A DNA stretch of 64,000 nt from an uncultured virus (IMG/VR IMGVR_UViG_3300031952_000012) (lineage: Duplodnaviria > Heunggongvirae > Uroviricota > Caudoviricetes). The stretch is taken from the IMG/VR virus record IMGVR_UViG_3300031952_000012. One strand, given 5' to 3'. The notes beneath the pieces were generated by a model. That model was not told where the DNA came from and searched no databases. It saw nothing but the letters and a program-made list of their open reading frames with translations. Below, piece after piece: positions 1 to 64,000 of this stretch; position 1 is the stretch's first letter; every line of letters begins with the position of its first letter. Position numbers and translations under genes: made by a program.

Positions 1-155
1 TCGAGACCGTATCGAGTAAGCATAATCTTCTTGAGCTCGGCGAGCGCCTGCTCGTGACCGAGGTGTCCTTCTCGCCATTGACGCAAGAGCGCTTCTTCCT
101 TTTGCGCGTCGGCGTGTGAAATCAAATTCTCAATCCGTTCGTTCTCTCTGCTCAT
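1..155 (-). CDS. Hypothetical protein, 3' partial (MSRENERIENLISHADAQKEE...)
   Basis: Manual translation; open from ATG at 155 to the window edge. Confidence 0.55.
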   Translation of the reverse strand, partial: MSRENERIENLISHADAQKEEALLRQWREGHLGHEQALAELKKIMLTRYGL

Positions 156-342
156 CTTTCACCTCTTGCAAGGTCACCCGCGAGAGCGACCTACGATATA
201 TTTCTGCTAGTACTCTGACCTCCTTCACGTGTTGTGAAATGATAGCGCACTCGTCTTCAAGGTCTTGCACGGCCTTTCTCACGAGCGCAAACTGTTGTTC
301 GAGTACACTTGTGGTTGCGCTGAAATCCGTTGCGGTATCCAT
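130..342 (-). CDS. Small hypothetical coiled-coil protein
   Basis: 70 aa ORF with GGAGG SD upstream. Confidence 0.65.
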   Translation of the reverse strand: MDTATDFSATTSVLEQQFALVRKAVQDLEDECAIISQHVKEVRVLAEIYRRSLSRVTLQEVKDEQRERTD

Positions 343-475
343 GATGAAGTCCTCCCCGCTCTCCTCGATATCGATATCACCCCCCCTTGAGATTCCGTAT
401 AAAAATAATTCGAGGCCTTGAATTTCGAGGCTCTCTCGTATTTCATGCTAAAAAATTCCAGCGTTGCCAAAATTA

Positions 476-763
476 CTACTTTCTTCCTTCCCCCGGCAAA
501 GACCCGCCGGGCACGTACCACTTTGGTTTTGGCTCTTCTTTCACGCAAAGCAAAGGGTCACGAAAAACCGTTTCCGGCGGGTTTTCTGCGACCAATCCGC
601 CCGCAGCCTGGAAGCCATGCAAGTATGCGGAGCGAAGCGCTAGACGAATATCAACCGCTAGCACCACGTGTGAATCTAGCTGGTCCTGCAAGTAACTTTC
701 CATGTTATGCGCGCGCAAATATTTTTCAACTAAACCTGCCAATGCTTTGTCTAGGTCGTCCAT
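476..763 (-). CDS. Hypothetical early protein
   Basis: ORF 476..841; preferred start MDDLDK at 763 follows a GGAG SD. Confidence 0.6.
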   Translation of the reverse strand: MDDLDKALAGLVEKYLRAHNMESYLQDQLDSHVVLAVDIRLALRSAYLHGFQAAGGLVAENPPETVFRDPLLCVKEEPKPKWYVPGGSLPGEGRK

Positions 764-815
764 GTTTATCTCCGAAAGAAACGCCCGGCAAGATACACCG
801 GGCGTGAAAGTTATT

Positions 816-1847
816 TTATTGCTGTGTCGAGAAGGGGTCATACTCTCGGCTGATGGTCAGTCCTTCCCAATTAATAGAAACAAGAACGGCGTATTTCGGG
901 AAAACTTCACCCTCGCAATTCTCGCACGTGACCTGATGATAGCGCAAAGTACACCTAGCCTGCAAAAGCAACTCACGCACTTTCGCGACGAAGGCGGTAT
1001 GTATGGGATACAAATCTACTGGGAGTGACTCTGCATTCTCCGCGTAAAAGCTAACCGAACGCTGATAGCAAGAATCCGTACACTCGGGGCACTCATCTTT
1101 TTCAAGCGATTTGTAGCGCGCAAACTCCTCCATCGGTGCGAAAAAAATAATTCGCGCATACTTGCGCAAATCATCTTCGGCGAGAAGGCCATCGCGAAAT
1201 TGATTGGCGATCTCATTTGCGCCCTCTTCTTCCAATAACCCCTCGCGAAGGAATTTTTCGATGCGCTGCTTTTTCTCTCTATACTCGGACCCAAGCTCAG
1301 CGATCTCTTTTTCACGTTTTTCTTTTTCTGCTATCGATGCCGCAAGCCTAGCCGCGCAATTGGTCTGATATATCTCAGTCATTCGCGTCACTAGCGAAGG
1401 CATGATAACGCGCATTTCCTCCGCGCGACTGATAGTATCAGGGTCGATAGGCACATATCCAGGGCGACAAATACTAAGCACTCGCTCAAAATCAATAATC
1501 TCAGACTGAATCTCACGCGCCTCCGAAAAATCCCGCGAGTACGCCACGAGCTTTTCAAATTCATCGAGAGGCATCTCGACCTCGGGCGAAACCGCCTCAC
1601 CCTTGGCGAACAAATGCCAGAGCACGGTAAGTGTTTGATGATTCGTGTTATCGACCACTTCACCAGTAGTGAGATCGATGCGCCCGTAGGCACTCAATTG
1701 GGTCGCGGTCCCTTTAACCGTAACGAATATTTTTTGAGGGGGCACACCGAATTTGTCGGCATATGCAGCGAGATCGGGCGTCGCCCAATCGAGGAAAAAA
1801 TGGTTAACTTCTACTTCGTGGCATCGCACTACCATTTTCGTTTCCAT
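816..1847 (-). CDS. Hypothetical protein with coiled coil and C-terminal Cys-rich (CxxC) domain
   Basis: Long ORF; start METK at 1847 after GGAG; CPECTDSC and CENC motifs. Confidence 0.75.
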   Translation of the reverse strand: METKMVVRCHEVEVNHFFLDWATPDLAAYADKFGVPPQKIFVTVKGTATQLSAYGRIDLTTGEVVDNTNHQTLTVLWHLFAKGEAVSPEVEMPLDEFEKLVAYSRDFSEAREIQSEIIDFERVLSICRPGYVPIDPDTISRAEEMRVIMPSLVTRMTEIYQTNCAARLAASIAEKEKREKEIAELGSEYREKKQRIEKFLREGLLEEEGANEIANQFRDGLLAEDDLRKYARIIFFAPMEEFARYKSLEKDECPECTDSCYQRSVSFYAENAESLPVDLYPIHTAFVAKVRELLLQARCTLRYHQVTCENCEGEVFPKYAVLVSINWEGLTISREYDPFSTQQ

Positions 1848-1999
1848 TTGTGCTCCCATACCCAGACAATTCCGGGCGCCCTGCAATATCGAGCGAGACA
1901 ATTCTCGCCCGAGTGCTTCACCAGCAGTGCTACGCTCTCTTCCTCTCAATCATCGATGACTTTCCATGTTATGCGAGCGCAAAATTCAGCGGTCGTCAT
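1829..1999 (-). pseudogene. Small ORF interrupted by an in-frame TGA (1946-1948)
   Basis: ATG overlaps the upstream stop (ATGA); frame reads MTTAEFCARITWKVIDD*EEESVALLVKHSGENCLARYCRAPGIVWVWEHKWKRKW. Confidence 0.35.
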
Positions 2000-2331
2000 T
2001 TTTGTTCTCCAACTTCTAAAAACTCGTACAATTCGTCTTCACACTGAGAGCCGGCTTGCATAAGATAAGACGAATCCAAACCGACGACACGTGCACGCCG
2101 CATAACTTCCGCAAGGGCTTTGTATGGACCTTCACTGCGCGCAACAACTTTTTTCCTATCATGCTCTTCATCATCTCCCTGGCAAGAGCCTCGAGTCTCA
2201 AGCGCCACTGCCCGATAAGAAGCTCCGCGCCTTCCCACCTCGACCTTAACATCGTGATACTGGTGCCCCGGAACATGCCCATAAGGTTCACCCACAGTAA
2301 CAGATGCGATAGTTTTAAAACCGTTTTTCAT
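1996..2331 (-). CDS. Small early protein in leader-repeat array
   Basis: 111 aa, AAGGAG SD, preceded by the conserved hairpin. Confidence 0.8.
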   Translation of the reverse strand: MKNGFKTIASVTVGEPYGHVPGHQYHDVKVEVGRRGASYRAVALETRGSCQGDDEEHDRKKVVARSEGPYKALAEVMRRARVVGLDSSYLMQAGSQCEDELYEFLEVGEQK

Positions 2332-2362
2332 TTTAATTCTCCTTTGGCGTCATGCGCGCCAT

Positions 2363-2545
2363 TTAGCGAGCCTTTACTATTGTCAATTGAAACTCATCGT
2401 CGCCTATTCGTACGACCAATCCGCGATTACTCGTGAGCAGTCCCTCGGCGGAGAAAGTCGAAACTGTAATCGCTTTCTTCTCATCGATCTCATCAGATTC
2501 CTCGATAACGTTCATCAACAAAGTCTCAAAGACACTCTCTCGCAT
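2363..2545 (-). CDS. Small acidic early protein
   Basis: 60 aa, AAGGAG SD; GLVVR..D.EFQLTI motif that I recall from mobile-element small proteins. Confidence 0.75.
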   Translation of the reverse strand: MRESVFETLLMNVIEESDEIDEKKAITVSTFSAEGLLTSNRGLVVRIGDDEFQLTIVKAR

Positions 2546-2590
2546 TTTATTTTCTCCTTGAGCGTCATACGCTGATTGACTACCAGTGAA

Positions 2591-3175
2591 TTACCACTTG
2601 AAATACTCGCCAAATTTTTCGGCGTGAAGCTCGCAATAGCGACCAAGAAATTCAGCCGCCGAGTCATTTCCCCCTTCGCTACGCACTTTCTCGCGGAGTT
2701 CGGCGTTCATGAGCTCAACGACCTCGGGAGGCATCTCACTGCGTTGCCCCTGAAGAACAGCTGCACTGCTAGTATACGCGCCCGGGAAATCAATCGTGAC
2801 AATGACGTCGCCATCCTCGCAAACAGCGACGCCGCCAGCCGCCTGGCCGTTGTCGTCCATCTCAACCGCCGCTTGAATTGCCTCTCGGATGCCTCCCGAG
2901 ATTTCGATCTCTTCTTTGCAACTCGAGATCGTGTACCTATTCACGATCTCAAGATCATCGATTCCCTCGCCGATGAGAAGTGACTCTTCATCCCACGACC
3001 ACACGGCGCTCGTGAATTCGGGGGTCACCCCCCCGAAAATGGGAAGATCGGTCATATCAATTTGTTCAGCGAGGTGCGTCTCATGTCTGCGATCGTAGTT
3101 GTGAATGGATTTGATGCGGTCGAACAGATCCTCGAGACTGCTAGCCTCATTGACTTCGACATTCGGGGTTTCCAT
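2591..3175 (-). CDS. Acidic multidomain early protein with C-terminal AcrIC5-like domain (putative anti-CRISPR fusion)
   Basis: Start METPN after AAGGAG; C-terminal LMNAELRE...EFL..Y...HAEKF resembles AcrIC5 as I recall it (unverified). Confidence 0.65.
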   Translation of the reverse strand: METPNVEVNEASSLEDLFDRIKSIHNYDRRHETHLAEQIDMTDLPIFGGVTPEFTSAVWSWDEESLLIGEGIDDLEIVNRYTISSCKEEIEISGGIREAIQAAVEMDDNGQAAGGVAVCEDGDVIVTIDFPGAYTSSAAVLQGQRSEMPPEVVELMNAELREKVRSEGGNDSAAEFLGRYCELHAEKFGEYFKW

Positions 3176-3216
3176 TTTGATCTCCTTTGGCGCCATGCGC
3201 CAGGTTCACTGCCAGT

Positions 3217-3687
3217 TTACTTGGATATTTTCGCCAGAGCGGCGGCGAAGGCCGCGTTAAAGGGCGGCGCGACGACTACTGGTACCGGCGCGACCGCCGG
3301 CTGAACTATGCCCGCGTCGAGCAAAAATGCGGGGGAGACCTCGAGAGTCGTGCCGTTAACGACCTGTCGATACTCGGCAGACCGGCGCTTGTATTCATAT
3401 TTCTTATAAATTCCACCTTCTTGCACCGCGAGTACGGTGCAAAAGGCGTTGCCTTGAAGGTCTTCTCGTGCCACTTGAGACGACCCCGCGCCTTCGACTG
3501 GCGCGATATCTTCACCTACGACTACCCAGTCATTTCCGGCTTCGAGCCGGTAACACGAAATACCGGCCGACCGGCCGAGGGGAACAAGCGTCCCCTTAAA
3601 AATTTTCCGCCCCTGCAGCTCTTCCGACCCGATTATCTCGAGGCCGGTACGCCCATTGATGCTGTGGTGTTTAATCAATGTTTCCAT
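3217..3687 (-). CDS. Hypothetical early protein
   Basis: Start METLIK after GGGAG SD and leader hairpin. Confidence 0.75.
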   Translation of the reverse strand: METLIKHHSINGRTGLEIIGSEELQGRKIFKGTLVPLGRSAGISCYRLEAGNDWVVVGEDIAPVEGAGSSQVAREDLQGNAFCTVLAVQEGGIYKKYEYKRRSAEYRQVVNGTTLEVSPAFLLDAGIVQPAVAPVPVVVAPPFNAAFAAALAKISK

Positions 3688-3743
3688 TTTCGTTCTCCCT
3701 TTGGCGTCATGCGCCATTAACTGCCAGTGAATCTACTCGTTAG

Positions 3744-4040
3744 TCAAATCTGGTCATCGTGTCGACGCAAAAACGACACGAAACGGTTAATGTAAGCTAA
3801 TGCGTTTCCGCAGTAGTCGTCCCAGGCCTCTTCCTTCTCATCGACCTCCTCCTTCTCATCCGCTTTATCCCAGTCTTTAACCCTCCCCAGCGCGATAGCG
3901 ATGGGGATATCGTGCTCTGTGCTTGTTTCGCCAAATTCCGTCGTACTAACTGTACAAAAACCCTCACGGGTTTCTGTAATTTCTCTCCACCTGCAAACTT
4001 CATCTCCACTTGAGTCGACTTCGTGGTTGGTGAATTTCAT
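3744..4040 (-). CDS. Small highly acidic early protein
   Basis: 98 aa, D/E-rich. Confidence 0.7.
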   Translation of the reverse strand: MKFTNHEVDSSGDEVCRWREITETREGFCTVSTTEFGETSTEHDIPIAIALGRVKDWDKADEKEEVDEKEEAWDDYCGNALAYINRFVSFLRRHDDQI

Positions 4041-4156
4041 GGTTTAGCTCGCTTTGTTAGGTTGTTTACGCTGATCTCATCGGTCGAACAGATCGACAAG
4101 ACTGCTGGCATCATTGACTTGATTCTCCCTTTGGCGGCATGCGCCAGGTTCACTGC
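4037..4156 (-). pseudogene. Decayed 5' fragment of a paralogue of gene 2591..3175, with its leader
   Basis: 4081-4120 matches 3117-3156 (QVNDASSLVDLFDR* vs EVNEASSLEDLFDR); leader 4124-4156 matches 3181-3212. Confidence 0.75.
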
Positions 4157-4157
4157 T

Positions 4158-4445
4158 TTAAATCGCCGCTAATAATTTATTGAGCAAGTCAAACCGTAAA
4201 GTGAGATGACTTTTGATCCAAAAATCTGCGGCGGGTACCGCGTTAATCGCCTGCTCAAATCGTGCGATGACTTCAGGCGTTGCCGCACGCATCGCTACCG
4301 GGCTCTCAGTCATGCGACTCACGATGTCAGCTACTACGCGATATCGGATTTTTTCCGCCCATTGTATTTGTTTTTCCGAGCCTTGAAGCTTGGTCGTGAT
4401 ATTCACCGCTACTGTTCCATATGCGCTTTGATTTTTGATTTCCAT
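4158..4445 (-). CDS. Early protein with GSEKQ.xWA motif
   Basis: LQGSEKQIQWAEKIR...AADFWI motif; start MEIKN after AGGAG. Confidence 0.75.
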   Translation of the reverse strand: MEIKNQSAYGTVAVNITTKLQGSEKQIQWAEKIRYRVVADIVSRMTESPVAMRAATPEVIARFEQAINAVPAADFWIKSHLTLRFDLLNKLLAAI

Positions 4446-4569
4446 CTTGTATCTCCTGAGCGTCACACGCTCTCTTGTTTCTCAGTTAAACCAAAGAAGA
4501 ACCGCTTGACTGGCCAGAGCAATTTCTAGCGTTTCAAGATGTTCTTCTTTGTTTCAACCTTATATAACT

Positions 4570-4598
4570 AGTATAAGCGACCTATGCGAACTATGCAA
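4570..4598 (-). promoter_or_regulatory. Sigma70-type early promoter TTGCAT-N17-TATACT
   Basis: -35 at 4598-4593, -10 at 4575-4570, 17-nt spacer, A-tract upstream; points into the small-gene array. Confidence 0.75.
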
Positions 4599-4607
4599 GT
4601 GCCTCGC

Positions 4608-4892
4608 TTAACTATTTTTTTCGTCTAGCAATTTCAATCGCTTAGCCTCTTTTTCGAGTAAGAGTCGCTTTGACAATATCTCGCTCGTCCTCGTCATAAT
4701 CGCGGCAATCTCTGCCTCGCAGGTGTCGCACCCGTGGGCTCCTCTATCGCCCGCGAGATGCGCTTTTGCGGTCGCGCAAAGGTCGTGCGGTGGATATCGT
4801 GGGCATTTCACTGGTTGTGTATGCTGAAGATTATCACCGCAATTAAAATCGTCGCAGTTATGGCACACCTCGGATGGCGTCTTCTTATTCAC
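4608..4892 (-). CDS. Small Cys-rich (putative Zn-binding) protein
   Basis: CHNC, CDTC and further Cys; AGGAG upstream of GTG. Confidence 0.6.
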   Translation of the reverse strand: MNKKTPSEVCHNCDDFNCGDNLQHTQPVKCPRYPPHDLCATAKAHLAGDRGAHGCDTCEAEIAAIMTRTSEILSKRLLLEKEAKRLKLLDEKNS

Positions 4893-4946
4893 TGGTTGTG
4901 TGACTCCTGATTCTCACTGGCAGTGTCCAAACTTCCCGCGAAAAAA

Positions 4947-5027
4947 TCACTCCATCGTCGACAAAACATAAACCACGAGCGCTAGCACTATCGCGCCGAT
5001 GACCGCGTCAAACAGGTCGCAACACAC
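4947..5027 (-). CDS. Putative 26-aa single-pass membrane peptide
   Basis: GTG 2 nt after the FHA stop; VCCDLFDAVIGAIVLALVVYVLSTME. Confidence 0.3.
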   Translation of the reverse strand: MCCDLFDAVIGAIVLALVVYVLSTME

Positions 5028-5029
5028 GG

Positions 5030-5773
5030 TCAGAGTCGCACGAGCTTGAGCCACACTCGCCCGCCGAGCACTATCACCGACCCGAGCTCGACAGCGATCC
5101 TGTGCCCGTACAATCGAGGGTCGATGACGTCGGCTCCGAGTTGCGTTCCCGTGGACCCCTTGAAAATGAAAAGCTTATAAACGACTTTGTCGCCCTCGGT
5201 CGTTCTTAGCAAGCGCAAGTGCTGACGTGACACTCCCTGTGAAAATACACCGGGAACTTTTCCGAGGTCGAGGTCGGGAAAAATATCTCGTTGCGGGTCC
5301 TCTCGACCGATGAGCGTCACGTCACTCTCGATCCAGTGCGTTACAATGGTCTCTCGACCGTTCGAGTCGAGCACGAGGAGCGCATCGCCATGACGTTCGA
5401 CCTCATCGTTGGAAATGTCACCGTCACTCTGCTGATTTTTTTCATCGCGTTTCTGCTCGGCAGTGTCGACGACCTGCGAGGGTGGCGCGCCGGCGTTCTC
5501 TTTGTCGTCTACGCTGCTCTCGCCTTGCTGTTTCTCGGGCTCTGGCTGCCCCGCTGTTGGTTTTTCCCCCTCGGTTGGGGTGCTCACTAGATCGGGCGCC
5601 TTTGCGTTGACGGTGAGGGCCTCTGAGCCTTCGAGCGCTTCGGCGGGAATGAGCGGGAAGAGATCGGGCGGGGGAGGCAAATTGCCCGAGAGCAAATCTC
5701 CGCCGCAAGAATCGCATTTGATCGCCTCGGGGTTCTCGGTCACGCAAGAGCAAGTCGGGCATCTCTTTGCCAT
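5030..5773 (-). CDS. Zinc-ribbon plus FHA domain protein
   Basis: N-terminal CPTC...CDSC; disordered linker; FHA motifs IGR, VSRQH, STGT. Confidence 0.85.
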   Translation of the reverse strand: MAKRCPTCSCVTENPEAIKCDSCGGDLLSGNLPPPPDLFPLIPAEALEGSEALTVNAKAPDLVSTPTEGEKPTAGQPEPEKQQGESSVDDKENAGAPPSQVVDTAEQKRDEKNQQSDGDISNDEVERHGDALLVLDSNGRETIVTHWIESDVTLIGREDPQRDIFPDLDLGKVPGVFSQGVSRQHLRLLRTTEGDKVVYKLFIFKGSTGTQLGADVIDPRLYGHRIAVELGSVIVLGGRVWLKLVRL

Positions 5774-5774
5774 T

Positions 5775-7091
5775 TTAGTTCTCCTTCTTCTCGACCTGCA
5801 AACCGGGTTTCAAGAACGCGGGGCGCGCGGCGACAACCGTGCTCTCGACGACCGCGCGATTGACGGCGTCCATCGAGGTCAATCCCTCTGCGATAATCTC
5901 ATCGAGTATCGCCTCGTAACGCTGTCTCATTTTTTCGTCGTGCAACTCTGCGCACCGCTTCACTAACACTCTGAGATATTTTGTCACCTCGTTGATGCTG
6001 CCCTCGCCCTTCTTAAATTTCTCGTGCGCGGTCGTGAAATAGGAAGTGAGTTGCGTGATCGTCACTCGACGATAGACCTCGGAGACCTCTGCGTTTGCTA
6101 GCTGTGTCAGTTTTCTATCTGACACGAGCTCGACCGAGAAGAGTTTCTTCTCCGTTTGGTCGACCAAGTTCATCGCGGGAACGTCATAAAAAACGGTCGC
6201 TTCACACACAGTCTGTGTACCAGCGAGAGCGCTCTCCACGTCCATCACAACCAAGAACGAATATTCTTTTTCTGACTCGACATTCCCGACAATAAATTTT
6301 GCGGTCCGCTTGCTGTCAAGTTTTAGGTTGCCGAGAAATGCCTGCTCGGGCGCGGCCTTGTACGCGAGGCTTACCTCGACGGTCGAAGAGAATTTGAGCT
6401 CAAGGCGCACGTTCGCCACGACGAAATTCTCGACGCGTCCGACGATTCCCATCAGCGTCTCTTTGATTTTCTCGCTCTCGTTTGCAGCGAAGACCACGCC
6501 GTTGGAGCTCGTGACCATTTGCAAAAGATGATCGGCTTTGTAGTCGGCTCCCATGCCGACCGCGAAGAGTTGCACCTTTGACTCGGCGGCGGCAAGGGCA
6601 ACCGCGCTTGCCGTTTCCGGGAAATCGGCGACGCCGTCGGTCAAGAGGATGACGACCGAAACGGGCTTTTGACCTCTCTCGCAGGCGCGCGTTGCCTCTG
6701 TGATCGCGTCGGTCATATTCGTTGAGCCGCCGGCGAGATCACGAATGGCGTCTATCTGCGCGAGAATCTCGGAGCGGTTCGCGTCGGTGACCGTTTCGTT
6801 GTCGAGCAGAATGTGAATGCGCGATTGAAACGCGATGAGCGAAAACTTTTGGTTCTCGCTGACCGATGACGCGATCATCTTTGCCGCATCAATGGCGGCG
6901 TCGAGCTTGCCATTCACGAGCATCGACGCACTACAATCAAAGAGCAGGCAGAGCGACGCGTCGACTGGGAGCGAGACCTTCTGGTCGAGGTCGACACCCG
7001 GCTTTATTTTCACAAGCAGTTTAAGCTCGTGCTCGACACCCGTCATCAACTTCTCGTGGTCACCTAGCAACTGCAAGTCTAACAAGTTCAT
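5775..7091 (-). CDS. von Willebrand factor A (vWA) domain protein
   Basis: MIDAS DCSAS, GGST and LTDG; start MNLL at 7091 after GAGG. Confidence 0.9.
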   Translation of the reverse strand: MNLLDLQLLGDHEKLMTGVEHELKLLVKIKPGVDLDQKVSLPVDASLCLLFDCSASMLVNGKLDAAIDAAKMIASSVSENQKFSLIAFQSRIHILLDNETVTDANRSEILAQIDAIRDLAGGSTNMTDAITEATRACERGQKPVSVVILLTDGVADFPETASAVALAAAESKVQLFAVGMGADYKADHLLQMVTSSNGVVFAANESEKIKETLMGIVGRVENFVVANVRLELKFSSTVEVSLAYKAAPEQAFLGNLKLDSKRTAKFIVGNVESEKEYSFLVVMDVESALAGTQTVCEATVFYDVPAMNLVDQTEKKLFSVELVSDRKLTQLANAEVSEVYRRVTITQLTSYFTTAHEKFKKGEGSINEVTKYLRVLVKRCAELHDEKMRQRYEAILDEIIAEGLTSMDAVNRAVVESTVVAARPAFLKPGLQVEKKEN

Positions 7092-7116
7092 TCGCTGCCT
7101 CGCTCTCAAATCAAGT

Positions 7117-8241
7117 CTACACTTTCTCATTCCAAAGTGACCACGCAAGTTTTGAATCCATCTTTGATCCTACATATTCAAATCCAACCGTTTGTCTGAC
7201 AAGATCCGCCGTCCAATCCTGCCCAACTTTCGTCGACCCCGATCTCTGCAAAGAGCAAGGCCCAATGATGGTTGTCTTCCAATTCTTGCTTCTTCTTCTT
7301 GAGACAATCATTCCCGGTGCAGAAGTTCTAGAATAATAACGCCCTTCAAGGCCGCGTATCAGCGAACCAATTGCATCGCTCATTGCGTTGCCTATACCAA
7401 CGCCCTGAAAATCAGGAAGACAAACAGTACGATGCTCTCGCCAACTGTTTTTCAATGTCGCGTGCGGCAAATAAATCACAGCCGTAAATGCAACAGGACT
7501 ATTATTCCAAACCGCAACAAAGCACCTCGAAGATCTCGTCAACGTACGACTCAAATAATGATGCGATGCGAATATTTCCCACGCTTCACGAGAGACTCGC
7601 TTAATGTCAAGACTGATTGCTGGTCTTCGTTGAAGATCCCTCCAGTAAAACTTCCCTATATGCGGCTCAAATGCCCAATCTGGTTGAAGCCAATCGATCA
7701 CGTCGTAATGGCATGTAGCCGCGATGAACTGTTGATTTCTCTTTCGCACGGTTCGGGCAATGGCGGCGCTGCCAATCTGTGCGACAGTGCGATCAACAAC
7801 GGACGTGAACTCATCGACGACTGTCAACTGTTTATTTTCTGAAAGAGCTCTTGCAATATTAACTCTGAATTGCTCTCCGTTTGACAGCACGTGAAAAGGT
7901 TTCAGCCATGAAGGCGGTGAAGAAAAACCGACTGAAGATAAAAGCTCAATGACATCTTTAATCGACTCACTATCAAAACAATCAACAATCGCTTTGTTTT
8001 TGTCCCATTCAAACGGCTTCATCAACGCATCAGCGAATAACTCACGGGCAATGGTCGTCTTGCCTGCGCCACTTGGGCCCACTATTAAACCAACATTCCA
8101 AGTTCGTTCGTCGAGTGGAAGATCAACATCCCATTCTGAAGAAACATTTTCGCTCGGAGGAACATCAAATATGCCACGCAATTGCAAAACTTTTGAAGTA
8201 ACAACAATCGGAGAACTGACTACAATATGAGCGCGCGGCAT
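7117..8241 (-). CDS. ABC-type ATPase fused to GNAT/Mom-like acetyltransferase
   Basis: Walker A GPSGAGKT, signature LSNGE, Walker B VVDE; C-terminal HHYL and acetyl-CoA motif PDFQGVGIG; no TM segments. Confidence 0.85.
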   Translation of the reverse strand: MPRAHIVVSSPIVVTSKVLQLRGIFDVPPSENVSSEWDVDLPLDERTWNVGLIVGPSGAGKTTIARELFADALMKPFEWDKNKAIVDCFDSESIKDVIELLSSVGFSSPPSWLKPFHVLSNGEQFRVNIARALSENKQLTVVDEFTSVVDRTVAQIGSAAIARTVRKRNQQFIAATCHYDVIDWLQPDWAFEPHIGKFYWRDLQRRPAISLDIKRVSREAWEIFASHHYLSRTLTRSSRCFVAVWNNSPVAFTAVIYLPHATLKNSWREHRTVCLPDFQGVGIGNAMSDAIGSLIRGLEGRYYSRTSAPGMIVSRRRSKNWKTTIIGPCSLQRSGSTKVGQDWTADLVRQTVGFEYVGSKMDSKLAWSLWNEKV

Positions 8242-8828
8242 TTCAAACCCCTTGAGATAAACTCATTCAAATATTTTTCTTGTTCCGGCTCATCAGAGCA
8301 ATCAATAACAATTTGCCAAACAGAATTCAAAATAGGCTCTGACATTCCTTCAAACGAATTTTGACGCTCTATTTCGCTCAAGAGGTGAGTGACTTCACTC
8401 GACGTGTAGCCAACGCCACTCAACAAATCTTCGCTTTGCAAACCAATCATCATCGAAGCAAGTTCTTTTTCATCCCAGCCACCGAGCTCAACCAATCGAT
8501 TGCTTGCAATCAAATACGCTTCAGCCTCTTTGTCATTCTTACTCCACCAGCCACGAATAACCGGGATGATCCAATCGCCATTTTCATTGACGACAACACC
8601 AGCGGGTGGCGGTCCTCCTGATGATTTCAATTTTAACAGCGCGGCTTTTCGCCCGTGCCCCGCTACAATTCGATTCGTTCGCTCATCTAAAACAATCGGC
8701 TCAACATAACCAAAACGACCGATGCTGTTTTCAATTTGATCGCTGTGCAATTTTGGATTTTTAAGAGCGTCTTGCAACGCATCAATGGGCAAGCCTTCTA
8801 TTCGCAAACTCATTTTATCCCCCATCAA
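8220..8828 (-). CDS. ParB/Srx N-terminal domain protein
   Basis: NPKLH...SIGRFGYVEPIVLD...IVAGHGR. Confidence 0.85.
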   Translation of the reverse strand: MMGDKMSLRIEGLPIDALQDALKNPKLHSDQIENSIGRFGYVEPIVLDERTNRIVAGHGRKAALLKLKSSGGPPPAGVVVNENGDWIIPVIRGWWSKNDKEAEAYLIASNRLVELGGWDEKELASMMIGLQSEDLLSGVGYTSSEVTHLLSEIERQNSFEGMSEPILNSVWQIVIDCSDEPEQEKYLNEFISRGLKCRALIL

Positions 8829-10495
8829 CTCATTAGTTTTCCGTCTTCGATTTTTAAATGTAACGCTGGATCAAGCAAGTCTTTTAAATCTTCGTCATGC
8901 GAAATCACCACGACCGCGCGACGATTGGCGAGTTCTCGAACAGCCTCAACCACCCTCGGAACGCCGACCGAATCGAGACCGTCGAAGCACTCGTCGACGA
9001 ACAGCGTTCCCGCCATTGTTCCGTGCGCCGCACTCGAGATCTCAGAGAGAGCAAAGAGCAACGCCACATCGATTCGACGCCGCTCCCCCGCGCTCGCCGC
9101 CTTGTAACCATACCCGCCGCCGGCGCCCTCGATCTCGAGGCTGATTGAGTCGGTCACGCCGCCCGATTTCTTTTCCTGGTAGGGCGACAAACGCAAGCGC
9201 AACCCCTCGCCGGCGATACGCTGAAGCCAGGTATTAGACATTTCCGAGATGGCGTTCAGCGTCGCCCCGAGCACATGCGCGCGAACGCCTTTTGTGCCGA
9301 GCACCTTTTCCGTAACGCCGAGCTCTTTGAAATCAACTGTCACAGCCTGTAAAATATCAGCCCATTTTTTCTCGAACTCGATTGCCGCCTTCTCGTCTAT
9401 TGCCGCTTTCTCTTTGCGCTCCAATGCGCCCGCTCTCTGTGAGTCGTATCGAACTTTTTCTTCTGTGAGAGATTTCGCTTTCGAGATTCGTTCTCTGATT
9501 TCCTGTAGCGCTTCTTTGATGTCCTTCGCCTCTGACTCGAACTCGTGCCGCTGCTCTTCGTTCTCGATGACGCTGGCGGCGGTTGCGGCCTTCGCTTTCT
9601 GTACTTCAATCCGTTTTGATTCGACCTCTGCTTGAGCCTTCGCCCGAGATTGGGGCGGTATCTTTTGATCGCACGTCGGGCAAACGGTGGTGTTGAGGTG
9701 CACGTCAAAACATTTCATGGTGCTCTTGAGCTCGAGCTCGGCGAGCGCCACGTTCTCATCAATCTCTTTCCGCGCCGCTCTCAATTTTGATATCAACTCG
9801 GCATTGACTCGCTCTGCCTGTGTGAGTCGAATGAGCCGCGCGTTTAACTCTGTCAGATCTTCAATCTCGAATGTCTTCTCAAACGACTTCAACACGTCCT
9901 CTGAGAGAGCCAATAATTTTTGAGCAGACTCTTTTCTTGCCGTTCCCATCACGAGACCGTTCTCTGCTTTGTGGATTGAGACCTCTGTGTTTCTCAAATC
10001 TCCTCGACACTCCTCGAGAGCCGCGTCAAACTTTTCTATTCCGATGAACGCTTCTAGCAATCGCTTCCGCTCGGAGTCGGTCGACTGCGTGAAGCACGCG
10101 ATATCGGTGGCGCTCAAGACATGCGTTCTCTGCCAAACCCAATAAGAGCCTATCTCTGATTCGAGCGCTTCTTGTGCCTTGGTCGTTGAGGCGAAGTTGA
10201 TCTCTTTAGCGTTTTCACTGCGTGTGTCATACCAAAGCAAGTTTATCTTTGCGCCAAGCTTCCCACGAATTGCGGCCACAGTATTGGTGAATACCTTGAC
10301 TTCGCCGTCCTCGGGGGTCCATGGCGTTGTGCCTCGAAGAGTCTTCCCCCAAAGCCCGACCGACACCGCCTCGACGAGACTCGACTTGCCCGAGCCATTC
10401 GGACCCGTAACGAGAACGATTCCTTTCTCTGGCAGTGTGACTTCACTCTCTCTGTGCTTCATGAAATTCTTGAGCACTACTTTTTGAATCTGCAT
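8825..10495 (-). CDS. sbcC: SbcC/Rad50-like (gp46-like) recombination ATPase
   Basis: GPNGSGKSS, coiled coil with CPTC zinc hook, SAGE signature, FVDE. Confidence 0.92.
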   Translation of the reverse strand: MQIQKVVLKNFMKHRESEVTLPEKGIVLVTGPNGSGKSSLVEAVSVGLWGKTLRGTTPWTPEDGEVKVFTNTVAAIRGKLGAKINLLWYDTRSENAKEINFASTTKAQEALESEIGSYWVWQRTHVLSATDIACFTQSTDSERKRLLEAFIGIEKFDAALEECRGDLRNTEVSIHKAENGLVMGTARKESAQKLLALSEDVLKSFEKTFEIEDLTELNARLIRLTQAERVNAELISKLRAARKEIDENVALAELELKSTMKCFDVHLNTTVCPTCDQKIPPQSRAKAQAEVESKRIEVQKAKAATAASVIENEEQRHEFESEAKDIKEALQEIRERISKAKSLTEEKVRYDSQRAGALERKEKAAIDEKAAIEFEKKWADILQAVTVDFKELGVTEKVLGTKGVRAHVLGATLNAISEMSNTWLQRIAGEGLRLRLSPYQEKKSGGVTDSISLEIEGAGGGYGYKAASAGERRRIDVALLFALSEISSAAHGTMAGTLFVDECFDGLDSVGVPRVVEAVRELANRRAVVVISHDEDLKDLLDPALHLKIEDGKLMS

Positions 10496-10676
10496 TGTCG
10501 ATCCTTAACCAGGTACCACAAGGTTGAAGCCATACAACTTTTTCCGATTGCACTAATCGCTTTTGCGATTCGTCTATCTCAAAACACGCTTCCACTCGAT
10601 GCCGTTCTCCCACGATATTCTGAAGGCAAACAGCAACGAGCCCGCACTTGTTACATTTCACAAAATGAAAAGGCAT
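10443..10676 (-). CDS. Small hypothetical protein
   Basis: 77 aa between sbcD and sbcC; CxxC; AGGA upstream. Confidence 0.5.
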   Translation of the reverse strand: MPFHFVKCNKCGLVAVCLQNIVGERHRVEACFEIDESQKRLVQSEKVVWLQPCGTWLRIDNADSKSSAQEFHEAQRE

Positions 10677-10683
10677 TTCATCC

Positions 10684-11829
10684 TCACAACCTCAAATATT
10701 TTTTCGAGAGAGCGAGCACCTTATCGCGATTCACTCCCTCCTCTATCGGCATATTTTTCACAAATGCCGCGAGAGACTCCGCCAATCCAGTTTCACAACG
10801 AGCCAAAGTCGCAGCGGTGCGAGCCTGAATCTTATTCGTTTGATCATCGGGAAGCACCTCATAGCCAAGAATCGCCTTCTCTTCTTTCTGTTTGCCGAGC
10901 CACTCTGATGCTGCCTGCATTCCGACCTCATCTGTGCTTCTCATGCGCGCGAAAACAAAATTCCCTTCCTCACTCAACCCGCGAAAGCGTTTCAATTCCG
11001 AGGCGTCGGGTTTCTCGCATGAAATAAATCTCGGACCTGCTATCTCAATGGTCTCTGTTTTTAGCTGCTTGTTTTTTATTCCTTCAACGATTGTCACTTT
11101 CCCAACCGCATCGTCGAACGCATCTCGCCAATCGGTCGGGCAGAGACAGCCCAATTGCACAATGTGAATTCCATTGAACGGTTGCCACTCGACGTGCCGA
11201 TGCCAATGCCCCGCCATCACCGCGTCAATTTGATACTCTTTACAGAGCGTCAAGAGGCGCTCGATTGATATCGAATCGGTTCCCGCCTGCCCCCATGCTG
11301 GCGTAGCAGAATCCCAGATCCCTAAATGACAGCCTAAAATTCTAAACGACTTTTCCTTAGCCGCACCGCTAGTGAATAATCCCGCCAAAGATGCCTCGAA
11401 AGAAGCCGCAGATCTGAAGGGGATATGCCACACATCGCAGCCGGCCATCCGAGTACTAGAACACGTGGTGACAATGCGAACGTTTTTCACAAATGCCAAC
11501 GGACCAAGAGCGTGATTGCCTGTATCGAGAACAACCTGCTCATGATTGCCGAGCAAGATATTTATTGTGAGGTTTTTGTATGACTCTAGAATTCGCATGA
11601 CGTGCGCAAGGACAGGCGGCTCGGGGCGTGCGCCATCGAACAAATCCCCCTCGATAAAAACCTCTGAGCACCGCGCGTCATCGGCGGCCTTCAAGGCACG
11701 CTCTAAAACACCGCAGGCAACCGCACAGCGGACGTTGATTCCCGAGACTCCGGCGTCCTTGAAAAAGGGAATATCGTTTAGAGTTTTGTGATTGGCGATA
11801 TGCACATCCGAGAAGAAAGCAATCTTCAT
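10684..11829 (-). CDS. sbcD: SbcD/Mre11-like metallophosphoesterase nuclease
   Basis: DVH, GDLFD, GNHE and GHWH motifs; next to sbcC. Confidence 0.92.
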   Translation of the reverse strand: MKIAFFSDVHIANHKTLNDIPFFKDAGVSGINVRCAVACGVLERALKAADDARCSEVFIEGDLFDGARPEPPVLAHVMRILESYKNLTINILLGNHEQVVLDTGNHALGPLAFVKNVRIVTTCSSTRMAGCDVWHIPFRSAASFEASLAGLFTSGAAKEKSFRILGCHLGIWDSATPAWGQAGTDSISIERLLTLCKEYQIDAVMAGHWHRHVEWQPFNGIHIVQLGCLCPTDWRDAFDDAVGKVTIVEGIKNKQLKTETIEIAGPRFISCEKPDASELKRFRGLSEEGNFVFARMRSTDEVGMQAASEWLGKQKEEKAILGYEVLPDDQTNKIQARTAATLARCETGLAESLAAFVKNMPIEEGVNRDKVLALSKKYLRL

Positions 11830-12869
11830 TCTGTAACCTCCGCCAAATCCTTCTCTTCATTCTCAGACTCTTCCGTATCGATTGCCGGTTCACTCTCTGC
11901 ACGACACCAACCGCAAGCGTCGAGTTTTATTTTTGCTTCTTCGGCAAAAGGCTTCAACGCTTCGCCTCTCAATCCTCGAACGGCCGCCGGCTTCACGAGC
12001 CCCAATAACTTTGCTCTCTCGAGTGTCGACCAAGCGTTATCCCAACCAGTCGCGAAGTTCAGACGTACTACCGCTTTTCGATAGGGTGACGCCATTCGAT
12101 TCTTGGTTGCCAAGAAAGTGATAAATTTTGCGATTTTCTCTTCATGTTTATTCTCGACGTGCTTACCTGGGTAAAGCTGAAGTCGAATCGATGCCGCAAA
12201 CTTCACGGCTTTACCGCCCGGTGTCGTCGATGAGTCGCCAAACATAACGCCGATTTTCTGCCGAGTCTGATTAACAAATAGTAAACTACACTTCTTCTCG
12301 ATGGCGAGCTTCGATAAAACTCTGCATGCCTGACTCAATATTTTCGCTCTGCTGTCCCAAATAGCTTTGCCCTGTAGTCCCTTCAAAACCTCAGCTTTGG
12401 TAGCGCATGAGGCAATGCTATCCCAAACCCCGAGCGTGGGCACATTGCCCGGTAGCTGCTCAAGTGTGAACGCCATTTTTTCAATCGCGTCTTCCATGTG
12501 GTCGGGCTCAAGCAGAATCACACGTTTCAAATCAACGCCGAAAACACTCGCGCGTTCGAGATTCAAAGCGTTCTCTGTCTCGCATAAAAAAACAATTGCG
12601 TTCTGTTCGAGAGCGCCCTTGATGCAACTCCAAGTGAAACTCGTTTTCCCACCTGCCTCTTCGCTGTAGAGCTCGACGATGCGCCCGACAGGCAAGCCTT
12701 TGCACCCGAGCACGTATTGATCAATCACATCGATTCCCGTCGAGAGAACCTCGACAACATCACTCTGACCGCCCTCGCCCAACACGCCCGCGCTATCACT
12801 GCCAAACTGTTTTCTAATTGCGGCGATGATCATTTTCTGTAAGTCTTCCATCTTCTTTTTCTTCGCCAT
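11826..12869 (-). CDS. recA: RecA/UvsX-like recombinase
   Basis: GLPVGRIVELY, Walker A EEAGGKT, FVNQTRQKIG, TPGGKAVKFAASIR; start MAKKK after GGAG. Confidence 0.95.
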   Translation of the reverse strand: MAKKKKMEDLQKMIIAAIRKQFGSDSAGVLGEGGQSDVVEVLSTGIDVIDQYVLGCKGLPVGRIVELYSEEAGGKTSFTWSCIKGALEQNAIVFLCETENALNLERASVFGVDLKRVILLEPDHMEDAIEKMAFTLEQLPGNVPTLGVWDSIASCATKAEVLKGLQGKAIWDSRAKILSQACRVLSKLAIEKKCSLLFVNQTRQKIGVMFGDSSTTPGGKAVKFAASIRLQLYPGKHVENKHEEKIAKFITFLATKNRMASPYRKAVVRLNFATGWDNAWSTLERAKLLGLVKPAAVRGLRGEALKPFAEEAKIKLDACGWCRAESEPAIDTEESENEEKDLAEVTE

Positions 12870-12966
12870 TTTTTCTCCGTTGCGAGATAAACCTCTTTTC
12901 ACATTCTGTATGGGAAAAGAGGAGAGCGCCCAGGCCATCCGAGCTTAAGCGCTCTTTTTCTAAAAT

Positions 12967-13065
12967 TGGCTGGGGGTTGGAATTGCACCAACACGGAGTC
13001 ATCGGCCCAACTTGATGACTTGCCCCGTCTATGGCTCGGGCTCTGGTGCGCGAGCATCTCCCAGC
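12967..13065 (-). ncRNA. tRNA-like structured RNA (non-canonical)
   Basis: Acceptor-like GCTGGG/CCCAGC, T-arm GTTGG-TGCAATT-CCAAC, 7-bp extra stem AGTCATC/GATGACT; lies in a 277-nt gap. Confidence 0.55.
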
Positions 13066-13146
13066 GGTTCGGCACGACTAGCACTATGAGTATTCGATAG
13101 AACGATATGGGGGAAAGCGCTATCGAGCTCAGAGTTCTATTCGCGC

Positions 13147-13929
13147 CTACAGCGGAATGTCTTCCTCATAATCGGCATCGGCAATGTCCTCTTGGATATT
13201 TCTCGACCGAGGTTTCGCCTTCAACGCGTGCGCTTCTTTTTCTGTGCGACGCATGGGCGCTTTAGATTCCTTTGCCTCGAAGCCTCCACTCTCAACCTCG
13301 GCAACGAGGTCTTCGATCTCATCAATCGTTTTGGTGAGGATGAACTCGTCGAGGTCAACCTGCGTATCAATCCACGTCATGTCGCCAAGCGGCGTTCGAT
13401 TTCGCGCGGGGAGAATTGTGTACTTGGTATCATTGCGAGTCATGCCCTTGCGTTTCACAATCAGATCGAAACCGTCCACGGGGTCCGTGAAATCGCCGCC
13501 GCTCTCGGGGTCGTTCCGAATCGATATCATGCTCGAGAAAATGTTCTTCCCGAAATTCCAAACTCGTGGCCCCTTCTCGGGATCGCCTCGGTCAATCGCA
13601 TTTGTGTAGGCGCTCTGTCGAGGTGCGAAAGTCTCCCTCGCAAACTCTCGCTCTTCATCGCTTCTGCTTTTCCGAAGCACTTCCCATTGCGCGCATGCCG
13701 GACAAACTGCCGCACCGGGGCACACAAAAACGATGACTTTATCGCCCACCACAATGCGATGCTGGTTCACGAGTTTAATCGGAGTTTTTTTCCCCGCTTT
13801 AGGAGGAAGAACTCGCACCACTGTTCGCCCCTCTGGGATCTTAAAAAAGGTTGAACCGGAATCGAATTCCTTCAATTGTTTTTCGGCTTCTGTCGCGTCA
13901 AAACTTCCGTATTTTACGATGTTCGGCAT
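13147..13929 (-). CDS. Single-stranded DNA-binding protein (gp32-like)
   Basis: FFKIPEG..VVRVLP, H/C Zn ligands, DFTDP.DG.D, TKYTI, acidic DIPL tail. Confidence 0.85.
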   Translation of the reverse strand: MPNIVKYGSFDATEAEKQLKEFDSGSTFFKIPEGRTVVRVLPPKAGKKTPIKLVNQHRIVVGDKVIVFVCPGAAVCPACAQWEVLRKSRSDEEREFARETFAPRQSAYTNAIDRGDPEKGPRVWNFGKNIFSSMISIRNDPESGGDFTDPVDGFDLIVKRKGMTRNDTKYTILPARNRTPLGDMTWIDTQVDLDEFILTKTIDEIEDLVAEVESGGFEAKESKAPMRRTEKEAHALKAKPRSRNIQEDIADADYEEDIPL

Positions 13930-13977
13930 TGTGTTTTCCCCTCGAGATTAGGTTTACTATTCGTGAATCGTTTACGC

Positions 13978-14382
13978 TCAGTGTAATTTTGCGGAACGTA
14001 TCTGGTCAATGCACTTTTTCATATCTCCTTTCAGATCAACCTTCTCTTCTCGAACCTCTATATCTTTGAGCGCCACTGAAATATCGCTCGCTATTTTTTT
14101 GACGCAATCTTCGAGCGTGCTGCCCGGCATGTCGTGCTCCAAAGTCACAAAATAGCGAAGCGTAAAATTCAGAGCAGAAAATAACAAAACTTGCGCTTGC
14201 GGCGTACCGACTTTTATTCTCGGGTCGCCTTGGTCTTTGCCGATGTAAAGTTCTGACGCCGCGCCTTTCGGAATGCTATAGGCGAAATCGCCAGCGGATT
14301 TAAACAGCATCACTATCGACGTCATCAAATCGCGCGAATCCTGCATCTCATCAGGAGAAGACATTTTAACCTCGCTCGACAT
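13978..14382 (-). CDS. Hypothetical protein
   Basis: 134 aa, in operon. Confidence 0.65.
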   Translation of the reverse strand: MSSEVKMSSPDEMQDSRDLMTSIVMLFKSAGDFAYSIPKGAASELYIGKDQGDPRIKVGTPQAQVLLFSALNFTLRYFVTLEHDMPGSTLEDCVKKIASDISVALKDIEVREEKVDLKGDMKKCIDQIRSAKLH

Positions 14383-14830
14383 CTGAATCGTGCTGATTTC
14401 TCATATGCGTTTTCAGCATCGGGTCGCCCGCCATCTCTTCTCGAAGGTGCGCCCCCAGTGAAACGAGCATGTCCTTTTTGTCTCTCAGGCTCTCGAGAAT
14501 TCCAATGAGCTTGACTCGCTCGCAGTCTGCCTCGACCAATTCAAGGCGCAGTTTGATCCAATCTTGAGACTGCCCCTTCATTGTCGACTCGATCAATGCC
14601 TCGGTGACCCGGCCTTTTAACTCGGCTGTCTCAAGCATTGTTCTTGTCTCGAGACTCAAGCGTTTCTCGAACCACTCAAACTCGACTTTCTTAATCCAAT
14701 ACGCTCGATAAACTTTTCGATACTCCTCATTCCAAAAGGCAACATCCGACGCCATTCGACAAAACTCTGCCTGAATGGCAACCGGCGAAAGCTCCAAACA
14801 CTCCTTCAAGTAATCCGCTTCGAGATTCAC
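14366..14830 (-). CDS. UvsY-like helical recombination mediator
   Basis: All-helical; VTEALI..., KKDMLVSLGAHLREE; located with ssb and recA. Confidence 0.6.
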   Translation of the reverse strand: MNLEADYLKECLELSPVAIQAEFCRMASDVAFWNEEYRKVYRAYWIKKVEFEWFEKRLSLETRTMLETAELKGRVTEALIESTMKGQSQDWIKLRLELVEADCERVKLIGILESLRDKKDMLVSLGAHLREEMAGDPMLKTHMRNQHDSDVERG

Positions 14831-14846
14831 GTGACCCCCTTTTCTA

Positions 14847-14887
14847 TATACTTGTCCGGTCGATGATTTTTTTTACCAACTATTTTT
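14847..14887 (-). promoter_or_regulatory. Conserved 41-bp motif, copy 1 (candidate phage middle promoter)
   Basis: Near-identical to 20959-20999; upstream of the uvsY-ssb-recA operon. Confidence 0.65.
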
Positions 14888-17531
14888 AATTTATTTTTTT
14901 CAGGCTTCCCCACGACTCGCCGACCTCAACATCGACCACGAGCGGAACATTGAACGGGGTCTCCCAGCCTTGCATCACTTGCTTCACCTTTTCGATTGTC
15001 GACGGCACGAGGTCCTCTCGCACGTCGAGCATGATACTGTCGTGCACCGACAGAATCACTCTGACATCGGGCGCCAGTTTTTCTTCCTCGACCCAATTGA
15101 TCAATCTGACGAGCGACTGAACACAAAACTCGCTCGCGGTTCCCTGTACGGGTGTGTTCCACGAGGAACGCTCGGCGCTCCCTCGCGCCCAATCATCCGC
15201 TTGGTCTCCTATTTTTGAGAGCGGACGCCAGCGAGCTTTTCTCCCCTCCCACATCGTGTACGCGCCGCCGTACTTTTGCGCGTTCAAGAGGCAGTTTTTG
15301 ATCCACGCCGCCAGAACCTTGAAGCGCCCGAGAACCGCAGCCCGAATTCTCGCAGCCATTTTTGCGTCGCACCCAATTTTCTCAGCGAGTTGTTTGTCGT
15401 GTTGCCCATAGAGCAATCCGAAGTTGACGGCCTTGCACGCCTTGCGATGCGACTTCTCGACCTGCTCGGGTTTGATTCCCCAAACAAGCTCGGCGAGCAT
15501 TTGCGCTGTGCGAAGATGATAGTCAACGCCCTCGTCGAAGATCGCTCGCATCTCGGGGTCTCCTGACAGCATCGCTGCCACTCTCAATTCGAGTTGCGAA
15601 TAGTCGGCCGAGATCATCAAATTACCGGGCGACGCCACAAAAACGTTGCGCGACATGCTCGCCAAACTCGGGTCGTAGGTTTCTTTTTCGCCGCTCGGGA
15701 TGTTCTGAAGATTCGGGTCCGCCGAGCTCGTGCGACCCGTTCTTGCGCCGTCTGTGTGAAGCGTTGTGTGAATCCTATTGTCACCTCGAACGTGCGCAAG
15801 CATTCCTTCACAGCCAGTTTTACCAGCGGCGTAGGTGTTTCTCTGCTTATCCCAGTGACGCCACTCGAGTAGACTCTCGATGATTTCTTTCTTACCGTCC
15901 GCCGCGACCTTGAGCAATTCTTCAAGCGCCTCGTGATCTGTGCTAGCCGCACCGCCTTTGGTTGTGTACGGCACTTTCAATTTCATCTTTTTATAGAGCA
16001 ACTCTGAAACGTGATGCGACGAGGCGGGATTGAAATCGGGCCCAGTATGAGCAATCAATTTTCTGTGCGCGTCGGTCAGTTTGAGAATCAGCATCTCTTG
16101 ATACGAGAGGATGGCGTCTTTACTGACAGCGATTCCCCATTTTTCTAACTCTATGATTGGCTCAATTGTCGGACGAATAAGCCGATTCCAAACATAAAAA
16201 TTCTCCTCGGAGTCGGCGATATCTGTCTCGAACAAGTCGACTAGACGGTCCGTTGCGATTGCATCCGCCGCATTGTATCGCAGCAACACAGTCTGTGGAA
16301 TCAATGCGAACGCAAAACTCTTCGGGTCATCCGTTGACCTGATATCCTCCGCGACTGCCTTGTCGAGAATCAACATCGCTTTGTCGTAGCGCGGGGTCGC
16401 TTGTTTTGTGAGCTTGCATGTCTCGCCGTGAAAAGTCGCGTGCGCCACCTTGAGGCAAACATTGATATTCTTTTCAGCGTCGTCCAAATACTGTTCGGCT
16501 TCTTCTTTGTGACCGCCCATTCCGACGAGCTCGGCCATCGTTTTCAATCGTGTCTGTGCCTCGGGGTCCAGAATTTTTCGCATGAGACGAGCATCATAAA
16601 CAACACCTCGCAGACGAATTCCCAAACCGCACCACAACGCGTGCGCATCGCTCTTGATGTTTTGACCCACCTTGCGCGCGCAATCGTCTTCCAACAATTT
16701 CGCCAACTCTGCACATATCTCGGCATTTTTTAGAGACTCTCGATCCCAAACGTACGCGTAACTTTTTCCTCGAGGAACGCACGCGATGCTTAGCAATTCC
16801 AATTTTCGATACGGCACGCCCGACCATTCAGCATCTATCGACAGCCAGACAGCCGACCTCAAATCGTCCGCCGCTTCTTTCGATTCACTGACAGTTTGTA
16901 TGACTCGCGCTTCCGCATCGTAGGGCGGCAACTCGAATTGATGAGTCAATGCCCATTGCAAATCACTCTCAAAAAACTGAGAGATGAACCGATTTGAAAA
17001 AATCAACGAGGGGTCGAAGAACATCACGACGGGCGTTCTCGTCGACAAAAAAGCGAAGCCTCGCCGAACGCTCATCGTATCGACCGACCGACCGAGCAGA
17101 GAATAAATTGCATTCGCGCCCATCGCCAAAATCAAAGTCGGTTTAATCTCAGCGATGCTTGTCTGCATATATGCTCTGCACGCGTCAACATTCGTCGAAG
17201 AGATATCATTCAAAACCGAGGCACACCGCACAGCGAAATCAAAATAAATAGGGCCTTTCCAAATCTTACTTATCGTCGAGTAAAGAAAGGATATGGTTTT
17301 GTTGTTCGCGTTCACAGTCTGACTAAGCACTACCAGTAAAGCCTTCCCCGCTTTCTTTTCGTCGTAAGAAAAAGGTCGCTTAATCGGTGCGGTGTTTCTC
17401 TTACCGAGCGCGCATCTTTCGCAGCCTTCCTCTGTTGGAAAGGCAAACGTTGCAAATGGTAAGGCTACTACCTCGACGGCAGACTTGGGAATTTCTCCCG
17501 GCGAGGTATCGTACACCCTCAAGATTTTCAT
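14886..17531 (-). CDS. polA: Family A DNA polymerase with N-terminal degenerate UDG-like domain and 3'-5' exonuclease
   Basis: Exo motifs IDAE, QNIKSD, YNAAD; Pol motifs ADYSQLELR, KAVNFGLLYG, VHDS. Confidence 0.95.
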   Translation of the reverse strand: MKILRVYDTSPGEIPKSAVEVVALPFATFAFPTEEGCERCALGKRNTAPIKRPFSYDEKKAGKALLVVLSQTVNANNKTISFLYSTISKIWKGPIYFDFAVRCASVLNDISSTNVDACRAYMQTSIAEIKPTLILAMGANAIYSLLGRSVDTMSVRRGFAFLSTRTPVVMFFDPSLIFSNRFISQFFESDLQWALTHQFELPPYDAEARVIQTVSESKEAADDLRSAVWLSIDAEWSGVPYRKLELLSIACVPRGKSYAYVWDRESLKNAEICAELAKLLEDDCARKVGQNIKSDAHALWCGLGIRLRGVVYDARLMRKILDPEAQTRLKTMAELVGMGGHKEEAEQYLDDAEKNINVCLKVAHATFHGETCKLTKQATPRYDKAMLILDKAVAEDIRSTDDPKSFAFALIPQTVLLRYNAADAIATDRLVDLFETDIADSEENFYVWNRLIRPTIEPIIELEKWGIAVSKDAILSYQEMLILKLTDAHRKLIAHTGPDFNPASSHHVSELLYKKMKLKVPYTTKGGAASTDHEALEELLKVAADGKKEIIESLLEWRHWDKQRNTYAAGKTGCEGMLAHVRGDNRIHTTLHTDGARTGRTSSADPNLQNIPSGEKETYDPSLASMSRNVFVASPGNLMISADYSQLELRVAAMLSGDPEMRAIFDEGVDYHLRTAQMLAELVWGIKPEQVEKSHRKACKAVNFGLLYGQHDKQLAEKIGCDAKMAARIRAAVLGRFKVLAAWIKNCLLNAQKYGGAYTMWEGRKARWRPLSKIGDQADDWARGSAERSSWNTPVQGTASEFCVQSLVRLINWVEEEKLAPDVRVILSVHDSIMLDVREDLVPSTIEKVKQVMQGWETPFNVPLVVDVEVGESWGSLKKIN

Positions 17532-18157
17532 TTTGTTCCCGCAGGAATTACCGCCATAATCGCCATCGCTCTCGTGCGAACTGTCTCTTCAAAACTCATA
17601 CTGGGAGTTCTATTCAGAATTGGGATCTGCTCTCGATATTCTTTGCAGAGATCATAGATGTCATCCTCTCGATTGATGCCTAACGCGACGAGGTGTTTTA
17701 TCAGGTGTCCGATTGACGAGAAAGCCGAAAGCTCGTCGACTGTTGGTTTTCGTTTTGCTCCATTTGGTTTTGCATTCGCGCCGAAGTCGAAATCGGTAAT
17801 GTCTGGTTGCGGTTTCGTGTTGATGGCCGGCGCTTCGATGGGCTCCTCGATTTTTCTAGGCGCGGGTTCTTCGTTTTCTTCAAAGTCATCATCGACGGGC
17901 TCTTCGTCTTCATGGTCGTAGTTACAAACATCTTTTTTAGGGGCTACTTTCACAGCAGGTGCAACGGGCGCAACCTTTGGTTTCTCGGTAGGCTTCTGAA
18001 CCGGCGCGGCCTTCACAACCGCTTTCACTTCTTCTTTAACAGGCGGTGAATTACCATAGCGAGACATCACCGTGTCGATGAATTTCAATGCCTCATCGCT
18101 CGTGTTAATTCCAATCACCTTGATTTCAATATCTCGAATCTTCACTGTTACGATCAT
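17528..18157 (-). CDS. Hypothetical protein with low-complexity linker
   Basis: 209 aa, ATGA-coupled at both ends. Confidence 0.75.
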   Translation of the reverse strand: MIVTVKIRDIEIKVIGINTSDEALKFIDTVMSRYGNSPPVKEEVKAVVKAAPVQKPTEKPKVAPVAPAVKVAPKKDVCNYDHEDEEPVDDDFEENEEPAPRKIEEPIEAPAINTKPQPDITDFDFGANAKPNGAKRKPTVDELSAFSSIGHLIKHLVALGINREDDIYDLCKEYREQIPILNRTPSMSFEETVRTRAMAIMAVIPAGTK

Positions 18158-18378
18158 TTTGGTGTATCTCCCTTTATGTATAATCCGATTTTAATGGCCC
18201 ACCATTCTGTCACTCTTAAAACTCCCTGGTCACCGTGCCCTTGTACTTCAGAGTCAGCCAGAATCTGACTCTTGGGCACCCAGTGATCTTCGCCGGCGAT
18301 ATTACAAAGCACCGCCTTCTCGGTCTCATGCAAAGTCAACACGTCCTCGAACTCGACACCAACGATTTCATCTATCAT
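18154..18378 (-). CDS. Small conserved phage protein (ETEKA...WVPKSQI type)
   Basis: Recognisable motif; ATGA overlap. Confidence 0.75.
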   Translation of the reverse strand: MIDEIVGVEFEDVLTLHETEKAVLCNIAGEDHWVPKSQILADSEVQGHGDQGVLRVTEWWAIKIGLYIKGDTPK

Positions 18379-18384
18379 TGACCC

Positions 18385-18627
18385 CTACTTTCGCCGAATC
18401 CGCTCAAGAGCGAACCCGCCCGTTCTGCCCGAGACTTTCACGACGGGTTGGTCGTGCCCTAAAATCCACGCTTCGCTGGCTGTCTTTGTCGATGTTTTCG
18501 ACCCGTCATCTTCGATCAACCAGATTTCGGTTCCGATTGGGCTCAACTCATTCCAAACAGAAACCTGCTCCCAAACATCGATCATTCTTTTTAGTCTCTC
18601 TCGAGACCGCACGTAATGTGAAACCAT
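18385..18627 (-). CDS. Small hypothetical protein
   Basis: 80 aa; GAGG SD. Confidence 0.7.
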   Translation of the reverse strand: MVSHYVRSRERLKRMIDVWEQVSVWNELSPIGTEIWLIEDDGSKTSTKTASEAWILGHDQPVVKVSGRTGGFALERIRRK

Positions 18628-18635
18628 TTAAAACC

Positions 18636-19505
18636 TCAAAATGCGACTGCCTCCATCATCGACAACGACTCTATGCCCGCCATCATCAAATCTTCCCGGT
18701 AAACTTCATCCGGGTCGATCTTGGGCGGCAATCGAATCGCCCCAACCGTTGCGCCTGTCAATCTCAATCTCAGCGAAAGAGCTTCTCCCTCTCGCCATGC
18801 GTCGCCGTCGAGCACGCTAACGAGGGGTCGATTCGAGAGCGCAAGCATGTTTTCCTGAATAACACTTGGCTTGCCAAGCACAGCCACAGCGTTAGGCCAA
18901 AGAGCAAGAGCATCGAAAACTCCCTCGACAACGAACAGCGGAACATCTGTTTCCACGAGCAGTGCAGCCTCATTAAATAGAGCCGACGCTCGCCACGAAC
19001 CGACGGGGTAAAGATATTTTTTCTGAACCTTCTTCGACCATGCGCGACTGACCCAACCAAGCAAAATGCCTCGAGCCGATAGAACAGGAACTACGATTCT
19101 TCCTCTGTATCGACCCTCTACGCACGCCCCAACATGAGCCTGCTTTATCACACTAGGTGAAATATTTCGCCAAGCTAAATAAGCTCTCGCCGCACTTGTT
19201 GAGAATGCCGACTTTCCAGGCTCCTCTGAGAGCGATAGAAACTCATCGGGCAATTGCATAGCGCTTTTGGGTTGTTCGATAATCTCAGCATCTTCTTCAA
19301 AATCTTTGAGCATCCCGCTGATAGAGCAACGATGGCATTTGAACCCGCCGTGAGTTCTCGAGATTGCAAACGATGGGCTCTTCCTGCCCGTCGAACAAAA
19401 CGGGCAATGGGTCTTGACCCACTCGCCGCTTCCCCTTGCTGTATTCAGTGCCGCTAAAACAAGCTCATCCCTCTCTCGCCGCGAATATTCCCTCTGAAAA
19501 AACAT
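18636..19505 (-). CDS. dnaG: DNA primase (Zn finger plus TOPRIM)
   Basis: CPFC...CHRC, GRIVVP, KYL, VEGVFD, LDGD. Confidence 0.9.
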   Translation of the reverse strand: MFFQREYSRRERDELVLAALNTARGSGEWVKTHCPFCSTGRKSPSFAISRTHGGFKCHRCSISGMLKDFEEDAEIIEQPKSAMQLPDEFLSLSEEPGKSAFSTSAARAYLAWRNISPSVIKQAHVGACVEGRYRGRIVVPVLSARGILLGWVSRAWSKKVQKKYLYPVGSWRASALFNEAALLVETDVPLFVVEGVFDALALWPNAVAVLGKPSVIQENMLALSNRPLVSVLDGDAWREGEALSLRLRLTGATVGAIRLPPKIDPDEVYREDLMMAGIESLSMMEAVAF

Positions 19506-19534
19506 TCACGCCCCCGCGTATTTTTTTTTGTTGG

Positions 19535-20929
19535 TCACCATTCATTCGGACACATGCGTCCATACTCAAATTCTGTTGGGATAGGCCCAACCGAAACACC
19601 ACTTCGGCCCATTCTGAATTTCACAATATTGTAAGTGCATTCCTTGAAGCCGCTGAACTCGTCCGTTTTACAATTAAGAGTGACTGCGAGATCTGCGATG
19701 CGCACTTTCTCTTGTGAGTCTGCCGCTTCGTCGATCGTGCGCAATTCGTGTTTGCTCAGTTTGTGTTTTCGTTGTGCTTGCGATGCCGTCCAGATCCAAA
19801 TATCAGCTTCCTTCGCCCAATTTGAGAGCGCCTGATAAACCAAGCCGGCCGCCTCGTACCGATTGATCTGCATTCGAGATACAGGCTTCAAAAGATCCGC
19901 GTAGTCGACGAGCACCAAATCGATCTTCCTTCCACTTCTCTCTTCACATTGCGTGACCCATTCTCGCAATTGCGGAACCGTCGTTGAGCCAGGATCAAAA
20001 TACTCTACGTGTAACATACCGTTTAACTTCTGTGCTTCGAGTTTTTGCAGAACTTCACAATGTGTCGTAGGTTCTGATGCCTGAATTTTGCTCTCTAGCA
20101 CGCCCGATAGGTTTGCAAAATATCGAGACATGACGAATGCCGAGTCGAGTTCGAGAGACGCAGTCGCAACGTTCAGCCCTCTGCGAATTCCATAGGTGCC
20201 GACATGCTCTAAAAAAATCGACTTACCCTCGCCGGCGCCGCCGATGACAACACCCATTGTTCTAAGCGGAAGCCCCCCACCGAGAGTGTCATCGAGTTCA
20301 CGAATTCCGGTTGACAATCGCATTGCATATTTTAGTTCTCGAATAGACTCGAGCGCTGCATGATCTAGGTTTCGCGTGCCGAATGAAAAAAACATACTTG
20401 AATCGGAAGACAATTCTTCGATGTTCGTAATTTGTTTCGCTACGTCTGTGAGTGTTTTGCCTTTAGAAATACAATCAAGACCTCGCATAAGTGCCTCTCG
20501 TCTGCCGCGTCGCTTGAGAATCGGGATGAGCTCTGCTAGCGTTTCGTCGATCTGTGGTCTGCGTTTCGCACTGAGAATGTCGAACCTGATGAGCATTGCG
20601 CAAAAATTTTCAAACTCTTCCTCCAGCAACTTCCCGTCTGAAACCAACTCTCGCGCCCGCTGCATGGCCGAGTAAGTCATGCCAGGGCCAACCCCTTTTC
20701 GCTCTGCCGCGTGCATCTGAGCGACCTTCACACCCAGTTTACCATTGGGCGTTGACATCAAATCTGCCTCGAGCAAGTGCCCTACCTGCGCGAAAAACAC
20801 CTTCTTGTGACAGAGCAGGTAGACGACCGCGAGCTCGAACTCTTCGACGAAACCGTAAGGTTCAACTTTTCGTTTTTTCTCTAACCGCGCCGCATCTAGA
20901 CTGACAACATTACTCGGCACCTCGCTCAT
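19535..20929 (-). CDS. dnaB: DnaB-like replicative helicase
   Basis: STGIRELDD.LGGG, GGAGEGKS, SLE, VDYADL, TASQ, KFRMG; start MSEV at 20929. Confidence 0.9.
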   Translation of the reverse strand: MSEVPSNVVSLDAARLEKKRKVEPYGFVEEFELAVVYLLCHKKVFFAQVGHLLEADLMSTPNGKLGVKVAQMHAAERKGVGPGMTYSAMQRARELVSDGKLLEEEFENFCAMLIRFDILSAKRRPQIDETLAELIPILKRRGRREALMRGLDCISKGKTLTDVAKQITNIEELSSDSSMFFSFGTRNLDHAALESIRELKYAMRLSTGIRELDDTLGGGLPLRTMGVVIGGAGEGKSIFLEHVGTYGIRRGLNVATASLELDSAFVMSRYFANLSGVLESKIQASEPTTHCEVLQKLEAQKLNGMLHVEYFDPGSTTVPQLREWVTQCEERSGRKIDLVLVDYADLLKPVSRMQINRYEAAGLVYQALSNWAKEADIWIWTASQAQRKHKLSKHELRTIDEAADSQEKVRIADLAVTLNCKTDEFSGFKECTYNIVKFRMGRSGVSVGPIPTEFEYGRMCPNEW

Positions 20930-20958
20930 GCGTTCCCCCGTGATTTTTGCCTCACTGC

Positions 20959-20999
20959 TATACTTGTCCGGTTGCCTGATTTTTTTTCCAACTATTTTT
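20959..20999 (-). promoter_or_regulatory. Conserved 41-bp motif, copy 2
   Basis: Matches 14847-14887; upstream of helicase-primase-polymerase. Confidence 0.65.
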
Positions 21000-21032
21000 G
21001 TTTTTCTTCGTTTTTCACTCTCAAAAAAGTTT

Positions 21033-23114
21033 CTAGCCCCAAATCCAAGCGCGTCCGCCGGCCATATAGAACTTGATCGTTTCGCGAATTTTTTCGCGAT
21101 CTTTTTTCGCCTGCTCCAACATTTCCTCGAAAAGATGATTCGGGAAGAAAAATTCAATGACACTTTTTCTTTGCGTCGTGGATACCTGCGCGAGAATCTC
21201 TTGGAGCATCCAACAGCGAAGACTGAGAGCGTCGATCGAAGGCGCTCGGACTCTTCGCGGCGGCGCGAAAGCGCTCATCTCTCGCTCGCACCAATCAAAA
21301 TATTTTTCGACTCGAGTCGAGCTCAACAGAAAATTCAGAGGCGGTTGACTATCGCCGCGCCACTTGCCGAACGACCACTCGAACCAAACCATCGGCGCAA
21401 GGTCGTGCTTGCGCAAAACCGAGGCGAGCGTTACCGCCATCTGAAAATATTTCGATTTCTTGAGCGCCCCCTTCTTGGTCAGCGTAAGGCTCTGCTTGCC
21501 CATATGGCGCGTCGAAACCGCCCGATAGGCGCTCATGACAAGCTCGGCGTCTAAATCGCTGTCGTGCCCATCTGGGAGCGTTGGCGGGGGTGGTAACCAG
21601 ATCTCCAGCGATAGCGGAAGACTCGGCGTCGACACTTCGTCGGGAGAACTCGTCCACGTTTCCGGGAGCGCAACGAGCGCGGGGAGCGCCGGCCAATCTG
21701 TCGGCAACGGAACCAACGCGGCGAAATCGAGGCGCCCATCGCGTAAAATTTCGGCGCGCGGAACCCCTTTTTCATTGCTGGGAGCGGCGCGCAACCCCTT
21801 TTTTAAATCTGTGTTTGTCGCGCGCAAAACTTTTTCTTCATCTGCGCGCACCCGTGACGCTGACGCTTTTAGTCTCGAGGTGGTTTCGCTGGCGCGGGCG
21901 TCGTCGACTTCATCTCGAGTGGATTGAGATTCAATTGCTGTTTGGGGCTTCGCCCCATCGACTTGAGAGGGTTGCGTAGCAACCCGAGTAGGTCGATAAG
22001 CGATCAGAGTTTGGTTCTCGTCATCGTTGACGCTCTGAATCTGAACTAGGTTCTCGTTGAGATTCTCATCCTGATTTTTATCTCGAGATTGGGCTACGCC
22101 ATCTTTTTTGTCTCGAGAATATGGTTGAGGCGCAGCCTCACCGAACGCTTGCGAGGGTTGCGAAGCAACCTGAGAAAGGGGTCGGCAAGCGTCGAGAGTT
22201 TGGTTGAGATTTTTGGTCGTCACAAAAACCAGCGCCGCCGCCACGTTTGCGACCGCGCCAAACATCTCTTCTCTACTACTATTAGTAGAGAGAGATGTTA
22301 TAGCTCTTCTATTAGTTTCTAGATCTTCTATTTGGTACGTTGTTGATTCGGACCCTGTACGTAGTTGATTCGGGTTTGTTTCACAAACTGTGTTGTAGGT
22401 TTTTTGCTCAAAATTTGTAGAATTTATATCTTCAATGACCTTCGGCGAGGGTTCAAAATTCTCTAACATGGGCTGTCTTTCGCTGAAAATGGCGGCTCGA
22501 ATTTCATCAGAATCCTGGTCGGGAAAGTTCTTCAAAAAGTGGATCAAGAGATTCCGACGATCGGCAAATTGAGGCAAATTCTTGAGCGCTTCGATGCGCC
22601 CAGCCAAGGTCAACTTGGATCCCGCGCCTTGACGCGTTCCACCGTGATTAGATTTTTCTCGTAATTTCGTCTCGGCAGATTTTGGAATCTGAAAAACGCT
22701 GCGGTTGCAATTCTGTTCTGAATCGAATTTTGTAATCTCTTTGCCGTACACTCGTCGATAGTACACGTCATGATCTCCATGTTCTCGCCACCCGATATAG
22801 AGCTCATTCTCTAGATCGGCCGGCGCGGGGGTTAGAAGATCGAATTTTTTGAGTTTCTCGAAAGCCCAGGCAACCTCGCTGTGCGTCATGCCGAGCTTTC
22901 GAGCGGTGCCGTTGATCGAGCAATAAACGTAATGGATTTTTTTGCTGACCGAACCTTTGGCTTGGAGTCGCTGCAAGAATTTCCAGATACGAACCGTCTT
23001 CTTGCCGAGTCTATTCGAGAACAGTTGCGGGTCGACGAAGGCCGAACCGAAGATGTAACGCTCTTCTAAAATATTCTGTTGATCGTCTTGGTACGCGATG
23101 GTATATGCCGTCAT
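21033..23114 (-). CDS. Putative replication initiator / origin-binding protein
   Basis: N-terminal wHTH-like (SINGTARKLGM...AFEKLKK), HGGTRQGAG motif, long low-complexity linker; directly upstream of the helicase. Confidence 0.55.
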   Translation of the reverse strand: MTAYTIAYQDDQQNILEERYIFGSAFVDPQLFSNRLGKKTVRIWKFLQRLQAKGSVSKKIHYVYCSINGTARKLGMTHSEVAWAFEKLKKFDLLTPAPADLENELYIGWREHGDHDVYYRRVYGKEITKFDSEQNCNRSVFQIPKSAETKLREKSNHGGTRQGAGSKLTLAGRIEALKNLPQFADRRNLLIHFLKNFPDQDSDEIRAAIFSERQPMLENFEPSPKVIEDINSTNFEQKTYNTVCETNPNQLRTGSESTTYQIEDLETNRRAITSLSTNSSREEMFGAVANVAAALVFVTTKNLNQTLDACRPLSQVASQPSQAFGEAAPQPYSRDKKDGVAQSRDKNQDENLNENLVQIQSVNDDENQTLIAYRPTRVATQPSQVDGAKPQTAIESQSTRDEVDDARASETTSRLKASASRVRADEEKVLRATNTDLKKGLRAAPSNEKGVPRAEILRDGRLDFAALVPLPTDWPALPALVALPETWTSSPDEVSTPSLPLSLEIWLPPPPTLPDGHDSDLDAELVMSAYRAVSTRHMGKQSLTLTKKGALKKSKYFQMAVTLASVLRKHDLAPMVWFEWSFGKWRGDSQPPLNFLLSSTRVEKYFDWCEREMSAFAPPRRVRAPSIDALSLRCWMLQEILAQVSTTQRKSVIEFFFPNHLFEEMLEQAKKDREKIRETIKFYMAGGRAWIWG

Positions 23115-23172
23115 GTTGTATGCCTCATAAGGTTGTTCGCCTCATTGTTGTTCGCCTCATTGTTGTTCGCAT
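23111..23172 (-). repeat. About 3.8 tandem copies of a 15-bp repeat (sense ATGAGGCGAACAACA) encoding micro-ORFs
   Basis: Copies at 23114-28, 23131-45, 23146-60 and 23161-72. Confidence 0.85.
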
Positions 23173-23199
23173 AGATGTCTCCTAGAAGAGATGCCTCTG

Positions 23200-23241
23200 A
23201 TAAAAATTTTGCCCGTCCCATTCCTGGCGGGCATTTTTATT
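23200..23241. terminator. Bidirectional intrinsic terminator
   Basis: TGCCCG...CGGGCA stem flanked by ATAAAAAT and TTTTTAT. Confidence 0.7.
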
Positions 23242-23249
23242 GGGTCGGT

Positions 23250-23453
23250 TCATTTTTGTAAACGCTTTTCGGCATGGGCGAACGCCCCGCGGCGAGCCCG
23301 CCATCGGTCGACATCGATGAGGCCCTCCCCCGCGCCACCTTCTATCGAGTCGCAAACCCAGAGGTAGTGACCCGAGTCTAGCTGCACGATTCGATAGCCT
23401 GACGGCAGAGGTTTGCAGTGGGCGGGAAACCTTACATCATTCTGAAAGTTCAT
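23250..23453 (-). CDS. Small hypothetical protein
   Basis: 67 aa, ATGA-coupled to the SF2 helicase. Confidence 0.65.
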   Translation of the reverse strand: MNFQNDVRFPAHCKPLPSGYRIVQLDSGHYLWVCDSIEGGAGEGLIDVDRWRARRGAFAHAEKRLQK

Positions 23454-24835
23454 TCGACGATGCTCGTTTCGTGACCCTCGCCGATATAGGCTTTGAGTCG
23501 CTGTCTCGTGTGCCGTTCAAGCCATTTGTTGCCGACGTCATTGATATCCCAAACCTCGAACGTCTTCTTGTCGTCGGTGACGCGCATGCCCCGCCCGATG
23601 CGTTGCAGCGCCGAGATAATGCTCTTCCCGCCGCTCGCTATGACGACCGAGTTGAGTTCGGGAATGTCGACGCCTTCGTTAAAAATCACGCTCGCGATAA
23701 GCACATCAACATCGCCGTGAACCAAGCGATGGATCGCCGCCTTCCGCCTCTCGAGCTCGGACGCTCCCCAAACAAACTCGACGCTCATCCCCTCCGCGCG
23801 AATTTGTTTTTCGAGCGCTTTGCCGTGCTTAAGCTCTTTCACGAAAACAAGGCACGGCTTCAGCGCCTTCTTCGCTAGCTGTACGACTTTGGCGTTTCGC
23901 GCGCTCGACCTGACAACACACTCCCTGTAAACCTCAGACCAATTTTGCTTCATGGTAATCTGAGAGACAGTCGCGAGTCGAATCGTCGGGCGACTGAGCA
24001 CGCCCGCGTCGATGAGCAATTCCGGTTTGATTCGATAGAGCACGCTCCCGGTCGCGCCGATGACGAAGGCGCTTCGCTTGTCGCCTCGGGCGAGGGGCGT
24101 TCCGCTCATGGCAATCCTGAAAAACGCATTCGTCATTCGCATTGCCACGCAGTAGAAAGTGCCCGCCGGCAGAGTGTGGCCTTCATCGAAAATCACGCCC
24201 TCAATTCCCGAGAGCCACTCGGCGCATTTCGGGTCTGCGAGGCGCGCGTGCACCGTCTGAAACGTCGCGGCGGTAAAGCGCTCGGGAGCCCAAACGCCCT
24301 CGCCGATGCGCCCCGCTTTCTCGTTGCAGCGTTTCTCGAATCGCTCGGCCGCCTGGTCCATGAGATTCGTGCGATGCACCAGGAAGAGCCACCGAGCGGG
24401 AAACCTCAAAGTGAGCGCGACGGCCAGTTCCGTTTTTCCACTGCCCGTGGGAAGCCACAGAATGCCGCGCCCCATATTCGCCGGGTCGAACGGTTGCGAC
24501 TTGAACTTCTCCGCATCGAAAACCGAGTCAACTGCAGCGAGTTGATAGTCTCGCAGCCAACTGAGATCGGCTTTTCCCGCATCGAGATTCGGCCTCGCGC
24601 GTCGATCGAGATACTCAATCTTGACGCCTTCGTCGACCGCCGCCTGATGAATTTTCCCGATGAACCCGGTCGGGAATTTGTTCGATGCCGCCCCGACGAG
24701 CCGCAAAACTTCCACGTCGTACGAGCCGAATTTCCACGTCTTGATTCTCAATGTGAGGTAATCGCGCAGCCAATCGATCTCCTCTTCGTCGGAGCTTGTC
24801 ACGCGGGAGAACGAATTTGCGACTTCAATAATCAT
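23450..24835 (-). CDS. Superfamily 2 DNA helicase (UvsW/ResIII-like)
   Basis: LRDYQ, PTGSGKT, DEGH, MSGT, EGVDIP, QRIGRGMR. Confidence 0.92.
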   Translation of the reverse strand: MIIEVANSFSRVTSSDEEEIDWLRDYLTLRIKTWKFGSYDVEVLRLVGAASNKFPTGFIGKIHQAAVDEGVKIEYLDRRARPNLDAGKADLSWLRDYQLAAVDSVFDAEKFKSQPFDPANMGRGILWLPTGSGKTELAVALTLRFPARWLFLVHRTNLMDQAAERFEKRCNEKAGRIGEGVWAPERFTAATFQTVHARLADPKCAEWLSGIEGVIFDEGHTLPAGTFYCVAMRMTNAFFRIAMSGTPLARGDKRSAFVIGATGSVLYRIKPELLIDAGVLSRPTIRLATVSQITMKQNWSEVYRECVVRSSARNAKVVQLAKKALKPCLVFVKELKHGKALEKQIRAEGMSVEFVWGASELERRKAAIHRLVHGDVDVLIASVIFNEGVDIPELNSVVIASGGKSIISALQRIGRGMRVTDDKKTFEVWDINDVGNKWLERHTRQRLKAYIGEGHETSIVE

Positions 24836-24841
24836 TTTGCC

Positions 24842-25109
24842 TCACAGCCAAATCTCGATGATCTGAGGTTCGTCAAGAATGTTTCGTTCGATGCGCGCCA
24901 TATTGTGGGGAACGTGTTTATGCAATGCCTCGAGTGTGTCCTCGACGATCACCGTCTTCTCGGGATGAATTTCGTTCGGGGTGATCATAGACAACATAAA
25001 TATCGAGAACGGATTTCACATCGAGTCCTTTCTGACTATTGTAGCGTTCGATAAATTTCACGGCTTGTTGAACGAGTCCTTTAAAATCTGCAAGCCGATA
25101 GTCGGACAT
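24842..25109 (-). pseudogene. Small phage gene split across two frames near 24980
   Basis: Frame 1 reads ...IYVVYDHP; +1 frame reads ...DTLEAL..HVP...RIER...DEPQIIEIWL. Confidence 0.5.
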
Positions 25110-25113
25110 GGAT

Positions 25114-25362
25114 TCACCTTTTCGCTTTCGCGAGATCGAACATCGTCGCCGCCGGACCGAGATACTTCACGAGAGACGCATAGGAGACGTACCAGTGCGA
25201 GCCCACGCGTATCCCTTGCAACTCCTTTTTCCGAATCGCCCTATAAACGTTCGAGATATGTTTGTGAATTCGTCTCGACACTTCCATCGCGGAAAGCCAG
25301 CCCTTCATCTCCATAACGTCTTGCTCTGAGAGCTTTACCGCCGTTGTACTTTTTAGTTTCAT
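25114..25362 (-). CDS. Excisionase/MerR-like HTH DNA-binding protein
   Basis: WLSAMEVS...NVYRAIRKKELQGIRVGSHWYV. Confidence 0.8.
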   Translation of the reverse strand: MKLKSTTAVKLSEQDVMEMKGWLSAMEVSRRIHKHISNVYRAIRKKELQGIRVGSHWYVSYASLVKYLGPAATMFDLAKAKR

Positions 25363-25976
25363 TCCTCACCTCGTAGCACTCGCAGTAAACCATCCGAGAG
25401 TGTGCCTGTTTTACCCGCTGCCTTTTTCAACTTTCGCTTCGCTTCCTTGAAGTCTTCACGAGACTCAAACTCGAGTTCGAGTAAAAAAGGCTTATCGCTC
25501 GTCACGCCATCGGTGGGCGCCTCGATACTCTCGGGAAACTCCTCGAGGTCGACTTCGGTCGAGAGCATCACGTCGAGCTCGTCTGTCGTGAATCCAAGAT
25601 GAGAGAGGTCCTCCATCGACCAATTGGCGCTTTTAAGCTCAAGCATGATCTGCGAGGTCATCGATAGATCAAGCTCGCCGCGAAGGCGGTTCATCCCGAT
25701 CTGTAATGCGTTCATCTCGTCATCGTCTGATTTCACCAGCACCGCTGGGATTTGATCTAGTTTGAGGTCCTGTGCCGCTCGCAGGCGATGATGCCCATCG
25801 ATAACCTGGTACTCATACGGTGTTTCGGCCTCGGAGTGCTGGCGAATGAGAATCGGGCTCAGGAATCCGAAGCGCTCGATCGCTTTCACAAGAAGGCCGT
25901 ACTTCTCAGCCTCCATTCGATTCGGGTTGTTTTTCGCGATTCCAACCGATGCTGGGTCGACTGTCAGCGTGATCAT
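25359..25976 (-). CDS. Second ParB/Srx-like protein
   Basis: NPNRM...IERFGFLSPILIR...VIDGHHRLRAA. Confidence 0.85.
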   Translation of the reverse strand: MITLTVDPASVGIAKNNPNRMEAEKYGLLVKAIERFGFLSPILIRQHSEAETPYEYQVIDGHHRLRAAQDLKLDQIPAVLVKSDDDEMNALQIGMNRLRGELDLSMTSQIMLELKSANWSMEDLSHLGFTTDELDVMLSTEVDLEEFPESIEAPTDGVTSDKPFLLELEFESREDFKEAKRKLKKAAGKTGTLSDGLLRVLRGEE

Positions 25977-26527
25977 AGAAAATCCTTTGCCATGCGTTGG
26001 AGTTCTTCGTTTTCTCGGAGCGCTTTTCTCACGTTGTAAACCTCTCGATACAATTTTTTCAAATCCATATTTTCCTCTCTTGCAATCTCTCGCGGGGTCG
26101 TCTCGAAAAACAGAATTTTCAAGACGATGTCCGCGTGCAGACTTTGTCTTCGCACAACTTTGATCAACTGTGAATGGACGCGCCCGCTACACTCTTTTTT
26201 GAGCAGTGCTTCGAGCGGGTCGAGTTTCAAATCGGGGTAGCTGTCCTCGATATTTTCAATATCTTCTCTTGATACTCCTTTCAGATTTTCGGAGTACCCG
26301 GCACTGACCGGCGAGTTTTCTCTCGAGAGCACGTGCCGAATTTGCCTCGAGATGATCACCTTAAAATAAGATTTTCGAGAGCCCTTAGTCGAGTTGTAAT
26401 TTTTTAAGCTCTCTAAAATTGTCACCCATGCGACTTGTTTAAGAGTCGCAACATCTGCCCAACGAACGCGCCTCTTATAAGAGTGGGTGACTTTGCAAAT
26501 CAGCGTCTCAACCTCATCGAACCGCAT
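25973..26527 (-). CDS. Phage sigma70-family RNA polymerase sigma factor
   Basis: Region 2-like LKQVAWVTILESLKNYNSTKG..SY; region 4 HTH TPREIAREE; start MRFDE. Confidence 0.8.
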   Translation of the reverse strand: MRFDEVETLICKVTHSYKRRVRWADVATLKQVAWVTILESLKNYNSTKGSRKSYFKVIISRQIRHVLSRENSPVSAGYSENLKGVSREDIENIEDSYPDLKLDPLEALLKKECSGRVHSQLIKVVRRQSLHADIVLKILFFETTPREIAREENMDLKKLYREVYNVRKALRENEELQRMAKDFL

Positions 26528-26602
26528 GGTTCCCCCCATGACTGACTGTCGAGTGTAGAACAGTGCTTTTAAATCACTCGAAAAAAATAGTAAACAAAAA
26601 AC

Positions 26603-26631
26603 TTGCACACTTTAAATTTTTAGCTTAGAAC
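26603..26631 (+). promoter_or_regulatory. Possible sigma70 promoter TTGCAC-N17-TAGAAC
   Basis: AT-rich divergent intergenic region with A-tract; -10 imperfect. Confidence 0.4.
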
Positions 26632-26665
26632 GCTCATTCGCTTGCTTTTGGGGAGGTAAGTTGAC

Positions 26666-26878
26666 GTGGGGACGGAAATCAAAAGATATTTAATATCTGA
26701 CGCGCGCATTGATGAGGTCGTCTCGAAAATTGAAGACGCGGGCGATCTAACAACGAAATTCAAATCACTCATAAACGCATCTCAAGAACTGCTCGCATGT
26801 CGCTATGGTGACGGCGAATGCGACGCGGTCGCTCTGATGAAGTTCGATGTAGCGCTCAACGAAATCATCGATGACTAA
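26666..26878 (+). CDS. Small hypothetical protein
   Basis: GGAGG SD before GTG. Confidence 0.65.
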   Translation: MGTEIKRYLISDARIDEVVSKIEDAGDLTTKFKSLINASQELLACRYGDGECDAVALMKFDVALNEIIDD

Positions 26879-26887
26879 GGAGACATC

Positions 26888-27085
26888 ATGGAACCCAAAA
26901 AGAAACCAATTGTGAAATTGTCGACCGGAAGTCCGCACACGACTTCAATCGTGAACTCTTGCATGTGGGCCGCGAACAAAGCGGGTTGGGCTGTCGAAGA
27001 GCAAAGGCGAGTGAGAAATGAAATGCTGATGGGAGACTATGATCACGTGCTACGAACCGCCGCCAAATATTTCGAGGTGAAATAA
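26888..27085 (+). CDS. Small conserved phage protein (GDYDHxL motif)
   Basis: AAGGAG SD; motif MGDYDHVLRT. Confidence 0.75.
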   Translation: MEPKKKPIVKLSTGSPHTTSIVNSCMWAANKAGWAVEEQRRVRNEMLMGDYDHVLRTAAKYFEVK

Positions 27086-27086
27086 A

Positions 27087-27269
27087 ATGAACTGGAGTGA
27101 ATCGCAACTTGAGAACGAGGGGGAGCAAGAGGCATTTCGCAAAATTTTAGAGGTGCTCGACCCGTACGATGTTGCCGCAAGAAAACGAATTCTGTTTTGG
27201 TCCACGCGCCTCGCCGAGTATCTGCCGAAAAAGAGCACACCAATCTGTGAACGCAAATTGAGGGGATAA
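27087..27269 (+). CDS. Small hypothetical protein
   Basis: GAGG SD; tightly packed. Confidence 0.65.
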   Translation: MNWSESQLENEGEQEAFRKILEVLDPYDVAARKRILFWSTRLAEYLPKKSTPICERKLRG

Positions 27270-27270
27270 A

Positions 27271-27615
27271 ATGAGCGACGCAGACTGGAAAAGTTACGAT
27301 TCTTTTGGCGGTAATGCTCAATTGCATCTGCGTGTAGAAGGGATGCAGCATGTATTGGTTGAGCATTTGAATATCTATCACCGACAAGTTGAAGAAAACG
27401 CGTCAAAACTTCTCGAGCAAGTTTTAGCTGAAATTGACTATCCGAGACTGGTCAAACACGAAGTCACAAACATTATCAACGCCGAGATCAAACGCGCGAT
27501 TTCAGAAGCTGTTCGCACAGCGTGTGGAACAATGCCATGGCGAGATATCGTTTCAATTCCTATATCGGAAGCGCTGAAAGAGATTATGAAAGCGATGGAT
27601 AAAAGCACATCATAA
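27271..27615 (+). CDS. Hypothetical protein
   Basis: 114 aa; GAGGGG SD. Confidence 0.7.
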   Translation: MSDADWKSYDSFGGNAQLHLRVEGMQHVLVEHLNIYHRQVEENASKLLEQVLAEIDYPRLVKHEVTNIINAEIKRAISEAVRTACGTMPWRDIVSIPISEALKEIMKAMDKSTS

Positions 27616-27631
27616 ACAAAGAGGGGGGAAG

Positions 27632-27871
27632 ATGAGAACGAAAAAATGCCCATACGGGTCGATGTGTCTTCACGGCAAAACCACAGCGAAAAAAGCGCTT
27701 CTCTCGTTGGCGCACGAATGGCTAACAACCGAGGAAATTGAGGCGGCCCATAAAATGGGAGAAGATCCTACCGTGAGAGAGAGAGACGCATACAAAGAAG
27801 TAAGGCGCTTGGAAGAGGTGATTCGGGTTTCACATGATCGATGGAGTTCTGAAAGGGTGGTGGGCGCATGA
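27632..27871 (+). CDS. Small hypothetical protein
   Basis: GAGGGG SD. Confidence 0.6.
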   Translation: MRTKKCPYGSMCLHGKTTAKKALLSLAHEWLTTEEIEAAHKMGEDPTVRERDAYKEVRRLEEVIRVSHDRWSSERVVGA

Positions 27872-28023
27872 TAAAAATATCTGACGAGAGACTTCCGTTG
27901 TTGCATATCTATCCCGCGAGAACCTACTCGGAGCAAAAGTTAAGAAAAGGTCTTCGAGGAATCATCGCGACTTTACTGGGCGTGATTATTCTGCTCATGC
28001 TGGCATTTAGGAATATGCTATGA
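27868..28023 (+). CDS. 51-aa membrane protein
   Basis: ATGA overlaps at both ends; C-terminal hydrophobic helix. Confidence 0.55.
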   Translation: MIKISDERLPLLHIYPARTYSEQKLRKGLRGIIATLLGVIILLMLAFRNML

Positions 28024-28691
28024 ACCCCATCGTTCTCGGGTTTGATCCGTCGATTTCTAATTTCGGTGTCGTCGCGCTATCTCTCGATCCAATCGAGATT
28101 CTGAAAATTGCGGTGTTCTCGACGAAGCGGACCGATAAGAAAAAGCGCCCTCGCGAATGCGACGACCAAACCCGGAGAACGACCGAACTCGTCATCGGGC
28201 TGCACGACTTCATCGAACGCGTCCGCGAGAATCATCAAATCATCGCCGCCGCCGTCGAAGCGGGTGCTCTGCCCTATATCGGCGGGCACGCGTGTTTCAC
28301 ACCGACCACCGCGTCGGCTCTCGGGCGAGCTCGAGGAATTCTCGACGGGCTGCTCGTCAACATCCCATGCGTCGACTTCACGCCGATGGAGGTTCGCCAG
28401 AAAGTGCTCGGCGAGGTGCCAACCAAAATCAAAGGCGCAAAGCAGCCCGCCAAAACAGCGAAGGAGCGCGAGGCCGAGCGGAAGGCAAAGAAGCTCAAAA
28501 CGCAAGTCAAGATGGAAGAACTTTTCCCGAAGGTGAAGTTGTTGTGGCCAAAACAAGAATCACTCATCGAGCATGCCGCTGACGCCTTGGCGGTTGCCCA
28601 TCTATGTTCGCAGTCTGATTTCGTGCAGCAGGTTCTGAGAGGTATTCAGGGGGGAACCAATGCTAAAAAAATCGACGCCCGACGTTTTTGA
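28020..28691 (+). CDS. ruvC: RuvC-like Holliday junction resolvase
   Basis: VLGFDPS, AVE, LGRARG, TPMEVRQKVLG, AADALAVA. Confidence 0.88.
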   Translation: MNPIVLGFDPSISNFGVVALSLDPIEILKIAVFSTKRTDKKKRPRECDDQTRRTTELVIGLHDFIERVRENHQIIAAAVEAGALPYIGGHACFTPTTASALGRARGILDGLLVNIPCVDFTPMEVRQKVLGEVPTKIKGAKQPAKTAKEREAERKAKKLKTQVKMEELFPKVKLLWPKQESLIEHAADALAVAHLCSQSDFVQQVLRGIQGGTNAKKIDARRF

Positions 28692-28947
28692 AATGATTTT
28701 TTCCGACGAGGAGAATTATGCGCATTTTGTGAGGTCGGCCATCATTTTTCTTGGGATGGTCGGAGCGTCGAATATCGACGAAGCCGCTCACAAACTCGAC
28801 CACATGAAGCGGAAAGTGAACGCCGCCAAGAGCTCGCATTTGAACGATGCCGACGCGGCCGCGCTCATCATGCACCATGCGCTTGAGATTGCCAGAATCG
28901 CCGAGCCGCTCATCAAGTACAAACCGTCAACCGCGATTGCACACTAG
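28660..28947 (+). CDS. Hypothetical protein
   Basis: 95 aa; GGGGGA SD. Confidence 0.6.
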   Translation: MLKKSTPDVFEMIFSDEENYAHFVRSAIIFLGMVGASNIDEAAHKLDHMKRKVNAAKSSHLNDADAAALIMHHALEIARIAEPLIKYKPSTAIAH

Positions 28948-28949
28948 AG

Positions 28950-29165
28950 GTGAATGTGACAAAGGATTATGAGAAGAAGTTTGACAATGACGAGGTTGTG
29001 CGAGTACGCCCGCATGACGGTGAAAAGAGCATATGGGTGGTTGATGTGTACGACGGAAGGGGCGTGTGGCAATCATCCAGTTACGGCCCATGCGACATGA
29101 CAAAAAAAGAGGCTTTCCGAAAGGCCGCCACGATCCGAAAGAGAATGAAAAAGGTTAACAAATGA
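28950..29165 (+). CDS. Small hypothetical protein
   Basis: Packed ORF; GAGG SD. Confidence 0.6.
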   Translation: MNVTKDYEKKFDNDEVVRVRPHDGEKSIWVVDVYDGRGVWQSSSYGPCDMTKKEAFRKAATIRKRMKKVNK

Positions 29166-29187
29166 ACGAACAAGAATTGAAGACAGG

Positions 29188-29523
29188 TTGCACATGAGTG
29201 AGTTTATGAATATGATTTTTCGGTTCTATCACTATGATGCCCTCCATCCACCGGGGTTATCGGGGCACGTATCAAATGACACATCAAAAAGTGACGAATT
29301 AAAAAAGGCGCGCCGACCCGAAGCTATCGCCGTTGAATTACTTCGTCACGTTTTGACTCTTGAGGTGAACTCTTGCCCACTTGGAGATGTCACGGCTCTC
29401 GAAATTGCCATTCTCTGCGCATCGATGATCGATACATGCCCGCTGTGTGGCGCGACCGCGTGGGTTGATAACGATTGTGACTTATGTTCGCTTTGTTGGA
29501 AACTACAAAACCGAGGTGAATGA
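29188..29523 (+). CDS. Hypothetical protein with C-terminal Cys-rich Zn motif
   Basis: CPLC...CDLC; start uncertain. Confidence 0.55.
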   Translation: MHMSEFMNMIFRFYHYDALHPPGLSGHVSNDTSKSDELKKARRPEAIAVELLRHVLTLEVNSCPLGDVTALEIAILCASMIDTCPLCGATAWVDNDCDLCSLCWKLQNRGE

Positions 29524-29930
29524 TGTCGAATAAACTCGAACAAATGATGATGGCGATGGTTGGCGCAACAAACACCACGGGCGAGGCGCTCGGGTTCATG
29601 ACGCAAGGAATGTGCATCCCGCTCGCGGCGACGCCTAAGCTTCTCGAAATCGTCGAGGCGCTCGGCGAGGATGCCGTTGCCGATTGGCTCAACGACAACG
29701 AAGTGCCCGCGCCGAAGGCGGGAGGATTATGGGTCATTGAATGCGTTCTCGAGAATGAAGAGGCGGACGCCTACGATATCGACATTCCATCTTGGAAATG
29801 GCGGCAACCAAGTTCATGGGAAATCGAGTCGTTGAAAATGCGGACGAAAGAAAGGTCGGAAGGAATCGAATCGAATTCTGAAAGAGTCGACGACTTTTCA
29901 CGCTGGGTCTATATCGGAGCGCTCGTATGA
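29520..29930 (+). CDS. Hypothetical acidic protein
   Basis: 136 aa; GAGG SD. Confidence 0.7.
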   Translation: MMSNKLEQMMMAMVGATNTTGEALGFMTQGMCIPLAATPKLLEIVEALGEDAVADWLNDNEVPAPKAGGLWVIECVLENEEADAYDIDIPSWKWRQPSSWEIESLKMRTKERSEGIESNSERVDDFSRWVYIGALV

Positions 29931-30106
29931 AAACGAAAACAACCTGGGGCGATATTGCGATTTTACTGGCAGTCATAACCGTTGTGGCCATGCTCATCAT
30001 CGGCATATGGAAAATCGAACGCGCTGTTAACTACAAGTTCGGGTATGAAAATGACGTAAAGCAAACAATCAGAGATCTCGTCAAACCAGAATGCCTGAAA
30101 CCATAG
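29927..30106 (+). CDS. 59-aa single-pass membrane protein
   Basis: Manual translation MKTKTTWGDIAILLAVITVVAMLIIGIWKIERAVNY...PECLKP. Confidence 0.7.
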   Translation: MKTKTTWGDIAILLAVITVVAMLIIGIWKIERAVNYKFGYENDVKQTIRDLVKPECLKP

Positions 30107-30113
30107 GAGTGCT

Positions 30114-30365
30114 ATGAACCCGATTTGCAAACAATGCGGCAAGCACGAAGTAGAAGATGAACGGGTATGTTATGCAACGCCGGTTTGCTATGCGTGTTTA
30201 CCCCCGCCGTCTCCGCTGCCTGTTTACCGACAAATACCAGTTCTAAAACCAGCGCCGATAAAAACGGATGGGCAAGAAGTTCACTGCCCTATTTGCGAGG
30301 GGGCAATGGTCCGCATAGGCCCAAATTACGTGTCGTTCGCTCACTTCGTCAAAACAAAACCATAA
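30114..30365 (+). CDS. Small Zn-finger protein
   Basis: CKQC, CYAC, CPIC; AGGAG SD. Confidence 0.65.
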   Translation: MNPICKQCGKHEVEDERVCYATPVCYACLPPPSPLPVYRQIPVLKPAPIKTDGQEVHCPICEGAMVRIGPNYVSFAHFVKTKP

Positions 30366-30412
30366 CTCTCATCGTTCAACTCTCGACCATTTTCCCGGCG
30401 GCGGGAGAATGC

Positions 30413-30443
30413 AAAAAAAGGCCCGCCGGGGGAGGCGAGCCTT
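30413..30443 (-). terminator. Intrinsic terminator after the lysis cassette
   Basis: AAGGCTCGCC-loop-GGCGGGCCTT followed by a U-tract. Confidence 0.75.
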
Positions 30444-30492
30444 AGACGATGAGCTCTTCAGAGGTGGTGATAAGCTCGACATTCAATATAGT

Positions 30493-30837
30493 CTATTCAC
30501 TGCTTTCGAGCAAGGGTGCGTTAGCCGACTCGGGAATCATGCCGCAACGAAGCCACGCCTCTCGAGACCACCGAGTCAAACGTTCGAGTTGCTCGACGAC
30601 AATCAACGCATCGTCGACCGTCAAACAGAGCGCGTAGGGCTCGGCGCAACCCGGTTGAGGTTTGCCCGAGATCGAGAAGAGTTTCGTATTGCGGGGCGGC
30701 GCCTCGGTCAGATAAACGCATTCTTTGACGAGGTCGTCATCGTCTTTCGATGTCGTCGGTTGCGCCGCTCGCCAACAACCTGTGGAGCCGATTGCGAATA
30801 GAAGCGGGATCGCGACACTGCCCAATGTCTTTTTCAA
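30493..30837 (-). CDS. Putative o-spanin (Rz1-like lipoprotein)
   Basis: Basic N-terminus, hydrophobic stretch, STG-C lipobox-like; overlaps the 3' end of the i-spanin gene. Confidence 0.7.
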   Translation of the reverse strand: MKKTLGSVAIPLLFAIGSTGCWRAAQPTTSKDDDDLVKECVYLTEAPPRNTKLFSISGKPQPGCAEPYALCLTVDDALIVVEQLERLTRWSREAWLRCGMIPESANAPLLESSE

Positions 30838-31099
30838 GATTGGAAATCTCCTGTCGATAGTTGGAAATCACTGCCTCTAAACGCCCCAAGGTTTGCGCAT
30901 ATGCGTTTTTCTCCTCGATGAGTCTCGCGCAAGTCTGTTGCAAGTTCACATCGAGACCCGCCGTCTTCTCGACCTGTAACTGCAAATCTTTTGTGAGTTT
31001 GGCGTTCTCGGTCTCTGACACACGAAGCACCAAACTCACAATGATGTTTGCGAGCGAGATAATCAAAATGACCCCAACCGCTATCAACCAGCCAATCAT
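30737..31099 (-). CDS. Putative i-spanin (Rz-like)
   Basis: N-terminal TM helix plus coiled coil. Confidence 0.75.
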   Translation of the reverse strand: MIGWLIAVGVILIISLANIIVSLVLRVSETENAKLTKDLQLQVEKTAGLDVNLQQTCARLIEEKNAYAQTLGRLEAVISNYRQEISNLEKDIGQCRDPASIRNRLHRLLASGATDDIERR

Positions 31100-31665
31100 T
31101 TTGTCTTCTCTTTCTCGCCGCCGATTTTTGCCCAGAGGTCATCGCCGAGTAGTTTCTTGACGACGGTCCAGCCGCCCGCCGCTGTAAGCCCGAGAAGCAA
31201 ACCATCCCAAATGAGACCCGTCGAGAACTTCCCGCTCGCTGCAAGCCCGGTTGCTATCACGCCAAAGACGCCGGTTAGAATGGCGAGAATCGCGCCGCCT
31301 CGAGGAGATTTCAAAAAGTCGCCGACCTTGGGAATGAGCACGCCGTACTTGCGAGCCGCCCAAACGATTCCGATGACGAGAAGCACCGCAAGCAGTTTCC
31401 AGTTTCCATTCTTGGCGGCGTCCTTGAAGAGCTTGACAAACCCGATAAAGTCGCTCTCGGGGTCGGGAACGGTCGAGGTGACAACGGTTGTCAGTTTGTC
31501 GATTGTCGGTTCGGTAGAGAGCGCGAGAGTCGATGAAGCCGAGAGCGGGGGGAATGCTGGCGCGGTCGACGTGACGCCCGTGGTCATCGCAGGTTTGACG
31601 GGTTCCGCTGCGGTTGCAATAGAAGCGAAAAATACGAGTGCCAGGATAATAACGATCCGATTCAT
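31096..31665 (-). CDS. Multi-pass membrane protein with signal peptide (holin-like)
   Basis: Start MNRIV; signal-like N-terminus, about 3 TM helices; in lysis cassette. Confidence 0.65.
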   Translation of the reverse strand: MNRIVIILALVFFASIATAAEPVKPAMTTGVTSTAPAFPPLSASSTLALSTEPTIDKLTTVVTSTVPDPESDFIGFVKLFKDAAKNGNWKLLAVLLVIGIVWAARKYGVLIPKVGDFLKSPRGGAILAILTGVFGVIATGLAASGKFSTGLIWDGLLLGLTAAGGWTVVKKLLGDDLWAKIGGEKEKTK

Positions 31666-31685
31666 TTGATTTCCCCTCTTGAGGT

Positions 31686-31955
31686 TTAGCGACCTGTTTT
31701 TGAAACGCGGTAGATCGAATACCAAATCATCGAGCCAAGTACAATCGCAACGAAATTGAACCATTCGGTTTGCGCTCGAAGGAATGGAAAAAATCCTCGA
31801 AGGCCGAGCGTCGCCCAGCCAAGTGCCATGAATGCGAGCATCAAAGAAACGAGTTTTCGGTAGGTGAAATACCTGCGCACGAAAAAAATTGAGACACTGA
31901 GCCAAATCAAAATGACAGCGACATCAAGAATCTGTCCGACGCAGTGTGGGGTCAA
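31686..31955 (-). CDS. Small 3-TM membrane protein (holin candidate)
   Basis: Three hydrophobic helices, basic C-terminus; start uncertain. Confidence 0.55.
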   Translation of the reverse strand: MTPHCVGQILDVAVILIWLSVSIFFVRRYFTYRKLVSLMLAFMALGWATLGLRGFFPFLRAQTEWFNFVAIVLGSMIWYSIYRVSKTGR

Positions 31956-32089
31956 GTTCTGCCTCCCATGTGAAGTCGTCTATTTTGATTTCACGGCTCT
32001 CAATTTTCTCGATTGTTTTATCGAGATCTTTATTGACCGTCTTGAGAATCGACGGCATCAACTTCGACATTAGTTGAACCCATTCTTTT

Positions 32090-32371
32090 TTAAATCTCAG
32101 GGTCATTAACGCCATCCGAAATATTTTTATCCTTCGCAGCGGGTAAATCTTTTTTTGAGTTTCGTCGTTGCTGCTCGGAGACTCGCTGCAAAAGTTTGGT
32201 AAGTTTCTCGGCCACGGGTATGATTTGCACAGTAATCGCATGCTTTTCGTTTTCCGCCTTACGATAGGCCCTCCACAGAATAACAATTGCTGCCAACGCA
32301 AATACAAGAAACGCATATTCTGGACGATCCGCCAAGAACTCTTTAAGAATTTTCATTGCGGCAAGGTCCAA
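32090..32371 (-). CDS. Single-TM protein (holin/antiholin candidate)
   Basis: One TM helix; directly downstream of the endolysin. Confidence 0.6.
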   Translation of the reverse strand: MDLAAMKILKEFLADRPEYAFLVFALAAIVILWRAYRKAENEKHAITVQIIPVAEKLTKLLQRVSEQQRRNSKKDLPAAKDKNISDGVNDPEI

Positions 32372-32381
32372 TGTGCGAGCC

Positions 32382-33074
32382 TCAAGTTTGGAAAATTTCG
32401 GCTATCAAACTCGGTAAAATCTTCTCGGACCAAAGTGGTCCCGGATCTTCTTTTCTCTCGGGGTCAAACTTGGAATGTTCCAAAATGCAAACTTCCGGTT
32501 TCCATTTGAATCGATTCACGAGCACCGCCAAAATGAGTTTTGCTGACTCAATTTGTTTCGCTGTGTAGTTATCAAAATAAACGCCCCCGTGCATGATCGC
32601 CCGCTCCATTTGAATCTCGAGTGAGGGATCCATCAAGCGTTTTTTCTCTGCAACAGTTGGGTTGACGTAGAACGGCCAGCAATAAAATTTCGAGTCAACC
32701 TTCAGCAATCGACCTGCATTCTCGAGCTCGATTCCAATCGTGACGCGATTGATGCTCGCCCAGCGTTGGCTTCCTATCGTGCCCGGTCGCCCCACGTGCC
32801 ACGTGCCGACGTGAAAAGAAGCGCTCTGATAGATTGTGCCATCCTTGGCGATGAGCGCATTCCACGAGGCCGCGCGGTCCTTTTGCGGGTTGTAGTTGGC
32901 GATGCTGCGCGAGAGATTCTCGGAAAATTTTGAATTGCCTTTTCCGCCCGTCCAATGCCACACAACACCAATCGGGTAAATCGTCGCCAGCGAGCTCGTG
33001 CGGACTGTCGTATAGCGAACAATTGTCGGGTCGGAGTCGTTTGGAACGAGCCAACCGTGTGTGTCTAAAATCAT
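32382..33074 (-). CDS. Endolysin, N-acetylmuramoyl-L-alanine amidase (Amidase_2)
   Basis: VVWHWT, WHVG, IGIELEN, H...RKEDPG. Confidence 0.9.
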   Translation of the reverse strand: MILDTHGWLVPNDSDPTIVRYTTVRTSSLATIYPIGVVWHWTGGKGNSKFSENLSRSIANYNPQKDRAASWNALIAKDGTIYQSASFHVGTWHVGRPGTIGSQRWASINRVTIGIELENAGRLLKVDSKFYCWPFYVNPTVAEKKRLMDPSLEIQMERAIMHGGVYFDNYTAKQIESAKLILAVLVNRFKWKPEVCILEHSKFDPERKEDPGPLWSEKILPSLIAEIFQT

Positions 33075-33086
33075 GCGTCAACTCTA

Positions 33087-33485
33087 TCACGGAGCGGAGG
33101 TTGCCGCCGCCTCGAGAACCAACGTCGAGAGAGGAATGATCGCATCGCGGGCGCTCGCATAGGTGAGCCAAACATCATAAACGTAGCGACCCGGCGTCAT
33201 GTTTTTGGTATCGGCGGGGAGCAATGCGAACGTTGCAACGGTTCCGCTTTTCGACGCTGTTTTCTGAATGGGAGGCGGCTGGTCGGCGGGCTTCTTTTTT
33301 ATCGTCCACAAGAGCGAGGTTGTCGGGTCGTTGAAGTCGATGAACGTTCCGCCGGGAGTCTGCACCTTCACTTCTAGTGTTACGTTTGCGCCTTGTTGAA
33401 TCGTGACAGTGTTTCGCGGATTGTTCGGGACGCCAGCGCGTTTTGGGGTGCCATCCTCGAGGACGCCGACAAGAGAGATTTTCAT
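33087..33485 (-). CDS. BppU-like beta-sandwich virion protein
   Basis: IQQGA..., LLPADT..MTPGRYVYDV. Confidence 0.6.
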   Translation of the reverse strand: MKISLVGVLEDGTPKRAGVPNNPRNTVTIQQGANVTLEVKVQTPGGTFIDFNDPTTSLLWTIKKKPADQPPPIQKTASKSGTVATFALLPADTKNMTPGRYVYDVWLTYASARDAIIPLSTLVLEAAATSAP

Positions 33486-33585
33486 TTTTGACCCCCGAGA
33501 AAATGAGCTCGATCTTCTCGCCGACTCCCCTTCGATCGAGCTCTGATGATTTACCGCACCGCGACGCGAGTTTAAAGGTGGCCGT

Positions 33586-34497
33586 TTATGTCATCGCTTT
33601 CCAACCGTCGTAGCTGTGCACACACTGACCGTGAAACACTGCATCGCTCGCCACTTGAAACGCGCTTGAGATCGCGGCGTGCTCGGTTTCCATCGCGGCC
33701 TTCGTCATCCCGAAATAGGTGATATAGGCCGGCGAAACGTTGGTCGTCTCGGAGCCTGCGAGCAACGCGAAATTTCTGCCTTCGATTTCCGCGTAGTCGT
33801 ACCACGGTTGGAAGAGACTGATTTGTCCGGGGCCGTCTTGCTGATTGTCCGCAGCGTGATTGCGATAGGTGCCGACGGCAACGAGGTCGGCGGTATCCAT
33901 CAAATGCGCGCCGTCTTGCTGCGAGATTCCGTTGTACGAAATGTTCGCGCGTGTGCCCGTCGAGTCTTTCAAATAGAACGCAGCGAAGAGCCCGACCGGG
34001 AGAGCCGAGAGCTCTTTGATGCTTTTCACGAGATCGCAAAGCCCGGCGCAATTTGCTTCTGCCGGGTAGGCGTTCGGGTCGGTCCAGTACTCGACGTCGA
34101 GCATGATCCCCTGAAACCGTTGCGTCACATTCGGCACGATTAGGTTGTAGTCGCAGATTGGTTTGATGATGTTCTTCTTCACCCACGATTGATTGAGTCC
34201 CCAATCGGCATTTCCGGCGAGAGCCCAAACGTTGATTCCTGATTTGCTCGCCGCGTCGATGAGCGTTTTCATTCGCGTCACGTTCGCGGTCGTCCAATTG
34301 CCGCCGCCGAGGTAGCGCCAGATATCCAAGAAAATAGTGTTGCAACCATTCGTGCCGCAAAAGTTGATGAGCGCCTGAGAATTCGCATCGCTGTAGAGCG
34401 GATCTTGAGAGGGAGTTGCGGTCACCCAAGCCCAAAGCGCGCGCATGAAATTACTATTCGGGGGAACTGGTTTTGTCGCGAGAGGATTCACTGCCAT
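33586..34497 (-). CDS. Putative glycoside hydrolase (TIM barrel, GH18-like motif)
   Basis: FQGIMLDVEYW resembles the GH18 FDGxDxDxEY motif; alternating beta/alpha pattern. Confidence 0.55.
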   Translation of the reverse strand: MAVNPLATKPVPPNSNFMRALWAWVTATPSQDPLYSDANSQALINFCGTNGCNTIFLDIWRYLGGGNWTTANVTRMKTLIDAASKSGINVWALAGNADWGLNQSWVKKNIIKPICDYNLIVPNVTQRFQGIMLDVEYWTDPNAYPAEANCAGLCDLVKSIKELSALPVGLFAAFYLKDSTGTRANISYNGISQQDGAHLMDTADLVAVGTYRNHAADNQQDGPGQISLFQPWYDYAEIEGRNFALLAGSETTNVSPAYITYFGMTKAAMETEHAAISSAFQVASDAVFHGQCVHSYDGWKAMT

Positions 34498-34515
34498 TTG
34501 TTCTTCTCCTTGCAG

Positions 34516-35457
34516 TCAGATTTCGTAAAAAGAAAATGAAGCGAACGCTACGCCAGCGGTCGCGGAGTCTGCCCGAACAATCATCTCGAGTCGAGTCAAT
34601 CCTGTTATTTTGTAGGGCACAGTGAATGGAATGAAGAGTGAACCACTCGTGTTTGATATTCGTTGAAGCGGCCCGATTTGAGGCGCGTAAGCGTTGGCAT
34701 TCAACGGATTCACCGCCGTCATATAGAGACGATAACTGTTGCCGAAACATCCGGCATTGAGAGATGTAATGTAGCAGATCTTCCCCGCGCCAACGTAATG
34801 GTGAGCGTACCAAGTCTCGCCATCGCCAATCGCGATTGTCGAGATTGCAGAACCGCCTTTGTCTATCGCAGAGTAAAGCGTGATTGTTCCAAGGTTGGTT
34901 CCGTTTGCACCAATAGTTAAACTCTGAATTCTCTCGATGAAGCGCATGGTCGCGGAAACGGTATTCACGCCAACGGTTCCCGCCAGAGTTAAATCCTCTG
35001 TGAATGGACCCGCGCCCGAATCATCGTAGTAGGTGATTCTCACGGTGCGTGTACCGCCGCCGCCCGATGAATCGCCGCCCGCCGTCGATGCAATTGATCT
35101 GCGTGCCGAGCTCGTCGGCTCGACGTACCCGGTCGACCTCAACAGTCTTGGAGTTGTCGCCGACGTATCGGTATAGCCTGACACTGTTTGTGAATTGAGG
35201 GAGACGAGCGGGATATTGGGGCTGACTCTAAAATTACCTTGAAGGCGCGCATCGTCCATCGAGTTTACAGCGATGCCCGCCGTCTTATAGGTGCTCTCAA
35301 AATCAGTGACGTCTGCTGAAAGTGAAATCGCGCAAGAGACAAAAAATTGATCTGCGGAAACATAGATTCTATAGCCGGAGCCAAATGCCTGATAAAACCA
35401 AGGGAGCTTGGCAAAAAGTGTTTTTATCGTCGTATAGTCAACATTTAAATCTTGCAT
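34516..35457 (-). CDS. Putative virion structural protein
   Basis: T/S/G-rich beta protein in the tail region. Confidence 0.65.
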   Translation of the reverse strand: MQDLNVDYTTIKTLFAKLPWFYQAFGSGYRIYVSADQFFVSCAISLSADVTDFESTYKTAGIAVNSMDDARLQGNFRVSPNIPLVSLNSQTVSGYTDTSATTPRLLRSTGYVEPTSSARRSIASTAGGDSSGGGGTRTVRITYYDDSGAGPFTEDLTLAGTVGVNTVSATMRFIERIQSLTIGANGTNLGTITLYSAIDKGGSAISTIAIGDGETWYAHHYVGAGKICYITSLNAGCFGNSYRLYMTAVNPLNANAYAPQIGPLQRISNTSGSLFIPFTVPYKITGLTRLEMIVRADSATAGVAFASFSFYEI

Positions 35458-35466
35458 AGTTCCCCT

Positions 35467-36663
35467 CTACACAGGTTGTAAAAGTCCATAGATTGTAAAA
35501 GTTCTCTCGACGTTTGAGCCACCGTTTGCGCTGAAATCGATTTGAATAGTTTCTCCCGCTCGAATTATCGCCGTTTCAGATTCAAAACTCTCAGAGTAAA
35601 GTTGATTGGCTACATTGAGAGTATGACGCCAAAATGCGATTCCGCCATTGAGTTGAATGATTCCTGTGTTTGCAGTGTCGCGTGTTATGGCTGTTACTGC
35701 GCGAACACCAAAATCTCCGCTCTGCAATACGATTGGATATTTTACGCCGACGGCGGCAAGTTTTTTTATCTTTATCGTTCCAGTTCTTCCAGCGACACCA
35801 GCTTGATTCGTGTATGTGATTGTGAAAGTAACATCGTTTACATTTCCAAAAACTGTTGTGACCTCTGCTTCTAGAAATGAACCGAACGCTGGCGCCGTAT
35901 AGGTGCTACCAGCAGTGAATACTTGAGTGCTGACATTATATGTTGCAAGATTTAGAAGTCTTCCGATTCTAACGCTGTTCTTATTGTCGGCTGCAATGCC
36001 CTCAAATTTCAGTAATTTAAATTTGTAACTTGCGGGAATTGCATATTTAAGAGCCACCTGCCAATTTCCAGCTAGGTCTGCTTTAAAATCAAAAGTGTCT
36101 AGATATAGCAGGTCAACCGGAATATTGTTTACGCTATCCATTGTCACGTAAAGTTGTCCCTCATTGACACAAACTTTTAGATTTCCTGCTTGTGTTAGTG
36201 CGCGGGGAACGGCTTCGACAATTGGGCAAAGTGCAGTTTGTAATCTCAGATAGGTTGTTGTCGATGAGCCCGTGTTTGTGACGGTGACTTTAAAATAACT
36301 CGCGGTCGCCTGAAATGTTCGAGCGTCGCCCGTGTTCGCGGCAACCGTGTACGAGTCGGCAATATCCCAATTTGAGTTATCGGTACTTTGATAAACGTAA
36401 ATCGTGCACGGTTGGTCGGCCTTGAAGTTGACTTGAATTCCAACGATGCCGAGCGTCGATTCTCCCGCGCCCGGGAATGTTGCACTCGCAGCTAGGTTTG
36501 CCGTCGAACTATTTCCCGACGATGCGATCACATTCTGCAAGAGCGAAACAGCAAGATTCCTGACCGCAGATCTTACGACTGTATCAATCAAGTTTCCGCT
36601 GGCGTCATTCAACTGAACACCGTTCTGATAACCATCGAGTTGCGCGATCGTGAAAGCAGGCAT
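35467..36663 (-). CDS. Putative virion structural/receptor-binding protein
   Basis: Beta-rich; C-terminal half visibly AT-richer. Confidence 0.65.
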   Translation of the reverse strand: MPAFTIAQLDGYQNGVQLNDASGNLIDTVVRSAVRNLAVSLLQNVIASSGNSSTANLAASATFPGAGESTLGIVGIQVNFKADQPCTIYVYQSTDNSNWDIADSYTVAANTGDARTFQATASYFKVTVTNTGSSTTTYLRLQTALCPIVEAVPRALTQAGNLKVCVNEGQLYVTMDSVNNIPVDLLYLDTFDFKADLAGNWQVALKYAIPASYKFKLLKFEGIAADNKNSVRIGRLLNLATYNVSTQVFTAGSTYTAPAFGSFLEAEVTTVFGNVNDVTFTITYTNQAGVAGRTGTIKIKKLAAVGVKYPIVLQSGDFGVRAVTAITRDTANTGIIQLNGGIAFWRHTLNVANQLYSESFESETAIIRAGETIQIDFSANGGSNVERTFTIYGLLQPV

Positions 36664-37334
36664 CAGACATTCCTCACAGTCGTTCCGCTCGTGACAACAC
36701 CGCCTGTGCGAGCGATTGTGTCGGTCGTTTGCGCGATGATTGTTGTTCCGTCCGCTGCAAAAATCTTTGTGACGAACGAAGTCACGAGGCCGCCCACTCG
36801 AGTATAGTCAATCGATTTGAGAAGCAAACTCGTTGCCGTATACGTCCACGTCTCTCTCGAGACTTGACCGCTTGTGCGAGTCGCCGCGAATGTAATTGCT
36901 CTATCGGTCGGAGTCGCCACGAGAGCATGATTCAAGTCGATGCTTCCGAACGCATTCTGAAGAATCGTCGCGGTCGTCGTCGTCAGATTCGTTGGCGAGA
37001 TTCCAATTTTTGTGGCGCCGGGTGGGTCGTAAAATGTGACGCTTCCGCCCGTCGAACCCGGAATACTCTCGACGACAACAAAAATCGTTGTCGAGACAAT
37101 CGACGCGACATGATAGGTGCCCTCTGCCGCATTGCCCGCGATGACAACGATATCCCCCGGCTCAATGGGAGCATCAGGGTCGTCGAGATTGTACGTCGAA
37201 ACGGTGACGCGTTTCGTTGCGTTGACCGTCGAAACAAGAGTGTCGGTCGCGATAACGGTTGAGCCACTCGAGAGCAACTCGACCGCGTCAACAATGTCCG
37301 CATCGAAAATGTCTTCATGACGGATTGGCGACAT
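36663..37334 (-). CDS. Putative virion structural protein
   Basis: Thr-rich; start MSPIR at 37334. Confidence 0.65.
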   Translation of the reverse strand: MSPIRHEDIFDADIVDAVELLSSGSTVIATDTLVSTVNATKRVTVSTYNLDDPDAPIEPGDIVVIAGNAAEGTYHVASIVSTTIFVVVESIPGSTGGSVTFYDPPGATKIGISPTNLTTTTATILQNAFGSIDLNHALVATPTDRAITFAATRTSGQVSRETWTYTATSLLLKSIDYTRVGGLVTSFVTKIFAADGTTIIAQTTDTIARTGGVVTSGTTVRNV

Positions 37335-37704
37335 TCTTCTTTTTTCGACCTCGCTTCTTTGGCCCGGCGACAACAAGCGGAGCGGGCATTTCTAAACCAT
37401 CTCGTTGCGCGGCTTCTACTTTCTCAAGAGCCGCGCGTTCGGTTTGTTTGATGAATCCGTCAATCGTTCCATAGACAATCGAGGCGATTGCCGAATACCC
37501 GTTTGCTTGCCCTTGCGCCATGACGATTTGATTTTTGAAAGCCTCGACCTGCGAGAGACACGATTGCCGTTGTCGCTCGGCGTCGTTCATAATCTGCAAA
37601 AGAATTTGCTGCACAAGTCCATGATGCTTTTCGTCGACGACACCCGTTTTCAGAGCGTCGACCATTCTGTTTCTCAACCTAACAAGCGCTTCACCGTTTT
37701 CCAT
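37315..37704 (-). CDS. Coiled-coil protein with basic tail
   Basis: 129 aa; GAGG SD. Confidence 0.7.
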   Translation of the reverse strand: MENGEALVRLRNRMVDALKTGVVDEKHHGLVQQILLQIMNDAERQRQSCLSQVEAFKNQIVMAQGQANGYSAIASIVYGTIDGFIKQTERAALEKVEAAQRDGLEMPAPLVVAGPKKRGRKKKNVANPS

Positions 37705-37927
37705 TTTTTCCTCTTTTAGATTCTGCCAGCCAATTGGCGATGACTAAACATGGCTCGCAAAACGTACCTGACAAAGTTTCGGATGACACTTGAAAAAATC
37801 GAGTTGGTGTCTCGACGGTGCCGGGACCTTCTCGCCGGAAAGTCTCAACGGCATAGTGACCCGTTGAGCACCAGCGAGAAGGTGGTGCGTGAACTTCTAC
37901 GAAAGTGCAATCAGGTTTCGGAAGCAT
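37691..37927 (-). CDS. Small Cys/His protein
   Basis: WCSTGH...CEPC; TAATG overlap. Confidence 0.6.
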   Translation of the reverse strand: MLPKPDCTFVEVHAPPSRWCSTGHYAVETFRREGPGTVETPTRFFQVSSETLSGTFCEPCLVIANWLAESKRGKNGKR

Positions 37928-39825
37928 TATCTCAGAATCAGGTAGTCGATAATGTCCTGCGTGTTGATGTTTTGATATGGGGTGATATGCGTTGCATCGG
38001 TCTCCTCATATTCGTTTCCGGTCGGTGCTCCCAAAACCTGAAGGGGGCCCGGATGCCGTAAAACACCGCGCCAGAATACCCACATATTTTGCCCGTTGTG
38101 CGAGGTGTCGACTGTGTACGAGATTGAACCGGGAAGTAGATGATACGTTCCTTTCGGGAATCCGCTGGGCACTCTCTCGACTGTGCGATTGATTGAGAAA
38201 CCTGCCAACGCATCGGCGATTTTTTGCAGCGAGGCGGTGATGGTTTCACCATCTGTCAACGAGCATTGCGCCTTGCCAGGGTCGGCATAGGTTCGATTTC
38301 CAATCTCGGTGTTGAGCACATTGAGAGCCTCAACAACACTGGGAGTCGCATCGGGTAGATCTGAGAAACAGAAATAATTGGTCAGATTCGTGAGCAACCC
38401 GTTCAACGAAGTCGCGCCGTCCGCCTCGCCAATCGTCTGCTGAATGTCGGTCACATCCTGACGAAGATCTGCATCAGTCTGCAAACCTTGAGTCATCGTG
38501 ACGCGGAGATCGGTATCCAAGAATTGATCGACTCGTCGGCGATAGGCATAGGCGAGATCGACCGGCGAAGCTTGCGTTGCCTCCCAAGTGTACGCGACAG
38601 AGGTTGAGAGGTCGGCACCAATTGCCACCGCTCTGAACTCGACGTCGACAGAATCAGGAGAGAAGCCGAAAGCGCCACCTGCCATATTGCTGAGAGTGAA
38701 ACCAACATTGGCGACGTTCTCAGATTGCGTTGCGTTGCCTTGTGCGCCCGCATTGTCGTTTGTGAGACCAACCGCTGGGTCGACGCCAGCCGCTGCGGTA
38801 ATAAGCAGAGTTGCACCAACGCCGTTAACAGCGGTGACAACTGCCGCCTGCACCTGCGCAGAGGTATCACCGGCTGTGTAGAGAACAGCAACTCTACCGG
38901 GGGTGACTGTCGAATCGCTATCAAACTCAAACACGGTTGGAGTATTGACGCCGTCGTTGAGAGTGAAATAGTCGGTATCGAGTAGGTTGGCACCCGCGAC
39001 AACGTTCATCGTTCCGGTTGCCGCAACGGGCGTTCCCGCTCTGGTGCGCCCGAAGATACGCTTGCCTTTATCGCCGCCGCCGGCGAGAACCTCGAGCTCG
39101 GAGCCGTCGTCGCTCTTTGTGATCTCGACATAAACGGCTTCGTTTGCGCCAGCGTCCGCGCCGTCGTTGATTGGAATGCCCGTGCGGTCATTCGAGCCAG
39201 CGTGTTTCATGTTTCCTACGCTGACGATTTCCTTGTGCGTTGCGGCTGCGGCAACGACCATTCCACGATAAACCTTATTCACGCACAGTGCTTTTGCGTC
39301 TGTCGTTTTTCCTGCAATGTTCGTCAAATTCGCGGGAACTTGAGTTGCCAAATCTGAGGGTCGCGCGTAGGTCGGGATGGCTGCGCCGTAGGTCGTGCCC
39401 TTGATGAGAGCGCGGTCGGTTCGAGCAAAGTTCAAATCGTCTTCGATCGAATAACTGTCTCTCTCAACCCAGTTAATATTTCCGCTGTTCGTATCGGGCA
39501 CTACGCCGCCAGCGTTGGCAATCTTAACGTGGGTTGCGTCGACGTATTCGACGATCATAAACACGCCGTTATTGCCGGCAGAATTTGCGAGAGTAAACGA
39601 CATGAATTGACCGACCGAATTTGCACTCATTCCGGTCAGAGAACCGACGGTCACGACGCCCGCCACTTTGACGTCGAGCGTTGCGACCAATCCACTATTC
39701 GCGGTTGGTTTACCATACCCGACGAGCTCATCGGCGAGTGTTCTCGCATCCTCGTGCGCCAGTGTTCCTGCGATATCAATCGCGGGATTCAAAAGGTTCA
39801 ATCTGTTGCCGTCGCCAATTGCCAT
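37927..39825 (-). CDS. Large virion structural/fibre protein
   Basis: 632 aa, A/G/T/V-rich, AAGGAG SD; shares a domain with 51062..52165. Confidence 0.75.
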   Translation of the reverse strand: MAIGDGNRLNLLNPAIDIAGTLAHEDARTLADELVGYGKPTANSGLVATLDVKVAGVVTVGSLTGMSANSVGQFMSFTLANSAGNNGVFMIVEYVDATHVKIANAGGVVPDTNSGNINWVERDSYSIEDDLNFARTDRALIKGTTYGAAIPTYARPSDLATQVPANLTNIAGKTTDAKALCVNKVYRGMVVAAAATHKEIVSVGNMKHAGSNDRTGIPINDGADAGANEAVYVEITKSDDGSELEVLAGGGDKGKRIFGRTRAGTPVAATGTMNVVAGANLLDTDYFTLNDGVNTPTVFEFDSDSTVTPGRVAVLYTAGDTSAQVQAAVVTAVNGVGATLLITAAAGVDPAVGLTNDNAGAQGNATQSENVANVGFTLSNMAGGAFGFSPDSVDVEFRAVAIGADLSTSVAYTWEATQASPVDLAYAYRRRVDQFLDTDLRVTMTQGLQTDADLRQDVTDIQQTIGEADGATSLNGLLTNLTNYFCFSDLPDATPSVVEALNVLNTEIGNRTYADPGKAQCSLTDGETITASLQKIADALAGFSINRTVERVPSGFPKGTYHLLPGSISYTVDTSHNGQNMWVFWRGVLRHPGPLQVLGAPTGNEYEETDATHITPYQNINTQDIIDYLILR

Positions 39826-39910
39826 AGAGATTCTCCTTCAAGGAGGGTTTGTGTTTTACCGCGCGCGCTTCCTCTGCGATTATCCGCCCGATTGCTGTGA
39901 GACTACAAAT

Positions 39911-40231
39911 TTAAGGGGCGGCAACCGCATAGTCTGCCATCAGTTCATCAGTCGCGACGGGAGCGGTGAAGAGGAACCGAACCCCTGTGTAGCCTGTGCC
40001 CACGCCGAGTGGTTCGTAGACAAGATAGTCACCATTCGCAGGCGAGGTGCCTTTCAGCAATCGATGCCCGTTTCGATAAACTGAAATGCGGTCCGCCATA
40101 AATTTGTCGGGGAGAGTGTAGAGTCTATTCGATCCGTTTTTCACACCGATGAGAGGCTCGTCGATAATGATTCCGAAGCGCAGGCCGGGCGGGATGTAAC
40201 CGGGTACGCCGCCGCCGTCCATTCGAGGCAT
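39911..40231 (-). CDS. Small virion protein (VY.NG...DY...F..AP domain)
   Basis: Motif common in phage tail/baseplate proteins. Confidence 0.65.
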   Translation of the reverse strand: MPRMDGGGVPGYIPPGLRFGIIIDEPLIGVKNGSNRLYTLPDKFMADRISVYRNGHRLLKGTSPANGDYLVYEPLGVGTGYTGVRFLFTAPVATDELMADYAVAAP

Positions 40232-40235
40232 GCGA

Positions 40236-40466
40236 TTATCCCTTGCGAAATGCGAGGAAAAGCAGAGCGGAAATCACTCCCACAAGCGCCATGCTTCCCA
40301 GAATCCGCGCGGGCCAAGGGTCCATAAAAACAAGAATCGCCGACTGAAGAATGATACTCGAGAACCCAACCTGAACTTCGGCTCGTCGCAATGGCGGGGG
40401 GAGCACCAAATTTGTCGGATTCTGAAAACTTATCGGCATCGCGTCACCTCGTTGTCGCCATAACAA
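40236..40466 (-). CDS. Small membrane protein
   Basis: Two hydrophobic segments; start uncertain. Confidence 0.5.
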   Translation of the reverse strand: MLWRQRGDAMPISFQNPTNLVLPPPLRRAEVQVGFSSIILQSAILVFMDPWPARILGSMALVGVISALLFLAFRKG

Positions 40467-40737
40467 TGACGATCAAAGGATTCAAATCAGCATCGGGCAC
40501 CTTGCGCACATAAACGCGTTTTCTCAGGTGACCGCTCCATGAAATCGTCTTCGATGGTCCGAACGGTTCGAGTCGTCCGTGTACCGCCTCGCCATCGAAG
40601 GAAATCTCAATCGCGCTCTTGAGCGAGTCGTTGTAAATGAGTTGCTCATCGCTCTCGAACGCAATGTTGAAAAGCGAAGCGGCATCCGAAAATGCAGCGA
40701 TACCGCTCACGTCTTTGCGCCCGTAAAAATCAGACAC
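40444..40737 (-). CDS. Small virion protein, paralogue of 40746..41024
   Basis: ISFDG...H motif. Confidence 0.65.
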   Translation of the reverse strand: MSDFYGRKDVSGIAAFSDAASLFNIAFESDEQLIYNDSLKSAIEISFDGEAVHGRLEPFGPSKTISWSGHLRKRVYVRKVPDADLNPLIVIVMATTR

Positions 40738-40745
40738 GCGTCACC

Positions 40746-41024
40746 TCAAACAGCAGTGAAGGCCGAAACCAACGCCTTGCAAACTCCCGCCGATGCCTGT
40801 TTCAACCAAACCTGTTTGTCCTTGCACGGGATCTGAAGGTTGTTGATGTCGGTCGATTTAAGAATGACGTGCGTTTGCGTTCCGTCGAATGAAACGTGAA
40901 CATCGATCGCGCCACTCGAGACTCGAAACATCAGCATGTCGGGCTGAAACGGCACTATCACTTGCGGTGTTGTTGGATATGCCGCGACCGCATTCAAATC
41001 AATTTCGCTTGCGTAAGACGACAT
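40746..41024 (-). CDS. Small virion protein, paralogue of 40444..40737
   Basis: VSFDG...H motif; AAGGAG SD. Confidence 0.7.
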   Translation of the reverse strand: MSSYASEIDLNAVAAYPTTPQVIVPFQPDMLMFRVSSGAIDVHVSFDGTQTHVILKSTDINNLQIPCKDKQVWLKQASAGVCKALVSAFTAV

Positions 41025-41033
41025 TTTTTCTCC

Positions 41034-41312
41034 TTAAGCGTTCGCGGTGACTTCGGCGGGAGGCTTTGACGTGATCTCGCCCGTCTCAAAGTTGACGTAC
41101 CCATCATTCGTCAAATTATACTTGTCGTGAAGAAGCGCGTAGATCTGGCGCTTCTTGTTTGTATTGTCTTCTTGATCGGATTTGACTTGTTTGTATCGCG
41201 CTTGTAACTCTCGCTCTTCGGCTGTGACTCGCCGCTCTTGCTCGTAGATCGCGATAAGTTTCAACAGATCCATCTCGTCAAGCTTCTGTGGTTTCGGTGT
41301 TTCGTCAGACAT
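41034..41312 (-). CDS. Small coiled-coil protein (fibre chaperone-like)
   Basis: Start MSDET; ends ...KYNL..GYVNFETGEI; follows the tail fibre. Confidence 0.65.
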   Translation of the reverse strand: MSDETPKPQKLDEMDLLKLIAIYEQERRVTAEERELQARYKQVKSDQEDNTNKKRQIYALLHDKYNLTNDGYVNFETGEITSKPPAEVTANA

Positions 41313-41323
41313 ATTTTCCTCTC

Positions 41324-44119
41324 TCATAAAGCAGAATAAACTTTTGACGCGCGCCATTTTAACGACCTGAATCGTACTGTGGGAGCCATAAGAGCGCCAT
41401 CGAATCGTGTCTTGATTTTGAAACTCGGCGTCGGAATCGAAACTGATTCTACTGCGGCGGGCATTGAATAACGAAGGACGCTGGCGTTTAACGTGTCCAT
41501 CAAAAAGGTAACGCCCGCCGGATTGATACAAATTCGGTAGGTATGCCAATTGGAATCGAGTGCATGCGCGAGCACATGCCGCGTACCGGCGCCATTGACG
41601 AATGTCCAATATGCGGCGTTTAAAGTAATGTCTGCCGAGAAGACGATTTTTTCAGGAGTGGCAGGATTGAAAATTTCAAAATCAAAACCTTTATCAACGG
41701 CGGTCATATTGTCGAGCTTGAAAACGAATTCGATAAAGCAACCTGCGCTCGCGGGATTCAAAAATACTTGCTGCGCAGATGGACCCCAAATCAAACTGGT
41801 TGAATCACCAGAAGCGTTGTTGTTCGCCGTAATTTTCAGAGTCATATCGGTATCAACTGCCAGTACACCGCCAGGCGTTCCAGTGTAAGTTTTGAACCAG
41901 CGCCACACCGCCTCCCCCGCAACAACAAGATCGCTAGGTATTTTATTAAGCGTCCAATCGTCATCCTGCCAAATGAAACCTTCTGACACTTCCCGTAAAT
42001 CCTGCTCTGGGAAAACGCTCACGTCGGTGATGGCAATCGTCTCGGCGCCCGCTCCTGTTTTTTCGTAACGCCATGTGAATTTGTGAAATCCTGCCGGCAG
42101 TGGATCTGAAACATACATTCCGCCGCCATCGTTGCTTGTTGTGTCGGGCGTCGCAAAAACGGTTACGCCATCGATGAACAATTTCAATCTTCCAGCTCCC
42201 GGAGTCGTGCTCGTGCGGAACGAAAACACTAGGCGTGAAGCGGAATTCAAAATGACTTTCAAACCGAGCGAACTGTTTTGACCGGAAGATTGCCCTGTGG
42301 GGCGACCGCGCGTTGTATGCGAGCCGCTCGGATAAACGTTGTTCGATTGCGCTTCCCACGCGAGGTCGGTCAAGTAGTCACTCGAAGGCGATTCCCAAAG
42401 ACCATTTATTGAGGGCGGCCAAGAAGCGAAACGCTCTCGACGAGGCAGAGCGAATTGTTGTTTCAACGTTGTGTCGGCCGCTTGTAGCGTCTGAAGATTC
42501 ACAGCGGAGGTGCCGTATAACGGGTTGGCGACACCCCAAATTTGTTGGGGCGTCATAGCACCACCAACCGAATTGAGTTCACCCGTAAAAGCATTGATTT
42601 GCCACTTACTGTTGAGCGTTAACTTACCGACCCCCACGCCGCCCGTTCCCTCTGCTTTGATATCAATTATTCCGGTTGATTGATTTGCCGTAAGTCTTAA
42701 ATCTCGAGAGATACCGTCGGGGCTCCAAATGACTAGGTCACCCTCATTCGATGACTTGGAGATTCCGACAACCTTCACATTTTGAGAGCGAACTTCCACA
42801 TCCGGCCAGCCATCAATAAATGTCACCCATCCCGAGTCGTCGACACCAACCGATCCATCCTGACCTCCCGGTGCGGTGAGAGTAATTTTGGTGATCCCTG
42901 TGGCGCCAACATCGGTTGTGAATTTGACCGTGTTCGCTCTTGACTGATAGTCAAATCGCATCTCATTTGAGACGCCGAACACCTCGGAGAGTTTCCAATT
43001 CGGCCAGTTAATGTTGACCGACGCATTGATTCCGAGATTGTTTGAAAGTTGCCCGATGCCGTCGAAAATACCGAATTCGTCGACCTTGAAATACTTGACG
43101 CTCGTCGAGCTCTGAACCTCGAAGATACTCACAGACTGTGCGGCGTGCGCTTTTGCAATGAGAGGGGTGACCGTGCCCGCGCCTGCCAAAAACATCACGT
43201 CGCCAGTGAATGGAGTCGGGCTTGCCGCATCGATTCGTTTCGCGGCGGTGAGCGTTCCGCCCGGTCCAAAAATAACGTAGGGCGCACCAATCGGAGTGAT
43301 ATCCGCGCCGCCGACGCCGTCGACCATGACGTCATAGTACCCGGCGCCGATGACGTTCATGATGCTGCCTACCTGCCTGCGTAGCGTGCCCGGCGCGGTC
43401 GAGAGCGCTCCTGTGTCACTGACGAAGAGCGTATCGCCAGCGACGCCCGCAGCGCCTGTGACGAGGGTATTCGCGAGGCGCCCGACATAACGAGCTCGAC
43501 AAAGAGCGTTCAGCGCGGGCGTTCCTCCCCCAACGACTGCGCCTTCCATGACGAAAATGAGCTCATCGATTTTGCCGAGAGTCGTTGCATCGCAGAGCGT
43601 AAAATTCGGGACGGTCTCTTGGCCGGGTAAACCTGTTTTGATGACCGACCCGCCCGCCGCTCGGACGCACGTTCCCTTCGAGAGCCCCGTTGCGCCGGCG
43701 ACTCCGACGATGATCGCGGGGTCGGCGAGCCAGGAATCCATCGCTCTCAAGAGCGCGTTCATCGAGGTCGCCCAACCGTCGCTCGTGTCCGCTTGGGTCG
43801 TCTCGCCCGCCGCCGGAATGCGTTGTCGGCTTTTCACTTGTCGAATTCCGACGACGACAGAATCGTTTTGCTCGTCGGGCAACCCGAGATTGATGGTCAC
43901 CTTGACGAGATAGGTTCCCTCTTTTTTGGGCGTGAAACTCGGATTTTGAATGATGAGAGAGCTCAACGCATCGGCGGTTCCAGGCGGTTGATCGAGAATC
44001 GCCCACGAATAGGTGCTCTCACCGCCGATGTTTTGATTGTTGAGTTGCACGAGCGTATTGATCGTGACGTCATCGTTCGAGCCGATGATCCCGTTCACAA
44101 GAATTTTTGCTTGCGGCAT
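41324..44119 (-). CDS. Tail fibre / receptor-binding protein
   Basis: 931 aa; N-terminal PKD/Ig-like (YSWAI...NPSFTP..EGTY), Gly-rich shaft, C-terminal beta-sandwich/lectin-like domains. Confidence 0.75.
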   Translation of the reverse strand: MPQAKILVNGIIGSNDDVTINTLVQLNNQNIGGESTYSWAILDQPPGTADALSSLIIQNPSFTPKKEGTYLVKVTINLGLPDEQNDSVVVGIRQVKSRQRIPAAGETTQADTSDGWATSMNALLRAMDSWLADPAIIVGVAGATGLSKGTCVRAAGGSVIKTGLPGQETVPNFTLCDATTLGKIDELIFVMEGAVVGGGTPALNALCRARYVGRLANTLVTGAAGVAGDTLFVSDTGALSTAPGTLRRQVGSIMNVIGAGYYDVMVDGVGGADITPIGAPYVIFGPGGTLTAAKRIDAASPTPFTGDVMFLAGAGTVTPLIAKAHAAQSVSIFEVQSSTSVKYFKVDEFGIFDGIGQLSNNLGINASVNINWPNWKLSEVFGVSNEMRFDYQSRANTVKFTTDVGATGITKITLTAPGGQDGSVGVDDSGWVTFIDGWPDVEVRSQNVKVVGISKSSNEGDLVIWSPDGISRDLRLTANQSTGIIDIKAEGTGGVGVGKLTLNSKWQINAFTGELNSVGGAMTPQQIWGVANPLYGTSAVNLQTLQAADTTLKQQFALPRRERFASWPPSINGLWESPSSDYLTDLAWEAQSNNVYPSGSHTTRGRPTGQSSGQNSSLGLKVILNSASRLVFSFRTSTTPGAGRLKLFIDGVTVFATPDTTSNDGGGMYVSDPLPAGFHKFTWRYEKTGAGAETIAITDVSVFPEQDLREVSEGFIWQDDDWTLNKIPSDLVVAGEAVWRWFKTYTGTPGGVLAVDTDMTLKITANNNASGDSTSLIWGPSAQQVFLNPASAGCFIEFVFKLDNMTAVDKGFDFEIFNPATPEKIVFSADITLNAAYWTFVNGAGTRHVLAHALDSNWHTYRICINPAGVTFLMDTLNASVLRYSMPAAVESVSIPTPSFKIKTRFDGALMAPTVRFRSLKWRASKVYSAL

Positions 44120-44147
44120 AGAGACCCCCTAAGAGCCAATTCACCTC

Positions 44148-45308
44148 TTATAAATACCGCATCGGGCAACAAATCTCCCAGATCCAAGAGCCCGGCGAAC
44201 CGGAAACATTGTAGCGGTCGCCTGTGAACGTCACGTAAGGCTGACCGACATCGACATCGATGATTCCTGCGAGCGCCGATTTTTCGCCGGTCGTGATTCG
44301 AGCGACCGTTGCCTCTGACAGATTGGCGATCGACGCACCTGAACTAGGTTTCACCTGCCCGACCGGGTACGCGTAGATCTGCGCGGCCCCAAGCGTCCAT
44401 GTCGGCGGGTTGTCGGCGACAGTCGCGGCCTCGCCGGCGAAAATATAGAACCGCATTTGTCCGCCGGAAGGAGCGAGTGATCGAGCGGCGAGGCGCACGC
44501 CGGCGGGAGCAACCGGGTAATCGTAAAACGTCACCGCATCGGGAGCGCCGGGCACCTGCAAAACCTTGAACGCAATCGAAGCCGCGTTGTCGGGCCAGAG
44601 TAGGCGTCGACGATCCTGAACGTTGTTTTGATTGATGGCAGGAGATGCGCCGCTCGAATAGACGATGGTCAATCGAGTGTAGCCTGCCGTTGTCGCGGGC
44701 GGGAGCGCCGAGCCGATGGTTGCGGCGGTTCCCTTTTTCAGACTGATTCCTGCTGTGCTTGAGCTCGGCGAGGTGACCGTGCCGTATCGAGTCGAGTCAA
44801 GAACGTACGAGAGCGTTTTGAAAACCAATTGAGGACTATAAATCTCCGCAACCGGGTCATAAAAATCTCGACTCGCAGAATCCTGCCGGCGAACGTCGAG
44901 TTTTACCTCGATGATATCGTAGCGCTCGTTCCCAGCACCCGGCGCAGGAATTGGAATCGTGAGCGCGGCGGGCATGTAGACCGGATAAAAATTCGCAAGG
45001 TCGAGAAGCCCCGCGACCGCATCGATTGGAGTTGCGCTTCCAAGAGCGCCAAAAATAAAGCCGAGCCCAGGCTGAACGAAAACATTTGCCGAGCCATTTG
45101 TAGTTACAAAAAAACTATCTCCGATAAATCCTGAACGCGGTGTGAAAGATGAGACGCCCGCCTGATTGGCAAATTGAGAGTGCGGTAAGAAAAACCCACG
45201 CATGATTTCTTTAATCATCAGATCTACTTGTGAAAAATGCTGGTTGAGGTCACTTGAGAGCGGTCGTTCTTTTGGATTCAAAATTGTTCTGTCGAAAGCG
45301 TTGTTCAT
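44148..45308 (-). CDS. Baseplate/tail-fibre attachment protein
   Basis: ERPLSSDLN N-terminus, IPAP...RYDII; follows the wedge genes. Confidence 0.65.
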   Translation of the reverse strand: MNNAFDRTILNPKERPLSSDLNQHFSQVDLMIKEIMRGFFLPHSQFANQAGVSSFTPRSGFIGDSFFVTTNGSANVFVQPGLGFIFGALGSATPIDAVAGLLDLANFYPVYMPAALTIPIPAPGAGNERYDIIEVKLDVRRQDSASRDFYDPVAEIYSPQLVFKTLSYVLDSTRYGTVTSPSSSTAGISLKKGTAATIGSALPPATTAGYTRLTIVYSSGASPAINQNNVQDRRRLLWPDNAASIAFKVLQVPGAPDAVTFYDYPVAPAGVRLAARSLAPSGGQMRFYIFAGEAATVADNPPTWTLGAAQIYAYPVGQVKPSSGASIANLSEATVARITTGEKSALAGIIDVDVGQPYVTFTGDRYNVSGSPGSWIWEICCPMRYL

Positions 45309-45309
45309 T

Positions 45310-46557
45310 TTATTGCCCTCTCAATACGATGGCCGCCGAAGACCCGGCCGCTTTTATTTGTTGAAGTGAATCATAAAGACTTTTGTACGCTGCGCGTCTT
45401 GGAGCATCATAACCGTCATAGCAGCCGAGTTGATAACCAGAACTTCCGACGTTGATCGGAATATCATAGGCGCTCAAGCCACGTTTTCCTTTGGTGATGC
45501 TGCTATAAAGGTCGTTCGCATTGATCGCGGTATCGTCAAAAATCATTCCCGAATCTGCTATTGGCTGCATGTTTTCGAGAACGATAATAACGCCGCCGCG
45601 ATGGTCGACTTCATCGAGCCAGCGATTTCGGAATGGAATGTTATCGACATCGGGATCGTCATAGACAAAAAGATTGGGATCGAATGACGACCCTGCCGAT
45701 ACCTCGGCGGGCGCATCGTAACAAGTTTGGTATGCGGTATCCCAAGTCTCAATAAGCGTAAAACTCGAGTGAAAAGGTTCCATCGTTTGCTTCGCCAATC
45801 GACTGATGGCGTCAATACTGACAGTGTCAGGAAGCAAACTCACACGAGATCGATAATTTGAATCGGCTTCATTCTGGTTGCGCGCAATTCCTCGGTCGAG
45901 TCCGAGTTGATCGAGCGCCGCATCTCGCCCGCCACTCGTGGGAAGAATCTGTCGAACCTCAAAAGTGAGATCGCCCATTTGCGGGTCTTCGACAAGATCT
46001 TTGATTGTGTCGATATCGCCCTCGAGAGTAGTGCCATCCGCCGCGAGAGCCTCGCCTAAAACGTTGTATTCGTACCCGACGGCGACCGCCTCGATGTCGA
46101 CTGTAAACGGTCCGATATCGCTCGCAAGAAAAGTCACATCGACGAGCGTTTTGAAATCGCGTCCCGTGCGGCTCGTGCTGACAATCGTTCCCGCCTTGAT
46201 GACAACGTCAATTCCCTCTGCGTTGGGAGAGCCACGAGCGAAGAGCACCTCTCCGGTCGCCTTCACGCCGCCCTTGGCTGACGTGATGAGCGCGTCCGCT
46301 CCCATTCGCGCGACCGCCTCCGACATCCTCGATGCAAGTTTCGCGTAGGCTTGAAGTACCTCGTAACCGGGTCCCGGATCTTTCAGAGCGGAAAGCCAAT
46401 GATCGGGAAAGAGCCGATCGAACATGTCGAGGATTTCTTGCTGCGTGAATGACGTGATGGGCGGCGGAAGTTCGGGAACGATTCCCGCCGAGGGAGCAAT
46501 CAAGGGGCTCGCCGGAATCGTGCCGCCAACCAGCGTCCAACTGTACGGGGTCGGCAT
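45310..46557 (-). CDS. Baseplate wedge protein with J-like insert
   Basis: KATGEVLFAR...IKAGTIV...IEAVAVG..YNV; ALDQLGLDRGIAR...E.D..YR. Confidence 0.7.
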   Translation of the reverse strand: MPTPYSWTLVGGTIPASPLIAPSAGIVPELPPPITSFTQQEILDMFDRLFPDHWLSALKDPGPGYEVLQAYAKLASRMSEAVARMGADALITSAKGGVKATGEVLFARGSPNAEGIDVVIKAGTIVSTSRTGRDFKTLVDVTFLASDIGPFTVDIEAVAVGYEYNVLGEALAADGTTLEGDIDTIKDLVEDPQMGDLTFEVRQILPTSGGRDAALDQLGLDRGIARNQNEADSNYRSRVSLLPDTVSIDAISRLAKQTMEPFHSSFTLIETWDTAYQTCYDAPAEVSAGSSFDPNLFVYDDPDVDNIPFRNRWLDEVDHRGGVIIVLENMQPIADSGMIFDDTAINANDLYSSITKGKRGLSAYDIPINVGSSGYQLGCYDGYDAPRRAAYKSLYDSLQQIKAAGSSAAIVLRGQ

Positions 46558-47702
46558 TAGAGATTTTCCGTCCCTTCTCGGTCAATCGCAAACGGCTGAA
46601 TGGTCGGCGACTCGGGCCAGCCGCCTGTTCTCAGAGCGCTGTAACGAAACCCGTTTGCGATGCTCGCAATAGAATTGTAAGGGCCTCGATAATTCGGACC
46701 GAATGCGTACCCGTCGTGAATAATCTCTCGAATGCCAAGCGCTCTGAAATCGGCAATCAGAATGATGCGCGTGAAGAGTCCCGAATTGTCGGTCACGCTG
46801 AACTCAAGTGGCGTCGACGCGGTGATCGAGGTGCCCGGCGCGGGGCTAAAACTCCCAACAACAGGCGGCGTAGGAGTCGGCGGAGGTGTTGGGCCGCTCG
46901 TTCCCCACGGATTGATCACGAATGAATTGAATGAACGAATTTCCGCGTCCGCTCGAATCTCGTTATCTGTTCGAGCGATGTTGCTGAATCGAATATCATC
47001 CAGCATTCCTCGAAATGGTGCATATGGGTCACTTGGAGGTTGCGCATATCCAAATAAGCACCAATCTGCATTCGCACCGCCAGTTGTATTTGTGAGACCT
47101 GTGAAGATGCTTTTCAAAACACCATCGATAAAGATCTCAAGTTTTGTTCCCGAGTTACTTTTACGAATTGCGACATGGTGCCAATTTGCATCGACAGGAA
47201 CACCAATTCCAACAGGCGTTTCAACAAACATTGAGTCGGGCGAACTGCCGTAATACCATTCACAGCGGATTCGTCGAATAAGAGATGCCTCTGTTGATGG
47301 ATAATTTGTATCGCTATTCGATGAAGCTGTTCCTAAAAATTCATTTTGTAAGAGTGAAATAGAAAATAAATTATTGTCATCTTCATTTGTCCACTCGTGT
47401 CCTAAACTAAGTACGTATTCTCGTCCGGGCCAATCATCGGGAATTTTAAATGGCTGCACAAAAAACTCGATGGTCCAAGCACCAGCACGAGCCGCCGCGC
47501 GTGCCGCAGCATCGGCGGCACCACTTGCGGTTGCATTGCTTCGATTGAAACGCGCGGCGCCAAAACGCCCGTATACAAGAGAGAGCGGAGTTGCCGAAGG
47601 ATTCAAAGTATATGTGCCCGCTGCGTCAGCATATGAAACAGGTTTGACGACTTCTTCGTCAAGTCGCCAGAGAGCCACAGTGTTAACATCAAGTGAATGC
47701 AC
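46557..47702 (-). CDS. LamG/concanavalin A-like domain virion protein
   Basis: ALWRLDE, WTIEFF, WHHVAI, IFIDG, FRGMLDDIRFSN.AR. Confidence 0.85.
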   Translation of the reverse strand: MHSLDVNTVALWRLDEEVVKPVSYADAAGTYTLNPSATPLSLVYGRFGAARFNRSNATASGAADAAARAAARAGAWTIEFFVQPFKIPDDWPGREYVLSLGHEWTNEDDNNLFSISLLQNEFLGTASSNSDTNYPSTEASLIRRIRCEWYYGSSPDSMFVETPVGIGVPVDANWHHVAIRKSNSGTKLEIFIDGVLKSIFTGLTNTTGGANADWCLFGYAQPPSDPYAPFRGMLDDIRFSNIARTDNEIRADAEIRSFNSFVINPWGTSGPTPPPTPTPPVVGSFSPAPGTSITASTPLEFSVTDNSGLFTRIILIADFRALGIREIIHDGYAFGPNYRGPYNSIASIANGFRYSALRTGGWPESPTIQPFAIDREGTENL

Positions 47703-47714
47703 GAACTCTCTCCT

Positions 47715-49832
47715 CTAAGTTCCAAATAACACAGGGCCGATTTCAAAGTTTCTCGGATCGCTCAACCGATGCTTGAGATAGGGAGAGAAAATAAAATAAT
47801 ACTCACCATCTCGAATCTCCCATCTTGGAAGTTCCTCGTTGAAAGTGTTGCTTAAAAAGTTAGCGGTCCAAATACCGTACAATTCACCAACAGTATTATA
47901 TGAGTTCAACGCCGGATTGTTTTGAGAAAGTTGCAATCCTGAGATGACTCCAACGCTTCGTTTGCCAAATGACCCCGCTTTGTCTCTGCTGATGAGGGGC
48001 GACGCATGATATAAATCCGCTTCCCCCGAGAAGTAAAAACCGTTTTCACCTCTCAAAGCACAAAACATCTGACAATCATTTCCAACAACCGCGCTTGCGA
48101 TGTCCTGCCCGATAAGGACGCCCGCGCTATAGGAATGACAGACTGTATCGAGAACGATTTGATGCGCGTTCAAAACATTCACAATGCGACAGGTCTCGCC
48201 GCCTCCTGAAACATAAGGCTGCCCTTTTGCTTGTGGGACTACGCTTGCCGTCGGGTCATAGATCTCAACAAAGTCACCCGCAACAAGAAGGTCAGTTACG
48301 ATTTCTGTCAGCGTGACGGTAACGTTTTTTCCATTCCCAAATCCTGAACTAGCAGTGAATTTATCTGTCTTCATATAGGAATGATAAAAGCCTGCGTAAG
48401 CCCAGCGCTGAATCGGCGGCGCATGAGGTGCTGACTGCCAATGCGAAACGATAGAGATAAAATCTTTGTTGCCAATCGCCTCGATATTGATTTCAAGAGT
48501 TCTTGGCAAATAGAGAGCGCCCGCATAAGTTCTTAATGGTGTGAATGATGTTATCCCAAGCGAAGATTCATAACCATAAACTTTCCAAGCATCTTCGGTT
48601 GCGTTCCACGTACGAATTCGAGAAGACCACGTATTGTTTTCGATATCGTACGCGTGAACAATCGATGGCTCAAATGTGCTGGTGTCTATAAAAATCCCGA
48701 AAATAGTTCCGTGATTCCCAATTGTCGGGTCAAGCCACAGTCTCACCAACGTGTGACTCACGGGAAGGTTTGCGATCCCGGTCGGCGATGTGACCCATGT
48801 GTCTGTCACGACATCGTAGCGACTCCATTGATTGTAACCGTTGCCCTCGAAAAATGAGGCGTATATTTCATCATGTGCATGCCCACTCAAAGATGCAGGC
48901 ACATATACCATTCGTGAATAATTGACATGAACATTGCTGGTGCTCCAATTATCAATGTATGGAACATCTGTGAGTGAAGTCCAAGTATTCGTCGAAATCG
49001 AATACTTCGCAAATGGACTGGCAGAACTCCAGCCCGGCGTTTCGCCTTTGACCATGTAGATCGTGTCTGCACCATTCCACGCCCAAGGTCGAACGTCATA
49101 CCAAAAGTCGCCCCATGGAGGATCTGCAAGAGCACCTGACCAAGTATCATTATGAACATCATATCGGCGAAAAGATGACCCGTAGGTTCCACTATCAGTT
49201 TGAACCATTACCCAAAGATATTCAAAACCATTAACATCATTTGTGAGAATGAGAAGATTATTGACGCCCTCCTCGTCGGCAGGAACTTGACTGATGACAG
49301 AAACTTCATTTGTGCTGAAGTCATAAAAGAAAAGTCCTGTTAAGGACTTGCACAGGTAGTAAACACCTCGACCATTGAATGCCCAAGAACTAACCTCTTG
49401 CATTTGAAAATTTGTGAAGAGATTTGGTTGAAGAGAATATTGCTCGCTCGCAGGAAGAAAGAGCGCCATATGCTTGAGCCATTGATGCGCGTAGTAATGC
49501 GGCGCGACAAAAATTCTTGGGCCGATGCGCCCCGTCTCTCCTTTGCCGGTATGCGTTCCGGTGCTCCAACTTCGATAAATTCTGAAGACGATGTTTTCCT
49601 GATTGCCGATTGGGTTGCTGCCGGGCGCCTCATCGAAGACGTTCATCGTCATGCGCACGTAGATCGTGGGGCGCGCGATGTCTTGGCCGGCGATTGAGTA
49701 AATCTTATCTGTCGCGATAAGCGTGTCGACGAGAGTCCACCCGAGATCTTCGGTTCCGACTCCTTCGATCCACGCCGCGAGTTGCCCGAACAAATCGGTG
49801 GGTGACGTTGCGGTTGTGCGTAGTCTGCCCAT
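47715..49832 (-). CDS. Virion protein with kelch-like beta-propeller
   Basis: Repeats RYDVHNDTWS, KYSISTNTWT, RYDVVTDTWV, AYDIENNTWS. Confidence 0.8.
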   Translation of the reverse strand: MGRLRTTATSPTDLFGQLAAWIEGVGTEDLGWTLVDTLIATDKIYSIAGQDIARPTIYVRMTMNVFDEAPGSNPIGNQENIVFRIYRSWSTGTHTGKGETGRIGPRIFVAPHYYAHQWLKHMALFLPASEQYSLQPNLFTNFQMQEVSSWAFNGRGVYYLCKSLTGLFFYDFSTNEVSVISQVPADEEGVNNLLILTNDVNGFEYLWVMVQTDSGTYGSSFRRYDVHNDTWSGALADPPWGDFWYDVRPWAWNGADTIYMVKGETPGWSSASPFAKYSISTNTWTSLTDVPYIDNWSTSNVHVNYSRMVYVPASLSGHAHDEIYASFFEGNGYNQWSRYDVVTDTWVTSPTGIANLPVSHTLVRLWLDPTIGNHGTIFGIFIDTSTFEPSIVHAYDIENNTWSSRIRTWNATEDAWKVYGYESSLGITSFTPLRTYAGALYLPRTLEINIEAIGNKDFISIVSHWQSAPHAPPIQRWAYAGFYHSYMKTDKFTASSGFGNGKNVTVTLTEIVTDLLVAGDFVEIYDPTASVVPQAKGQPYVSGGGETCRIVNVLNAHQIVLDTVCHSYSAGVLIGQDIASAVVGNDCQMFCALRGENGFYFSGEADLYHASPLISRDKAGSFGKRSVGVISGLQLSQNNPALNSYNTVGELYGIWTANFLSNTFNEELPRWEIRDGEYYFIFSPYLKHRLSDPRNFEIGPVLFGT

Positions 49833-49840
49833 GCTCTCCC

Positions 49841-51049
49841 CTAAATTGCCGAGTACGCGTCGGGATTCGTTCCCGTGATAATTGGTTGGTCAGTCTGCGA
49901 GCTCACTGCCGAGACGATTCCAAGAGTCGTACGCAACGCTTGAATCGGTTTGACCGAGATGTTTCCCGCCGGGCTAACTAGTTCACCGCCAGTGTACGAG
50001 AGACCTGGAATCAATCGAAGTCTCGCCAGCAAGTCTGAAGCGACAAAAGGTTTTCCGGGCGCGAGACCGTTAACGTAGTTCACGACCTCAGAGCGAGCAT
50101 TCAACGCAACCGTATTGACATCTGCACCAGCGGTGAACGTGAGCGCCAACTGAAAGCTTTGCAGAATAATGCTAGCGACGATCACTTGAACAAAGGTTCC
50201 CGCTGGGCGCACGTCAGAGAGCGACTCGAAAACAAGAGCGGCGAGCGATTGACTTTGAGTTTGATACCGCGCGGGTATCGTGTCGAGCATGGCGAATTGT
50301 TCTGTGAACGCATCCGAAACGACGAGTTGAACGAGGCGCGCGGGGCGCCCCAAACTATCGACGACCTCGAGCGCGGTTGCTCGACGAACTCCTGACACTC
50401 CAAGCGCCGCTTCCTCGAGGGCGGTCAACGTGCCCACTCTGGCCGTCGTGAAGAACCGGCGTGCTCTCTCTCGAAGAGAATCGTCAAGCTCGGCGTCATC
50501 CGCGCCGGCAGTCGCCAACGGATTCGAGATCACGAGATCGGGCGGCGAGCTCGAAATGGGAGTGATAATTGATGTGATGGTTCCCGCCTTCGCATTTTGA
50601 TCTGAGCCCGCCAAAACGCTGCGCACCATCATTGTGAGCGGACCGATTGTTCCCACTGTGAAGATACTCGATTCGGTCGTGACGTATTGAATGCCGTCCG
50701 CCGATTGAAGAAGCAGCCCCGACGGAATTGAGAACGTGGTCGGCGATGCGGCGGTTGTTCTGAATTGCACCGACCCGATGGCCGCCGCCGCAGGTTTTCG
50801 CACGAGCCCATATCGGTCGAGCACCAATCTATCGAGAGCGGTTCCCGTTGCCGAATCAAGAAAGAGCGACGCGGCGAGAGTCGTCAATTGCCCCATCACC
50901 TCGTCGGCCGCCGCGCATGCGCCCGCGATAAGAATGTTTGCATCCATCCCCTCGCGTTCGACGGCGTCTCGAGAGAGTCGCGCTTGTCGAGAGAGAATTT
51001 CGTCGCGCGCCACTCTGAAGAGTTCTGAGAAACTTGGAAAATCGGGCAT
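49841..51049 (-). CDS. Baseplate J-like protein
   Basis: ATGTALDRL, RKPAAAAIGSV.F, GADDAELDDSLRER, GTLTALE. Confidence 0.9.
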   Translation of the reverse strand: MPDFPSFSELFRVARDEILSRQARLSRDAVEREGMDANILIAGACAAADEVMGQLTTLAASLFLDSATGTALDRLVLDRYGLVRKPAAAAIGSVQFRTTAASPTTFSIPSGLLLQSADGIQYVTTESSIFTVGTIGPLTMMVRSVLAGSDQNAKAGTITSIITPISSSPPDLVISNPLATAGADDAELDDSLRERARRFFTTARVGTLTALEEAALGVSGVRRATALEVVDSLGRPARLVQLVVSDAFTEQFAMLDTIPARYQTQSQSLAALVFESLSDVRPAGTFVQVIVASIILQSFQLALTFTAGADVNTVALNARSEVVNYVNGLAPGKPFVASDLLARLRLIPGLSYTGGELVSPAGNISVKPIQALRTTLGIVSAVSSQTDQPIITGTNPDAYSAI

Positions 51050-51061
51050 TGCTATCCCCTC

Positions 51062-52165
51062 TTAAAACGTCATTCCGTCAGAACGAAGCGGCAATGAAAC
51101 GCTCAACTGCGTGCCGGACGCTCGAAGTTTAGCACGGACTAGCACCGTCAAAGTATTTGCATCGAGTGTCAACGATGCCTGCGCGACATCGACTTCCGGC
51201 TCTTGCAAAACCTGTCTTTCGATCTCTGCTTTGATTCTCGATAGGCCGCCGCCAAAAACAGGTTCTTTGTTTCGGAAACCGATTCCGTACTCTGGCAAAT
51301 GGAAAAAATCGCCGGGATGAGAGAGCAGTCGCCGAAGAATGAGCTTCTTGATGAGCGCGTCGCCGCTCATGTCCTGGTAGTCGCCCACGGAATTGATGAT
51401 CAACGTTCCGCCGAAGCGGCTTGGGTCGTCAATCGGGGTCGGCGAGTTGAACAAGTCTCGAGAGCCGCCGCGATGTTTGTATGTTTTCTTCTCTTCGGTC
51501 GAGACACTCGCGTCAAGCAGCCCGAGGAAATCAGCCTGTCGAGGTGTTTTGAGAGAGAACCCCGCCGCGTCGAGTAACGTACTCGATGAAACTCGATGCG
51601 TCACGAGCACCGACCCGAACGATTCAAGCGTTGTCAGCCCGTACGTCAACGGATTGATTGGGCGGACACTGAGCACGTGCAAGAAGGCGGTCGTATCGAG
51701 TCGTTGAATCGCCCATGTCGACGGGTTCAGCGCATCGCCCGCAGAGAACACGCTGGAGTGACGAGGTTCGCCTGAGAGCACGACTTTGACTTCGTTCGTT
51801 GCAAGAGCCAAGGCAGATAGAATCGATGTTCCTATGCCCGCAGCGGCCGCGCCATAGACACTCTCGTCATTCTGTATGCGCTCGATCCAGCCAATAAACC
51901 CATCGTTCGCATCGGGCGAGACCGCGTTAACGTTCGAGATCTTTATCGAGCTCGCCGAAACGTAGTCGACAATCAAAAACGTCCCGTTATTGCCATCGGT
52001 ATCGGCGCCATAGAGCGTGATATTGCGACCAATCGAGAGCGGGCTCATATTCGCAAGCCCGGTCAGCGTCGCAACACCAACCGCAACGGAGGCGATACTC
52101 GCGCCCGAGCCCGACCAACCCGCTACTGCACCATACGGATCTTTTCCCCATCCTAAAGCGGGCAT
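51062..52165 (-). CDS. Baseplate wedge/sheath initiator (C-terminal gp25/GPW-like domain)
   Basis: LRRLLSHPGDFFHLPEYGIG...QEPEV. Confidence 0.8.
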   Translation of the reverse strand: MPALGWGKDPYGAVAGWSGSGASIASVAVGVATLTGLANMSPLSIGRNITLYGADTDGNNGTFLIVDYVSASSIKISNVNAVSPDANDGFIGWIERIQNDESVYGAAAAGIGTSILSALALATNEVKVVLSGEPRHSSVFSAGDALNPSTWAIQRLDTTAFLHVLSVRPINPLTYGLTTLESFGSVLVTHRVSSSTLLDAAGFSLKTPRQADFLGLLDASVSTEEKKTYKHRGGSRDLFNSPTPIDDPSRFGGTLIINSVGDYQDMSGDALIKKLILRRLLSHPGDFFHLPEYGIGFRNKEPVFGGGLSRIKAEIERQVLQEPEVDVAQASLTLDANTLTVLVRAKLRASGTQLSVSLPLRSDGMTF

Positions 52166-52174
52166 ACTCGCCTC

Positions 52175-52714
52175 CTACTGGTCGACTCTAAAACTGCATG
52201 CGATGCTCACTCGATTATTCGTTCCAGCCGATGAGATTCTCACTCCTCCTAAGTGATCCACAACTAGTGTTCTGGCTCCAACATCCGAGTCGGTTGTGAA
52301 AATCAAGTCGTACGTCGGACAACAATTTGCGGGCAGAACAAAAATGTCATCGTAGTTTGTCCCGTTCTTTACGACTCCGGCAATCTGAACCCGACCCGCC
52401 GAGTCTCTCGCATATCTCGCCGGCGAAAGAGTACTTCCCCAATTGACCCAAGAATTTAAAAGCGTCGGCGTCGCCCAAGCGGGGAGCGGAGACACCATCG
52501 ATGAAATCTGCCGAATCAATGCGAGCGCGATTCCCTCGACGAAGTCTTTGCCGAGCGGGTTGGCGCCGGCGAGATCATACTCGGTTGGAGCGCAAATCGC
52601 GCCGACGACTGGAGTCGCACCGACCACCGCGCCGTTTTCAAAGATCTGCACCATCTCGAGTTTGGCGGCTTCACTCGCGGCGGCTTGATCGGTTGTTACA
52701 GACAGTGCAGCCAT
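52175..52714 (-). CDS. Short tail-fibre-like protein
   Basis: W..PTLLNSWVN...RYARD..GRV...G.VK.G...IFVLP..C.P; start MAAL. Confidence 0.7.
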   Translation of the reverse strand: MAALSVTTDQAAASEAAKLEMVQIFENGAVVGATPVVGAICAPTEYDLAGANPLGKDFVEGIALALIRQISSMVSPLPAWATPTLLNSWVNWGSTLSPARYARDSAGRVQIAGVVKNGTNYDDIFVLPANCCPTYDLIFTTDSDVGARTLVVDHLGGVRISSAGTNNRVSIACSFRVDQ

Positions 52715-52721
52715 ACTCCCC

Positions 52722-53573
52722 TCATTTCGTCTTTGAGATACTCGATAGATATTGAGAAGCGCTCGCCTCGAAAGTATTGATTGCCGTTTGCGCGGCAAGA
52801 CCCGCTGAATTCCCGGTAATGCAAGCGGCGTTTACTGCCGCAACCATTGTTGTCGTTGCAATTCCGATTGCTTTTCCCGCCGGTGGAATGAGCAGTTTAT
52901 CAGTCGCGGGTAGCATCGCTGCGTTGTACGCGACCATCGCTGCCTGAATCGCGGTAAACGCCGCCGCTATCTGAGCGAATTGCACCGCGAGTGAAGTGTC
53001 GAGTGTCGTTTCTTTCGCTCGGTACGTCGACCCCATGACGAGTTGCTCGATGGCCGCTTCTTTCCCGAGTCGAACTTTGTCGCAATCGAGAATGATTGTG
53101 TCATCTGATTTGAGAGTGATTTTTGATTCGGCATCGACTTCGATTTTCCCCGAGCCCGACGTTCGCAAGCGATAGGGTTTATCGGCCTCGATGTCGAGCA
53201 CCACCTCATCGGCGTCGACAATCGCATCGGAGGGAGGCGGGTCCGCTTGCGACCAAAGACGTGCGACGACCACCGCGCCTTCTGCCGGGTCGCCGTTCGG
53301 AATGACCACCACGAGCTCATCGTCTTTGTGAATTTTCCCGTAGGCGCCGAACGAATTGCCCGCGTAGCCCGTGCCCACTCGGGCGCAAACCACTTGCCCG
53401 CTCGGCGATAGCGTCACGTCGACAAAGACGCCCTCGGGTGCGTCGACGGCCGATTCTCCGTTTGCGTAGGCGAGCGTGACCCAAACTCTCGGGTCCATTC
53501 CGGGACGCGCCAACGCTTGCCCCAAGCGCTGTGTATCGAGACCCGTTCCGACTCTTGCGCGCCCCTTGGCCAT
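52722..53573 (-). CDS. Baseplate spike/assembly protein (gpV-like)
   Basis: OB-fold ARV...AG..FG...DDELVV...GDP; position after the hub. Confidence 0.8.
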   Translation of the reverse strand: MAKGRARVGTGLDTQRLGQALARPGMDPRVWVTLAYANGESAVDAPEGVFVDVTLSPSGQVVCARVGTGYAGNSFGAYGKIHKDDELVVVIPNGDPAEGAVVVARLWSQADPPPSDAIVDADEVVLDIEADKPYRLRTSGSGKIEVDAESKITLKSDDTIILDCDKVRLGKEAAIEQLVMGSTYRAKETTLDTSLAVQFAQIAAAFTAIQAAMVAYNAAMLPATDKLLIPPAGKAIGIATTTMVAAVNAACITGNSAGLAAQTAINTFEASASQYLSSISKTK

Positions 53574-55229
53574 TTACTTCCTCGCCTCCACGTAATTCTG
53601 GAAATCGAAACCGATGCTCACCCCGCTCGACGCATTCCAGGCGAATTTTACCTCTTTCACTCTGAACACAGTTTGAAGTTCTTGGATCGAGTTTCGCGCG
53701 GTCGCGACAATTACTCGAGCAAGATTCGCATCGCCGAGTCGTTTGGTCAGAGCGTCGACTTCTTCTTTTTCGCTGCGTGCCTGATGCGAGATGAGCTCTG
53801 CGACAACGGGCGGTCGAGAGCCGAGCACCGTATTCGCGGCGGTGACAATCTCGACGGCATCGCCCGGACGCAACGAAAGCAGATCGGGATCCTGATTGTC
53901 GCCGCCGAATGATGCGAGATCTTTTGTCTCAATCGAGCCGCTTATTTCGGCGCGTCCAATCTCCTCGTAAAGCGATCGCGCGATGCTTTTGAGTCGGTCT
54001 TTGTTTCGGATGCCCGCCACAGGAATTCTGAGAATCTCCTCTTGAGAGGCTTCGCCCGTTGGCGTGACGCTTGTCGCCTGTGTTTTCTCGGGCCATCGCG
54101 CCTCGAGAATGCGTCCCTTGTAGCCTCGTTGTTTTGAGCCGGGGTCATGCGAGACAACTAAAATCGTGGGGCGCTTTCCCGTTCCGCAGAGTTTGCGCTC
54201 CATCTTGAAATTGTCGATGTCGAAACCGTAAACCAAACGACGAAGTGCAATCTCGTTTTTGCCCTCGGCCGTTGTCACCGTTCGGCGCTTTCCGTCTTTA
54301 AAGGGCGTCGGATGTCCGGGCGTTCCCGCGTTCAATCTCTCATACAAACTTTGCGCGCGCCGAATCATGAGCTTCTTGCCCTGAAAATACGGCACCGCAT
54401 TCACCAAAAAACAGAATTGCGTGATGGCATCCCATAGACTGATTTTGTCTGTGTCGCCCTTCATCGGCATCTTGGGGTCCGCGCCGACGGCGTTTTTCAA
54501 GGGCCGAATAAGGTCAGTGTCGTTCACAACTTTGGGTAGACCTTGCGTTCCCCAATCAGACTCGGGAGCATCAATCGATAAATTCTGAGGGTTGATTTGA
54601 GACTTCAACAGAGGGTGAAATTTCACGATTTGTGTTACTACGCTTTTAATGTCCTGCCCCAATTTTATCTTGTCGAGCATCTCTGCTGTCAACGAAGTGT
54701 CGAGTAGAATTCCTCGATAGTCTCGACCCTCCATGTGCACGAGAGAACCGCTCGCCGTATGCTCTGCCGTTATCGTGTCGACGAGACCCGACATGAGCAA
54801 CGTCGCCTCGTTGACGGTGCCGCCTTGCGTTCTCGTGTCGAGATAACTCTGACGTTTCTTTGTTGGCAAAATGTTTTCGGTAATGCCTCGACCGAATTTT
54901 CCAGCCTCGACGGCGCCGAGGTGAACCTCAACATCGATTGCTCGCATCACGCGGGGATCAATTGGGAAATCTTTGTACTCGAGAGTGAGTGAGAATTTAT
55001 TCGCCTGCCGATATCCCGGCATCTCGACCGAGCATGTCTTCGGCAAAATGTTCATGACCTGCGAGAGATTGTCTTTCGATGCAAGAGCTCGGGGTTTCTC
55101 TCCCGCCGCCGTTCCTTTTTCTGCGAGACTTTTGACCGACTCGGGCGCAAGCGAGACAACTGTCATCGCCTCGTCGAACCGAAGTTTGAGATTGATGACC
55201 ACGCTTGGATAAAAAAGACTCGTCATCAA
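53574..55229 (-). CDS. Baseplate hub (gpD/gp27-like)
   Basis: GLVDTI...MEGRDYRGILLDT, LRPGDAV; synteny. Confidence 0.75.
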   Translation of the reverse strand: MMTSLFYPSVVINLKLRFDEAMTVVSLAPESVKSLAEKGTAAGEKPRALASKDNLSQVMNILPKTCSVEMPGYRQANKFSLTLEYKDFPIDPRVMRAIDVEVHLGAVEAGKFGRGITENILPTKKRQSYLDTRTQGGTVNEATLLMSGLVDTITAEHTASGSLVHMEGRDYRGILLDTSLTAEMLDKIKLGQDIKSVVTQIVKFHPLLKSQINPQNLSIDAPESDWGTQGLPKVVNDTDLIRPLKNAVGADPKMPMKGDTDKISLWDAITQFCFLVNAVPYFQGKKLMIRRAQSLYERLNAGTPGHPTPFKDGKRRTVTTAEGKNEIALRRLVYGFDIDNFKMERKLCGTGKRPTILVVSHDPGSKQRGYKGRILEARWPEKTQATSVTPTGEASQEEILRIPVAGIRNKDRLKSIARSLYEEIGRAEISGSIETKDLASFGGDNQDPDLLSLRPGDAVEIVTAANTVLGSRPPVVAELISHQARSEKEEVDALTKRLGDANLARVIVATARNSIQELQTVFRVKEVKFAWNASSGVSIGFDFQNYVEARK

Positions 55230-56353
55230 ACACCCGAGTTGATCAATCGAGGAACCATGATGAACATTCCCGCCAGTAGTTTACTGCTAGTTAAACCGTT
55301 GTACTTGAGCAGTCGTCGCCACTCCTCTTGCGTTCCATAGAACCTTGTCGACACATCTCTCAAATCCATATTCGTATGAGCGGTAAAGACGGCGAGAATT
55401 TCCTGCTCGTCATCGCGGCGCGTGAGCGTATCGTTCTGTTCTGCCGCCGTCGTCTTCAAGAGACGTGCAGAGATTTTGACGCCTCGAACATATGACTCGG
55501 CGGTCAACGTTTGCCCTTGCGAGAGCGCATCGATTTCGTCCGTGTTGATGAGCGCTCGTGCCGCTTTCGACGAGACGATATTCTCGATTCTCAGAGCGCC
55601 CTCTTTGATGGTTTCCATCGCGGCGAGCGTTCTCTTTACGGCGGTCGCGGGCGTGAGCACGGCGTCTGTGATGTTGGCGGTTGTGTCGGTTATCGAACCA
55701 ATTGCGTCTGAGATGATGGCGTCCATTTCGTCGAGCGCCCTTTGGATATCCTCGACGAGCGAGAACGGCGCCGCCAACGAAGTATGAAGTTGATCATAGA
55801 GCGTATTGAACTTTGCGCTCAACGATTTCTGGTCGACCTCGAGGGCGAACGAAATGGGAACCTCTCGCTCTCCCTGTGAAATCCATTTGAAGGTTATCTC
55901 CCAATTAAGAATCTCTGCGCGATCCCAATTCTGCACGAATTGCTCGACGATGCCGTGTCGAATCTGTTGATCCCATGTGACCTCGACGACCTGCCCCTCG
56001 CGGCGAATACTGTCGACGGTCTTGGCGAGCTCGACGACATTCGCGACGGGTTGCGTTGCGCCTGCGCCGCCTGTGCCTAGAAGAGCAATCGCGCTCGCCT
56101 GAACCGCTCGTCCCTCATCGTCGATGCTGCGCAAGAATCTATCAGCCCATCGACCTGTGATGGTCGTGGGCGCCTCTTCGTTGCCGAGCACCTGCATTGA
56201 CGCGATTGGATTGCCTGGGTACCAGGTTGTTTCGGCGCGCATCGAACCCGAGAGCGTGAACGGTCGATAAGGAAGAGCGCGCTCCTTCAGAATCAAAACT
56301 CGCTTGCGACCCGTCTGTTCGGCGATCGTGAATGCGCTTGAGCTCTCTGGCAT
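55226..56353 (-). CDS. Tail tube initiator with C-terminal LysM/gpX-like domain
   Basis: YPGNP..SMQVLG; DLRDVSTRFYGTQEEWRRLLKYNGL. Confidence 0.75.
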   Translation of the reverse strand: MPESSSAFTIAEQTGRKRVLILKERALPYRPFTLSGSMRAETTWYPGNPIASMQVLGNEEAPTTITGRWADRFLRSIDDEGRAVQASAIALLGTGGAGATQPVANVVELAKTVDSIRREGQVVEVTWDQQIRHGIVEQFVQNWDRAEILNWEITFKWISQGEREVPISFALEVDQKSLSAKFNTLYDQLHTSLAAPFSLVEDIQRALDEMDAIISDAIGSITDTTANITDAVLTPATAVKRTLAAMETIKEGALRIENIVSSKAARALINTDEIDALSQGQTLTAESYVRGVKISARLLKTTAAEQNDTLTRRDDEQEILAVFTAHTNMDLRDVSTRFYGTQEEWRRLLKYNGLTSSKLLAGMFIMVPRLINSGV

Positions 56354-56367
56354 GCGTCACCGTCCCT

Positions 56368-58380
56368 CTAGACTCCGAAGACTGGGCTGAAACCGCTCTG
56401 AAGTTTTCGCTCTCCCATGGCCGCTACGTCTCTCGAGAATGCAATTGCGATTCGATCGGGGTCGAATCCCTCGGCGAACTTTTGCGTGATGTTGAAGCGC
56501 GCGTCGGGGAAGTTGTTGACTGTTCCTGCGCGGTCGTCGGGCGGTGCCTTCTTACGTTTGAGCGCTTCATCGCGCGCCGCTTGTAGCAATGCCATCTGTG
56601 TTTCGGCTTCGACCTGCGCGACGGAGAGTTTAAAAACCTCGGTCGGTACCGCAACAGCCGCGCCGATGAATTGTCCGATGGGCTTTATGTAATCGTAGAT
56701 CTTCATGAAGAGCCCTCGAATCGCATCATTCAATTTGCTAATCGGTGTGATCATTGCGTTTAAGTTAGCTAAACCAATGTCTGTCACGCCTTTTAAATAG
56801 CCCTGTATATCTTCAACCATTTTCATAAACCCGCCACCAGAGACTGTAATAGCGTTCCAAGCATTCACAAATGGTGCTGCTATAGAACCAGCGGCGCTCG
56901 AAATAAGCGAAATCATGTTTTCATAAAATCGCTGAAAGACTCGAATATAAAAAAGTGCTTTCTCTAGCTGTGAAAGCCAATTGTTAATCATGTTCGGAAT
57001 GACTGTGAGAAAAAAGTTTCCCACCCCACCCGATGGTGCAAACGTCTTGTTGAACATCTTTGTAATTGGCAAAAACATCTTCGCAACTTGATCGGACATT
57101 GCGCCAAAGTGAACTGAAATACGCTTCCAGATCTCTCTGAATCGTGTCGTGACGCCATTGATGTTTTTTGAATATGCTTTCCACGTCGCCCAGATTGCGA
57201 GCGAGATCGCCGCGACTGCCGCTATCACTACCAGTATGGGAGCCGCCGCCGCTGTGATTGTCGCGATTAAACCAGCACTCGCCGCCGCCCCGCCAGTACT
57301 AGCAGCCGTCCCGCCAGCACCTGCCCCCGCAACAAACTTCGGAAACATCGCGGTGAATGCCGCCGCCGCGCCACCTTCAGCCACCGCTCCTGCGCTTGCC
57401 ACTGCCGGCGCCGCCGCTTTCATAGCTAACTTTGCGGCAACGAATTTTCCACCCTTCATCAACAACGGAATCCATCCGGCGATACTCTTGCCCGTCAACT
57501 TCGAGATTGAGAAATTGAGTAGCATTATTTTTCCGATGCCTATTAACCCCTCGTGAAATCGTGTCAAAAACTTTGTGAGCACACCCGCAAAACGTTTGGC
57601 AGAGGCGAGCCACTTATCCATATTTTTTTCGCCGTACTCCATCAGCTTCGTGATGAGCGGCAAAAGAGCGGCGCCAATCTGAAGTTTGATTCGATTCCAC
57701 CCTTCCTTCATTCCACGCTGTGCTTTGATGTAGCGGTCCAACATCTTCATATTGTCATCGCCCGCGATGCCGTATTCCATCTGCTCTTTTACGGCATCTG
57801 TTATCGCGCCCTTGCCTTTTTTCAGAGCCTTCTCGAGTAGCATGGCGTTTTTCACGGGCATACTAAAAGCGTTTGCTAGCTGCACAGCGTGAATCTTTCC
57901 GCCTTTTATCCCCTCTGCGATTTGCTCCATCGCCACAACGGGCCCCTTTGACATACTGACGCCCATCTGAGCGAGCATAACACTAGTTGTGTTAGTCGAT
58001 TTCCCCGTTGCTGCCATAATCATGTCGAGTTTCGATCCCTTTTTAGAGATCGACATCAAGATGCGTTCCGACTCGGTCATCGAGACGCCAGCCTTATCAA
58101 AAACGTTTATCAGCGCCTCTGATTTTTTGGCCGAAACATCTGCCAATTGACCGATGCGTTTCACCGATTTCAAATGCTCGATGGTTTCCGAGAACGCCTC
58201 TTTCAAACCGAAGCCCGCCGCCATAGCACCGGCGGCGAGCCCGAAATGTCCGAGTGCACTTGACGCTTTATCGAAAACACCTGTCACTCGACTAGCCGCC
58301 GAGTAAACGGTTTTCAGTGCCTTCGATGCGGTGTCGTTAACCGTGACATTGAGTAGAACTGTCTGTGCTACATCCGCCAT
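56368..58380 (-). CDS. Tape measure protein
   Basis: 670 aa helical A/G/K-rich with hydrophobic segments; follows the chaperones. Confidence 0.85.
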   Translation of the reverse strand: MADVAQTVLLNVTVNDTASKALKTVYSAASRVTGVFDKASSALGHFGLAAGAMAAGFGLKEAFSETIEHLKSVKRIGQLADVSAKKSEALINVFDKAGVSMTESERILMSISKKGSKLDMIMAATGKSTNTTSVMLAQMGVSMSKGPVVAMEQIAEGIKGGKIHAVQLANAFSMPVKNAMLLEKALKKGKGAITDAVKEQMEYGIAGDDNMKMLDRYIKAQRGMKEGWNRIKLQIGAALLPLITKLMEYGEKNMDKWLASAKRFAGVLTKFLTRFHEGLIGIGKIMLLNFSISKLTGKSIAGWIPLLMKGGKFVAAKLAMKAAAPAVASAGAVAEGGAAAAFTAMFPKFVAGAGAGGTAASTGGAAASAGLIATITAAAAPILVVIAAVAAISLAIWATWKAYSKNINGVTTRFREIWKRISVHFGAMSDQVAKMFLPITKMFNKTFAPSGGVGNFFLTVIPNMINNWLSQLEKALFYIRVFQRFYENMISLISSAAGSIAAPFVNAWNAITVSGGGFMKMVEDIQGYLKGVTDIGLANLNAMITPISKLNDAIRGLFMKIYDYIKPIGQFIGAAVAVPTEVFKLSVAQVEAETQMALLQAARDEALKRKKAPPDDRAGTVNNFPDARFNITQKFAEGFDPDRIAIAFSRDVAAMGERKLQSGFSPVFGV

Positions 58381-58382
58381 TG

Positions 58383-58607
58383 TCAGCCCCCCTCAAATGC
58401 ACTCGCCATCGCGTCTTTCTCTTCTCTCATTATCTCTGCCAGCTTATCGACAAATTGATCGAGCTCTCGTTTCGTCATCGACAAAATGTTGGGCACCTGT
58501 TGATGCCCATAGCGTGCGGCGAATGCAATCAACTTCCACAAACTCGCCTCGATTGGTTCGATCTCCGCTTGCCGATACATCGCGCAAACAAACCCAGCAA
58601 ACGTCAT
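58383..58607 (-). CDS. Tail assembly chaperone, -1 frameshift extension (gpT-like)
   Basis: In the -1 frame of the upstream ORF; open back to the slippery site. Confidence 0.7.
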   Translation of the reverse strand: MTFAGFVCAMYRQAEIEPIEASLWKLIAFAARYGHQQVPNILSMTKRELDQFVDKLAEIMREEKDAMASAFEGG

Positions 58608-58948
58608 CCAACCTTGATACGTCTGCTGGCCTGGAATTTTTTTATCGTCTCCTCTTTTGCGTTATTTGTCTCTGTGTACGCGGTAACAATTAGCTGCCGA
58701 AGTTGAGGCGAAAACGATTCATAGGCTTTATCGGCAGAGCCATCCGCGAGAGTAACCTTTTGGTCGTTGATTTCACAAAGCGCCTGTTTCGAGAGCTCTG
58801 AAACTGCCGCCGCGATATCCGATCCTACTCGACGATAAACCATTTTCTCCTCTTCGATGGTCAACTCACGCACCCCCATCGACTCAATACCATTGACACG
58901 CACCTCTTCGGGCACATCGTAAACATAGATTTGTCGCGCTTGCTCCAT
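58604..58948 (-). CDS. Tail assembly chaperone (gpG-like)
   Basis: Between tube and tape measure; RELT..EE motif; A-AAA-AAA at 58643-58637. Confidence 0.8.
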   Translation of the reverse strand: MEQARQIYVYDVPEEVRVNGIESMGVRELTIEEEKMVYRRVGSDIAAAVSELSKQALCEINDQKVTLADGSADKAYESFSPQLRQLIVTAYTETNNAKEETIKKFQASRRIKVG

Positions 58949-58985
58949 TGCGTTTCTCCCTTTGTGTTTTTACTACGTGTGAATC

Positions 58986-59414
58986 TTAGAATTTGCTGTA
59001 CCCTTCGCATTCCCACTCGAGATTGATTGTTCCGTAGTCGGCACGACTCGGGAAGCCGATAGGAATTTCGCCGAAGAAAACGTTTTTGAAAATGTGGCGA
59101 ATGCGCTCGCCGCTCGGGAAGTTCATCGTCGCTTTGAAGTTGATCATGCTGCCGGGCTTCTGTCGTTGCGCGCGGTCGACGATCTCTTTGATGAGTTTGA
59201 AAATCTCGCCGTTCTCGAAATGAATTTCTGTTTTGCCTCGGCAACCGCGAAAGATTTCATCGCGGCGATCCGTCTTCTCGTTCAGGTAGCCTTCCTTGAG
59301 AATTTCAGTTTGGATTGCCGCCTCGAATGAGCGAATATTCGTGATGTTCGTCTTGGGCTCGCCGTTGAGAATGTAGATCAATTCAATTTCCTGCCCCTTG
59401 ATCCTGTGCTCCAT
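58986..59414 (-). CDS. Tail tube protein
   Basis: 142 aa beta protein directly after the sheath. Confidence 0.8.
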   Translation of the reverse strand: MEHRIKGQEIELIYILNGEPKTNITNIRSFEAAIQTEILKEGYLNEKTDRRDEIFRGCRGKTEIHFENGEIFKLIKEIVDRAQRQKPGSMINFKATMNFPSGERIRHIFKNVFFGEIPIGFPSRADYGTINLEWECEGYSKF

Positions 59415-59443
59415 GATTTGACCCTTACCTTAGACGCTTCACC

Positions 59444-59483
59444 AAAAAGAAAAGCGCGGAAAGCCTCTCGGCAATCACGCGCC
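59444..59483 (-). terminator. GNRA-capped hairpin with U-tract just upstream of the tube gene
   Basis: GCGCGTGATTGCC-GAGA-GGCTTTCCGCGC-TTTTCTTTTT. Confidence 0.55.
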
Positions 59484-59524
59484 CTATCCCTTCAAAATGA
59501 AGGTGTGGCCGTCTGAATATTCAC

Positions 59525-59553
59525 AGCCTACTCGTTCAAAACTCGATTGTCCA
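59525..59553 (-). promoter_or_regulatory. Sigma70-like promoter TGGACA-N17-TAGGCT
   Basis: 17-nt spacing; between two terminator-like hairpins. Confidence 0.45.
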
Positions 59554-59560
59554 ATTCGAT

Positions 59561-59595
59561 AAAAAAGCCCCTCGGAGGGAGAAATTCCGAGGAGC
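59561..59595 (-). terminator. Intrinsic terminator after the sheath gene
   Basis: GCTCCTCGGA-loop-TCCGAGGGGC-TTTTTT. Confidence 0.75.
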
Positions 59596-59627
59596 CTTAC
59601 CAATTGCACATCAGAGGAAAAATGGCA

Positions 59628-61616
59628 CTACGTTACGGTTATCGTGACGTCCTCGCCAATCTCCGCCTGTAGCACGAAGAAATCGCCGGTCGCCAACGTC
59701 CGCACCTTCATGATTATCACATGAATCCCCTTCGCCTCAAGATTCGGGGTGTTGCCGCTGACGTCATCAATCAGGTAGTCGTTAAGTCGTTGCGCCGACG
59801 GATTGTCTTCGCTCTTGAGACCGGAGAGATATGCCTCCATCTCGCCGACCGCCGAGTCTTTGAGCCCTTGCGTGAGCGGTTGCTTTGCGAACTGGTTCAA
59901 ACGTTCGGCGCAAGAATCTTCGAGCATGTCCGCGAAGCGTCGACGATTGATGTTCTTCTGCCCCGACGTGAGAGACGAGGTAACGCCGCTCTGGAAAATG
60001 AACCCGCCGATGGTGCGGTCGAATCGAATCGCGGCGATGCCCATCTTTCGCATCAGGATGTAGTCGGTCATGTTGAGACCGGAAACGCCTCGCTGAAATG
60101 ACGTTATCGGTCCGAGAATCGCGGGCACCGGGTCCGTCGACTGCGCAGGATTTCGCTCGGGAGCGAGATTCGAGAGTAGCGCGGCCATCCACATGTTGAG
60201 TTGAGTATCGAGCATTCCGTCAGCGTGATTGAAGCCGTCGGCGCCTTTCATGTTGAAGCCAACTGCCTCGGGAATGAACGTCTGCGCGCCCGGCCAATTG
60301 TAGATGATGCGCTCGTTCCGAGTCGCTCCGACGCCCGGTGACGCATCGGTTACAACTGCACTCACAGTGAGTGTGGTGAGCGGGGGAGAGACTGGCGAGA
60401 TGCGTCCGTAGCCTATCGCGCTTGCGTCGAGTATATGCGCTCTCTGTTTCGTGCGAATGGTCTCACTCGTTCGAGCAGGCACAACAATGTTTACATCCCG
60501 TGAAGGCATTTCGTCGGCGAGCAACGAGTCGAAACACGACGCGTAAAGCGCATCAATCGTTGCATCGCTGACAGCATTCGCGGCCTGAATCGTCGAGGTG
60601 TACGTGAGAGCGCCGGTCGGGTGCGTTCTCATCTGAAGACCCGAGAGCGGATCCCAAGTCGTCGCCGTTCCCGCTGTGGGAACGATTGTGGGGTTGATGG
60701 TCGTCGCGGCGAGAATCGTCGCATCGAGAGGACGCGCGGGCACCGTGCACGCGATAGCATCGTCGCTCTCGCCGACGCCCGTGTCGGCATCGGTCGCGGG
60801 ATGAATGCGATAGGGTAGCGCCGTGGTCGTCGACCAATCGAAGTTCGTGCCGTCGAGTTTCTCAACAACCAATGCGGTTGCGAGAGTCGGGTCAGATCTC
60901 ACTCGATAGGTTGCGGCGTTCACACCTAGTGCGCCTGCTCCACCAATTACACCGAGCACCAAGAAATCGCCCTTCTTGACGCCGACGCCACCGTTGGCGG
61001 TGAGGAATCCGCCGAGCGCCGAAGTGAAGGTTTGGAATTGCGCGGGAGCGCCGGCCGCTGTCACCGCACCATCAACGTTTTGCGAATAAGCGCCAACGCC
61101 TGTGAACGTGCAGCGCTTGCCGACCTTGACTCGATTAACGCCGCTCTTGAACTCACGCCCAGCCGCAACCGAGCCGGCAGAGACAGTGACGATTGGCGTG
61201 GGATTCGTGGCGCTCTTATTCGTCGGAAGCTCTCGATAGAGTCTCACAGCGTTTGCGCTTGCGAGATTCACGGGCACGCAAATGAGTCTCGAGAACTTCT
61301 TGTTTCTCAGAGCAATGAATCCAGAACCGCCGCTGATGCCGGTGTCGCCAATCGACTCGTCGAATCCGCCGAGTTTGTCGAGCAGATCTTGAGCCGAGGT
61401 GACCTCGACGGGTTGGGGTTTGGTTGTAACAACACCCGTTGTGTCGACAGAAACAGCGTAAGTCATGTCAGCAAATTCACCGATGACCGCGACCGTTCCC
61501 GTTCCGACACCATTCACGGCGCCGGGTGGCGGCAAGTCGACGATCACAACGCCTTCAATCAGAGTGATGGTCTCTTGCCCGGGAAAACTTCCATACCTGC
61601 GAACAAATCCTGACAT
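59628..61616 (-). CDS. Tail sheath protein
   Basis: EGVVIVD..PP...GVGTG.VA..GE; C-terminal NINRRRFAD...YL..LK. Confidence 0.9.
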   Translation of the reverse strand: MSGFVRRYGSFPGQETITLIEGVVIVDLPPPGAVNGVGTGTVAVIGEFADMTYAVSVDTTGVVTTKPQPVEVTSAQDLLDKLGGFDESIGDTGISGGSGFIALRNKKFSRLICVPVNLASANAVRLYRELPTNKSATNPTPIVTVSAGSVAAGREFKSGVNRVKVGKRCTFTGVGAYSQNVDGAVTAAGAPAQFQTFTSALGGFLTANGGVGVKKGDFLVLGVIGGAGALGVNAATYRVRSDPTLATALVVEKLDGTNFDWSTTTALPYRIHPATDADTGVGESDDAIACTVPARPLDATILAATTINPTIVPTAGTATTWDPLSGLQMRTHPTGALTYTSTIQAANAVSDATIDALYASCFDSLLADEMPSRDVNIVVPARTSETIRTKQRAHILDASAIGYGRISPVSPPLTTLTVSAVVTDASPGVGATRNERIIYNWPGAQTFIPEAVGFNMKGADGFNHADGMLDTQLNMWMAALLSNLAPERNPAQSTDPVPAILGPITSFQRGVSGLNMTDYILMRKMGIAAIRFDRTIGGFIFQSGVTSSLTSGQKNINRRRFADMLEDSCAERLNQFAKQPLTQGLKDSAVGEMEAYLSGLKSEDNPSAQRLNDYLIDDVSGNTPNLEAKGIHVIIMKVRTLATGDFFVLQAEIGEDVTITVT

Positions 61617-61628
61617 GATTTCTCTCCT

Positions 61629-62324
61629 CTAACAGTCGTCAGCCAATGAAATTTGAGGGTCGTCTGTAACAGTGAGTTTATGCTGGAACCGAGCATCGGG
61701 ATAGGCAACAAGTTTCATCAACGGCACGTTGCCTTGTAGAGTGAAAATCAATCGGCGATATCGTTTCATCGCATCGTCCGAATCATCGACGTACGAGATC
61801 GATTTCAAAGAGTATGAAGAGCGCGCGTTATAGTAATGCGGCAAGTCCAGTCTGAACCCATACATCCAGTCACATGGATTGAACGCATCCTCCAACATTT
61901 TCGCAAGCCCCATTCTCTCTCTCGGGTCGGTTGCCCAAACATCAACAACCAGATTCAAAACCATTTCCGCCAAAACCACAAAGTATCGACCATCGGGCGC
62001 GGCGAGTCTGTAGTCTTTGTTTAGACCGGGGGTGAATCGACTTGCATCATATTCGCCCGCCTCGGTCGAGTAGACAAGCGCGGATGGATACGTCGCGACA
62101 TCCTCGGGCTCGCTCCAATTCTCGATGACGCGTTTCAATCTCAACTCTCGACCGCCGGGCATCTGAATTTTTATCTGACTCAGATATTCTGAGAGACCCC
62201 GAGTGAGCGCCGTTCTCGTGTCGGTCTCACAGTTAGCGGTCGGCTCAATGGGCGTGGTTCGATCGGACACGAGAACCGTGCCGACCTTCGAGGAAACCAC
62301 CGCGCCTGTAGGAGTTGATGTCAT
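61629..62324 (-). CDS. Tail terminator/completion protein
   Basis: YPSALV, VDVWA...ER; position before the sheath. Confidence 0.65.
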   Translation of the reverse strand: MTSTPTGAVVSSKVGTVLVSDRTTPIEPTANCETDTRTALTRGLSEYLSQIKIQMPGGRELRLKRVIENWSEPEDVATYPSALVYSTEAGEYDASRFTPGLNKDYRLAAPDGRYFVVLAEMVLNLVVDVWATDPRERMGLAKMLEDAFNPCDWMYGFRLDLPHYYNARSSYSLKSISYVDDSDDAMKRYRRLIFTLQGNVPLMKLVAYPDARFQHKLTVTDDPQISLADDC

Positions 62325-62854
62325 TTTCCGGCGAGCCTCTTTAACGTGCGGTCGATTTGATTTTTGACCTCGGTGTTGATGGCAGTCTCTATCTCAGGAA
62401 GACTGTTCCTCAAAACGTAGCGCCCTTTCAAGCCGACTCTTTTGTATTTTCTCGAGAGACAATAGGCGATTCCCTTCGCCTTTGGATAGTCGACGCCGAG
62501 TCTTCGCATCGCCCAAGTCGCTACCGCAATTTGCCCAATCTGAGAGATGCCTTTGCCGGGTCGTCGACCGTACTCGATGATGGGCGCGTAGGGTGCGTTA
62601 TTGAAGACCTTGCCGCCCTCTGCTGTGTCGGTATATTTCCATGAGCGTTTGTACTGACCCGTATTCACCGCGCCATAGATGCCCTGTCCCGCCGTTCCAT
62701 GAGCGCCGCTCGGTGCTTTCATCGTGGCTTTTTGAAGTACACGCAACGAGCGCATGCCGCCCGATTTGATTCCTCGTCGAACGGTCGGCTCGTAGTCTTT
62801 GCCGAGCTCGAGCATAAACTTGGCCCATTGGCCCATGGTGACGTAGTGAGCCAT
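62321..62854 (-). CDS. Neck/tail completion protein (HK97 gp10-like)
   Basis: VNTGQYKRSW, N.APYAPIIEYGRRPG. Confidence 0.85.
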   Translation of the reverse strand: MAHYVTMGQWAKFMLELGKDYEPTVRRGIKSGGMRSLRVLQKATMKAPSGAHGTAGQGIYGAVNTGQYKRSWKYTDTAEGGKVFNNAPYAPIIEYGRRPGKGISQIGQIAVATWAMRRLGVDYPKAKGIAYCLSRKYKRVGLKGRYVLRNSLPEIETAINTEVKNQIDRTLKRLAGK

Positions 62855-63397
62855 TTATTCGGGGTCTCCTACGCGAGCTCGGTCTTCGTGAACCTTCTCG
62901 AGGTGAACCATCCATTGAAGTTTGCCGGCCGCATAGTGCGGCGCCGAGCGTGGATAGAATCTTCGTCGCGGTCCCGCCTTGCCATCGGGTCGCGGAAATT
63001 CGACCTCATAAAACATCTCTTCGTCGAGCGGTATCTGTGAGCCGTCCGAATCGCGCCCCATCAAATCGTCTTCGGTAAACCGCCCGCTGATTTCGTCGAG
63101 CATCACCGCGCCGATTTCATCGAGACCGACCGGCTGAACGATCTCGGTCAGACTGATGAGGTCATGAATGCGTGGTGTCGGGAGCAACACGAGCTCGGAG
63201 ATCTCAGAGAGTGTTCCAACGCCTCTCTCGCCGCCGCTCCATTTCGCTCTGACAATGCGAACCTTATAGGGGCGCAAACCAAATTTGCTCAACAGATCTC
63301 GGAGTTGATCTGCGAGCGGGATGAATCGCCGTGCCAGTGTTTTGTTTAACTGGACGCTGGTCGGGTCGAAGAATTTTGCCATTCGCCCTCCCGGCAT
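62855..63397 (-). CDS. Head closure/stopper protein
   Basis: Synteny; beta-rich, 180 aa. Confidence 0.6.
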   Translation of the reverse strand: MPGGRMAKFFDPTSVQLNKTLARRFIPLADQLRDLLSKFGLRPYKVRIVRAKWSGGERGVGTLSEISELVLLPTPRIHDLISLTEIVQPVGLDEIGAVMLDEISGRFTEDDLMGRDSDGSQIPLDEEMFYEVEFPRPDGKAGPRRRFYPRSAPHYAAGKLQWMVHLEKVHEDRARVGDPE

Positions 63398-63807
63398 CAG
63401 CCGTGTCGAACAGGTATGGAGCTAACACCAGAAGTAATAAAACCTCGATAGCGATTTGAGTATGCGTAAATTGGAACGCCTAAAAGATCGGCGAGTCTGA
63501 AACCCCATCGAACATACTCGTGTTCGAGTTGGTCGGGCTCGTTGTCGCGCAAATGCAAATCGGAAAGTTGAATCGCCGCGAGACGATCTTGAGACTCGAT
63601 CAACTTCGTCTCGAGATCGTCCATCACTTTCAAAATGCGTCGTACTCTGTCGACCGCTTCTTCGATGATCAAGTTCATCGCCGACTCAACCAAAAATGCG
63701 GTTTGCATCGGGCGAGGAATGCCGAATTGAATAGACGCCGCCGCCTGAATTTCAGGATAGCCAAGGTGAAAACGACAGCGTTCTTTTTCAGCGGCATCGA
63801 GAGGCAT
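63397..63807 (-). CDS. Head-tail adaptor protein
   Basis: Helical; EKERCRFHLGY N-terminus; synteny. Confidence 0.6.
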   Translation of the reverse strand: MPLDAAEKERCRFHLGYPEIQAAASIQFGIPRPMQTAFLVESAMNLIIEEAVDRVRRILKVMDDLETKLIESQDRLAAIQLSDLHLRDNEPDQLEHEYVRWGFRLADLLGVPIYAYSNRYRGFITSGVSSIPVRHG

Positions 63808-63821
63808 AGGTCCTCAATTGA

Positions 63822-64000
63822 TCAAGCCTGCTTTTCTAGTTTCACACCTGCGGCAAGAAGTTTTTCGATTGCTCCCGGCCCATAACTCGAATCGTCGACG
63901 AGCGTGTCCTTCGGCAAAAAAGTGATATGGCCGTTGAAGGAAACGATCTTCGCCTCGAGCACCAAATATCTTCCCGTCAATGGGGCGGGCTGCACTAGCG
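63822..64000 (-). CDS. Hypothetical protein, 5' partial
   Basis: Open frame ...FNGHITFLPKDTLVDDSSYGPGAIEKLLAAGVKLEKQA*. Confidence 0.6.
   Translation of the reverse strand, partial: LVQPAPLTGRYLVLEAKIVSFNGHITFLPKDTLVDDSSYGPGAIEKLLAAGVKLEKQA

Follow-up and report, generated by a model that had tools for sequence, protein, structure and literature searches.

A repeated hairpin leader in a variable array of small accessory genes of an uncultured myovirus-like phage

The promoter-early stem-loop elements (PeSLs) of T4-type phages have been described as mobile regulatory cassettes (Arbiol et al. 2010, PMC2839356; Comeau et al. 2014, PMC4122927), and the earlier of these accounts places their crossovers either in the interval from the -10 element to the start codon or within the loop (PMC2839356). 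Mini-circles that arise when two flanking copies recombine are a further PeSL trait. The start-associated sequences of Cluster K mycobacteriophages (SAS/ESAS) are defined, in the accounts cited here, by matches within two mismatches to a 13-bp SAS consensus lying 3-8 bp before a start codon (PMC3203893; PMC12699233). Short conserved hairpins in the 5' UTRs of acr operons have been reported to be bound by Aca1 and Aca2 (PMC13551039). All three were proposed as analogues of the element described below in a sequence-only reading of the same DNA, and comparison with the literature finds them apt.

The element lies in a 64-kb window (the whole stretch of DNA analysed, 64,000 nt) from an uncultured, myovirus-like phage from sediment. 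Six copies of a leader, all on the minus strand within 4495-2329, were detected by a covariance model built from 38 distinct leader copies and run with its filters off (41.2-59.5 bits, E 1e-6 to 7e-11; Table 1); the next-best match in the window scored 15.2 bits (E ~1). The six slots are located downstream of a promoter, as had been claimed from the sequence, and all matches of the covariance model in the window fall inside this array. Five of the hairpins had been given with exact coordinates (4472-4458, 4145-4133, 3715-3703, 3201-3189 and 2573-2561), whereas the sixth, although present, had been placed one base off and is better parsed as in Table 1. A repeat search recovered five of the copies as one 21-nt family (81-100% identity), and scanning both strands of the whole window for perfect 4-6-bp stems ending 0-4 nt 5' of a Shine-Dalgarno-like word gave 16 sites, of which five are inside the 2.1-kb array stretch.

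Table 1. Positions of the leaders, cargo genes and neighbouring features in the window, in order of transcription.
Feature	Position	Strand	Description
Upstream flank gene F2, 94 aa	4608..4892	-	Cysteine-rich; conserved, in 10/10 arrays reaching that side
Sigma70-type promoter	4570..4598	-	-35 at 4598-4593, 17-nt spacer, -10 at 4575-4570
72-nt 5' UTR insertion	4482..4553	-	Unique to window; long hairpin
Leader c1	4443..4495	-	Type A stem; hairpin 4472-4458; promoter-proximal; 49.8 bits
Cargo c1, 95 aa, family F17	4158..4445	-	No Pfam family; weak phrog_16123 match
Leader c2	4112..4169	-	Type B, innermost position unpaired; hairpin 4146-4132; box; 42.7 bits
Remnant ORF, 25 aa	4037..4114	-	DNA 4120-4081 has 88% identity to 5' end of cargo c4 (3156-3117), in a different frame
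Cargo c2b, 98 aa	3744..4040	-	Acidic, pI 4.5; start overlaps remnant-ORF stop; without own leader
Leader c3	3685..3737	-	Type B; hairpin 3716-3702; box; 57.1 bits
Cargo c3, 156 aa, family F1	3217..3687	-	Found in 12/13 arrays; no family match
Leader c4	3173..3225	-	Type B, 6-bp stem fully paired; hairpin 3202-3188; box; 59.5 bits
Cargo c4, 194 aa	2591..3175	-	Acidic, pI 4.2; C-terminal residues 151-192 match AcrIC5 family
Leader c5	2543..2596	-	Type A, 5-bp stem; hairpin 2573-2561; box; 57.7 bits
Cargo c5, 60 aa	2363..2545	-	Acidic, pI 4.5; no family
Leader c6	2329..2382	-	Type B with 2-nt insertion; 5-bp stem, 7-nt loop, 2361-2345; no box; 41.2 bits
Cargo c6, 111 aa	1996..2331	-	No family
Downstream flank gene F5, ~377 aa	816..1949	-	Conserved

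Each leader consists of an optional box, a GC-rich hairpin of 5-6 bp, a strong Shine-Dalgarno sequence 1-3 nt beyond the stem and a start codon. The loop is start-codon-like, with 3 bases (the gap between the arms spans 3-7 nt overall), and the box, a conserved stretch of about 14 nt 5' of the hairpin, is present in four of the six window copies (c2-c5). Conservation extends past the start codon to the second codon, which is often identical; with the box, this makes the element longer than the sequence-only reading had it. The preceding stop codon lies 1-29 nt 5' of the leader stem, the distance being one base in c6. Two stem types occur in the window, type A in c1 and c5 and type B in the others. 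Rfam gave no match at gathering score anywhere in the window and, at E <= 5, two chance-level matches (E > 4) within 1900-4700, neither on a leader; no tRNA was found, and RNAalifold predicted no second, upstream hairpin within the box. The statement that the element had not been described accordingly holds for its sequence, having no Rfam match, but not for the kind of element. Three other identities were considered and rejected: the box and hairpin do not fit the hexamers of internal sigma70 or ECF-type promoters, the hairpins have no T-run and are not called as gene-strand intrinsic terminators by a terminator scan, and their stem lengths do not fit RNase III sites.

In both the cited PeSL accounts and the present array, repeated composite motifs in hyperplastic regions flank small ORFan genes, the motif holds a stem-loop and closes on its 3' side with a Shine-Dalgarno sequence and start codon, the insertions, deletions and replacements that set close relatives apart are accounted for by copies recombining with one another, and the phages carry a T4-like recombination toolkit, here RecA/UvsX-like, gp32-like, SbcC/SbcD-like and RuvC-like genes. 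The promoter-bearing copies at this locus also share the combination of promoter, stem-loop and Shine-Dalgarno sequence. By contrast, each PeSL in those accounts has a strong sigma70-like early promoter, whereas here only the first of the six window leaders stands behind one, as does a minority of leaders in relatives. The PeSL stem-loop lies between or over the promoter hexamers, while the present one is 3' of the -10 element, in the 5' UTR, directly before the Shine-Dalgarno sequence; and the former is described as a terminator or attenuator, which the 5-6-bp stem without a T-run argues that the leader hairpin is not. The phage studied here also differs in having a family A DNA polymerase and in not being T4-type.

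As with the SAS described in the cited papers, the leader is a conserved asymmetric repeat containing a Shine-Dalgarno sequence before the start codons of some non-structural genes, all copies are co-oriented with their genes, a translational role is presumed, and an inverted repeat precedes about half or more of the copies. However, the leader consensus is another sequence, sharing only the Shine-Dalgarno core and falling outside the SAS definition; the ESAS has imperfect 17-bp arms with a 4-13-bp spacer, as opposed to arms of 5-6 bp with a gap of 3-7 nt; the SAS are spread over half a genome, while the leaders are packed in one array of 2-4 kb; and a role as exchange junction does not figure in the accounts of SAS cited (PMC3203893; PMC12699233). 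The likeness to the anti-CRISPR operons lies in a short conserved hairpin between the transcription start and the ribosome-binding site, as reported there (PMC13551039), and in a predicted AcrIC5-like domain in one cargo protein here. The differences are that no Aca-like regulator of the helix-turn-helix or ribbon-helix-helix type was found among the proteins scanned, and that a hairpin precedes every leader-bearing cistron rather than the first 5' UTR only, as in the operons reported.

The array also recalls integrons, in that its cassettes lack promoters and are transcribed from one upstream, and in that each boundary has an imperfect palindrome moving together with the upstream gene. Integrons have an adjacent intI tyrosine recombinase and attC sites 57-141 nt long with the attC architecture, while the palindrome here is 15 nt, crossovers are not at a fixed site and no integrase was found among the ORFs scanned. 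The operator of T4 gp43 is likewise a hairpin directly 5' of a Shine-Dalgarno sequence, but neither a cognate protein of the gp43 or RegA kind nor an Rfam family match was found here, and the RNase III processing signals between the early cistrons of T7 differ in that the leader stems are far too short for that enzyme.

The window promoter is part of a module of about 95 nt with an A-tract upstream. It was not called by a simple promoter scan; among 14 distinct promoter-bearing modules in relatives, each hexamer is conserved in 13 and the sequence of the 17-nt spacer varies. Relatives have up to three copies per array of this module fused to the leader, positioned after three different upstream genes, such that the proposal of one promoter for six slots describes the window but not its relatives. 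In some modules a small stem-like palindrome overlaps the -35 hexamer. The insertion between the window promoter and leader c1 is absent from relatives, and contigs of runs X2 and X5 skip it, joining 4481 to 4554; its predicted fold has an energy of -35.3 kcal/mol over 4560-4475.

Thirteen related arrays, lying between conserved flanks that are 85-99% identical, were compared. Cassette content or order is different in nearly all of them, and the breakpoints lie at the leaders; the order c3-c4-c5-c6 of the window, for example, corresponds to c4-c5-c3' in L035. Of 295 distinct internal blastn homology endpoints, which are not mutually independent as they come from 13 related arrays, 155 fall within 40 nt of a hairpin centre, compared with 37.8 expected if they were uniform. 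Contigs from four other runs contain leader-to-leader joins (2342 to 3181; 4144 or 4120 to 4457), and also continue into unlike sequence at 3700, 2342, 4457 (twice), 4119 and 4474. The same genes are found behind different leaders: the cargo c4 family follows four leader classes of both stem types (11 leaders), and the cargo c3 family five variant classes (12 leaders). Although repeats as long as the leader can cause metagenome assemblers to break contigs or to build chimeras, the same arrangements recur among separately assembled contigs, which runs counter to an assembly artefact.

The hairpin variant is associated with the gene before it. In counts taken by eye, the variant is the same in 4/4 cases after F15 and 4/4 after F13, each with three downstream families, and in 2/2 after F17, with two downstream families; after F1, the right-arm variant is the same in 8/8, with three downstream families. 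Crossovers map mostly 3' of the hairpin, in the stretch from Shine-Dalgarno sequence to start codon, and sometimes to the first codons or the promoter module, so the box and the hairpin variant stay with the upstream gene. The comparison shows exchange of cassettes at the DNA level at the leaders. It agrees with the sequence-only reading in placing the junctions of cassette exchange at the leader, but the hairpin tracks the upstream gene, not the cargo behind the leader. Survivorship by itself would also place breakpoints at gene boundaries, since breaks within genes would be lost, and as leaders occupy nearly all the intergenic space, the enrichment is no proof that they cause the exchange.

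The leader is probably a portable expression element of the PeSL kind, which doubles as a patch of homology for cassette shuffling. The region would then be a hyperplastic accessory-gene block in which a portable leader stands before small genes, and the 20-50 nt of identity between leaders would offer homology to the RecA/UvsX-like, gp32-like and SbcCD-like recombination genes of the phage, with the consequence that cassettes may be deleted, duplicated, replaced and reordered. At the RNA level, the leader may supply an incoming gene with a ready, context-independent ribosome-binding site. The hairpin most likely acts in cis beside that site, where it could shield the site from coding sequence lying upstream or stabilise the end of a processed mRNA.

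Pairing is retained in the leader stems more than in shuffles, with 92.7% of cells paired as against 82.7% in the shuffles, none of 500 of which reached the observed value. Of the stem pairs, three never vary and three have been altered in both partners yet still pair; there are no single-side (G-U) cells, and the innermost pair is unpaired in 10 of the 38 distinct copies. The compensatory changes inferred earlier are therefore real insofar as pairing has survived double changes; yet there are just three stem variants in total across the copies, implying two or three independent events, and no G-U intermediates. One stem is a hybrid: its outer pair is that of one type and its inner pair that of the other, a combination beyond the reach of one crossover within the loop. 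Selection on the palindrome at the DNA level would give the same pairing pattern. The energy of the isolated hairpin is modest (-2.3 to -8.7 kcal/mol), and in a 71-nt context the minimum-energy fold retains it in only two of the six window copies; over longer stretches the fold lacks robustness.

Orthologous leaders keep the stem unchanged even though the flanking genes are about 87% identical, the two differences seen being in the box and the loop. A degenerate half-leader (L035) and a copy with a 3-bp stem (L058) show that at least some genes can do without the hairpin. The leader before a 20-aa remnant cargo has a change that weakens the Shine-Dalgarno sequence at five loci, while the same leader before the whole gene, in L035, has it intact; the hairpin is unchanged in both states.

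In three relatives, whole contigs of 24-40 kb contain leader matches only in the array and before one conserved gene 2.5 kb downstream, F11, which lies outside the array and outside the window. The conserved neighbours of the array include a zinc-ribbon/FHA-like protein. At 80 loci (981 kb) around homologues of a neighbouring ATPase (45-57% identity), no covariance-model match was found at E <= 1, and the 111 background hairpin-Shine-Dalgarno sites at these loci included none that was repeated. The nearest available record, G001 (35.9 kb), has no leader copy, and window positions 1-8000 had no blastn match (distant mode) in the phage collection. Single matches to the exact pattern in other viral contigs (about 30 loci) were judged to be due to chance; in one scan, all eight single-match loci were within coding sequence, with neither Shine-Dalgarno sequence nor start codon. 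The metagenome scan also gave L052, a lone copy at the end of a contig with unrelated surroundings, which was excluded from every count. Judging from the sequences searched, all leader copies are confined to one narrow clade.

Among the cargo genes, c4 is AcrIC5-like and a predicted anti-CRISPR gene: the C-terminus of its product matches Pfam PF22147 at 30.2 bits (cut-off 27, E 4.9e-7) and PDB 7yhr_A at E 8e-4, and the three homologues found all carry PF22147. The other five window cargo genes gave nothing informative in PHROGs or Pfam, no cargo gene had homologues outside the clade, and for the c3 product, whose AlphaFold model is unusable (pLDDT 41.5), neither a solved-structure relative nor an Atlas match was found. 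The description of the locus as an anti-defence array is consequently an extrapolation from one domain match, that of c4, the other five genes having no assignable function.

A rather unlikely alternative is that the hairpin is the operator of a phage protein acting in trans, either an Aca-like helix-turn-helix protein or a translational repressor resembling RegA or gp43, which would shut off all the cassettes and the core gene that bears a leader. While the outer pairs vary, the 38 distinct copies all agree in the three central pairs, at two loop positions and in the base that follows the stem. Such invariance suits sequence-specific recognition better than a purely structural role, although it is equally explicable by recent common descent and gene conversion, and the stem types differ at three of six positions in each arm, an awkward fit for one protein that reads a specific sequence. 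The position of the hairpin beside the ribosome-binding site, the AcrIC5-like cargo, the precedent of Aca1 and Aca2 and the palindrome over the -35 hexamer of some promoter modules are all compatible with an operator, and the leader on F11 would fit an autoregulated member of a regulon. No regulator was found, however: there was no helix-turn-helix Pfam match among the cargo and flank genes scanned, nor any DNA-binding family among 19 proteins scanned at E <= 0.05. The sole helix-rich candidate, F7, is missing from the window and four other arrays, and its model (pLDDT 62.5) had no fold match at E <= 0.001. A broader form of this idea would make the leader the RNA operator of a putative phage regulator that gates a plug-in anti-defence array and one core gene, on an integrase-free, integron-like platform where one unit of 40-50 nt serves as expression signal, regulatory handle and homology patch; this seems improbable.

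It is similarly improbable that the hairpin is a functionless passenger, with the leaders being copies of a single good ribosome-binding region that duplication and gene conversion have spread. The very small number of sequence variants, the restriction to one narrow clade with no match in the 80 distant loci, the intact genes behind degenerate and half copies and the weak thermodynamic support would all be explained in this way. Against it stand the double changes that left pairing intact at three positions of the stem, the hybrid stem that one crossover could not produce, and the untouched stems of orthologous leaders beside genes that have themselves diverged. Least probable is that the palindrome acts as a DNA hairpin or cruciform for a nuclease or recombinase in site-specific, integron-like exchange, an idea the PeSL authors raised for their own stem-loops (PMC2839356) and one in keeping with symmetry maintained without G-U pairs, a common unpaired C/A innermost position for which the opposite strand would have a G-T or G-U wobble, and the encoded SbcCD-like palindrome nuclease and RuvC-like resolvase, since the scanned window ORFs yielded neither an integrase nor any other site-specific recombinase, crossovers lie 3' of the hairpin rather than at a fixed point of the palindrome, 15 nt is short for extrusion, and co-orientation with genes at a fixed Shine-Dalgarno distance is needless for a DNA recombination site.

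As a portable, PeSL-like expression leader, the element would represent a case of accessory and counter-defence genes being shuffled at a shared ribosome-binding-site leader in an uncultured phage that is not T4-type, captured in 13 natural variants. This would extend the PeSL idea to promoter-less leaders within an operon. The movement of the hairpin variant with the upstream gene locates the crossover zone, and would help to predict cassette boundaries in metagenomic phages. The small, clade-specific cargo proteins, one of them AcrIC5-like and several acidic, are candidates for anti-defence screens.

The same element heads six small genes in the window (cargo genes c1 to c6), and when 38 distinct copies are used to build a covariance model, it gives exactly six matches across the 64 kb, at 41.2-59.5 bits, with the next best at 15.2 bits. 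The six hairpin leaders proposed by the sequence-only reading are hence real and far beyond chance; five of its six hairpin coordinates were exact and that of c6, where a 5-bp stem closing a 7-nt loop is the better parse, was off by one base. The leader extends beyond what had been described: in c2-c5 a box of ~14 nt precedes the hairpin, which is followed by 1-3 bases, a strong Shine-Dalgarno, 5-9 bases and the start codon, with the second codon often identical. A repeat search placed five copies in one group, at 81-100% identity. In the leader variant of two related loci, the first Shine-Dalgarno is followed by ~16 additional bases that can pair with it and then by a second Shine-Dalgarno, which, judging by sequence, makes the variant a candidate for a natural switch.

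In an alignment of 38 distinct leaders, 92.7% of the cells in the six-pair stem are paired, against 82.7% in shuffles, none of the 500 shuffles reaching the observed value. Sliding the structure by one to three columns gives a score of 22-56%, and RNAalifold returns this same hairpin and no other structure. Three central pairs are invariant and three have changed on both sides: the outermost is G-C in 13 copies and U-A in 6, the next A-U in 17 and G-C in 13, and the innermost U-A in 15 and C-G in 13, with the remaining 10 copies unpaired there; no G-U pairs are seen in this alignment. The stem before F11, a conserved gene outside the array, has its outer pair from one type and its inner pair from the other. 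As a single crossover in the loop cannot yield such a hybrid, this implies selection for pairing or symmetry. The claim of compensatory changes in the arms is borne out in that pairing is kept at three pairs altered on both sides, but as there are only three stem variants these represent two or three independent events.

The energy of the isolated hairpin is modest (-2.3 to -8.7 kcal/mol), and the minimum-energy fold of a 71-nt context retains it in two of the six window copies. Two loop bases and the first base past the stem are invariant in 38/38 copies, which may reflect recognition by a factor or merely recent common descent. One such arrangement would be a hairpin acting as the operator of an Aca-like or RegA-like protein. 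Aca1 and Aca2 are reported to bind short 5'-UTR hairpins in anti-CRISPR operons (PMC13551039); the leader shares the short 5'-UTR hairpin, but no regulator was found at this phage's array, and this explanation is considered unlikely. Less probable again is that the palindrome is a passenger without a function of its own, to be weighed against the pairing in the 38 leaders and alongside the genes still preceded by one half-leader and one copy with a 3-bp stem.

The leader is specific to one narrow clade. An exact-pattern scan of IMG/VR found multiple copies in two contigs only, the remaining, single matches being judged chance; among JGI metagenome contigs the same approach gave 14 loci in 13 contigs, of which L052 was excluded because its single copy lies in an unrelated context. 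Searching with the proteins of the two flanking genes brought in one array-bearing contig (L036) and one that ends before the array (L037). In total, 65 leaders (46 distinct sequences counting flanks) were compared in 13 arrays including the window, some cut by contig ends, and the flanks of the relatives are 85-99% identical to the window. On the whole contigs of three relatives (24-40 kb), the covariance model matched only the array and F11, 2.5 kb downstream and just past window position 1, whose leader, with a third type of stem, is the sole copy found outside an array. F11 itself encodes 206 aa with two DnaJ-zinc-finger-type cysteine motifs, identified by eye. Neither a match nor a comparable repeated hairpin leader was present in 80 loci (981 kb) of more distant phages with the neighbouring ATPase at 45-57% identity, and no record in the phage collection was similar to the first 8 kb of the window, the DNA of which is contained in sediment metagenome runs.

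Coordinates and composition of the array, its leaders and neighbouring features in the window and related loci (L numbers)
Feature	Location	Strand	Remarks
Leaders and starts of the six genes	window 4495 to 2329	minus	
c6 hairpin	window 2361-2345		
Promoter	window, -35 4598-4593, -10 4575-4570	minus	17-nt spacer; part of ~95-nt module
72-nt insertion	window 4482-4553	minus	between promoter and first leader
Cargo c2	window 4114-3744	minus	
Cargo c4	window 2591-3175	minus	194 aa
Array order	window		F17, remnant + F0b, F1, F0, F13, F18
Array	L058		ten cassettes, three promoter modules among them
Array	L035		F0 and F13 precede F1 rather than come after
Arrays	L036 and L055		final cassette F19 or F16
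c2-type composite cassette	L061 1308-1724; L064 1275-1508		
F11 gene with leader	L035 17659-18329; L036 16521-17191; L058 11969-12426		
Leader with ~16 extra bases	L062 3444-3509; L064 around 726		
Leader of 20-aa remnant gene	L053 690-742; equivalents in L055, L058, L036, L020		
Leader of same gene, whole	L035 13600-13652		
25-nt repeat (family D11)	window 1983-1959 and 719-695		copies 96% identical
ATPase, VWA and zinc-ribbon genes	window 5030-8241	minus	just upstream of array
211-aa protein	window 25973-26608	minus	

Protein clustering reveals that nearly every array differs, while all sit between the conserved families F2 (upstream) and F5 (downstream). Pairwise blastn of the 13 arrays gave 295 distinct internal homology endpoints, which lack independence because the arrays are related; a hairpin centre lies no more than 40 nt from 155 of them, against 37.8 expected from a uniform spread. 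This enrichment is no proof of causation, because selection removes breaks inside genes and almost no intergenic space is left over by the leaders. On the window, contigs from four other sediment runs show leader-to-leader joints, one from 2342 to 3181 removing c5 and c4, and others from 4144 or 4120 to 4457 removing c1; they also part from the window sequence and continue differently at 3700, 2342, 4457 (two runs), 4119 and 4474, and they are without the 72-nt insertion. Assemblers may break or chimerise at such repeats; the same arrangements nonetheless recur in separately assembled contigs. With 13 differing arrays, endpoints clustered at leaders and these joints, the proposal that the leader is an exchange junction is upheld.

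The hairpin variant tracks the upstream gene. It is identical in all four copies after F15 and all four after F13, each with three downstream families; a rare variant follows F17 (the c1 family) in 2/2 cases with two downstream families, and the right arm is identical in eight of eight copies after F1 (the c3 family), with three. Seen from the downstream gene, F1 is preceded by five variant classes in 12 leaders, and F0 (the c4 family) by four classes, of both stem types, in 11. This tracking implies that crossovers fall mostly 3' of the hairpin, in the near-identical stretch from Shine-Dalgarno to start; it is highly improbable that the hairpin, near as many endpoints lie to it, is itself a DNA-level recombination site. 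Some crossovers extend into the first codons, the first 9 residues being common to two unrelated families and the first 17-20 to two others, and further ones fall within the promoter module. By this comparison leaders, chiefly their Shine-Dalgarno-to-start part, are the sites of cassette exchange.

Cassette c2 is composite, consisting of a 25-aa ORF, whose DNA matches the 5' end of cargo c4 at 88% identity but in a different reading frame, and a 98-aa ORF that begins in overlap with the stop codon of the shorter one. In five relatives such a cassette is retained with a 20-aa ORF and one of 93-104 aa, and in L064 the two are fused in frame. The composite records a past crossover within the first codons. 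Downstream of the array, a 25-nt repeat unrelated to the leader is also an exchange or deletion junction, since in L036 the homologue of window 767-695 is joined straight to 1983 onwards.

The window is of phage origin: scans against PHROG and Pfam identified tail sheath, baseplate and tape-measure proteins, endolysin, family A DNA polymerase, primase and helicase. Also encoded are a RecA/UvsX-like recombinase, gp32-like single-strand-binding protein, SbcC/SbcD-like nuclease subunits, RuvC-like resolvase and ParB-like proteins, and the homologous-recombination toolkit is T4-like. Searches of the window for Rfam families and tRNAs found none. Three conserved genes adjoin the array: one encodes an ABC-like ATPase (phrog_11143) that has thousands of homologues, another a protein with a VWA domain, and the third a zinc-ribbon protein whose FHA-like match is weak; L037 has no equivalent of window 7028-5739, almost the entire VWA gene.

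Between 26.6 kb and position 1 the minus strand carries almost all genes. The sequence-only reading placed six slots under one promoter. This is true of the window, but the picture is limited to it because the ~95-nt promoter module occurs up to three times per array in relatives, behind three different upstream genes. There, each hexamer is kept in 13 of 14 distinct promoter-bearing sequences, with a spacer constant in length and variable in sequence. The 72-nt insertion folds as a long hairpin (-35.3 kcal/mol over 4560-4475) and is absent from all relatives, contigs from two other sediment runs (X2 and X5) joining 4481 to 4554; no further copies exist in the window or any fetched locus. Possible identities for it are a small mobile hairpin and an attenuator. 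The 211-aa protein matches Sigma70 region 2 weakly (E 6e-4, below cut-off) and is thus a candidate phage sigma factor, of relevance, if so, to transcription timing.

Several cargo proteins are acidic. The C-terminus of c4 (pI 4.2) matches the anti-CRISPR family AcrIC5, both as Pfam PF22147 (30.2 bits, cut-off 27; E 4.9e-7) and as the solved chain 7yhr_A (E 8e-4), and all three c4 homologues found carry PF22147. AcrIC5 itself has only 60 aa; the similar part of c4 is its last 42-54 residues, fused to an N-terminal domain of ~140 residues. No family match was obtained for the other five window cargo genes or nine cargo families tested from relatives. Overall, the earlier interpretation stands as regards the exchange junction and kept pairing; it does not extend to a single promoter beyond the window, nor to anti-defence beyond c4, although such a role for other cargo is plausible.

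The closest known kind of element is the PeSL of T4-type phages, in which a stem-loop is joined to a promoter and to a Shine-Dalgarno with its start codon; PeSLs flank ORFans in hyperplastic regions, and their crossovers map either to the loop or to the stretch from the -10 element to the start codon (PMC2839356, PMC4122927). The leader lacks two PeSL features, the majority of copies being promoter-less and the stem-loop not being a terminator. The start-associated sequences and upstream inverted repeats of Cluster K mycobacteriophages, the function of which is still unknown, also resemble it but differ in sequence and dimensions. Integron arrays are similar, but this array has neither integrase nor attC architecture.

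In five related loci the Shine-Dalgarno is weakened before a 20-aa remnant gene, whereas in L035, where the gene is whole, the same leader, with an identical hairpin, keeps it. This natural control, which counts as one event inherited in common, is consistent with the 3' half of the leader having a translational role. The small hairpin would act in cis beside the ribosome-binding site, either insulating it from coding sequence further upstream or stabilising a processed end. As mRNA, the leader would thereby give any cassette a ready ribosome-binding site.

Follow-up and report, generated by a model that had tools for sequence, protein, structure and literature searches.

The DNA analyzed here, which we call the window, is a 64,000-nucleotide stretch of an uncultured virus (IMG/VR IMGVR_UViG_3300031952_000012). 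It is a piece of a tailed-phage genome in which nearly all genes are on the minus strand. Structural genes (tail sheath, tape measure, baseplate wedge, and endolysin) are followed by replication genes for a DNA polymerase, a primase, a DnaB-like helicase, a UvsX-like recombinase, an SSB, and an SbcCD-like nuclease. Further genes encode two ParB-like proteins, an ATPase, a vWA protein, and a weak FHA-like protein. Past the FHA-like gene, small genes follow one another up to a 377-aa gene, the last of the series. Among them is the gene described here, whose product combines an N-terminal LPxFGG...VWSWD domain with an AcrIC5-like C-terminal domain.

No close isolated phage was found, the best matches of the DNA polymerase being at about 27% identity, and a tRNA gene search found none. 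The nearest virus record, 35.9 kb long and with a completeness rating of 32%, is a fragment that does not carry the fusion gene; extrapolating from this related fragment, the phage genome is perhaps about 110 kb in size. Immediately upstream of the small genes is a conserved trio (5030-8241, minus strand) encoding the ATPase, the vWA-domain protein, and a zinc-ribbon/FHA-like protein, and the trio is 97% identical in L002, one of the related loci that we collected. The ATPase matches phrog_11143 (E 3.4e-110) and has weak GNAT-acetyltransferase matches under the Pfam cut-offs, and the FHA score of the zinc-ribbon/FHA-like protein is also under the Pfam cut-off.

The fusion gene has the following parts:

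2591..3175, minus strand: 194-aa fusion protein, coding region from ATG 3175-3173 to stop codon 2591-2593
2927..3145, minus strand: N-terminal LPxFGG...VWSWD domain, residues 11-83 (our own HMM, family search, and AF2)
2774..2911, minus strand: acidic middle segment, residues 89-134 (charge, low pLDDT, and conservation among close relatives only)
2600..2761, minus strand: AcrIC5-like C-terminal domain, residues 139-192 (PF22147, 7yhr_A, and predicted helices)
2600-2725, minus strand: Pfam core of the AcrIC5-like domain, residues 151-192 (PF22147)

The fusion gene and its C-terminal domain

Translation of 2591-3175 gives a 194-aa protein that contains LPIFGGVTPEFTSAVWSWDE. The 43 C-terminal residues described in the initial annotation are the exact end of this translation, and the N-terminal LPIFGG...VWSWDE motif is present as written there. 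The minus-strand open reading frame extends over 2591..3196 and has 201 aa counted from its first ATG. However, we prefer ATG 3175 over ATG 3196 as the most likely start, because an AAGGAG sequence (3187-3182) is 6 nt 5' of the former, the latter falls in the loop of a palindrome with further copies ahead of neighboring genes, and the relatives P0003 and P0004 begin with METPN, as does the 194-aa form.

The L002 allele of the fusion gene is 83% identical to the window gene. Between the two, dN/dS is 0.18 overall, with values of 0.24 for the N-terminal part, 0.11 for the middle, and 0.14 for the C-terminal part. The fusion gene is therefore a real gene under purifying selection over its whole length. 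As the initial annotation had described, its product is acidic (pI 4.21, 41 D/E versus 14 K/R) and has an acidic middle (10 D/E versus 1 K/R in residues 89-134). The C-terminal part (residues 135-194) is mildly acidic by itself, with a pI of 4.84 and 11 D/E versus 7 K/R.

The likeness of the C-terminus to AcrIC5 that the initial annotation had proposed is recovered by profile and sequence searches. PF22147 (AcrIC5) is the sole Pfam family found in the 194-aa protein, with a score of 30.2 bits (E 5.2e-7) over profile positions 12-53 of 53; the curated gathering cut-off of this family is 27 bits. Two relatives are above the cut-off too (P0003, 33.4 bits, and P0004, 28.7 bits), and the distant relative P0020 scores 18.9 bits, under it. 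A phmmer search of all PDB sequences returned only one significant match, 7yhr_A (E 8.2e-4, 22.6 bits, bias 0.0), in which residues 139-192 of the query align with residues 4-57 of the 60-residue chain. Counted from this alignment, 23 of 54 aligned positions are identical. A further alignment suggests that DGDVIVTIDF (residues 120-129) may match the N-terminal strand region of AcrIC5, with an insertion of roughly 20 residues. When a profile of four family members was used, 7yhr_A was again the sole significant PDB match (E 3.8e-4). As a control for specificity, PF22147 matched none of five genomes, none of 401 genomes of one phylum, and none of 14 control genomes.

An important caveat is that the Pfam and PDB searches are not fully independent, because PF22147 was built around AcrIC5. 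Taken together, the two matches make chance unlikely, and the C-terminal segment is very probably homologous to AcrIC5.

We built a full-length AF2 model on a 141-row alignment. Residues 1-80 are predicted with a pLDDT of about 95-98 and form an alpha+beta domain of two helices, a long loop with LPxFGG, and a three-stranded sheet with VWSWD. In the middle, segments 89-97 and 110-146 are under pLDDT 50, and the C-terminus is modeled as three helices (residues 150-191) with a pLDDT of about 70-78. Residues 96-194 folded alone, from four sequences, have a mean pLDDT of 55.5, and this model gave no match in Foldseek.

The structure comparison with AcrIC5 that the initial annotation had proposed did not recover 7YHR, from low-confidence models of the C-terminal domain. 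For the full-length model, in which this domain has a pLDDT of only 70-78, 7YHR was not listed by Foldseek against the PDB. A wide VIA-align search with the same model gave generic helical matches (best Z 4.7), and a second look with VIA had a best Z of 3.4; 7YHR was listed in neither. Neither these searches nor one of BFVD with the full-length model gave a clear fold match for either end.

The N-terminal domain family and the relatives of the fusion

A HMMER scan of 1.84 billion representatives found 369 representative proteins of the LPxFGG...VWSWD family at E<=1e-3. In the 150 family matches listed, the aligned residues are about 15-90, except for P0003, P0005, and P0015. P0005 and P0015 are repetitive low-complexity proteins that match the middle segment, and we disregarded them as relatives. 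None of the 150 relatives scanned has a Pfam model on the VWSWD domain itself. The window protein has no PHROG or NCBIfam match, its N-terminal part has no Pfam or PDB sequence match either, and a scan of this part gave neither an HTH nor any other DNA-binding family. An ESM Atlas search with the domain scored at most 0.83 and was uninformative, and a full-text search with its motif string returned no paper.

The VWSWD domain is essentially alone in 74 of the 154 domain-bearing proteins that we collected. An N-terminal extension is present in 35 and a C-terminal extension in another 35, which include the window protein and its four full-length relatives; the domain is mid-protein in seven, and three have more than one copy. 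Two copies in one protein are seen in P0026, P0112, and P0019. The extensions are diverse and seldom recur. Few could be identified, namely HTH_3 (P0043 and P0069), a NikA-like domain (P0072), and a HicB/Arc-like domain (P0121).

The domain occurs on plasmids, namely Thioalkalivibrio pTK9001, three Comamonas plasmids, and one Methylobacterium plasmid, where the domain gene belongs to a string of small hypothetical genes that follow a zincin-like protein. A tblastn match (H1) with 72% query coverage was rejected as a read-through artifact, the real part being the N-terminal domain at the C-end of a 236-aa plasmid protein. On metagenomic contigs, the domain is found near orphan DNA methylases, a sliding clamp, DUF5131, and a ResIII helicase, and in a Gemmatimonadales MAG its gene adjoins a clamp and an integrase. 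Judged from its distribution among protein sequences, the domain is an independent, mostly stand-alone, modular unit in mobile-element proteins, occurring alone or with diverse partners.

An unexpected non-mobile setting of the domain, which is otherwise in phages and plasmids, is an operon in the chromosomes of myxobacteria (Archangium, Hyalangium, and Chondromyces). Here, an LPTFGG...VWSWD gene has a conserved position beside the A and B subunits of a CoA-transferase, with a thiolase as the context partner in Archangium and Hyalangium and an enoyl-CoA hydratase in Chondromyces:

L006, about 3860-4174: VWSWD gene, thiolase neighbor
L007, about 4001-4153: VWSWD gene, thiolase neighbor
L009, 3851-4336: VWSWD gene, enoyl-CoA hydratase neighbor

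This setting argues against a purely counter-defense role of the N-terminal domain. Because the domain occurs in a metabolic operon context, it is no pointer to counter-defense by itself. The initial annotation had proposed a multi-domain anti-defense fusion. The protein does have more than one domain, since its N-terminal motif marks a separate domain of wide distribution, here joined to an AcrIC5-like one. The N-terminal part, found also in the myxobacterial CoA-transferase/thiolase context, is at most a candidate for an anti-defense role.

The two end domains are joined in four protein clusters: P0002, which is that of the window protein, P0003, P0004, and the distant P0020. A profile search of a 5.8-billion-protein collection, which scored the 8000 candidates with the most shared words, found only these four clusters. 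P0020 is 37% identical overall and keeps both end domains (jackhmmer E 3.1e-16); its C-terminal part is 44% identical to that of P0003 over 45 aa (BLASTP). The middle segment is identical at 41 of 45 aligned positions in P0003 versus 5 of 24 in P0020. No split form of the fusion was seen: an HMM of the C-terminal domain, run on all collected loci, matched only orthologues of the window protein and found no separate AcrIC5-like ORF in any of them. A word-based search gave no shorter stand-alone relatives. The presence of four clusters, together with a diverged P0020 that keeps both ends, argues that the fusion is rare, yet old enough for divergence, and maintained.

The small-gene array and its repeated element

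The fusion gene is one member of an array in which each gene stands behind one copy of a repeated element:

2339..4144, minus strand: small-gene array, each gene behind one element copy (pattern hits and gene order)
1996-2331, minus strand: 111-aa gene, array member
2363-2545, minus strand: 60-aa gene, array member
3217-3687, minus strand: 156-aa gene, array member
3744-4040, minus strand: 98-aa gene, array member
2339-2357, 2554-2572, 3182-3200, 3696-3714, and 4126-4144, minus strand: element pattern hits
3176..3216, minus strand: element copy ahead of the fusion gene, with the near-palindrome ACTGGCAGT, GGCGC-ATG-GCGCC (3201-3189), AAGGAG, and a 6-nt spacer
4081..4120, minus strand: recombination scar of 40 bp

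The general layout of the element is the near-palindrome ACTGGCAGT, a palindrome of the form GGCG(C)-loop-(G)CGCC, AAGGAG, 5-7 nt, and ATG. Its pattern has six hits in the window, of which five are inside the array (about 2 kb) versus 0.12 expected by chance. In one copy, both ends of the palindrome carry a symmetric change. Copies also occur elsewhere, with four in the locus L001 (1860-3235) and two in L002 (10805-11598). The interval from the FHA-like gene to the 377-aa gene differs in content and order among the window, L001, and L002, as with the 156-aa gene, which precedes the fusion gene in the window but follows it in L002.

At 100% identity, the scar at 4081-4120 matches 5' coding sequence of the fusion allele in L002. 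In the window it has become, in a different reading frame, part of a leader ORF of 25 codons that begins at ATG 4114 and ends in an ATGA overlap (4040-4037) of its stop with the start codon of the 98-aa gene, to which it may now be translationally coupled. As far as these sequence comparisons go, the array looks like the outcome of cassette shuffling by recombination at the shared element.

The element could be bound as an operator by a dimeric regulator, it could act as a signal in mRNA processing or translation, or it could be nothing more than a recombination substrate. Folding of its RNA was not energetically favored over shuffled sequence (z -1.07 to +0.52), and it has no match in Rfam. 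A 12-nt motif of the type I-C repeat handle has 15 hits versus 11.4 expected and is not enriched. On these three grounds we rejected the reading of the element as an RNA anti-CRISPR. A sigma-54-type promoter, considered by eye, was also rejected, its spacing being off by one.

The initial annotation had regarded the other small genes of the array as acidic and had proposed that the fusion would mark the whole array as an anti-CRISPR/anti-defense locus. The neighboring small proteins range in pI from 4.46 to 9.99, with 6.73 for the 156-aa product, and so are not uniformly acidic. In the window, L001, and L002, none of them matches a family above its curated cut-off or a PDB sequence, and no HTH or Aca-like gene was found in the 13 window proteins or the 34 ORFs of L001 and L002 scanned. 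These results give the locus assignment no support from known families, but the variable cassette region does fit an accessory or counter-defense role, and we keep the array as an anti-CRISPR locus as a lead only.

A strong terminator-like hairpin with a 10-bp stem, seven G-C pairs, and a T-rich tail is located at 781-805 on the minus strand, directly past the stop of the 377-aa gene. It suggests that a long minus-strand transcription unit has the array at its distal end.

Possible function of the fusion protein

AcrIC5 was discovered beside aca1 in mobile elements of Pseudomonas aeruginosa and is reported to block both type I-C interference and CRISPRi, i.e., target DNA binding (PMC7913775). 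The same report describes activity on two I-C systems whose cas genes are 35-55% identical, inhibition of the I-C system of Eggerthella lenta, and orthologues in Proteobacteria, Firmicutes, and Actinobacteria (PMC7913775). A homologue from a Bifidobacterium pseudocatenulatum prophage is described as inhibiting type I-C, with an RNA anti-CRISPR 11 nt downstream (PMC10651486). AcrIC5 is presented as a small, highly acidic protein that is a monomer in the crystal structure (PMC10478522), and an AlphaFold 3 model reported in a preprint places it on the PAM-recognition site of Cas8c (10.1101/2025.06.06.658234).

The C-terminal domain of the window protein resembles AcrIC5 in its probable homology over nearly the whole 60-aa protein, in an acidic character that is mild in the C-terminal part alone, and in being carried by a phage. 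AcrIC5 is a stand-alone protein of 60 aa, whereas here the domain is the C-terminal third of a 194-aa protein. The founding AcrIC5 locus has an adjacent aca1, whereas the fusion gene in the window has no aca1-type neighbor. Many Acr loci are without aca genes, so an adjacent aca gene is no strict requirement.

Fused anti-CRISPRs have been described before. AcrIE4-F7 is likewise reported to be one polypeptide that combines an Acr domain with a separately evolving module, and both of its halves are described as targeting PAM-recognition sites, the same site as predicted for AcrIC5 (PMC8887544). However, both halves of AcrIE4-F7 are known Acrs by that description, whereas the partner in the window fusion is of an unnamed family that also occurs outside mobile elements; only one half of the window fusion is a recognizable Acr family. 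AcrIIA15 is similar in that each of its two domains has its own task, that of the C-terminal one being to block DNA binding, as described in PMC10901769. Its type of two-domain self-regulation, as described there, differs from the present case, in which the N-terminal part has no HTH or DNA-binding family. The N-terminal domain family is sometimes fused to HTH_3, NikA-like, or HicB/Arc-like domains, which makes it a partner of such domains rather than one of them. An 'AcrIC5 + AcrIIC4' candidate provides a printed precedent for an AcrIC5-like module in a larger putative Acr (PMC10799925). That candidate differs in being based on structural similarity and in having another partner, although the two may be the same family. 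Because of the AcrIE4-F7 and AcrIIA15 fusions and this printed candidate, a fused Acr is not new as a kind.

In our best reading, the window protein belongs to the AcrIC5 family but has a new architecture, in which an AcrIC5 domain ends a conserved three-part phage protein. The three parts would be an alpha+beta LPxFGG...VWSWD domain, an acidic linker-like middle, and a helical C-terminal domain homologous to AcrIC5, all carried by a contractile-tailed phage. The anti-CRISPR activity, target, and mechanism that we infer for the fusion protein are drawn from analogy with AcrIC5. In this model, the C-terminal domain would bind Cascade, probably at the large subunit Cas8c near the PAM-recognition site, and Cascade bound in this way would be stopped from binding target DNA. 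The N-terminal domain might contribute a second activity, serve as a scaffold, or bind a conserved cellular component. We put the chance that the window protein inhibits DNA binding by type I-C Cascade somewhat above even. Weighing against it are the size of the protein, the lack of any aca-like HTH gene among the neighbors scanned, the mild acidity of the C-terminal part, and the PF22147 score of P0020 under the cut-off; its setting in a variable array of a phage genome and the low pI of the whole protein weigh in its favor.

A domain truly homologous to AcrIC5 could have drifted to become a helical protein-binding module for some other host or phage partner, for example another defense system or a replication or recombination factor, and would then not inhibit type I-C. 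Such drift would be in keeping with a domain that is inside a protein three times the size of AcrIC5, unlike the 60-aa stand-alone form, that has no aca gene nearby, and whose gene is at the distal end of a replication/recombination module (UvsX-, SbcCD-, and ParB-like proteins, ATPase, vWA, and FHA-like). In addition, the two reports of experiments on the family cover only two tested members (PMC7913775, PMC10651486). However, the alignment with the validated AcrIC5 has 23 identities over 54 positions, the C-terminal part is under purifying selection (dN/dS 0.14), and the same reports describe the family as broad-spectrum and active across phyla (PMC7913775, PMC10651486), so we judge drift unlikely, though still credible. 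We regard it as most improbable that the AcrIC5 match is chance similarity of a short amphipathic helical segment with no homology behind it. The match is short (42-54 residues), its score is modestly over the threshold (30.2 versus 27 bits), and 7YHR was not recovered structurally, with models of modest or low confidence. Yet the Pfam and PDB searches, though not mutually independent, agree on a single answer with significant E-values, P0003 and P0004 are also over the PF22147 cut-off, the PDB match needed no bias correction (bias 0.0), and PF22147 was silent in 406 genomes and 14 controls.

The weight of the protein could also lie at its other end, with the VWSWD domain binding a conserved cellular component as the main activity and the AcrIC5-like tail being accessory or a remnant. 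No other part of the protein is as well conserved or as confidently predicted as the N-terminal domain (pLDDT 95-98); its family has 369 representatives versus four fusion clusters, and it stands alone in 74 of 154 proteins. But the C-terminal part is as constrained as the N-terminal part (dN/dS 0.14 versus 0.24) and is kept in the distant P0020; a decaying remnant does not fit this constraint and retention, and we find this alternative very unlikely. A more far-reaching proposal would make the VWSWD domain a new, very widespread counter-defense or host-takeover module of phages and plasmids that is mixed with variable partners (HTH or RHH regulators, diverse extensions, and here an AcrIC5 domain), the window protein a dual inhibitor, and the array a cassette-shuffling counter-defense island of new inhibitors. 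This proposal, taken as a whole, seems quite unlikely to us.

If the C-terminal domain does inhibit type I-C Cascade, as in the reading that we prefer, it would be the first AcrIC5-family protein known as part of a larger fusion that is conserved. An unnamed domain family of 369 representative clusters would become accessible to experiment as well, and the compact, recombining small-gene array would be a place to seek further inhibitors. If it does not inhibit type I-C, an above-threshold match to the AcrIC5 profile alone would not predict anti-CRISPR function.

Inhibition would, moreover, add an uncultured, contractile-tailed environmental phage to the range of the AcrIC5 family. Among isolated phages, tblastn with the 194-aa protein found nothing at E 0.01 and four chance-level rows at E up to 10. 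At chance level (E 0.6), an unannotated stretch of a Microviridae genome from pig feces (MG945373.1, 3823-3966) is 41.7% identical to residues 152-194 and is possibly another AcrIC5-like ORF.
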